From the NCBI RefSeq assembly GCF_004010195.1, contig NW_025214498.1:1-44923 (forward strand): a stretch of 44,923 nt of DNA, given 5' to 3'. The position numbers were made by a program, and so were the translations under genes. This document shows, in pieces, positions 1 to 44,923 of the stretch (the stretch's first letter is position 1; each line of letters starts with the position of its first letter). The notes below the pieces were generated by a model. That model saw only the letters and a program-made list of their open reading frames with translations. It was not told the DNA's origin and did no database searches. Source of the DNA: Chiloscyllium plagiosum (taxonomy: Eukaryota).

Positions 1-27
1 TGAGTCTCGCATTCAACCACGCCTATC

Positions 28-110
28 ACGCGCACACACACACACACACTCTCTCTCTCAGACTCTGATGAACACAAACACACACACACGCACACAGGCA
101 GAGAGAGCAA
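28..110. repeat. (CA)n/(CT)n microsatellite
   Basis: cacacacacacacacactctctctca, then acacacacacacgcacac. Confidence 0.9.
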
Positions 111-761
111 ACCTTCCCATTGTAGGCAGTAATCTGATGCGAGTATGGTTAGCATATGATAGTAAAGTTTGCAATACTCTCTATGCTGGGCAGATAGTGC
201 AGTTTACTGAACAACACACTAGCATGGTCTGCACAGCTCTCCACGCTGGGCTGTCATCTTGTCCCAGTTTATGTTGTTTAAGGTGTTCTGTGAAGCAGAT
301 TCAGAATTTGATGTAACAAACCATTCCAGCTGATCTGACAATATCTTCATTCAATGTTCTTATTCTTCTAATTTTACTCTCGAAGATCTCACTTCTCCAG
401 TTAGTCCCACTGCCCTGACGTTTTCCACATATTCCCACAACATCTTTTCAGTTAATTAACTGTCTGTTTCTGTCTTTAATGTGAATCTCTCTGTCCCTCT
501 GTATCTTTCCCTGGCCTTGGGTTTTGGCTTCCTCGTGTATCGAGTGCTGACATTGTGTAGCTCAGAAATAATGAAATGGGGTGTCAAGCTATTGTTCACT
601 TCCTGGTATGTCCCATGTGATGGTCCATGGACAGGAGTATTTCAGCAGTTATGAGAAATATCCTTGCAACTTGGTCTGTACCTGTGGCTGTCCCTCTCAG
701 GTGACCTTGCGATCAGTAACACAAGGAAGCCCACTGAGTAAAGGACCAGGCATATAAATTG

Positions 762-1398
762 CCTGACAATGCTGTCACTTTTTAAATAAAATGTTATTTT
801 CTCCCTTCTTTTAGTAAGAGATCTTAAAGGCAAAACTTCTTACTGAAAACGGCTCAAGTAAATAACTTATGGGGCTTTTAGTGTTTTTAAATAAATAGCA
901 GTAACAGTGGCCAGCTGGCACAGACGAGCATTTCTAGTTTTTTTTTATTGTAGCGATAATAATCACCAGGTGCTTGGGGTCCCAGAACGGTTGTATGTTT
1001 CAGTAAATTATCCTTATCGGCTATTCTCTCTGGAACCTCACTTGATGCTGTTTCCTCCTGGATTGGCGAACTGTTTGCAAGAACGCATGCGTGAAAGTTC
1101 CTTTTTGCCAGGGGGGGTGTTTATGGGATGTTAGTATATTGGAACAGTTCATTAGTAGAAGGTACTGTATCCATTATTCAGTTAAGATTTCCAATAGTTA
1201 AATCATTCTAAATTCATCTTCATTTTTTACGGATTTTCATTAGAGTGTTTAAATATATTGTGCTATGCTTAATGGTGGGTGGTTTGAGTAGTTTGACATC
1301 TGGAACACCCATCTCACATCTACCTTTAAAATAAGGAAAGGTTGGCACCCAACCTACCTTCTTAAAATAGTATGAGGCAGCCTGGTTCGACCATAGCA
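762..1398 (+). repeat. 5' LTR of the Gypsy element (start approximate)
   Basis: Shares blocks with 4458-5072 (atgctgtttcctcctggattgg, cagtggccagct, ggtcccagaa, aaaataaggaaaggtt); ends in CA just before the PBS. Confidence 0.75.
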
Positions 1399-1401
1399 AA
1401 C

Positions 1402-1418
1402 TGGGGACTCTTGTCCGG
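1402..1418 (+). promoter_or_regulatory. Degenerate tRNA-Pro-like primer binding site (second copy ~2512-2528)
   Basis: tggggactcttgtccgg resembles the tRNA-Pro PBS TGGGGGCTCGTCCGGGAT and lies 3 nt after the LTR end. Confidence 0.6.
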
Positions 1419-1460
1419 TTCTAAATCAATATTACAAAATTAGGTTTAGAATTTGCAACC

Positions 1461-1690
1461 AGGCCATTCTCCCCAATAAGTCCACACCGATCCTCCGAGA
1501 AGAAACCTACACAGACCCATTCCTTTACCCTATTATTGCACATTTACCCCGACGAAGGCAACTAATCCACAGATCCATGAAAACTATGAACAATTTATCA
1601 TGGCCAATACACCTGATATGCACATCTTTGGATTGTGGGAGGAAACCAGAGAATCCAGAATAAGCTTATGCAGACACTGGAGAGTATGCA
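1461..1690 (-). mobile_element. HE1-type V-SINE fragment inserted in the Gypsy leader
   Basis: caatttatcatggccaatacacctgatatgcacatctttggattgtgggaggaaacc matches the reverse complement of the SINE copies at 34862-36110. Confidence 0.8.
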
Positions 1691-2570
1691 CCGGGAGACT
1701 ATTGGGTTCAAAGTTCGAGTATGGCAGTTGAAAGTGTCTTTTTTCTGGATGTTGAATTGGTTGGTTTAAACAGTATTTTGTGTATAAAGATTCAGTCACT
1801 AAGAGTTCTCTGGGTATGGAAAAATAAAGTTGGGGGTTTTACAAAAGGTAATGATGGCAAAGCTGTAGGAATTGACAGACAACCTGGAGTTGGGGTTGCG
1901 ATTGTCTGTGAGAAAATGAGAGATACTTACAGCTATAGCTCGGCAATTACGTTTAGTGTAACCGCCATCCGACTCTTTGGAAATGGCTGGAATTGAATTT
2001 CAAATGATGCTCTTTGAACATGAGAAGGAATTGAAAGAGTTTGAATTATGATGAAAAGTAGAAATAAAAGAAAGAGAAATTAAGAAGAAAGAGAGAAAAG
2101 GACAGAAGAAAATCAGAGAGTTTCAACTTAAAAAGTTAGCAATTAGAGAGGAAAGTTGACATAGAAGGCGGAGATGAAATCAGATGGTCGGCGGGATGAG
2201 GAGGATAGTGAGATTGAACAACCCTATTGTAACCAATTGCCTAACGGGGTTCTGCTTAAATGCATCCAGGCATTATCTAAATTTGATGGGAAGGATGGGG
2301 AAGCCTTTTGAATTTCATTTGAGAAAGTGGCTAAACAAATGCAGACGCCGGCGACCATGTGGATTTAGTTGATCCAAAGCTGATAGGTATTTGCATCCCT
2401 ATCGGACATCTGGAACACCCATCTCACATCTACCTTTAAAATAAGGAAAGGTTGGCACCCAACCTACCTTCTTAAAATAGTTTGAGGCAGCCTGGTTCGA
2501 CCATAGCAAACTGGGGACTCTTGTCCGGTTCTAAATTAATATTACAAAATTGGGTTTAGAATTTGCAACC

Positions 2571-2800
2571 AGGCCATTCTCCCCAACAAGTCCACACCGA
2601 TCCTCCGAGAAGAAACCTACACAGACCCATTCCTTTACCCTATTATTGCACATTTACCCCGACGAAGGCAACTAACCCACAGATCCCTGAAAACTATGAA
2701 CAATTTATCATGGCCAATACACCTGATATGCACATCGTTGGATTGTGGGAGGAAACCAGAGAATCCAGAATCAGCTCATGCAGACACTGGAGAGTATGCA
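2571..2800 (-). mobile_element. HE1-type V-SINE fragment (duplicated copy)
   Basis: Copy of 1461-1690 within the tandem duplication. Confidence 0.8.
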
Positions 2801-3649
2801 CAGGGAGACTATTGGGTTCAAAGTTCGAGTATGGTAGTTGAAAGTGTCTTTTTTCTGGATGTTGAATTCGGTTAGTTTAAACAGTATTTTGTGTATAAAG
2901 ATTCAGTTACTAAGAGTTCTCTGGGTGTGGAAAAGTAAAGTGGGGGTTTTACAAAAGGTAATGAAGGCAAAGCTGTAGGAATTGACAGACAACCTGGAGT
3001 TGGGGTTGCAATTGTCTGTGAGAAAATGAGAGATACTTACAGCTATAGCTCGGCAATTACGTTTAGTGGAACCGCCATCAGACTCTTTGGAAATGGCTGG
3101 AATTCAATTTCAAATGATACTCTTTGAACATGAGAAGGAATTGAAAGAGTTTGAATTATGATGAAAAGTAGAACTAAAAAAAGAGAAATTAAGAAGAAAG
3201 AGAGAAAAGGACAGAAGAAAATCAGAGAGTTTCAACTTAAAAAGTTAGCAATTAGAGAGGAAAGTTGACATAGAAGGCGGAGATGAAATCAGATGGTCGG
3301 CGGGATGAGGAGGATAGTGAGATTGAACAACCCTATTGTAACCAATTGCCTAACGGGGTTCTGCTTAAATGCATCCAGGCATTATCTAAATTTGCAGACG
3401 CCGGCGACCATGTGGATTTAGTTGATCCAAAGCTGATAGGTATTTGCATCCCTATCGGAGGAGGTATCTGGTCAGTATGGAGTGGTGAAGAAAGCCATTT
3501 GAAGTGCATATAAGCTTGTGCCAGAAACTGACAGACAACGTTACAAGAATCTAAAAGAGGGTCCCTGGTTAAACGCACATTGAGTTTGAAAGGATCAAAC
3601 AAAGTAATTTTGAAAGGCGAGTAAGTGTATTAAAAACAGAGCAAACCTA

Positions 3650-3780
3650 TGACCCTCTCAGAGAGATTCTTATTTTGGAGAAGTTCAACAATTCACTTCC
3701 TGCAGTCGTGAGAACTCGTGTGGAAGAGCAGAGAGTAAAAACGGCAAGATTAGAAGCTGAAATGGCTGATGATGATGATT
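3650..3780 (+). pseudogene. Gypsy gag SCAN-like domain remnant
   Basis: Translates LREILILEKFNNSLPAVVRTRVEEQRVKTARLEAEMADD, similar to the SCAN/capsid C-terminal motif LILEqF..lP..vr.wV. Confidence 0.7.
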
Positions 3781-4009
3781 GAGTTCAGAAATCAAAGTTT
3801 GGTTTCTGTGAGAGATGGAGAAGAATGTGAGGTCTTGTTAAGGTTTACTGGCATAGGCCAGGAGTAGCAGGTGAAGAGGTTAGAGCATTAAGAGGTACAG
3901 AAGCATGTAATTCTTTTATGCTGAGACATGAGGAGCTATGTCATTCAAAAGGACTATTGGAAAGATTAGAAGTGCTCCATTATGTAACGTGTGGTTGGAG
4001 TGTCCAGTG

Positions 4010-4270
4010 GAAACATGAACAGACTTATTCCACAATGGGGAAGGAGGCCTTGAGCTTGGTGTTGGCCTTGCAACATTTCAGATTTACGTTGCCAATAACA
4101 TACAAGAGACAAATCTTTATCACTGATCGTGACCCCTTAAAGATTTTGGAGAAGTTGAGGGAGAAAAATACCAGTCTGTTTCGATTGAGCTTATTATTGC
4201 TGCCATTCGGTTTGAAACTATACAGGTGACAGGGCGGGAAAACCTAAGTTTTGACACGTTGTGGAGACTT
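4010..4270 (+). pseudogene. Gypsy RNase H domain remnant
   Basis: HEQTYSTMGKEALSLVLALQHF...TDRDPLKIL...LFRLSLLLLPF...GRENLSFDTLWR fits the Ty3 RNase H pattern YStiEkE.LAlv.Al..F..TDH.PL..RW..L..G.eN..AD.LSR. Confidence 0.85.
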
Positions 4271-4457
4271 GGATGAAGAAACGCAAAGGCATTCTGTGGC
4301 AGGAGTAAAATGACTGAAGTCGAAATAGATGTGAATATTTGTATACTCAGGGTCAATGTAATATATATGCATTTCAGTCTATTAATAGAGGAAGATTAGG
4401 ATGTCTAAAATGAATCTATCTTTGTGTATTGATGGATTATTTTATTAAAGATGGAGT

Positions 4458-5072
4458 TGTGAGGATACTATCACTGTAAAAAGGTTATTTTCTCTTGGGT
4501 TTTTTTTGAAGGGAGGTGTTAAAGGCAGAGGTGCAGAACTGCTGTCTGAAAACAGTTTAAATAAATAACTGAGATTTTAGGTTTCATTAAAGCGGTGGTA
4601 ACAATGGAAGGGCAGTGGCCAGCTCTCCCAGACCAGGTTTCCTCATTTTGTTTTTAGCTGCAGCATTCAGAACCTGATCTGGTCCCAGAAGGGTTGGAAG
4701 TTTCAATACATGGTCACCAGCTGCTGTTCTCTCTGAGATCTCTGTTCATGCTGTTTCCTCCTGGATTGGAAAACTGCTATAAGGATCTATATTTGAATAT
4801 ATCTTTGGGCCAAGCGGTGTAAACCAAAAAGGTACGGTATCTATTGTTTGTGTAAGTGTTCCAACATATAAGCTATCCCAAAATGTTATTTTCTTTGATT
4901 GTATTTTAACTAAAGCATTTGAATAGATTATATTTTGCTTAATGTCGAGTGGTTTGACCAGACACAACATATCTGTAAGGCACACTTCACATCTATATTC
5001 AAAATAAGGAAAGGTTTGGGTCTAAACGGCCTTCTTACAATATTTTGCGGGGATCTGGTCTGGTCCACAACA
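4458..5072 (+). repeat. 3' LTR of the Gypsy element
   Basis: TG...CA termini, preceded by a degenerate purine tract (aaagatggag), homologous to 762-1398. Confidence 0.75.
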
Positions 5073-6639
5073 CTTGTAGCGAGGGGCCTCTGACTGGCTT
5101 CTGTAATTGAAAATTTAGTGGAGGGGCAGGGGATGCTTTGCTCGAGGTTGTGCTGTAAGTTGCCTCAGACATTCAGGGAGACTTGAGGAATTGGTGACCC
5201 AACTCTGGATGGAGCATGGGGACTGTAGTTACAACATCTGAGCCTGCAACATTAAAGACAAATGGAACAGAAGCTGCAGAGAGGGGAAGCTCTGAAACCA
5301 CACAGTGAGTGTGTGTGTGGAGAAAGGGATCTGCTGTATCCACATAGAGTTTCCAGGAACAGCTTCCTAAACTCCACTTGACCCAGGAGCAGAGTGTGAG
5401 GGGCCCTAACTAAACAAGGAGCTGGTCACAGAGCGGTGTCACCTCCTTCAACGCGACCTACAGCTTCACACGGGGTGGGGGGGGGGGGGAGGATGGTGCT
5501 GCCAGTGGCTGATAGGGTCACTGTTCCATTCAGCTTCTATGATCCAGAACTTTCCAGGCAGGACTAGGTGACATATCCATCATTTCCCAGTATCTCAACA
5601 TCAATGTCACCATTCGCTAAAGGAAGATAAATGTGGTGGATGAGGTAAAATACATTGTTCTCCCACAGCGAGGTGCTGCCGGTTGTATCCAGTATAGTGG
5701 GATTCCCGATGGTGTACATGGCATCTACAGAGTCCCCATGTCAATGGGGAGAGGTAGAGGAACTGAAGGAGCTCTCTCTCTCTCTCTCTCTCTATTAATG
5801 TGCCCATCACAGTACATCATATTGGTGAATACTCACTGTCCTGGTGGCAGTCACGGCCTCTTCATTCAGAAGCAGTCAGCCATTCCCATCGTCATCGGGT
5901 CTCTACGTAGAAAGAAATGAATATATCTTGGATAAAGGCTGTCCCCTTGATGCACGTTTCTAAATATCATCCCCACCACCAATCAACCACATCAAAGTAT
6001 TCCATGTGTACGGAGAGCAATAGGGTCACTTTGAGTGTCTGGGAGCAGATGATCGGGGATGGAGCAAAACCTCCCATTTGAACGGATCTGAGTGAACCCC
6101 GAGTACACAGTATCATTAAGTCCTGCAATCCCTCTCCATTTCAGTAACATACTGCCTGCCATTATTCCTGTAAATGAAATGACAAGTGAAATCATGTTAA
6201 ATTCCACCTGCCAAACTATTACCTATTGCCTTTACCACTCTGAATCTATTTGCAGACTCTCCAATTTCTCTTGATAATTTAATCTCTTCCTTAACTCAGC
6301 GACATCACCAAACGCAGCATCTGTATACCTGTTCCATCCTCCTGATCAATAATATAGATTGTTAATAGTTGAGAACCCAGTGCTGGTCACTGTGTGATCC
6401 TACTGGTTATGGTCTCTCGAACAGATTGAGACTGATTTATCCTGAGTGCCTGCTTCCTGTATGATACCCAGTCCTCCCCCATTCCTGGGCAACACAGAAA
6501 AGGTTGAATAAGAACAAGGAGTATCTGTGAGGAATCCAACCCCTCGATGAGTCTGATGTCACCATGGCCTCTGTTCCACTTTCCTGCCATTTCTCCATCC
6601 TAAAACTACAGTCTCTTGTTGTAGATTGCGCCACATGAA

Positions 6640-7370
6640 TAAAAAATCCACTCCACATCTACACTTTCAATTACCTTTAGCATTTTACAGATCTCAATGA
6701 GATCTCCTTTCATTCTTATAAACTCGTCAGTATAGGCCTAAACTGCTCAATTTCTCTTCATAAGGCAAACACTTCAAATATGGAATCAATCTAATGAAGC
6801 TCTTCTGAATTGTCTCCAATGGAAATACCTCATTCTGCGGGCCACCCAAACTATACTCCAGTTGCAGCCTCACTAATGCCTTGCATAGCTGCACCTTTCT
6901 ACTCTATCCTTTTATAAATAAACACTGAAATTATGCTTGCATTTCTCATTATTTGCAGGACCAGCAGGCAGGTTTTCTGTGATATGCAAGCAGACACCCA
7001 GATCCCTCTGCACCTAAGCACTTTGAACTTTCTCTCCATTTAGATAATAATTCGTCTTTTTATTATACTGACCAACTTGAATATCCCCATATTTATTCCC
7101 TTTAATTATCCTTGCCAAATATTGGCCCATTCACGCAACCTATCCATATAGTTTTAAAATCTCTTGCATCATCATTCCGAAGTAATTTCCCACCGATGTG
7201 GGCGTCATCTGAAAATGTGGCATCTTATTTTCTATCCCATCAACCGAGTACAGTAATACCATCGATCGCAAATGGTTGAGGCATGAGAACTGAAATCAAT
7301 GGCACCCCACAAATTGCATTTGCCAAAATAAAATGACACATTTATTCCATCTGACTCCATTTTGTTGGTT
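6640..7370 (-). mobile_element. Degenerate CR1 LINE 3' RT fragment
   Basis: Minus strand shows decayed GVP.GSVL.P (tggggtgccattgatttcagttctc) and TFSDDAHIGG (=KFADDTKIGG) plus downstream CR1 C-terminal sequence. Confidence 0.75.
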
Positions 7371-7375
7371 AACGT

Positions 7376-7694
7376 TGCAATGAAGGTGCTAGCTTATAAC
7401 GAAAGGATGATCAGGTTGACCCAGTAGCCATAGGAGTTTACAAAAATTAAGGGTGATCTTATTTCAACATAGATGACAGAAGGAGTCAACAATTGAAGCG
7501 AATTACACAGATAATGGAGGAATCCATTCCGTTCTCCAGCCTGTTACACAGGAACAACAGGAGGATATTCTGGCCTTCGACCCTGTTACACCAAAACAGG
7601 ATGAGACTATTCAGCCCATGGAGCCTGACATACATTTGCAGAAGGAGGCCAATCAGCCACTCGACCCTATAACAGTAGGCCCTGCTGCACCAGT
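7376..7694 (-). repeat. Inverted copy of 10198-10516
   Basis: High-identity reverse complement, e.g. tgcaatgaaggtgctagcttataacgaaagg vs cctttcgttataagctagcaccttcattgca. Confidence 0.95.
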
Positions 7695-7814
7695 GACCAC
7701 AATGTTTTCTTTTATGCTGTTTGAGTGCACGGCAGTTTTTGTTGTATTTGAAGTAACCGTTAGAATTCTGAGTCATGCAAGCCAACAAGGTGTGAGGAGA
7801 AAGTGGGGATTACC

Positions 7815-8480
7815 GATGCTGAAGATCAGAGTCGAAGAATGTGGTGCTGGAAAAGCATAGTCAGACAGCATACTAAGAGCAGATAAATCGATGTTTTGGA
7901 CATAAGCCCTTCATCAGGAATGAAGCTTATGGGCCAAGGGGGCTGAGAGATAAATGAGAAGAGGGTGCGGCAGTGGAGAGGTAGCTGTGATTGCGATAGG
8001 TAGATGAAGGTGCGGTTGAACGTGATAGGTGATGAAGGGAGACAGAACGCCTCATCTACTGCATCCATTAAACCCAATGTGGTCTTCTCTACATTGGCGA
8101 GGCAGGGGGTCAACTTGTAGATCATTTCAGGGAACATCTCTGGGACAGCCACATTGAACTACACCATCGCCTAGTGGGTGAGCACTTTAACTCCCCTTCC
8201 CACTCTGCCAAGGACATGGGCCTGCTCCATCGCCGAACCCGAGCCACCAGAAGCCTGGAGGAAGAAAGCGTCCTCTTCTGCCTTGGGACCCTCCAACCAC
8301 AGGGGATCATAGTTGATTTCCCCATTTCCCCATTTCCCCTAATCCCACCTGATCCCACTCCAACCTTCCAAATCAGCACCGCCCTTTTGAACGTTCCTGT
8401 GTGTCCACCTTCCTTCCTATCAATCTAGTCCACCCTCCTCACCGAATATCACATTCAACCCCACCTTCATCTACCAATTA
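7815..8480 (+). mobile_element. Penelope-like element fragment: inverted pLTR plus GIY-YIG C-terminus and 3' UTR
   Basis: GEHFNSPSHSAKDM..LEEESVLFCLGTLQPQGIIVDF; ~7999-8027 is the reverse complement of ~8447-8475 (inverted pLTR). Confidence 0.8.
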
Positions 8481-8499
8481 GATGAAAGGAGGCAGCTGA

Positions 8500-10008
8500 G
8501 AAAAATGCCAAGTGGTGCAGTGAGCCAATGGATTCAGAGAAATGTAGGACCCAGCAAAGGATGGCCAAGAAACTGAGAAGAAAATCAAAAAGAGAAAAAG
8601 CGTGCAAACAAATGAAAAACATAAAGACTGCTAAAAAGCGTCTATCAATGTATGAAAAAAAATAAAAACAAGGTCAAATGTGGAACAGTTGGGTGTGCGT
8701 TCAGGATAATTTATTGCAGAGAACAGAGAAATCGCGGGGAAAAGAAACAGTTTATTTGCCTCTATCTTCATGGAAGAATGTCCAGAAATTCTTCCAGAAA
8801 TACCAAGTGACCCTGGGACTTGTGTAAGTAAAATCTAAGATCATTCTTATCAGTGTTGGGGTCATCTTTGAAAAGAAAGCTGGATTGAGTATTTATAAAT
8901 CTGACAGACAAGATGCACATCAGACACGAATTTCAGAGGAAGCAGCAATAGACATGTTGATTGCCTCACGGATTTTCACTTTATTTTCCGACACACTCCC
9001 GCAAGGCATTTAGCCAATCTGGATAAGGCAAAGGTTATAAATATTACCCAACAGTTTAAGAAAGGCTGAAGGTGGAGAGTGGTGACCTACAGACCAGTTA
9101 TCTTGTCATCCACAGTCAGGTATCTGTTGGACTCGATTACAAAGAACATGCTACTAGATATTTAGAAGGTAATAACATAACTGGGGAGTGTGGTAATTTA
9201 CCGATGAAAGGAAAACCAGAAGTGGCAAACATTGTCTGGAATGGTTTGAAGATGATTCTTGTGGACATAGGCAATGATGGACCATTGGATAGCGTATAGG
9301 TGGATATTCATGAGCTTTTTTTAAAGAACTCACACAGTAAGCTCATAAAAAAAAAGGTAAACCGAGAGGTATTGGGAATAACATATGCAAATGGGAAAGT
9401 AAAAATTAGGTTTACATTCATGTGAATGTAATTGGAAGATAGAGGATGCCGTGCACCAGTTGCATCGAGCGTTGGTAAGATTAAACTTATAGTATTGTGT
9501 ATCATTCGGAGTCCCAATCGAAGAAAGAATATACTGACTACAGAAGAACTGCAAAAGGTATTCTACAAATAAATCCCTAACTTGGCAAGCTTGTCTGACG
9601 GGGAAACTCAGCCTGTAACCTCGAGTTTCAAAACATGAGAGCTGATTGTCGTACATCTTAGAAACATCGAAAGGACTGAATAACAGAGGGACATGGAGAA
9701 GTACAAGTAGGCGAGATAAGGGAGAATCCCACGATATTCTCAACGGACAAGTCGAACAGAATAATCAGCAAACAGTTAGTGTCCATTCGAAACCAAAGGG
9801 GCAATCTTTGTGTCAAGCTGGAGAACATTGATGGATTGTTACATGAGACCTTCACATCTATTTTACTTGGGAGAAGGAGGAGGCAGGTATAGAATTCAAG
9901 AAGATGGACTGGGGAGCTCTTGAAGAGATTGATTTAAAATACGAGATTGGATTTGAGGTTTTGTTCTGTACAAATTTGGACCAATCTCCATGTCTGAATG
10001 AGTTGTAT
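8500..10008 (+). mobile_element. Highly degenerate CR1 ORF2 remnant
   Basis: QQRMAKKL..NIKTAK..KVKCG (cf. QQRITKKEI..KLAKNMK..KTKIGPL in the 29815-32469 element); decayed RT motifs downstream. Confidence 0.6.
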
Positions 10009-10152
10009 NNNNNNNNNNNNNNNNNNNNNNNNNNNNNNNNNNNNNNNNNNNNNNNNNNNNNNNNNNNNNNNNNNNNNNNNNNNNNNNNNNNNNNNNNNNN
10101 NNNNNNNNNNNNNNNNNNNNNNNNNNNNNNNNNNNNNNNNNNNNNNNNNNNN

Positions 10153-10390
10153 CTTGAGGAGGCTGAATGGACTGATCCTGTTGCTGTTTAACAGGATACT
10201 GGTGCAGCATGGCCTACTGTTATAGGCTCGAGTGGTTGATTGGCCTCCTTCTGTAAATGTATGTCAGGTTCCATGGGCTGACTAGCCTCGTCCTGTTTAG
10301 GTGTAACAGGGTCGAAGGCCAGAATATCCTCCTGTTGTTCCTGTGTAACAGGCTGGAGAACGGAATGGATTCCTCCACTATCTGTGTAAT
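10153..10390 (+). repeat. Degenerate ~30-42-bp minisatellite resembling the CR1 3'-terminal motif
   Basis: About six units of the form (tgtaacagg)ctcgagnggctgaatggcctcctcctgtt. Confidence 0.65.
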
Positions 10391-10399
10391 TCGCTTCAA

Positions 10400-10645
10400 T
10401 TGTTGACTCCTTCTGTCATCTATGTTGAAATAAGATCACCCCTAATTTTTGTAAACTACAATGGCTACTGGGTCAACCTGATCATCCTTTCGTTATAAGC
10501 TAGCACCTTCATTGCAGGAATCAGTTGAGGGAACCATCTCTGAGCTGCTTCCAATGGAACAACATCCTTTCTTCATTGAAGAGATTAAATCTGTACACAC
10601 TACTCCAGATGTGATCTCATTAAGACCCTGTACAGCATCAGCAAA
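10400..10645 (-). mobile_element. CR1 LINE C-terminal fragment
   Basis: ctgtacacactactccagatgtgatctcattaagaccctgtacagc encodes a LYR.L.R.HLE.CVQ-like motif on the minus strand. Confidence 0.65.
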
Positions 10646-11182
10646 ACTTTACCAGCCGGCTGTAAGGTTCCCACCCAAGTTAGAGCTGTCTCAGCTCTCT
10701 GGGGGAATACAGAGCATTGTTGGAAGATCATTATCTTTCTCTACGCCACAGCATAACGGGAGATCTGGAGAAATTAAAGTTTGAGAAAATCATAAACGAT
10801 GTGGCGAAATGATCTATACCATTAATCTCTCCAGAGCCCACATCGCTCAGATTCCACAGAATCTAGTAAGGTGGAGCAAACATTGATGGGAGTTATATAT
10901 CAAAGTGAAAACTGCAACACAAATGCAGGACATGTAATAAAACAGGAAATGAGAGATACACATTAGTGGGTACTGCAGTAATAATATATGTTTAAATTAT
11001 ATCTAAACTGTGTTAACCCAATTGAATGCTAATGCTAGGAAAATGGATTTCATGACCGCGTGTGAGATGGTTTACATTAACATTATATCGAGCACTGAGC
11101 TCGAGATCAGGCTATTTAGGAATTCGTGATGAGTGATCAGAAGAGCTAATTGTAACTTTTGATGGAAATGACCTTTTGGGAA

Positions 11183-13501
11183 CAGTAACCACAATGTATT
11201 GGTTTTCTTTTATGCTGTTTGAGTGCACGGCAGTTTTTGTTGTATTTGAAGTAACCGTTAGAATTCTGAGTCATGCAAGCCAACAAGGTGTGAGGAGAAA
11301 GTGGGGATTACCGATGCTGAAGATCAGAGTCGAAGAATGTGGTGCTGGAAAAGCACAGTGAGGCAGCATACTAAGACCAGATAAATCGATGTTTTGGGCA
11401 TAAACCCTTCATCAGGAATGAAGCTTATGGGCCAAGGGGGCTGAGAGATAAATGAGAAGAGGGTGCGGCAGGGGAGAGGTAGCTGTGACTGTGATAGGTA
11501 GATGAAGGTGGGGTTGAAAGTGATAGGTGATGAAGGGAGACAGAACGCCTCATCTACTGCATCCATTAAACCCAATGTGGTCTTCTCTACATTGGCGAGG
11601 CAGGGGGTCAACTTGTAGATCATTTCAGGGAACATCTCTGGGACAGCCACCTTGAACTACAACATCGCCTAGTGGGTGAGCACTTTAACTGCCCTTCCCA
11701 CTCTGCCAAGGACATGGGCCTCCTCCATCGCCGAACCCGAGCCACCAGAAGCCTGGAGGAAGAAAGCGTTCTCTTCTGCCTTGGGACCCTCCAACCACAG
11801 GGGATCATAGTTGATTTCCCCATTTCCCCATTTCCCCTAATTCCACCTGATCCCACTCCAACCTTCCAAATCAGCACCGCCCTTTTGAACGTACCTGTGT
11901 GTCCACCTTCCTTCCTATCAATCTAGTCCACCCTCCTCTCCGAATATCACATTCAACCCCACCTTCATCTACCAATTAGATGAAAGGAGGCAGCTGAGAA
12001 AAATGTCAAGTGGTGCAGTGAACCAATGGATTCAGAGAAATGTAGGACCCAGCAAAGGATGGCCAAGAAACTGAGAAGAAAATCAAAAAGAGAAAAAGCG
12101 TACAAACGAAAGAAAAACATAAAGACTGCTAAAAATCGTTTGTCAATGTATGAAAAAAATAAAAACAAGGTCAAATGTGGAACAGTTGGGTGTGCGTTCA
12201 GGATAATTTATTAGAGAGAACAGAGAAATCGCAGGGAAAAGAAACAGTTTATTTGCCTCTATTTTCATGGAAGAATGTCCAGAAATTCTTCCAGAAATAC
12301 CAAGTGACCCTGGGACTTGTGTAAGTAAAATCTAAGATCATTCTTATCAGTGTTGGGGTCATCTTTGAAAAAAAAGCTGGATTGAGTATTTATAAATCTG
12401 ACAGACTAGATGCACAGCATACACGAATTTCAGAGGAAGCAGCAATAGACATGTTGATTGCATCACGGATTTTCACTTTATTTTTCGACACATTCCAGCA
12501 AGGCATTTAGCCAATCTGGGTAAGGCAAAGGTTATAAATATTACCCAACAGTTTAAGAAAGGATGAATTTGGAGAGTGGTGAACTACAGACCAGTAATCT
12601 TGTCATCCACAGTCAGGTATCTGTTGGATTCGATTACAAAGAACATGCTACTAGATATTTAGAAGGTAAAAACATAACTGGGGAGTGTGGTAATTTACCG
12701 ATGAAAGGAAAACCAGAAGTGGCAAACATTGTCTGGAATGGTTTGACGATGATTCTTGTGGACACAGGCAATGAAGAACTAATGGATAACGTATAGTTGG
12801 ATATTCATGAGCTTTTTTTAAAGAACTCACACAGTAAGCTCATAAAAAAAAGTTAAAGCGAGAGGTATTGAGAAGAACATATGCAAATGGGAAAATAAAA
12901 ATTAGGTTTACATTCATGCGAATGTAATTGGAAGATAGAGGACGCCGTGCACCAGTTGCATCGAGTGTTGGTAAGATTAAACTTAGAGTATTGTGTATCG
13001 TTCGGAATCCCAATCTAAGAAAGAATATACTGACTACAGAAGAACTGCAAAAGGTATTCTACAAATTAATCCCTAACTTGGCAAGCTTGTCTGACGGGGA
13101 AACTCAGCCTGTAACCTCGAGTTTCAAAACATGAGAGGTGATTGTAGTGAATCTGAGAAACATTGAAAGGACTGAATAACAGGGAAATGAAGAATTACAA
13201 GTAGGCGAGATTTGGGAGTATCCCACGATATCCTACACGGAGAAGTCGAACAGAATAATCAGCAAACAGTTAGTGTCCATTAGAAACCAAAGGGGAAATC
13301 TGTGTGTCAAGCTGGAGAACATTGATGGATTGTTACATGAGGCCTTCACATCTATTTTACTTGGGAGAAGGAGGAGGCAGGTACAGAATTCAAAAAGATG
13401 GGCTGGAAAACTCTTGAACAGATTGATGTAAAATACGGCAGAGATCTGAGGCTTTGTTCTGTATAAATTTAAACCAATCTCCATGCCTGAATGAGTTGTA
13501 T
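11183..13501 (+). repeat. ~2.3-kb direct duplication, copy 2 (PLE fragment 11313-11975 and CR1 remnant)
   Basis: Collinear with 7691-10008. Confidence 0.95.
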
Positions 13502-14355
13502 CACAGGCGGCTGTTGGGGTCAAGGGAGGAAAGACCCTGACTGAATATTTTAATTAGAATCTGACCATAGGGGAGGTGCCAGAGAACTGGAGAACTGCTA
13601 ATACGATTCCACTTCAAGGTAAGGGTGGGACAGATATACCAGGTTACTATAGACGAGCGAGTATTAGATCACTGTTAAGGAAACTACTGGAGAAAATAGG
13701 GAAGGAGAACATTGAACTCCAATCAGAGTCGCAAGGTTTAATCAGGGATAATCATCATGGCTTTATCAGGAGGAAGTCACATCCAATGGATTTGATTGAA
13801 TTAGTTTGAGGAGGTCTATTGTTTAGTTTTGTAGGAAGGCATTTTGCAAATTTCCAGCTGGGAACTGAAAAATAATGTAAAATCTCACAATATAAAGGAT
13901 AACTTGAAAAGTTACAAGGAAAATTGTCTTAGTGGCAGGAGGCAGAGGGTGGTGGGAGAAGGTTGTTTGAGCAACTGGAGACCAGTGTCCCCTGGTGTAC
14001 CACAGGGATCAGTGCTGTGTCCCTTATTGTTTGTGTTATTCATAAAAAAAAATAGATGTGAATGTGGAGGGGGCTCCGTGGAGAGTGGGGAAGGTGTAAT
14101 AAGTAAGTGTACATTTGACATAAAGATTGACCGGTTGGTTCGCAGTGAGAAGGAAGGTCTTAAGTTCCAGGAAGGTGCAGATGAAATGGTCAGATGGTCA
14201 GATCAATGGCAGATGGAATGTAAACCTGATAAATATGAGGTGATGCACTTTGGGAGATGGAACCAGGCAGGGGAGGACTCAATGAATGGCAGCACACTGG
14301 GAAGTTCAGATTGTGCTTCTCCACACATCCCTGAATGTGACTGGACAGGTTAATG

Positions 14356-14554
14356 CTTAAAAATGTGTTGCTGGAAAAGCGCAGCAGGTCAGGCAGCATC
14401 AAAGGAGCAGGAGAATCGACGTTTCGGGCAGTTTCCTGAAGAAGGGCTGATGCCCAAAACGTCGATTCTCCTGCTCCTTTGATGCTGCCTGACCTGCTGC
14501 GCTTTTCTAGCAACACATTTTTTAAGCTCTGATCTCCAGCATCTGCACTTTCTG
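14356..14554 (+). mobile_element. Fold-back Penelope pLTR mini-insertion with 15-bp TSD
   Basis: Inverted arms ~14355-14430 and ~14451-14527; flanked by ctggacaggttaatg (14341-14355) and ctggacagggtaatg (14555-14569). Confidence 0.85.
14436..14463 (+). ncRNA. Minimal hammerhead ribozyme motif, G12A-mutated
   Basis: CTGAAGA-A-GGGC-TGAT-GCCC-AAAA-CGTC (GAAA changed to AAAA). Confidence 0.55.
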
Positions 14555-15149
14555 CTGGACAGGGTAATGGACTAGTTAAGAATTGGATCTTGGGTGTAGC
14601 GTTTCCTAATCAGGGCATAGATTATAAGAGCAATACAGGGCTTTGGTTCGGCCAAAATGGAATACTGTATGTTGCTCTGGGAGCCACATTCCAGGAAGGA
14701 TGTGATTGTACTGGAGAGGGTGCAGAGGTGATTCACCAGGATGTTCCCTGGAATGGAGCATATCAGCTATGGAGAGAGGCTGGATAAGAGAAGCAGAGAA
14801 GGCTGAGGGATCCGTGATTTAGAAGGATAAGATTATAAGCGACACGGACAGGGTGGATAGCCAGCAGCTGTTCCTTTTAGTGAGAGGGTCAAGAACAAAG
14901 GAGCACACTTTTAAAGTGAAGAGTTTGAGGTTCGGAGATGATTTAAACATTTTTTCACCTCGAGATGTGGTGTTCTGGAATTACTTCATGAGAGGGGAAT
15001 TATCACGAGTAACCTCACAATCGTTAAAAAGTACTTGGACGAGAACTTGGAAGTGTCATAACATTCCAGGCTATGGGCCTGGTGAAGGAATGTGGACGAG
15101 TATAGATCGTGCTGCATTTCTGTTGGCAGAGTCTATGCTCCTGTGAGTG

Positions 15150-15750
15150 TATAGTGTGGAAGGTCAATTATTGAGCAATTTAAGACAGGAAGTGATGGGT
15201 TTCTGAAAAGTGATATTCATAAGGGTTACAAGAGTGAACTGTATTAGCTTGATAAATTATGTCAATGTGAGAAATATGAGAAAACAAGTGCAGTTTCTTT
15301 ACAGTTTGAAACCAGAAAATGGAGAATGGGGAACAGGGAAATGGCAGAACTATGAAACCATACTTCAGTTCTGTCTTCACAAAACGTTCTAACAATATAA
15401 GGAAAACCAAGTCTGATGTGGAAAAATGATAGAGTACATGGAACATAGAACATAGTAAGTAAATGGTTTCGCAGAAATTATTGTGGCTGAAAGTAATGGT
15501 CATAGGCAACACTAACATAGATTTATGAAATGGGAATTATGTTTGAGAAACAGCCTGGCAGGCAAATGAAAGAGAAGCAATGGATGTAAAACATGTTGAT
15601 TTTTAGAAAAATGTTGGTAAAGCTCCAAGCCCAATTTGCAAAATCAAATCTGAGTTGATTGGGGCTAATATATGGCCATGTTTCCAGAATGGGACAGCTG
15701 GCAGGAAACAGTGAATAGAAATAAACAGACTCGTCAAGCAACAGTCTGAC
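15150..15750 (+). mobile_element. Old CR1 fragment, 5' part of an element resumed at ~18470
   Basis: Decayed YFSSVFT and GRKQ.IEIN motifs; ends just before the expected GVPQGSVL. Confidence 0.6.
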
Positions 15751-15779
15751 ATTGCATATAAGGTATGATTCTGTGAGTA

Positions 15780-18457
15780 TGACTATGTTCCAGACTCCCC
15801 ATTACCATTCCCGGATATCTCCTGTCTCATTAGCAGGACGGACACAGCAGAAGTGGCGGCACGTTGGGAGACAGTTGGAAGGGAATTGCTCTTGGAGTCC
15901 CCAACAGTGACTCCGTATCCCATGAAGTCTCATGGCATTAGTTTGCACATGGGAAAGGAAACCTCCTGCTGATTACCATGTACCAGCCTCTCTCAACTGA
16001 TGAATCAGTACTCCTCCATGCTGACCAACACTTGTCGGAAGCACTGAGGGTAGCATGTACGCAAGATGTACTCTGGGTGGTGGATTTCAATGTTCACCAC
16101 AAATAGTATCTCAGCTACAGCATTACTGACCGAGCTGGCCGGGTCCTAAAGGATATAACTGCTAGAGTGGATTCTGCGGCAGGTGGTGAAGGAACCAACA
16201 AGAGGAAAATATATACTTGACCACAGCCTTACTAATCTGCCAGTTGCAGAAGTATCTGTCCATGACAGTGTCGGTAAGAATGACCACCGCATAATCATTG
16301 TGGAGGCAAAATCACACCTTCACATTGAGAATAACCTCCACCATTTTGGGTGGTCCTATCACGGTGCTAAATAGGACAGACTTCGAACAGATCTAGCAGC
16401 TCAAATCTGGATGTCATTAAGGTGTTGTGCGTCATCAATAGCAGCGGAATTGTACTCCTCCATAACCTCTTGGCCTGGCATATCCCCCTCGCAATAATTG
16501 CCATCAATCCAGAGGATCAACATTGGTTCAATGGAGTGTGCAGGATGGCAGGAGCAGCACCAGGCAAGCCTGACAATGAGGTGTCAGCCTGGTGAAGCCA
16601 CCAAAAAGGACTGCGTGATAGACAGAGTGATAGACAGAGCTAAGTGATCCCACAAGCAAAGGATCAGATCTAAGCTCTGCATCCTTCCACATCTAGTCGA
16701 GAAACGTTGGGGACAATTAAACAATTCACTGGAGGAAGAGATTCCACAAATAACCCCTTCCTCCATGATGGAAGATCCCAGCACTTCAGTGTATAAGATA
16801 AGGCTGATGCGTTCGCAACAATCTTCAATCAGAAGTGTTGAGTGGATGATCCATTTCAACCTCCTCCAGTGGTCCTCAGCAATTCAGTTACCAGTCATCA
16901 ACCAATTCGATTCAGTCCACGCGATATCCAGAAACGGTTGGAGATACTGGATACTCCATAGGGTCCATAATCTGACAACATTCTGGCAATAGTACTGAAA
17001 ACGTGTGCTCCAGAACTTGCCACTCCCAGAGCCAAACTGTTTCAATACAGTTACAACAATGGCTTTTCCTCATTATGTGAAAAATTACCCCAAGTATCTC
17101 CTGTATATAAAAAGCAGAACAAATCCAATCCGGCCAAATGCCACTTCATCAGTCAACTCTCGATCATCAGTAAAGTGGTGGAAGATCTCAGTGCTTTTAA
17201 GCAGCAACCTGCTCAGCAATACGCTGGTCAATGACGCCCAGTTTGGGCTCCACCAGGGCCACTCAGCTCCTGACTTCATTACCGTGATTCAAACATGGAC
17301 AAAAGAGCTTAATTCCAGAGGTGGGGTGAGAGTGACAGCCCTTTAAATCAAGGCTGCATTCGACCCTGTGTGGTATCAGGGGCCTTAGCAACACTGGAAT
17401 CAATGGGTATCAGAGGGAAAATCCCTGCTGGTTAGAATCATACCTGACACGTAGGAAAGTGGTCATGGTTCAAGAAGGTCAGTCAACTCAGCTCCAAATC
17501 TGTAGGAGTCCCTCGAGCAGTGACCGAAAACTTCTTCAGGGCTGCTTCATCAATGACCTTTCTTCCATTTTTAGGTCAGAAGTGGGGATGTTCGCCAATG
17601 ATTGTACAATGTTCTGCAACATTTGTGGTTCCTCAGATACTGAAGCAGTCCATGTTCAAATGCGACAAGATCTGGAGAGTATCCAGGCTGACAAGTGGCA
17701 AGTAATATTCAGGCCACACGAATACAGACCATGACCATCACCAATAAAATACAATCTAACCTGTCCCTTGGCATTCAATGGTGTTACTATCACTGATTCC
17801 CCAAATATCAGATTCCTGGTGGGTAATCATTGCTCAGAAACTCACTGGTCTCGCCACATGAACACAGTAAGTATAAGAGTAGGTTCGAAGCTAGGAATAC
17901 TGCGGCGAGTAATTCACATCCTGACTTCCAAAGGTCTGTCCATCGTCTACAATGCATAATTCAGAAGTGTAATAGGAGACTCCCAATTTGCCTGGATGAG
18001 TGCAGCCCCAACAACAGTCAATAAGCCTTATACCATCCAGGACAAAGCAGCCAGTTTGACTGTCTCATCATCCAATGCTCCACCATCAACGCGCAGCAGC
18101 AGCAGCAGTGTGTTACTATCTACATGCTGCAATGAAATGATTCACCAAAGATCCTAAGAGACCACCTTTCCAACTCACGACCATGTCTATCTAGAAGGAC
18201 AATGGCTACAGATGTATGGGAATTCTATCATTTTCAGGTTCCCTCCAAGCCATTCACCATCCTGACTTGGAAATTTATCACCGCTCCTTCACAGTCACTG
18301 GGTCAGAATCCTGGGATTCCCTTCCTAATGGCATTGGAGGTCAATCACAGCAGGTGGACTGCAGTGTTCAACAAGGCAGCTTCTCAAGGGCAACTAGGGA
18401 CAGGCAATAAATGCTGGCCCAGCTGTGACAACGAGGTTCACGAAATAAATAAATATA
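15780..18457 (+). mobile_element. Jockey-group (CR1/L2-related) LINE, near-complete decayed ORF2 (APE + RT) with 3' tail
   Basis: APE motifs VDFNVHH, QVVKEPTRGKYILD, VGKNDH; RT motifs QFGLHQGHSAPD, IKAAFDPVW, FINDL..GMFANDCT; 3' end gggcaactagggacaggcaataaatgctggcc..aaataaataaata. Confidence 0.85.
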
Positions 18458-18469
18458 AATTAACAAAGG

Positions 18470-19590
18470 ACGGTTGCTGAGGTGTCGCAGGGATCGGTGC
18501 TTCGGGCCCAGCTGTTCACAATGCCCTTTAAACATTTGGTTGCTAGAATCAGATACAATATATCCCAGCCTGCTGACAGCACTAACGGATGTGGGATTGT
18601 GAGTGGGTGAGGAGGATGTAAAAAAGCACCGAGAAGACTAAGTCAAGTGGAGTGAATGGGTAAATACTTGACAGATGGAGAACAATGTGGATAGAGTTGA
18701 CGACGTGCTCTCTGATGGAAATGATAAATTGGCAGCCTACCATTTGAAAGGGATTGGTTGAAACATATTGATCTACAAAGGGACGTATGTTCCTTTTTGT
18801 TGTTTCCTTCTGCATAAACCTCTGAGGCCCATGCAGCGCAGTGAGTTCTACAACCAGAAGTCAATACTGGGCATGGCATTGGCACGCTGCCCAGTGTACA
18901 CAGACCCACCAAATGGGGAGCTGCAACACTGAAAATGATCTGCATCTCCTTTTCTGCATCTGCAGTGAGGAAGATAAATGGTGTGTTGACCTTCATTTCA
19001 GGGGGATGTGAGTCCAGGAGAAAAGGTGTCTTACTGCAGCTGTACAGGGCCTTGGTGAGATATCATCTCAAACATTGTGCAGTATTGTGTGCAGCTTTGG
19101 TCTCCTTACCTAATAAAGGACAAACCTGACATTGATGGAGAGCAGTGAAGGATGACCCGACAGATCTCTGGGATGACGGGCTTGTTGTGGGAGCAGAGTT
19201 TGGGGTGACTGGGCCAGTATTCCATGGGCTTTAGGAAAATGAGTGGAGATCTCAGTGAAATATACAAAACTCTGACAGGGTGAGAGAGATTGGAAGCAGG
19301 GATGATAATTCCCCTGGCTGGGACTTCTAAAACAAGGGGTCACAGTATTAGGTACAGGCAGTCACTCTGCATTGAGATGATAATAAATGCTCTCACTGAC
19401 TAGGGAACCTGGGGAATTCGCTCGCACCTGAAAACCGAGACACTGATTATAAATAAGGATTTAGAGACAGTAAAGGGATGGTGGGAGAGCAGGGGTACGG
19501 AGTGGAAATGAAGGGCCAACCATCATAATATTGAATTGGTTAGCAAACTCGATGGACCAAACGTACTACTGCTCTTCCTAATTTATAGCT
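18470..19590 (+). mobile_element. Old CR1 RT 3' part and tail
   Basis: gtgtcgcagggatcggtgct (GV.QGSVL), VLLQLYRALVRYHLKHC, and a CR1-like 3' end. Confidence 0.75.
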
Positions 19591-19869
19591 TCCCAAGGTT
19601 ACTCACATTAACGGATATGGATATCGTGTGGGGTAAGTACATTGAGGAGATTTTTTCCATGAACTAGAATGTGGAGGCCCAATGTATTTTCCATTCCCGA
19701 TGTTCCTGTGCAGTCTGTGGGAATGCTCTGTACATGCTGTCACAAGCTCTCAGATGTTAGGAAGGAGGTTTCTGCAGGGTCGACAGGACTGTGTTCCCAT
19801 TCCCTTTTCCGACATTGATGCTGAGGCCGGGTGTTCTGCCCGGTTTCATCCTTTCAGACCTCGGAGACG

Positions 19870-20171
19870 TTTGATACAAATGAGTACCCTTGCTTGGCAA
19901 TTTCAGAGACCATTGAAATGTTTATCACATGTCAGCGTCTTTAGAGTCAGTTTTAGGTCAGCCCAGGAAATCATGGGAGATTCACTTCCTAAAAGTACAT
20001 TGGAGAAGGAAATTCTGTTTACAATCTATGTTGGGTTCAAGGTCACTATTACTGACCCCAGATTTTAGATCTCGATATTTTATTAATTGTCTTTAACTTC
20101 CACCCGCTGCCAGAGCATTAGCCTGGTCTGGATTAGTAATCCAGTAACAGTTCCACAACAGCACCATCTCC
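19870..20171 (-). mobile_element. tRNA-derived SINE (SacSINE1/Deu-SINE-like), degenerate
   Basis: Minus strand starts ggagatggtgctgttgtggaactgttactggattactaatccagaccaggctaatgctctgg (tRNA-like head), followed by cagtaatagtgacc; recognised from memory of the family. Confidence 0.6.
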
Positions 20172-20179
20172 ACATGGGG

Positions 20180-21000
20180 ACCTGTCAAAAAACACACTGA
20201 GCAGGTATTACTGTGCTGCTTGAAAGCTCTGTCAAAATGCACTCCCACCAATTTGACTGTCATGATGGGACTGAGGAGGTGGTAATTGGTCAGATTGCAA
20301 TTATTCCCGTTTTAGGGGACGGTATTTAGCTGAGTAATTTTCCACATTGCCAGGGAGATGTCAGAGTTGGAGTTGGAATGAAACAGCTTCCCCAGGTACA
20401 CGGCTTGCTGTGCAGCACAAGTCTTCAGTTCTATTGCAGGAATGGAGTCAGGACTCATTTTCTGTGTCATATCTACTATGTTTACCTGTTTCTTCATGTT
20501 ACGTGGAGCGAATCGAAATGGTTGAAGACTGGCATCTGTGATTTTGTGGGCATCATGATGAGGGTGATGTGTATCATCGACTCAACACTTCTTGCAGAAG
20601 ATGGTGCAGATGAAAAATCCTTCTCTTTTACACTGATGTGCAGGTCTGTTGCATTATTTAGGATAGGAATATTTGTGGAGCACTCTCCTCCAGTCATTTG
20701 TTTAATCGTCCATCATCATTTATGACTGAATGTGACAGGACTGCAGTGCTTCGATCACATCTGTTGGTCAAGTCTTGTCGATTTAATGAGTTAGCATCAG
20801 GTTAACGTTCATGTGATTCTGACTCTGACATGTTCACCCACACTCTCACTGAGCCATAGATGGTGTTGATGGTAATGACAGACTGAGGTGTCATCCTGGC
20901 AAAAAGTTACAGGTTGTGGTTGAATGCAGGTCTGCTTCTCTTGCTGCTGTGGTTTACAGCACTACATGATTACGCAGTTTCGAGCTGCAATATCTAAAAT
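20180..21000 (-). mobile_element. Degenerate fragment of the same LINE family as 15780-18457
   Basis: TGGECSTNIPILN..ISVKEK..PDSIPAIELKTCA parallels 16730-17030. Confidence 0.7.
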
Positions 21001-22227
21001 GCAATTCTGCTGTCTGTTCCCCAATTCTCACTGAGACCTACTCACCCATCAGCCCTGCATTCAGTGACCTAACCTGGTTTCTGATGTGGAAATACTTCCA
21101 TTTTGATACTCTGATACTGCTGAGGGTCTGTCTCCCCGGGTCATGCTTCCAATCTGACACATTCCGCAAAAGCATTTAACTGATCTTAATGCAAATCCTT
21201 TTCCTTGACAAATACCATCTTCTGTGTGGAAAGTGAATGTATTTCCTCTGTTTCTTTCCCTGACCATGATTAAGAGCTCTGTAGTGTCAGTGAATCCATC
21301 GTTATGTAGTTTCAGAGCCAATGAATTCTCAGGATTCCCAATTATCTTCACCACATTGTATATTTTATCTTTTGGTTTGATGCCTCATCATTCATGGCTG
21401 CCTTGTCCTCCCATGAGTATGTTTCATCTTCTTGGGGTTGCATTTCTGGTATTATCTTCTGAATTATCCCGAGAACCTCCTCCCATTCCTGCTCCATGGT
21501 CTTTCCTGCTCAGCTCCCCTTCCAATTAACTCTGGCCAGCGACGCCTTTGTAGTTAGATTGCTTAATTATAACCACATTACATCTTGAAGAGAGCGTTAG
21601 ATATAAACTGAAAGAAGTAGTTATGGGAGATGGGACACGAAGAATAATTGGTGGATTTCTTAACTAGATACAAAGGGAGAACGAGAGAGAGGATATAGAT
21701 ATGGAGATGTGGAAAATGAGAAAACGACATTATCGAAATAAGTAGATGAACATCCCCCAATGTTTTGGCAATGCCTGTGTGCTGTGGTCCTTTGTACAAT
21801 GCATGTACAACAGAGTAATATGTTCAAATGCTGAGTCTGATGCCAGAATATTTATCTCCAATAATATGACAGACACTAGCTTTGGAAAGAACCCAGCAGA
21901 CCAACATATTGAAGTCCCGGTAGAAAGGGGATTAACTGAAATAAGTTGGGACACCAGAATCAAGAATTTGGAGCACATATCCTGGTAAGAATGAGAGATT
22001 AGAGTTGGGAATCCCAGAAAAGGAGGGAGGGAACGTTGAGAGGATCAAATCATGTTTTAATGTTTTATCAATTTTATACATCATATGCATCATTTTTCGT
22101 TAACTGTGTCTCTGTTTACAATGTGTTGTGCACATATGAAAATTGCGACTTATCTGCACATACACATTGATTAAACAGTGTATATAAAATAATTTTTCCA
22201 CCATTGAAACAGTCCTGTTGTCGTGTT

Positions 22228-22590
22228 ACGAGGATACATGAACACCAACTAGCCACCAAAAGACATGACGCACTATCACTATGTTCCATACATACAGACA
22301 AAGAAGGGCACCACTTTGACTGGGATAAAGCACACACACATATTAAGACACGCAAGGACCTTCTTAGAGGAATGGTATTCTAACCAGAAGTCCATCAATA
22401 AACGCATCAATTTAGATCCTGTCTACATTCTCTTGTTAAAATAACCGTAAATGACCTCACCACTTTAAGAAATCAAGACCTATAAATAGAGAGGTGGGAC
22501 ATACCACCAGCACTTCAGCAGATACTCTCCTAGTCATGGTGACGAAACTTCTGAAAACATACCTTCACGCTCAGCGAGCTAACTTGCACA
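22228..22590 (+). mobile_element. PLE GIY-YIG 3' fragment with decayed pLTR
   Basis: RIHEHQLATKRHDALSL..HTDKEGHHFDWD homologous to 38290-38400; atggtgacgaaac at ~22537. Confidence 0.75.
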
Positions 22591-22599
22591 GATATAAAT

Positions 22600-23016
22600 T
22601 GTTATTTTTTGTTTTTTTGTGGAATTTAGGAGTTCTCTGTCGCTCACGTTTTAACAGATTATGTTGTGAGGTGAGCTTTTCAATGTGTGTGGTTTTAATT
22701 AACAGAGAGGTTCTACATTGATGTCATAACAGTTTGGGGCCTTGCCGTGTGGCACTTGGACCGACTTGAACAGATTTGAGATACAAAAGGTCCCAGCAGA
22801 TTCCAACTCATTGCAATTAGTGACTTTGATCTTCAAATAAAACCAGTGGGAAATTTTGTTTAATTTTGTTACTTGTGGTTGGTTAAATGAAAAGTGAGGG
22901 AAATGGCTTTTAACATTACTAAAGAGGTTCCCAAATTTTCCAAGGGAGTTTAAAAAGACAGAAGGAGGGCATTTTTTAGAATTAGCAAATAGGTTGGAAT
23001 TGTGTTTAACCAGGGA
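22600..23016 (+). mobile_element. Possible second Gypsy remnant: LTR end, PBS and gag start, cut by a gap
   Basis: cataaca-gtttggggc resembles the LTR/PBS junction at 1392-1410; LELANRLELCL resembles the gag start at ~1860-1900. Confidence 0.45.
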
Positions 23017-23686
23017 NNNNNNNNNNNNNNNNNNNNNNNNNNNNNNNNNNNNNNNNNNNNNNNNNNNNNNNNNNNNNNNNNNNNNNNNNNNNNNNNNNNN
23101 NNNNNNNNNNNNNNNNNNNNNNNNNNNNNNNNNNNNNNNNNNNNNNNNNNNNNNNNNNNNNNNNNNNNNNNNNNNNNNNNNNNNNNNNNNNNNNNNNNNN
23201 NNNNNNNNNNNNNNNNNNNNNNNNNNNNNNNNNNNNNNNNNNNNNNNNNNNNNNNNNNNNNNNNNNNNNNNNNNNNNNNNNNNNNNNNNNNNNNNNNNNN
23301 NNNNNNNNNNNNNNNNNNNNNNNNNNNNNNNNNNNNNNNNNNNNNNNNNNNNNNNNNNNNNNNNNNNNNNNNNNNNNNNNNNNNNNNNNNNNNNNNNNNN
23401 NNNNNNNNNNNNNNNNNNNNNNNNNNNNNNNNNNNNNNNNNNNNNNNNNNNNNNNNNNNNNNNNNNNNNNNNNNNNNNNNNNNNNNNNNNNNNNNNNNNN
23501 NNNNNNNNNNNNNNNNNNNNNNNNNNNNNNNNNNNNNNNNNNNNNNNNNNNNNNNNNNNNNNNNNNNNNNNNNNNNNNNNNNNNNNNNNNNNNNNNNNNN
23601 NNNNNNNNNNNNNNNNNNNNNNNNNNNNNNNNNNNNNNNNNNNNNNNNNNNNNNNNNNNNNNNNNNNNNNNNNNNNNNNNNNNNNN

Positions 23687-24075
23687 ATCAAACTTGTGTC
23701 CTGAAGTTGATTGAACAATTATGCCAGATGCTCCAAATGTTCCTTACACCTGTGGAAGGAACATCCTGCTCATATCTGGCAGACTGAATATGTTGCCTCA
23801 TTACTATTACAATAACAATATTAGGATCTGCTAACCATGGTGGACACTTACGTTGGGCTAATCCTAGCTTTTCAAACAACCAAAACAAATCAGAGTAACA
23901 CTGTTCAGGGACTAGAACAGTTGATATCCTGCTATGGTGAACCATCAGAAATTAAATTGTACACTGCCTCACACTTTACAGGTCTCAGGTGTAGCAATGG
24001 ACTGCAGGCAGTGAGATCCATTGGATGTTCCACATTCTTTATTACCCTCAAACAACTGGCCTTGTAGAACCATGT
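23687..24075 (+). pseudogene. Retrovirus-like (class III/ERV-L-like) integrase remnant
   Basis: RCSKC (Zn finger)..PAHIWQTEYVASL..LTMVDTYVGLILAF..NTVQGLEQLISCYGEPSEI..ASHFTG, frameshift, QWT..IHWMFHILYYPQTTGLVE. Confidence 0.8.
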
Positions 24076-24339
24076 GCATTTATTATGGATAGAAGCTTCT
24101 GCGAATGATTAATCAGTTGACAGCTGCTGAACCTAATCTCACGAAACAGGCCACTGTAGTCAGTAATATCATTATGCACCGTATTCTAAAATTATTCATC
24201 CTGATGACGGTTATTTTTATTGCAGTTTTTAATTTTCTGGTGTAGGTTACATGCTTTCAGTATACGTTCTCATGCAGCTATCACTGATTTGTGCCTACAT
24301 TTGGAGTTGTAACGTGCACCGTCAAGTATCATCAGCAGT

Positions 24340-24440
24340 GCCATTGCGTTAAGGACTTCGATGGTGTGGAATTTGTGAAATGCATCCAGGAAAGTTTCGT
24401 CAAGCAGTATGTAGAAAGTTCAACTCGGGAAGGAACAAAT
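24340..24440 (+). mobile_element. CR1 endonuclease fragment
   Basis: DGVEFVKCIQESFVKQYVESSTREG. Confidence 0.7.
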
Positions 24441-25287
24441 CCTAAAAATAAGTTTGGAAAGGTAATGATGATATTTGACAGTCGCATGACCTTGAAGGAT
24501 TCATGTGAACATTCCTTTGCGGGACGAAGACAGCACCTTCGGTTTGGTTTTGTTTGATAGTTGTTTCCTGCGTTATCTGTTTATTACACTGTATAAGAGA
24601 CAGAGAGAGTTTCATTTCAAGAGTTGGACTTTACCTCACACCAGCATGAGGAAAGGTGCCAGAAACAAACCTAACCCTCCAGATGAGCCATCAATCGAGG
24701 GGACCCCAATGTGCAGCAGGTTGTGAGACTTGTTGATTTTTCTCCTTCCTTCTCCATTTACTACTCTGACTAAGATCATTATTACTACTTAATAAGAACC
24801 AAGAGGTGACATGAGACGTTGTTGGTGGATAGGATCAAGGAAAGTCCTAAGGCTGTCTCTGGGTAATTCAGGAATAAAAGAATGACGAGAGTAAGATTAG
24901 GGCCAATCAAGGACAGCAATGGGACGTTGAGCATGGAGTCAGAGGAGATAGGGGAAGTGCTAAATGAATATTTCTCAGCAGTATTCACACCGGTAAAATG
25001 AAATGTTGTTGAGGAGAATAATGAGATATAAGCTACTAGGTATATAGGATTGTGGTTCACAAGGGCGAGGTGTTAGGAATTCTGGAAAGTGTATAAATAG
25101 GTAAATCCCTCGGGCCAGATGAGATTTATGCCCGGATTCTCTGGGAAACCAAGGAGGAGATTGCTGAGACTTTGGATTTGATCTTTATGTCGTCACTGTT
25201 TACTGGAATAGTGCCAGAAGACTGGAGCATAGCAAATGTTGCCCCCTTGTTCAAGAGAGGGAGCAGAGACAACCCTGGGAATTATAG

Positions 25288-26850
25288 AACCAAGTTCGAA
25301 ATCACAGAACACCAGGTTATAGACCAACACGTTCATTTGGAAGCACTAGCTTTCAGAGCGCTGCTCCTTCATCAGGTGGTTGTGTCGGACACAGAATTTA
25401 TAACTAAAGTTTACAGTGTGATTTAACTGAAAGTTTATCATGTAAAAGTCCTGGATTGTTTGTTAAATCTCTCATCTCTTAGAATGAGCATGTTGGTTTC
25501 TGTTCTTTCAGATGTCACTTCCACAACTTTCTTAAAGTTACATTCTCAAGTGAACTTTAACAATAGGTGACATGTATAAGGCAGTCTGTACCCCAAGTTT
25601 CAGACTGATGCTAATCTCAAGAAGGGATTTACAGAATCTTGCATGGATTGATGCAGTTTTTGAGCAAAATAAAATGTAATACCACAAGTGCAAATTCACC
25701 CCACAAACTTGTATGTGAGTTTGTGGCTGTGGCTGTGTGTGTGTGATGGGAGGTTATGTGTCTCTGTGAGAAAGTATTTGTGAGTGTGGCAGTGTTTGTG
25801 TGACCGTATGAAAGTGGGTTTATGTATGACAGAGGGTCTGCAAGAGTTTGTTTGCGTGTGTGTGTGTGTGTGTGGAGTGCAGTGGGGTCACTGAAGAGTG
25901 ACATGAACTCAAGGTTTCGTTTGAGACCATACTAATGTGTACCAATACCGAACTTATCTATCAGCCTCTGCTCAGCCACTTCTCGCTGCTGCCTGCCCTG
26001 AAGTCCGCCTTAGAGAATACTCACCCAAAGATGTGAGGGGTCGAATGTCCCGGATAGCTGAAGTATTCTCCGACTGGATGGGAACCCTCTTGTCTGTTGA
26101 TTGCTGTGTTGTGCCCATTCATCCATTGCTCTAGCCTCTGCTCAGTTTTCCCCAATGTACCATGCCTCAGGGCATCCTTGCCTGCAACGTATGAGATCGA
26201 CAACATTGGCCGAGTCACTTGAGTACCTGCCACGGACATGGTGGGAGGTGTCCCACACGTAATGGTGGTATTCATGTCCACACTCTGACACGTGTTACAG
26301 CATCTATCATGACAAGGTTACATGGTGTTGTCCTGAAAGCTGGGCAGTTCGCTGCGAATACTGATCTTTTTGAGGTTTGGCATTGTTTAAATGCAAGCAG
26401 TGGAGATGTGGGGCAGGTCCTGGCGAGGTGCTTAACCTCATTGATAATGTGTTGCAGGTCATGAAGAACATGGCATAGTTTTTTCAGCTCCTGGGAAGTA
26501 CCGGACAACGAAGGGTACCCTGTCGGTTGCAGCTTGTACCTATCTCTTGAGGAGGTCATTACAGTTTTGTACTCTGGCAGGTCGGCACAGATGGTCAATG
26601 GATTGAGCATCGTGCCCCATTCTTATGGGGGCGTCCATGAGTATTGTTAACCTCCAGCCATGTTCCTCTTCATCTGAACAGATGCTGTGTGTGCGCAGGA
26701 CTCGTCCGTAAGGGGTGGCAGTTTCACTATATTTCAGGTGGAAGCTGGGGCAGTGTAGCATCATGAGGTTATCTGTGGGTTTGCGGCAGAGTAATGTGCT
26801 GAGGTGTTCATCCTTGATGGAGATGCTTGTGTCCAAGAATGAGACAGATA
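25288..26850 (-). mobile_element. 5'-truncated Penelope-like element (RT thumb, GIY-YIG, pLTR)
   Basis: FLDTSISIKDEHLSTLLCRKPTDNLMMLH..PYGRVLRTHSICSDEE; SANVVDLIRCRQGCPEAWYIGKT (GIY-YIG); hammerhead motif in the 3' pLTR. Confidence 0.88.
25347..25375 (-). ncRNA. Minimal hammerhead ribozyme (PLE family 2), intact core
   Basis: cac-CTGATGA-A-GGAGC-AGC-GCTCT-GAAA-GCTA-gtg: helix I cac/gtg, helix II, palindromic AGCT helix III. Confidence 0.7.
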
Positions 26851-28322
26851 ATAGAGATAAAGTGTTGGAAAGGGCTATAATAGAAAGGATTTATGATCAT
26901 CTCAAAATGATAAAAACAATTAGGGATAGTCAACATGATTTTGTGAAGGGTCGGTTGTGCATCATAAATCTTACTGACTTCTTTGAAAAAGTAACCACAC
27001 AGGTGGATATGGGTAAAATGGTTGATGTGGTAACTATGGTTTTTCGTCAGGCATTTAATAAGGTTCGCCACAGTAGGCTATTGCACAAAGTACAGAGGCA
27101 TGGGATTGAAGGTGATTAAGCGGTTTGGATAAGAAATTGGCGAGCTTAAAGAGTGACAGAGGGTGGTGTCTGAAGGGTAATGTTCATCCTGGAGTTCAGG
27201 TACCACAAGGATCTGTTTTGGGTCCACTGCTGTTTGACATTTTTATAAATGACCTAGATGAGGGCATAGAAGGATAGATTAGTAAATTTGCACGTAACAC
27301 TCAGGTCAGTAGAATTGTGGATAGTAGTGAAGGATGTTGTGGGTGACAGAGTGACATGGATAAGCTGCAGAGTGGGCTGAGAGGTGGCAAATGGAGTTCA
27401 ATAGGGAAAAATCTGAAGTGATTCACTTTGGAAGGAGTAACAGGAATGCAGAATACTGGGCTAATGATAGGATTCTTGGTCGTGGAGATGAGCAGAGAGA
27501 TCTCGATACTCATGTACATAGATCCTTGAAAGTTGCCACCCAGTTTGATAAGGTTGTTAAGAAGGCGTATGTAGTATTAGCTTTTATTTGTATAGGGAAC
27601 TATGAGGTCATGCTGCAGCTGTACAACACTCTGGTGCGGCCACATTTGGAGTATTGCTTATAGTTCTGGTCACTGCATTATAGGAAGGATGTGGAAGCCT
27701 TAGAAAGTTTAAAGAGGAGAGTAACTAGGGTGTTGCCTGGTATAGATGGAAGGTCTTACCAGGAAAGGCTGAAAGACTAGAGGCTGTTTGCATTGGAGAG
27801 AAGAAGGTTGAGAGTTGACTTATTTGAGACATATAAGATAATCAAAGGGTTAGATAAGGCAGACAACGAAAGCCTTTTTCCTCGTATGGTGATGGCTACC
27901 ACGAGAGGACATACCTTTAAATTGAGGGTGACAGACATAGGACAGATGTCAGAGGTAGTTTCTTTACTCAGAGAGTAGTAAGGATACAGAACACACTGCC
28001 TGCAACAGAAATGGACTCACCAACTTTCATGTCATTCAAGTAATCATTAGATAGGCATATGGACAAAAACGGAATAGTATTTGTTAGATGGGCTTCAGAT
28101 TGGTTTAACGAGCCAGCGCAACATTGAGAGCTGAAAGGCCTGTACTACGTTGGAATGTTCGATGTTAACAAACACCCACGCTTAAGTAAATTGCTGTAGT
28201 CAAGTTTTCTCTTAACCATGTTTAACCATTTGGTACACACACTGATCCAAGACACTTTTGATTTTTACAATTACGTAAGTAGTTCAGAATCCTGTTTGGT
28301 CAGACCTTTCCTTCCACATTTT

Positions 28323-28610
28323 AGAACATAGAACATAGAACAGTACAGCACAGAACAGGCCCTTCAGCCTACGAGGTTGTGCCGACCACCGACCCTCATG
28401 TCTGCACCCTCAAATTTCTGTGACCATATGTATGTCGAGAAGTCTCTTAAATGTCCACAATCACCCTGCTTCCACAACTGCTGCTGGCAACGCATTCCAT
28501 GATCTCACAACTCTCTGTGTAAAGAACCCGCCTGTGACATCCCCTGTATATTTTCCTCCAACCAGCTTAAAACTATGACCTCTCGTGCTAGTCATTTCTG
28601 CCCTGGGAAA
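28323..28610 (-). mobile_element. CR1/HER1 LINE 3' end
   Basis: (agaacat)n tail, acagcacagaacaggcccttcagcc, and ggcaacgcattcca (WNALP). Confidence 0.85.
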
Positions 28611-28929
28611 TTATTCGACAACAAGCATGGAATTGTGGCTAGACTCGGCCTGACAAAAATGTCCTAAATTTGAATGCTTATAAATTTTGAACGTGATGAA
28701 CTTCCATAACGTTTCTTTCTGCAGAGATTCCCATCTTATCCAGTGTATCTAAATGGAGACAAGTCTAGCTGCGACCATCTGTATGTAACTATCATATCCT
28801 TTCATCCATCTTTTGTTTGATAAACATGTCCCAAGTTGTCATGTTTTTAACATTGTCGTGGGCCGCTGGAGCATCTCCAACCACCCAAAGTTGTACAGGC
28901 TAGATGGATTAACAATTAGCAATGCACGC

Positions 28930-29815
28930 AAAAGTGAGGACTGCAGATGCTGGAAATCATAGTCTAGATTAGAGTGGTGCTGGAAAAGCACAGCCAGCAG
29001 TTGAGGAGCTGGAAGATCGACGTTTCGGAATGAAGGCAGGGAACCTCCGGGGTGGAGAGGTAAATGGGAGGGCGGTTGGGCTGAGGAGAATGTAACAAAG
29101 AGTACAATAGGTGGATGGGGGTGGGGATGGAGGTGATAGGTCAGAGAGGAGTGTGGAGTCGATAGGTGGGAAGGAAGATTGGCAGGTAGAACAGGTTGGG
29201 ACTGGGGTAAGGTGGAAAGAGGGGAAATGAGGAAACTGTTGAAGTCCACATNNNNNNNNNNNNNNNNNNNNNNNNNNNNNNNNNNNNNNNNNNNNNNNNN
29301 NNNNNNNNNNNNNNNNNNNNNNNNNNNNNNNNNNNNNNNNNNNNNNNNNNNNNNNNNNNNNNNNNNNNNNNNNNNNNNNNNNNNNNNNNNNNNNNAAAAG
29401 TGAGGACTGCAGATGCTGGAAATCAGAGTCTAGATTAGAGTGGTGCTGGAAAAGCACAGCCAGCAGTTGAGGAGCTGGAAGATCGACGTTTCGGAATGAA
29501 GGCGGGGAACCTCTGGGATGGAGAGGTAAATGGGAGGGCGGTTGCCTGGGGAGAATGTAACAAAGAGTACAATAGTTGGATGGGGGTGGGGATGGAGGTG
29601 ATAGGTCATAGAGGAGTGTGGAGCCGATAGGTGGGAAGGAACATTGTCAGGTAGAGCAGGTTGGGACTGGGGTAAGGTGGAGACAGGGGAAATGAGGAAA
29701 CTGGTGAAGTCCACATTGATGCCCTGGGGTTGAAGTGTTCTGAGGTGGAAGATGAGTGTTCTTCCTCCAGGCATCGGGTGGTGTGGGAGCGGCGGTGAAA
29801 GAGACCCAGGAACTC
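28930..29815 (-). mobile_element. Two tandem PLE pLTR/GIY-YIG 3' fragments either side of a gap
   Basis: aaaagtgaggactgcagatgctggaaatc..gtggtgctggaaaagcacagc repeated at 28930 and 29396; LIFHLRTLQPQGINVDF on the minus strand. Confidence 0.8.
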
Positions 29816-30504
29816 TCAATTCCCTCTCAGCCTTCTAAACTCAAGTGTACACAATCCCAGTCGCTTCAATCTTTCAGCATAAGATAGTCCTGTCATTCCG
29901 GGAATTGACCTCGTGAACCTACGCTGCACTCCCTCAATAATCAGAATGTTTTTCCTCAAATTTGGAGACCACACAATATTCCAGTTGTGGTCTCACCGGG
30001 ATCCTGTACAGCTGCAGAAGAACCTCTTTGCTTCTATACTCAATTCCTCTTGTTATGAAGGCCAGCATGCTATTATCCTACTTCACTACCTGCTGTACCT
30101 GCATGCTTACCTTCATTGACTGATGTACAAGAACACCCAGATCTCTTTGTCCTGCCCCTTTAACTAACTTGTCTCAATTTAGGTAGTAATCTGCCTTCCT
30201 GTTCTTGCCACCGAAGTGGTAACCACACATTTATCCACATTAAACTGTATCTGCCATGCATCCATCCACTCAGCCAGCCTGTCCAGGTCACCCTGTATTC
30301 TCGTAACATCCTCCTCACGTTTCACCCTGACACCCAGCTTTGTGTCATTCGCAAATTTGCTAATATTACTTTTAATATCTCCATCTATATCATTAATGTA
30401 CATTATAAAAAGCTGCGGTCCCAGCACTGATCCCTGTGGCACAACACTGGTCACCTCCTGCCATTCCAAAAGGGAGTCGTTTATCACTACTCTTTTTTTC
30501 CTGT

Positions 30505-30734
30505 ATCTGGATTAGTGGTGCTGGAAGAGCACAGCAGTTCAGGCAGAATCCGAGGAGCAGTAAAATCCGTGTTTCGGGCAAAAGCCCTTCATCAGGAACA
30601 CCAGGTATTCCTGATGAAGGGCTTTTGCCCGAAACGTCGATTTGACTGTCCTCAGACGCTGCCTAAACTGCTGTGCTCTTCCAGCACCACTAATCCAGAA
30701 TCTGGTTTCCACCTTCTGCAGTCATTGTTTTTAC
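30505..30734 (+). mobile_element. Fold-back Penelope pLTR mini-insertion with 13-bp TSD
   Basis: Arms ~30506-30598 and ~30608-30699; TSD ctttttttcctgt (30492-30504) and ctttgtttcctgt (30735-30747); interrupts CR1 at RKQR|V. Confidence 0.9.
30611..30638 (+). ncRNA. Minimal hammerhead ribozyme (PLE family 1), intact core
   Basis: CTGATGA-A-GGGC-TTTT-GCCC-GAAA-CGTC; all core nucleotides present, palindromic ACGT helix III, GUC cleavage triplet. Confidence 0.75.
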
Positions 30735-33249
30735 CTTTGTTTCCTGTCAGCCAACCAATTTTCAATACATGTCAGTATTTTGCCCCTAATACCATGTGCC
30801 CTAATTTTACTAACTAACTTCCTATGTGGGACTTTATCAAAGGCTTTCTGAAAGTCCAGGTATACTACATCCACTGGATCTCCCTTGTCCAACTTCAGAG
30901 TTACATCCTCAAAAGATAACAGCAAATTATTCAAGCATAACTTCCCCTTCATAAATCCATGCTGATTCTGACCTATCCTCTTACTGCTATCCAGATGTGT
31001 TGTAATTTCGTCCTTTATAATTGACTCCAGTATTTTTCACACCACTGTGGTCAGACTAACTGGTCTATAATTCTCTGTTTTCTCTCTCCCTCCTTTCTTA
31101 AAAAGTGGGACAACATTAGCCAACCTCCAATCCTCATTGGACAGAGATCACCAACGCATCCACGATTTCTCGAGCCACCTCCTTCAGTACCCTGGGATGT
31201 ACACCATCTGGCCCCGGGGACTTATCAGCCTTCAGACCTAACAGTCTCTCCAACATCATTTCCTGCCTAATATAAACTCCCTTCATTTCTGGTCCTTCAG
31301 TCACTATTGAATCTGGGAGATTGCTCGTGTCTTCCTCAGTGAAGACAGATCTAATGTGCCAATTCAACTCTTCTGCCACTTCTTTGTTCCCCGTAATAAA
31401 GTCACCCGTTTCTGTCTCCAAGGGCCCAATTTTAGTCTTAACCATTTTTTTGCCTTTCACATACCTAAAAAAATCCTTTACTATCCTCCTTCATATTTTT
31501 GGCCAGTTTACCTTCGTACCTTATTTTTTCTTTGCATATTTCCTTTTTAGTTATCCTCTGTTGTTCTTTAAAAGCTTCCGAATCCTCCGATTTCCCACTC
31601 ATCTTTGCTATGTTATACATTTTCCCGTTTGTCTTTATATGGTCAATAACTTCCCTCATCAGCCACGGCCTCCGCTGCCTCCCCTTAGGATCTTTCTTCC
31701 TGTTTGAAATGAACTGATCCTGCATCTTCTGCATTATACCCAGAAATACCTGCCATTGTTGTTCCACTGCCATCCCTGCCAGGATATTGTACCCATTGAA
31801 CTTTGGCCAGCTCCTCCCTCATAGCTCCATAGATCCCCTTATTCAACTGAAATATTGTCACTTCCGATTGTACCTTTCCCCTTTCAAACTGCAGATTAAA
31901 GCTTATTGTATTATGGTCACTACCTCCTAATGGCTCATTTATTTTGAGGTGCCTGATCAAATCCGGTTTGTTGCACAACACCAGATCCAGAATTGCTTTC
32001 TCCCTGGTCGGCTCCAGCACAAGAAACCATCTCGGAGGCACTCCACAAATTCCTTTCTTTGGGTCCAGTACCATCCTGGTTCTCCCAGTCTACCTGCATC
32101 TCGAAATCCCCCGTAACAACTGTAGTAATATCTTTGCGACAGGCCAATTTCAGCTCCTTATTCAACTTACACACTACATCCAGGCTACTGTTTGGGGGCC
32201 TGTAGATAACTCCTATTAGGGTCTTTCTACCCTTAGAATTTCTCAGCTCTATCCATACTGACTCTACATCCTCTGATTCAAAGTCCCCCCGTGCAAGGGA
32301 CTGAATATCATTCCTTACCAACAGGGCCACCCCACCCCCTCTGTCAGTCAGTCTGTCCTTATGATAGCACGGAAAGCCTTGCATATTCATTCCCAGGCCC
32401 TGTCCACTTTAAGCTGCGTCTCAGTTATCCACACAACATCGCAACTGCCAATTTCCAAATGAGCCTCAANNNNNNNNNNNNNNNNNNNNNNNNNNNNNNN
32501 NNNNNNNNNNNNNNNNNNNNNNNNNNNNNNNNNNNNNNNNNNNNNNNNNNNNNNNNNNNNNNNNNNNNNNNNNNNNNNNNNNNNNNNNNNNNNNNNNNNN
32601 NNNNNNNNNNNNNNNNNNNNNNNNNNNNNNNNNNNNNNNNNNNNNNNNNNNNNNNNNNNNNNNNNNNNNNNNNNNNNNNNNNNNNNNNNNNNNNNNNNNN
32701 NNNNNNNNNNNNNNNNNNNNNNNNNNNNNNNNNNNNNNNNNNNNNNNNNNNNNNNNNNNNNNNNNNNNNNNNNNNNNNNNNNNNNNNNNNNNNNNNNNNN
32801 NNNNNNNNNNNNNNNNNNNNNNNNNNNNNNNNNNNNNNNNNNNNNNNNNNNNNNNNNNNNNNNNNNNNNNNNNNNNNNNNNNNNNNNNNNNNNNNNNNNN
32901 NNNNNNNNNNNNNNNNNNNNNNNNNNNNNNNNNNNNNNNNNNNNNNNNNNNNNNNNNNNNNNNNNNNNNNNNNNNNNNNNNNNNNNNNNNNNNNNNNNNN
33001 NNNNNNNNNNNNNNNNNNNNNNNNNNNNNNNNNNNNNNNNNNNNNNNNNNNNNNNNNNNNNNNNNNNNNNNNNNNNNNNNNNNNNNNNNNNNNNNNNNNN
33101 NNNNNNNNNNNNNNNNNNNNNNNNNNNNNNNNNNNNNNNNNNNNNNNNNNNNNNNNNNNNNNNNNNNNNNNNNNNNNNNNNNNNNNNNNNNNNNNNNNNN
33201 NNNNNNNNNNNNNNNNNNNNNNNNNNNNNNNNNNNNNNNNNNNNNNNNN

Positions 33250-33595
33250 CTCCGAAGTCCCACTGTAGAATATATTTTCAAGTGCCTCCAAACATTTCTA
33301 GTTGTCACAGCGTAAGATGACTTGCTGAAATCTGCCTGGGGATAACTACGGGAGGCCAAAATGCTACATCATCGCTGTCCTTCTGGTTGAAGATTGCTCC
33401 CAAATGCTTCAGCTTTATCTTTTCCATGAAGGTTTTGAACTCTTCCATCGTTGTGGGCGGGGATATTAGTGGAGCTACCTATTTTGCTGAGATGTTTAAT
33501 TGTCCACCACCACTCACGATTGGATGTGGTAGGACTGCGCACATTAGATGTTATCCATTGGCTGTGGTTCACTTGGTTTTGTATCCTTGCGCTCT
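33250..33595 (-). mobile_element. Fragment of the 15780-18457 LINE family
   Basis: SPTTSNREWWWTIKHL..STNIPAHNDG..KDKAEAF. Confidence 0.75.
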
Positions 33596-33697
33596 TTATG
33601 TTCATTCAAAACACAGATTAGTTTCTAGTATTTCAGCGAAAGTGGATAAGGTCCCATTTCCCTCCATAATGTTCTATTCTGCCATATTTACAAACAG

Positions 33698-33918
33698 CGA
33701 GTTTTGAGAAGATTTGTAGCTCAGGTTGAGTTTCTGGATGTACGTTTGCTCGCTTAGCTGCAAGGTTCATTTCCAGACATTTCGTCACCATCCTAGGTAA
33801 CATCTTCCGTGTGCCCCGGTCAAAGCTTCACCTGAGTCCTACTGAAGGTGATACCCAGTAGGGTGACGAAACGTTTGGAAATGAAACTTTCAGTTCAACG
33901 AGCTAACCTGCATCCATA
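33698..33918. mobile_element. Fold-back pLTR remnant of PLE family 3 with two decayed hammerhead cores
   Basis: ggttcatttccagacatttcgtcacc is inverted to ggtgacgaaacgtttggaaatgaaac; homologous to the ends of 38010-38660. Confidence 0.75.
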
Positions 33919-34649
33919 CTCAGAAACACTCCAGCAGTTCAATAATTTCACGAACTGTCAACGTTCCTCCAGCCAGAACAATTATTGAGAATTCTATCAT
34001 CAACACAAATGGCAGTCACCTTCAAAGTAAGTGTTAATCCTTTCGTCAGAACAGTCTTGTTATTCCTGCAATGCCCAACAATCTTTACAAGACCACTCAG
34101 CTCTAACAGTACTTTCAGCACCTACAAAATTCCCTTCCATTTCATGGTAAGTTATTGGTAAAATCGGCATCATCAGAGAGGATCATAGGGCTGCCCACAT
34201 TAGACGGAGATAATTCAGGGTGATTTAATGTGAGGGTGACCATGTTACAGGTGAGGAAGAAATCTGAGATGGGAAGATTTTTATGGTAAACTCAGCCGAT
34301 GTGAGAATTGACACTGTCATCCCAAGTTACTGTATCCGTTCCCTGAGAACAACATCACACAGATAACTTTCAGTTTGGTGACAGAGTGAATTGAAAGTAT
34401 CTTTCCAAAAGTGTACTTTATTTGTATTTCGCACCGAGTATCTGATAGTAATATGCTATTGTGCTATTGTAGTTGGACATTTCATCTGACTGAAGGTATG
34501 ATATCTAAACACACGAACAACTCACAAGCTTGTTAACTGAAAGATTCATCGAGACTATGTTGTCTTTTATGGGTATGTTATAGTTCCAGCATATAAATGC
34601 AGGAAATCAGTGCGAGTTAAACGTGAATGCATCTTGAAAACAGAAATCT

Positions 34650-34855
34650 CATGCTTTCAAGGTGAGAGGTGGAAAGTTTAAGGGGGATACACGTGGCAAG
34701 TACTTCACAGAGAGGGTGGTGGGTGTTTGGAACGCATTGCCAGCAGAGGTGGTCGAGGCTGGCACAGTAGATTCATTTAAGATGCGTCTGGACAGATGCA
34801 GGTGTTGGTGGGGAGCAGAGGGATGCATATGTTTAGGAATTGGGTGACAGGTGTC
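34650..34855 (+). mobile_element. CR1/HER1 LINE 3' fragment
   Basis: RGGKFKGDTRGKYFTERVVGVWNALPAEVVEAGTVDSFKMRLDR. Confidence 0.85.
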
Positions 34856-34861
34856 TGCGTG

Positions 34862-35356
34862 GGAGGGCGGCACGGTGGCACAGTGGTTCGCACTGCTGCC
34901 TCACAGCGCCTGAGACCCGGGTTCAATTCCTGACTCAGGCGACTAACTGTGTGGAGTTTGCACGTTCTCCCCGTGTCTGCGTGGGTTTCCTCCGGGTGCT
35001 CCGGTTTCCTCCCACAGTCCAAAGATGTGCANNNNNNNNNNNNNNNNNNNNNNNNNNNNNNNNNNNNNNNNNNNNNNNNNNNNNNNNNNNNNNNNNNNNC
35101 AGGCGACTGACTGTGTGGAGTTTGCACGTTCTCCCCGTGTCTGCGTGGGTTTCCTCCGGGTGCTCCGGTTTCCTCCCATAGTCCAAAGATGTGCAGGGTC
35201 AGGTGAATTGGCCATGCTAAATTGCCCGTAGTGTTTGGTAAGGGGTAAATGTAGGGGTATGGGTGGGTTTCGCTTCGGCGGGTCGGTGTGGACTTGTTGG
35301 GCCGAAGGGACTGTTTCCACACTGTAATGTAATGTAATGTAATCTAATCTAATCTA
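34862..35356 (+). mobile_element. HE1-type V-SINE with (TAATG/TAATC)n tail, spanning a gap
   Basis: tRNA-like head ggcggcacggtggcacagtggtt..gggttcaattcc, V-domain tgtggagtttgcacgttctccccgtgtctgcgtgggtttcctccggg, LINE-derived tail. Confidence 0.92.
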
Positions 35357-35778
35357 AAGAGGAATTAATGAGCTGTAATCGCGGAGAAGGGACTGACACA
35401 TTTGCTTTCCTGAACTGCGGGACTGGATAAGGACTATCAGCCTGTGTTTGCCTCCAGTTGGTCCAGTACCTGAGTCCCCATCGAGTACAACACTCCAGCG
35501 CCACCTTTGCTGAGATGGAGACGTTGGTTAAGCAGATACCCCAGCTGATGGTCGTTTTCCCTGTGATATTGGTCCGCTCAGCTCTTGGTAAGGTCCTCAC
35601 GGCCATCACTGACAATTTAACACATGGGAGGAATCTGATTTGTTTCAGCTCTCCTTCTGCCAGTCTTAACTTTGCAATCCCAGAGATGACGAAATCATTG
35701 GCCTGTCTATATTTCAATCTTGTTTAAAGAGTTATGCAAATAATTTAGAGCTTCTCCTAAGATGACAGTCACAACACG

Positions 35779-36112
35779 GTGGGCACGGTGGCACAGTGGA
35801 CAAGGTTGGTGGCACGGTGGCTCAGTGGTTAGCACTGCTGCCTCATCAGCGCCAGAGACCTGGGTTCAATTCCCGAATCAGGCAACTGTCTGTGTGGAGT
35901 TTGCACATTCTTCCCGTATCTGCGTGGGTTTCCTCCGGGTGCTTCAGTTTCCTCCCATAGTCCAAAGATGTGCAGGTCAGGTCAAATGGCCAAGCTAAAT
36001 TGCCCGTAGTGTTAGGTGTATGGGAATGGGTCGGGGCGGGTGGCTCTTCGGAGGGTCGGTGTGGACGTGTTGGGCCGAAGAGCCTGTTTCCACACTGTAA
36101 GTAATCTAATCT
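35779..36112 (+). mobile_element. HE1-type V-SINE with partly duplicated head
   Basis: ggcacggtggc occurs twice, then B-box gggttcaattccc, V-domain and taatctaatct tail. Confidence 0.92.
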
Positions 36113-36144
36113 ATAACAATCCACAGATACCTCATCATTCACCA

Positions 36145-36360
36145 AATATATAAATATCCCATTAAGTGTTAGCAACTCTCTGTCACATTTGTTTTTACCT
36201 GAATTCCATTGAAGTTAGTGAAATGACACGTTCCATTTACTTATTTAATATATAAATATCCCATTAAGTGTTAACAACTCTCTGTCAAATGTGTGGGTCA
36301 CATTTGTTTTACCTGAATTCCATTGAAGTTAGTGAAATGACACGTTCCATTTACTTATTT
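36145..36360 (+). repeat. Tandem duplication (~102 and 114 bp) upstream of the GPCR
   Basis: aatatataaatatcccattaagtgtt...gacacgttccatttacttattt occurs twice. Confidence 0.92.
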
Positions 36361-36487
36361 TCTTTTCCTGTCTCTAATTAATTCCCCGGATGCATCAGTT
36401 CACAATAACTCAGGACTGCACTGAAATCCCATTCATTCAGTGAGTGTCTTGTTCCCAAGCTCACAGGATCGTTTCGCCTCACATGCA

Positions 36488-36557
36488 ATGGATTATCCAG
36501 TAATTTATCAGATCGAACGGATTTACTACCCAGTCCTTGTGGTGGTTGCTATGCCAG
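36488..36557 (+). CDS. GPCR coding exon 1 (short N-terminus and start of TM1)
   Basis: ATG at 36488, 70 nt, ends CCAG|gtaatt (phase 1); joins in frame to exon 2 as G+TC = Val. Confidence 0.7.
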
Positions 36558-38009
36558 GTAATTATAATCATACAAAGCAGTTAGATATGCAAATCATTTT
36601 TGCTTCCTTTTGCGGTCCAGCTGCTTGCCTCACATTGTTTCTTGTTTGTTTTAAGTTCCTCGTTGTATTAATTCTTGCTTACCTATTACCATTACCTGTT
36701 TGTCATGGATCAGTACATCTGCTCAACAATGTCTGCTGATTAAGGCGCAAGGCGTAATATGCATCTTCCCTTCATAAGCATTACTGATCTTTTGACTTTG
36801 ATAACGTTTTGACCGAACGGGTGTGTAAAATTGACAATGAATTGGAATACATTTGAATGTACACAGATCGTTCACATTTCTGATGATCCTATTGTTCGAC
36901 TTTATTTCAAAGGAATCTGCCATGCAGTCGGTTATGCTCCATGTATGTTCAACATTTCTTCATATTATTTGTGGAGAGGAGCTGACAAACAACAAGGCTC
37001 CAGTCGCTNNNNNNNNNNNNNNNNNNNNNNNNNNNNNNNNNNNNNNNNNNNNNNNNNNNNNNNNNNNNNNNNNNNNNNNNNNNNNNNNNNNNNNNNNNNN
37101 NNNNNNNNNNNNNNNNNNNNNNNNNNNNNNNNNNNNNNNNNNNNNNNNNNNNNNNNNNNNNNNNNNNNNNNNNNNNNNNNNNNNNNNNNNNNNNNNNNNN
37201 NNNNNNNNNNNNNNNNNNNNNNNNNNNNNNNNNNNNNNNNNNNNNNNNNNNNNNNNNNNNNNNNNNNNNNNNNNNNNNNNNNNNNNNNNNNNNNNNNNNN
37301 NNNNNNNNNNNNNNNNNNNNNNNNNNNNNNNNNNNNNNNNNNNNNNNNNNNNNNNNNNNNNNNNNNNNNNNNNNNNNNNNNNNNNNNNNNNNNNNNNNNN
37401 NNNNNNNNNNNNNNNNNNNNNNNNNNNNNNNNNNNNNNNNNNNNNNNNNNNNNNNNNNNNNNNNNNNNNNNNNNNNNNNNNNNNNNNNNNNNNNNNNNNN
37501 NNNNNNNNNNNNNNNNNNNNNNNNNNNNNNNNNNNNNNNNNNNNNNNNNNNNNNNNNNNNNNNNNNNNNNNNNNNNNNNNNNNNNNNNNNNNNNNNNNNN
37601 NNNNNNNNNNNNNNNNNNNNNNNNNNNNNNNNNNNNNNNNNNNNNNNNNNNNNNNNNNNNNNNNNNNNNNNNNNNNNNNNAATGGAGTTCACCTGGATGG
37701 ACATTTTGGTTGGCATGGACAAGTTTGGGCTAAACGCCCATCTCTGTGCTGTCAGACTCCATATACAAACCATCATCTCCCCTTCCTCGAGTTTATCCGT
37801 ACACACGCCTCATGTTCTTTTTGTAATTGTCATTTCAGTTTGGTTGCACCCATTGTTATGGTGTTGAGTATTGCATCACCACTGGATCAATTCATACATC
37901 AATGAAGTCTAAGTACACAGTTAAATGTATGTGTATAAAATAAAAGAATCCTAATGAAACTGTCGTCAGAAATTTAATTCAATTGTTCAAAACACATATG
38001 TTTATGAAA

Positions 38010-38660
38010 GTGAGTTTTGAGAGATTTGTAGTTCATGTTGATAATAGGCATGTAAGTTAGCTCACTGAGCTGGAAGGCTTATTTTTATTTTGTTGGTTGG
38101 TTTGTGGGCTACCATGGTGCCAAGAGGTCTGAGAAGTCTGGTAGTCATTTCCAACACATTAAAACAGCCGCTAATGAACTTGAAAGGCCCTATACCGACA
38201 ACAAGCAAAACTAATGTCATTTACAAAATACCGTGCAAGGACTGTAACAAACACTACATTAGACAAACAGGCAGAAAATTAGCCACCAGGATACATGAAC
38301 ATCACCTGGCCACAAAATGACATGAACCACTCTCACCAGAATACTTACAAACAGATGAAGAAGGACACCACTTTGAGTGGGACAACACATCCATCCTAGG
38401 TCAAGCCAAATATTTACAAAAGAGTTCCTAGAGCATGGCATTCCAACAGGAACTCTACCGACAAACATATTGAGTCGTATCCCACCGCCTGAGAAGAAGA
38501 ACAGGAAATGACATCAGCAGTCCATGGAAACGTGAACACATCAACAGAAAGCAGGTCATAACACCATCGCTTCACCGGAGGTTCACTGATTATGTTACCC
38601 AGCATGGTGACAAAATGTCTGGAAATGAACCTTCCAGCTCACTGAGCAAACTTACATCCA
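38010..38660 (+). mobile_element. Intronic 5'-truncated Penelope-like element (GIY-YIG + pLTR, inverted 5' piece), 10-bp TSD
   Basis: KTNVIYKIPCKDCNKHYIRQTGRKLATRIHEH; TSD gtttatgaaa at 38000-38009 and 38661-38670; gctcactgagctggaagg inverted to ccttccagctcactgagc. Confidence 0.9.
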
Positions 38661-38703
38661 GTTTATGAAAACATTAACAGATATCACAACCCTGTTTTTA
38701 CAG

Positions 38704-39318
38704 TCAACCTTGTGGCTATTGTGGTCCTATCACGGGGTAAGTGTGGTCTCTCTGAATGTATCTCGTACCACCTGTTGGCCATGGCAGGAGCTGATCTCGC
38801 TGTAATGGTGACTGATGTGCTTCTACACCGCATTAATAATATGCATTTCCCAATTAGTTTCTTGTTTTTAACTCCTGTTTGCTCTCTCAGACATGTTCTG
38901 TACTCTGTGTCTATTAACTGCTGTGTATTGTTTACAGTAGCTTTTACATTTGATAGATGTGCAGCTTATAGAAAAAAATAAAGTGCGCAGAGAACTTTGG
39001 AACAGAGACAGAAATGGCTGTGATCCCGAAATGAAGAACCGGAGAAATTCTATGATTTTATTGTTTGCAATATCAGCCAACTTCGTACTGTTATGGATGA
39101 CAAACCTTGTGCATTCATTGACCTGGCAATTGGTGAATTTTAATTACCAAAACAAACATTTTAGTGCACCAGTTTACATTGTTCAGCAGGTTGGATACAT
39201 GCTACAGATTCTCAGTTCATCAACAAACACATGCATCTGTGGACTAACCCAAAGGAAATTCAGATCAGAGTTAAAACGTGGTATCAAATATCTCTTCACT
39301 AAATGGCAAATGTTTTAG
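38704..39318 (+). CDS. GPCR coding exon 2 (TM1-TM3, then frameshifted TM6-TM7-H8); disrupted
   Basis: cctgtttttacag|TCAACC acceptor; ORFs 38712-38981 and 38950-39318 are two halves of one 7TM protein in different frames. Confidence 0.65.
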
Positions 39319-39719
39319 TTCACAACAGACATCTGCCAAAATGCAATGGATTTAGAATTCAGTTTTTGTTTTTTGATTGAATATTGAAGGGAAACTTCAC
39401 TGGAAAAGAACGAATAAACCCAGGAATCTCTCATTAAACTATCCGAGTTACTGAATCTGTTGATGTTTGGAACCAGACAGACATTTTGAAATCTGTACAA
39501 ATATTTGAGTCACACTGAAACTGGAACTGAAGTTATTGGTAAAAATGTAGAATTTACAAATAACATCCACTTGACAGTGATATTTATCAGCAAAAATTCT
39601 CCTTTCAGCAATGCAGTTTGACAGCTGATTATGACCAGGTACCCAGGGAAACACCTGTCTCGTTTTGCTATTTGCAAAGGGTATGAATTATGGAAAGCAA
39701 TGGCTCAATTTTAAAACCA

Positions 39720-40290
39720 TCAGACATAGCAAAGCAGCAGAAGTTAGGTCATTCCGCCCATCATCTCTGCTCCACCATTCAATCATGGCTGATGTGTTTC
39801 ACAACCCCATTCTCCCACTTTCTACAATCCTGATCCCCTCGGTACTCAGAAAACTATCTATCTCTGCCTTAAATATACTCAATGACCTGGTCTCCACAGC
39901 TTTCTGTGACAATGAGTTCCATAGATTCCCCAGACGCTGACTGACAAGGTTTCTCCTTATCTCTGTTGTGAAAGGTCTTCCCTTTACTCTAAGGTCCTGG
40001 TCTGTCCTCTCAATGGAAACATCTCCCCAACATCCACTCTCTCCAGACCATTCAGAGCAGGGAGGTGCAGTGGAACTTGTACAATACCCTGGTTAGAACC
40101 CTGCTGGAGAATTGGGTACAGTGTGGCCATCACATTATGGGAAGGATGTGAACACATTGGAGAGAGAGTCTCGGAGCAATCTCCAAGAATGGTTCTAGGG
40201 ATGAGGAACGTCAGCGATGAGGATGAAGATTGAAGATGCGCTGAGAGGGGCATCTGACAGAGGTTTGCAAAATCAGGGATGGGGGCTGGA
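39720..40290. mobile_element. Two CR1 fragments (3' end on minus ~39720-40055; C-terminal piece on plus ~40070-40290)
   Basis: ctgctccaccattcaatcatggctgat..tctgccttaaatatactcaatgac tail; LYNTLVR..LEN.VQ.WP on plus. Confidence 0.75.
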
Positions 40291-40625
40291 CAGAGCAGAT
40301 AGGCAGAAGCAGAGAGAGAGAGTCAGGGAGTGGGAGAAGGCGAATAAGAAAAGAGGGAGGGAGTAAGAAGGCAGGAGAGAGTGTGAGAGAGAGAGGGGGA
40401 GAGAAAATTGGAGAACTTGTCGGGCGGAGGGATGTGAGATAGAGAGAGAAAGAGAGAGAGAAAGTTTAAAAAGTGGGAGAGAGTGAGACAGATAGGCAGA
40501 AAGTGGGAGAGAATGGCTGAGAGAGAGAGAAAGAGAGAGAGAATAAGACAAAGAGGGAGGGGAGGAGAGAGAGACAGAGAAAGGGGGAGAGAGAATGAGA
40601 AAGGGCGGAGAGAGAGAGAGAAATG
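40290..40625. repeat. GA-rich low-complexity tract
   Basis: Imperfect (GA)n. Confidence 0.9.
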
Positions 40626-41523
40626 GTGACTGTGAGGACGGAGAAGAGTGGAAGGGCTTTCAGATGGTAATTTGTTGTGAAGTGATAGGTTTGAGCTGCA
40701 GGGAGAGCAGCAAAGACAGATCTGCCTTCAGCTGACACCCAGAGGCTGACAGNNNNNNNNNNNNNNNNNNNNNNNNNNNNNNNNNNNNNNNNNNNNNNNN
40801 NNNNNNNNNNNNNNNNNNNNNNNNNNNNNNNNNNNNNNNNNNNNNNNNNNNNNNNNNNNNNNNNNNNNNNNNNNNNNNNNNNNNNNNNNNNNNNNNNNNN
40901 NNNNNNNNNNNNNNNNNNNNNNNNNNNNNNNNNNNNNNNNNNNNNNNNNNNNNNNNNNNNNNNNNNNNNNNNNNNNNNNNNNNNNNNNNNNNNNNNNNNN
41001 NNNNNNNNNNNNNNNNNNNNNNNNNNNNNNNNNNNNNNNNNNNNNNNNNNNNNNNNNNNNNNNNNNNNNNNNNNNNNNNNNNNNNNNNNNNNNNNNNNNN
41101 NNNNNNNNNNNNNNNNNNNNNNNNNNNNNNNNNNNNNNNNNNNNNNNNNNNNNNNNNNNNNNNNNNNNNNNNNNNNNNNNNNNNNNNNNNNNNNNNNNNN
41201 NNNNNNNNNNNNNNNNNNNNNNNNNNNNNNNNNNNNNNNNNNNNNNNNNNNNNNNNNNNNNNNNNNNNNNNNNNNNNNNNNNNNNNNNNNNNNNNNNNNN
41301 NNNNNNNNNNNNNNNNNNNNNNNNNNNNNNNNNNNNNNNNNNNNNNNNNNNNNNNNNNNNNNNNNNNNNNNNNNNNNNNNNNNNNNNNNNNNNNNNNNNN
41401 NNNNNNNNNNNNNNNNNNNNNNNNNNNNNNNNNNNNNNNNNNNNNNNNNNNNNNNNNNNNNNNNNNNNNNNNNNNNNNNNNNNNNNNNNNNNNNNNNNNN
41501 NNNNNNNNNNNNNNNNNNNNNNN

Positions 41524-42150
41524 TGTCGCTGAGAAAGAAATAGTTGGATGGAGGTGAGAGAGAAGGTGATTGGTCAGAGGGGGCAGTGATGGACAGGTAC
41601 GGAGGGCGGTGCCGAGTTGATGGCTTGGGAGTGGGATAATGCCGGGGGAGGGGAAATGAGGAAACTGTTGAAATCCACATTGATCCCGTGTGGTGGCAGG
41701 GTCCCAAGGCGGAATATGAGGCGTTTCTCCTCCAGGCACCGGGTGGTAACAGTTTGGCGATGGAGGACGCCCAAGGACCTGCATGTCCTTGATGGACTGG
41801 GAGGGAGAGTTGGAATATTCAGCCACGGGGTGGGGGGTGTTGGTGGATACGGGTGTCCCAGAGGTGGCAGGAGAAGGTGTCAGGAGGGGAGGGTTGGTTC
41901 TTGGGGGGCGTGGACCTGACCAGGTACTCACAGAGAGAACGGTCTTTGCGTAAAGTGGAAATGGGTGGAGAGGGAAATATATCCCTGGTGGTCGGGTCCG
42001 TTTTGAGGTGGCGGAAATGTCGGTGGAGAATGCGGTTAATGCGAAGGTTGAAAAGGTGGAAGATGAGGACAGCAAGTTTCTGTCCTTATTACGATTGGAG
42101 GGGTGGGGTTTGAGGGCAGAGGTGTGGGTTATGGATGAGATGCATTGTAG
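41524..42150 (-). mobile_element. PLE fragment (RT linker and GIY-YIG C-terminus)
   Basis: PVAEYSNSPSQSIKDMQVLG..TTRCLEEKRLIFRLGTLPPHGINVDF. Confidence 0.85.
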
Positions 42151-42209
42151 GTCAAAGGGTATCTGTCCAAGACACATTCCCCTTCCCCTATTATTCAGCA
42201 TTACTCCTG

Positions 42210-42465
42210 ATTAATGCACATGACTTACACATCCCTGAACACTATGGACATTTTCCCATGGCCAATTCATCCAACATGCACATCTTTGGACTGTGACAAT
42301 AGACAATAGACAATAGACTGTGGGAAGAAACTGGAGCAACCAGAGGAAACCCACGCAGACACGAGGAGAATATGGAAACGCCAGACAGACAGTAGCCCTC
42401 GGCTGTAGTCGAATCCAAGTTCCTGGCACTGAGAGGCAGCAGTGCTAACCTCTAAGCCACCGTGA
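42210..42465 (-). mobile_element. HE1-type V-SINE with internal (gacaata)3 insertion
   Basis: catggccaattcatccaacatgcacatctttggactgtg..gaggaaacccacgcagacac..ggcagcagtgctaacc. Confidence 0.85.
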
Positions 42466-44779
42466 TCCTATGGTCCTAGTGAGGCAGGGATATGGGAACA
42501 AGAGAACTAGGTTATCAAGTAAATTGGTTGAGTAAAATTCAAGAATTAAATCGAGTAATTCACTAGAAAGAACAAGCAGGAACAATTAATTAGCATGGTA
42601 TTAATGGTTGTCTGAAGTATTCTTATTTTAATGGAAGGAGTAAGACAGCTCAGATAAATGAACAGGCCCTGGGAAAGGTCCTACACTGCAGATACCAAAC
42701 ACCGAATACCCAATTGCACAAGAACTAATTGCCATGGACATTACCCTCACAACTGTGCACTTTCCAGAGCACCAAGGTGGCTTGGAGCAATGGCCTATGC
42801 CAATGAATTTTATTTCCAGTTCATCACAGTTTCGCTTGCATGAGAAATCCCTCCAGGTCTACACAACATTTTTTAACATTTTTCACCGAAAAATACTCTT
42901 ACATGACTATTGTTCAGCTGTCAAATAACAGACAGTATGGTTAGATAAAACTGTATGATGCACTGGAACTTGACGCATCAAGGCCCTCACGTCACTATAA
43001 AACATGCCAAAGTATACACCTTCTTAGCCGAAAAGCTAAGTTTCGAAAGGGAGGGACATTGATCATAAAAAAATGGGGAGAACCCACGGAAATCAGGAAA
43101 GCCTTCTATTATTTTGTGGATGGTCCGATATAGTGGAGTACGAGAACAGGAAAACCTGATGTAGAACAAATATGGAGAAGCAGCGAGCCAAACATATGGT
43201 GGAATTAGCATTAAGGTATGAATCCAGATTTATATCTCCTCTCTCTCCCAACCCCATGACAATTAGTTTAAAAGCTGCCCAACAGCATGATCAAATCTCC
43301 CAGAAAGTACATTAGACAAATGTTCACTGTGGTGTGAATCGTCGGACAGGTACCAGTCCCACCCGAGAATGATCCAAAATCCTAAGATCGACTCCATGCA
43401 CCGTTCACCCACACGGACCAACTGACCTATCCACCTGTTCCTTCATTCTGTTGTGTGGCACTGGATGTAATACAGATGCAGCAGTGGGTGCGGTGAGGGT
43501 GAGGCCGGGGGGGCTGCTGGGAAGGTAAACTCCTTCATTAAAAACTTACCTCATGAATAGGTGAAGTGGACACGGGACTGCTGAGTAAGTGAGGTTACAT
43601 TTCTGGGCAGTTGCCTTACTACATACATAGTGTCTCCCACCTATCCTCCTCCAACCAACCAAACGAAAAAATTCTGTCCGCTGGATTTGTAAGGTTACTA
43701 GTTTTTTTCAATCGTCTCCTTAGGAATTCAGAACAATGGGAATGGATGTTAGGGCAGTTGCTCGATCCTCCTGTAGGGTGTGGCAGGTATGTTTGTATAG
43801 CCCTTATTGTGGCGGTGCACACTCACTGAGCATTCCATCCAGGAGGTGCTCAGTATTGCAGGTGATCTATATTGAGCCCATCTGCAACTCCAGCCACTCC
43901 ATCTAGTTAATCAGGAACTGCCGGTAAACATACTTGCTACATGCATGGACACTTCACTATTGGAAGTGTCCCTGACTTGTCACACAATGCAAAAGGAGCA
44001 TTCAACAGACCCGAATTATCCTCCTTTCATACCGCCGTCATCCTCACTCATGACAAACAATAAATTAGAAACAAACAGTTCACTCCTATCCAGCAGAGCA
44101 AGTCAGTATCTGTATTGCCATCTCGATATCTGAGCATATCTCTGTCGCTCCCTCACACACACTCCCTTCCCTCTCCATATTCTTAACAAACTACAATCCC
44201 CAAAATGAAGAACGATTCACTCTATCTCCCTCCCGATTCTCCTCTCTCAGTCCCTGATAGCAGCACCAAAGCATCCAATCTCCACATCATGTCCCTGTCA
44301 TGAGAAACTGATTGATTGCCCGTGTTGTGAGTTAAACATTTTATAACCGCTAAGTGTAACCTGTCTCCCACAGGTTGTGTTTCAAGTGTTCAATATCCAG
44401 TGAGTGTCTCCACATGAGATTTGAAGTCATTCATTGCATTATGTTTTACCCCTGATCCAGGGTTACAATTCATTTTGTTGCTTGACTAACAAATTATGGA
44501 CAAAAAAAGCTAAGGCAAACCTCTTCATTCGAAAGGAAACCACGTTGGCCCCCCTCCCGTACACACTGGGCCCACTCCTGTCCATGCTGGTCTCACTCAC
44601 TACTGTGAACAGTCTGTTCTGGGCCAACTCACTGCAGTTGATGCGACCACAATGACTGTGCGCATCAACTAGAGGTAAGTGTAAATATATAGAAAAAGAA
44701 AAAAAAAGAAACAGAAGTTAGAGGGAATAAAAAGAAAAGAAATGAAGAGACATTCGAACACAGTGAACGAGCGCTAGGT

Positions 44780-44923
44780 TCAGAATCCCTGGATTCTGGA
44801 TTAGTGGTGCTGAAAGAGCACAGCAGTTCAGGCAGCATCCGAGGAGCAGTAATATCGACGTTTCGGGCATAATCCCTTCATCAGGAATACAGGCAGAGAG
44901 GAGAAAGGGTGGAGAGATAAATG
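44780..44923 (-). mobile_element. PLE family 1 pLTR running off the window edge
   Basis: tctggattagtggtgctgaaagagcacagcagttcaggcag, same family as 30505-30734. Confidence 0.85.
44857..44884 (-). ncRNA. Minimal hammerhead ribozyme (PLE family 1), intact core with 3-bp helix II
   Basis: CTGATGA-A-GGG-ATTATG-CCC-GAAA-CGTC. Confidence 0.62.

Follow-up and report, generated by a model that had tools for sequence, protein, structure and literature searches.

The closest described counterparts of the motif considered here are the minimal hammerhead ribozymes (min-HHRs) of the pseudo-LTRs (pLTRs) of metazoan Penelope elements (PLEs), which are abundant in fish, coelacanth, frog and reptiles; in the available text of the study that reports them, monomers showed no cleavage and dimers low cleavage (Cervera and De la Pena 2014, PMC4209133). 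In the accessible part of a study of an Anolis PLE, the ribozyme cleaved only with the element's protein, which cuts and extends both strands, while two internal reverse transcription start sites bound the tail and uncut RNA is used (PMC11167929). Insertion units of EN+ PLEs comprise, as far as the available portions of two other papers go, an inverted 5'-truncated pLTR, a 30-40 bp tail and a TSD (Arkhipova et al. 2013, PMC3846280; Craig et al. 2021, PMC8557442). Retrozymes are reported in one chondrichthyan species in the part of the preprint at hand (Li et al. 2026, bioRxiv 10.64898/2026.07.22.740005). Sharks did not appear among the terms searched in part of the PMC4209133 supplement, and a shark-directed literature search, with most subscription journals and Repbase/Dfam outside its coverage, returned no paper devoted to shark PLE hammerheads. 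The motif described below, its setting in a PLE terminal repeat and the layout of inverted arm plus tail are all published already.

The window is the whole stretch of DNA that was analysed, 44,923 nucleotides of Chiloscyllium plagiosum contig NW_025214498.1. The best explanation of the hammerhead at 30611-30638, held at a probability of roughly 85%, is that it represents the minimal hammerhead of an abundant PLE terminal repeat, caught in one arm of a 230-bp, tailed, TSD-flanked insertion, and that it is probably silent, since its antisense arm is predicted to pair with it in read-through RNA. The motif itself, a minimal type I hammerhead, can be read directly from the sequence. C3 to A9 is CTGATGA (30611-30617), followed by an extra nucleotide, A30618; helix II has 4 bp (GGGC/GCCC, 30619-22 with 30627-30, including the G10.1-C11.1 pair G30619-C30630) and a TTTT loop; GAA lies at 30631-33, a palindromic ACGT replaces helix III (30634-37, 15.1-16.1), and C17 is 30638, which places the predicted scissile bond at 30638/30639. 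The CUGANGA...GAAA...NUH core is complete, with all positions intact. Helix I consists of 2 contiguous bp (30609-10 with 30639-40), then a T/T mismatch, then one A-T pair, and this shortness, relative to at least 3 bp in the available PLE consensus, is the motif's only departure from that consensus. The initial annotation had given the full core, 4-bp helix II, extra A, palindromic ACGT, GUC site and helix I of about 2 bp, and the sequence agrees on each. An extended distal helix I was dismissed, its pairing being broken in the 30609-30640 copy and not common to the other subfamily.

The motif is far above chance. A descriptor search, which the same annotation had proposed, recovered it as one of three loci in the window matching a strict min-HHR descriptor, 30611 (+), 44857-44884 (-) and 25347-25375 (-), and any such match arose in only 2 of 300 dinucleotide shuffles. 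A looser pattern likewise gave 3 matches against 0.35 expected, a number reached in 1 of 100 shuffles. Among the 10 Rfam matches at E<=5 no hammerhead family appeared; all were miRNA or lncRNA models below gathering score, and the miRNA matches were dismissed as reflecting hairpin shape only.

The immediate surroundings of the motif define what it is. It sits in the right arm of a single head-to-head insertion of 230 bp (30505-30734), in which an inverted arm, a direct arm and a 35-nt tail succeed one another between the copies of a 13-bp TSD (Table 1). The palindrome measures 194 nt, and its arms (30506-30602 / 30604-30699) are identical at 87 of 97 positions, the 10 differences showing no compensation. 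All three features of an EN+ PLE insertion unit are thereby present at 30505-30734, namely an inverted truncated pLTR together with a direct one, a tail at one end, and a TSD. The insertion lies within the reverse transcriptase of a decayed LINE, presumably of CR1 type, and separates Pfam RVT_1 profile positions 20-106 from positions 107-193. Both flanking RT pieces share one reading frame, insertion and a single TSD copy together come to 243 nt, and a weak Exo_endo_phos match lies upstream. Within 30300-31000 there is no direct repeat of the motif and the arms are head-to-head; the head-to-tail tandem of a retrozyme-like locus is absent.

Table 1. Coordinates of the hammerhead motif, the insertion that carries it, the host element and a second head-to-head insertion (window positions)
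Feature	Position	Strand	Evidence or remark
Left TSD copy	30492..30504	+	12/13 identical to 30735-30747
Inverted 5'-truncated pLTR arm, without tail, with dead hammerhead, antisense of the intact one	30506..30602	-	87/97 identity; inverted repeats I1, I2
Hammerhead of inverted arm	30566..30595	-	G16.2>A, U16.1>C, C17>G; no NUH triplet
One-base palindrome centre	30603..30603	.	Inverted repeat I2, 1 nt between arms
Direct 5'-truncated pLTR arm, starting 7 nt upstream of C3	30604..30699	+	Inverted repeats, family alignment
Minimal type I hammerhead motif	30609..30640	+	Direct reading, descriptor scans, consensus in the available supplement of PMC4209133
PLE tail, 35 nt, direct arm only	30700..30734	+	Family alignment; related copies carry the same 3' end
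Right TSD copy	30735..30747	+	13 bp, 1 mismatch with left copy
Host: decayed LINE (APE endonuclease and RT), RT domain split by the insertion	30179..32408	-	Pfam
Another head-to-head pLTR insertion in a LINE RT fragment, tailed and flanked by a 15-bp TSD	14341-14569		Direct arm G12>A

The assignment of the repeat to a PLE pLTR, made in the initial annotation, is supported by a homologous terminal sequence found 3' of a GIY-YIG C-terminus on the same strand (29405-29756) and by fit to the consensus in the available supplement of PMC4209133. The position of the pLTR is known by homology only, at 75% identity over 98 nt, the related terminus following the EN C-terminus at 29655-29756 (-). For the EN fragment at 8072-8425, two of 116 candidates proved to be homologous proteins, from Chiloscyllium punctatum (64%) and Rhincodon typus (47%); in the homolog P0002 the GIY-YIG match lies above the cut-off and the RVT_1 match below it. 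Pfam assigned no family to 5 of the 11 window translations, the GIY-YIG fragments included, and these were identified only via homologs. A cysteine motif, seen by eye, lies between RT and EN in P0002, and such a motif in the RT-EN linker is named as a clade feature in the available part of PMC8557442. On this evidence from the homolog, Neptune seems a likelier clade than Poseidon; the locus itself has no ORF. Scanning metagenomes with a 20-nt anchor from the pLTR returned 15 loci; none extended past about the pattern, and all were discarded as chance matches. A sigma-70 promoter scan was set aside as irrelevant to a vertebrate.

Further members of the family occur in the window; of its nine family arms, two retain the catalytic core and three start 4-7 nt upstream of C3. 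The insertion at 14341-14569 has an inverted arm that ends inside helix II and a palindrome centre differing from that of 30505-30734, and the two palindromes represent different subfamilies. All decayed copies listed in the initial annotation exist (14436-14463, ~7888-7916, ~11386-11415 and ~30568-30595), with the amendment that two entries lose their independence: the last is the antisense arm of the 30505-30734 insertion and hence not a separate copy, and those at ~7888 and ~11386 represent one event, since both fall within a 2.3-kb duplication (7704-10008 / 11202-13501, 95% identical, beside an N gap). At 7810-8475 and 11300-11970, pLTR and tail (-) are joined to a GIY-YIG fragment (+) in an arrangement resembling a 5' inversion; in the range tried, the insertion at 7.8-8.5 kb showed no TSD. 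The copy at 44857-44884 (-), annotated as the same motif, is indeed there without being identical, as its helix II has one mismatch and its loop differs. It belongs to a family copy at 44780-44923 (-) with intact core and no tail, cut by the window end and perhaps serving as inverted arm to a longer element outside it.

Several copies had been overlooked in that annotation, including those at 28939-29028 and 29405-29494, in both of which the core lacks its 5' half and helix II is mostly gone, and the left arm of the 14.4-kb palindrome. Two 95%-identical PLE 3' ends at 28930-29756 (-) flank an N gap and are possibly one locus assembled twice. Likewise overlooked was an intact minimal hammerhead of a different family at 25347-25375 (-), with a 3-bp helix I, a 5-bp helix II, an AGCT palindrome and A as H17, located ~660 bp downstream of a distant RT-EN fragment (26039-26878, 24-26% identical to P0001/P0002). 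Its prospects of activity are better than those of the 30611-30638 copy. Elsewhere in the window, two adjoining ORFs with hydrophobic stretches at 38646-39318 (+) look like what we take to be a broken G-protein-coupled receptor gene, and 1295-3394 is a tandem duplication of ~990 bp at 97% identity.

Activity of the 30611-30638 copy appears unlikely from its predicted folding. In nearest-neighbour secondary-structure models, which ignore core tertiary contacts and proteins, the full + strand insertion RNA reaches an MFE of -156.7 kcal/mol (z -20.6; 0 of 200 shuffles as stable) in a hairpin of ~97 bp that is predicted on either strand (-176.0 on the - strand, where the hairpin's own hammerhead is dead). 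In this context the hammerhead-compatible fold is 40.6 kcal/mol worse, the probability of helix II is ~0, and the five core positions sampled (C3, G5, G8, G12 and A14) are predicted to pair with the antisense arm at probabilities of at least 0.997. Even in the direct arm alone the hammerhead-compatible fold is modelled as 5.3 kcal/mol worse, the arm favouring an inactive hairpin that extends helix II by pairing 30612-16 with 30635-39, and a modelled active dimer comes to -13.3 against -24.6 for two ground-state monomers. No further intact motif for dimer formation was found nearby on this strand: the adjoining copy is antisense and dead, and the sole other + strand family copy found in the window lies 16 kb away and carries G12>A. 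The suggestion in the initial annotation that this copy could still self-cleave is thus disfavoured by an upstream antisense arm predicted to pair the core and by the lack of a same-strand partner in the vicinity.

The block imposed by the hairpin depends on transcription starting upstream of the insertion, given that the antisense arm is transcribed first in + strand read-through RNA. For starts at 30595 or later the predicted folding penalty falls to 5-7 kcal/mol, and for starts at 30604-30607 to only ~5. It is here that continued self-cleavage would find its opening, in a transcript beginning at the head of the right arm, without the antisense arm, and acting as a trans dimer or with the PLE protein. 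The intact core positions are compatible with such a scenario, as are the 3 of 9 window arms with starts 4-7 nt upstream of C3 and the loose ends of DNA contigs at 30606-30608, which could match an RNA start, and protein-assisted cleavage is published for a related element in the accessible part of PMC11167929. Family RNA is also present: in run X21, 1403 of 12,955,460 records aligned to the family, only 136 of them at >=99% likeness. The scenario is nonetheless improbable. Helix I has 2 bp where the available published consensus has at least 3, and the arm alone prefers the inactive hairpin. The X21 reads run in both orientations (335 versus 532 over helix II), and 658 of them continue from 30640-30643 into pLTR sequence and therefore cross the scissile bond uncut, in what is, as a family-level polyA single-cell library, a weak test. 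The initial annotation had looked to RNA ends at 30638 as a sign of cleavage; no pile-up of ends is listed in X21, a library type that shows native ends poorly.

The broader behaviour of the family was assessed from the reads of 4 of 24 listed runs aligned to 30600-30800 at 82% likeness, a filter that favours young copies, from an organism that may be the window's species or a relative (the best run contains 0.46 of the window's words). Two DNA runs yielded 20,976 and 33,230 aligned family records, and the family is consequently very abundant in the runs' organism. Among the listed read pieces none spans 30600-30800, so the 30505-30734 locus itself was not seen in these runs. Within the motif, the non-CpG differences among the variants listed are at N7 (16.6 / 18.2%) and in loop II (2-23%), positions that a hammerhead leaves free, and A15.1 varies at 0.1% in DNA reads. 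Under the 82% filter, and in what is possibly a relative, this pattern supports constraint on the core in parent elements. The remaining variation among those listed consists of CpG changes, with G12>A at 11.7/11.7%, C15.2>T at 13.4/12.6%, G16.2>A at 16.2/14.7%, C17>T at 10.4/9.7% and G1.1>A at 9.1/8.8% in the two DNA runs. These transitions at the core are the pattern to be expected of unselected copies; the CpG o/e of the window is 0.39. If the positions are independent, all five CpGs are retained in 0.52-0.54 of family sequence, and an intact core is accordingly unremarkable, being kept at these positions in about half of it. None of the five changes private to the right arm falls within the 34-nt motif (P=0.11), and selection on the core of this copy was dismissed given that value and that the copy was picked for being intact. 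A separate observation is A15.1>C at 30634, present in 84 of 536 RNA reads of one orientation in run X21 and in ~0.1% of DNA depth, which probably derives from one expressed dead copy elsewhere.

The DNA loose ends at 30606-30608 are heterogeneous, with agreement of 0.30-0.38 and a median of 104-255 nt, compared with 0.74-0.80 and 16-19 nt for loose ends at 30640-30648. They suggest that many family copies begin near the core, a reading confounded by the aligned stretch itself, which reached only ~5 nt into family sequence ahead of the motif. A bolder proposal would make the point 4-12 nt upstream of the core, at which both arms and many copies start, the true 5' end of a short, internally promoted pLTR RNA; the right arm would then be transcribed alone, and stubs of this kind would supply ~130-nt hammerhead RNAs cleaving as trans dimers or with the PLE protein. 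It is a long shot. If true, no natural reservoir of working minimal ribozymes would be larger than shark genomes, and the start of the PLE template RNA would be pinned down. Contigs of a shark run show head-to-tail joints at the 30699 boundary as well. Contigs in runs X1 and X3 contain joints of 30641-30643 to 30605-30609, forming head-to-tail hammerhead tandems with 3-11 letters between units and a period of ~40-46 nt, and other contigs join 30699 back to 30606. By their sequence these are natural dimer-competent, mini-retrozyme-like arrangements outside the window, and they constitute a more useful lead than the 30505-30734 locus.

Other accounts of the palindrome have to be set against the insertion-unit reading. 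Two palindromes with TSDs within 45 kb, together with opposite-strand joints in DNA contigs and in 4 RNA reads, could indicate a non-autonomous mobile unit, MITE-like or a hairpin SINE, that is copied whole. This is very unlikely given that the two palindromes differ in subfamily and in centre, that one arm of the 14.4-kb palindrome ends inside helix II, that the opposite-strand joints fall at differing places (30602/30693, 30605/30649 and 30607/30650), and that the tail is one-sided, as in ordinary PLE insertion units. The very stable hairpin of ~97 bp predicted on either strand, and the existence of fold-back family RNA (4 reads with 4 starts), might instead point to a hairpin kept as a source of dsRNA or small RNAs directed against the PLE family. 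Maintenance of that kind sits poorly with 10 of 97 arm differences lacking compensation, with Rfam miRNA matches that are below gathering score and reflect hairpin shape alone, and with the absence of locus-specific RNA from the runs aligned, and it deserves even less credence. Finally, the draft has 7 N gaps, near-identical duplications lie beside gaps, and no listed read piece spans the locus, all of which would fit an assembly or library fold-back artefact. The probability of this is close to negligible: the arms differ at 10 of 97 positions, the TSD copies differ by one mismatch, the tail is one-sided, the host is in frame on both sides and no N lies within 1 kb.

The preferred reading, a decayed PLE insertion unit with a masked hammerhead, lends itself to a plausible course of events. 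The PLE protein would have cut both DNA strands ~13 nt apart, and reverse transcription would have been primed on uncut RNA at two start sites bounding the tail, 30734 and 30699. Both cDNAs would have ended just past the hammerhead, 6-7 nt beyond C3, and would then have been joined head to head; two such cDNAs would give exactly the 30505-30734 structure with its TSD. Snap-back (self-primed) copying of one cDNA, self-priming being discussed in the available part of Arkhipova et al. (PMC3846280), would be an alternative origin leading to the same picture. The stub would since have decayed neutrally, its arms now 10% diverged, and the core would owe its survival to chance. A parent element that is active probably uses the motif in the way published for PLEs, through ACGT-mediated dimers, through assistance by the PLE protein, or through both. 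As a single locus it is of little significance, and few copies are less favourably placed for activity; its value is in illustrating PLE insertions copied through an uncut hammerhead and ending at two points 35 nt apart, behaviour demonstrated in vitro with the Anolis element.

Comparison with described systems, each drawn from the parts of the sources available, places the locus among known arrangements while marking its peculiarities. It shares with the min-HHRs of PMC4209133 the core boxes, the extra base after A9, the G10.1-C11.1 pair and the palindromic 15.2-16.2, and most published copies likewise stand alone within truncated PLEs. In Fig. S3 of that article, the row for Acropora Neptune also has a 4-bp helix II opening with GGGC and CG at 15.2-16.2. 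The 2-bp helix I differs from the consensus, the published rows with 2 bp being Drosophila, Culex and Oikopleura. Dual min-HHRs on opposite strands are published too, whereas here the opposite-strand partner directly adjoins the motif, which is consequently masked. With EN+ PLE insertion units the locus has in common the head-to-head inverted arm, the one-sided 35-nt tail and the TSD, and it differs in being the smallest form, with no ORF left; TSDs in the window are 13 and 15 bp, compared with 8-10 bp in rotifer (PMC3846280, PMC8557442). In the Poseidon element PAc of Anolis (Frangieh et al. 2024, PMC11167929), the hammerhead similarly lies ~60-100 nt upstream of two tail-defining end points, insertions are copied through an uncut hammerhead and RNA-seq ends are absent from the cleavage site; the cysteine motif of the shark homolog P0002, however, suggests Neptune rather than Poseidon. 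Non-LTR retrozymes (Cervera and De la Pena 2020, PMC7229834; Li et al. 2026, bioRxiv 10.64898/2026.07.22.740005) are, like this locus, short, non-coding and PLE-related and carry a type I hammerhead, but they are head-to-tail and able to form dimers, whereas 30505-30734 is head-to-head with a single intact motif.
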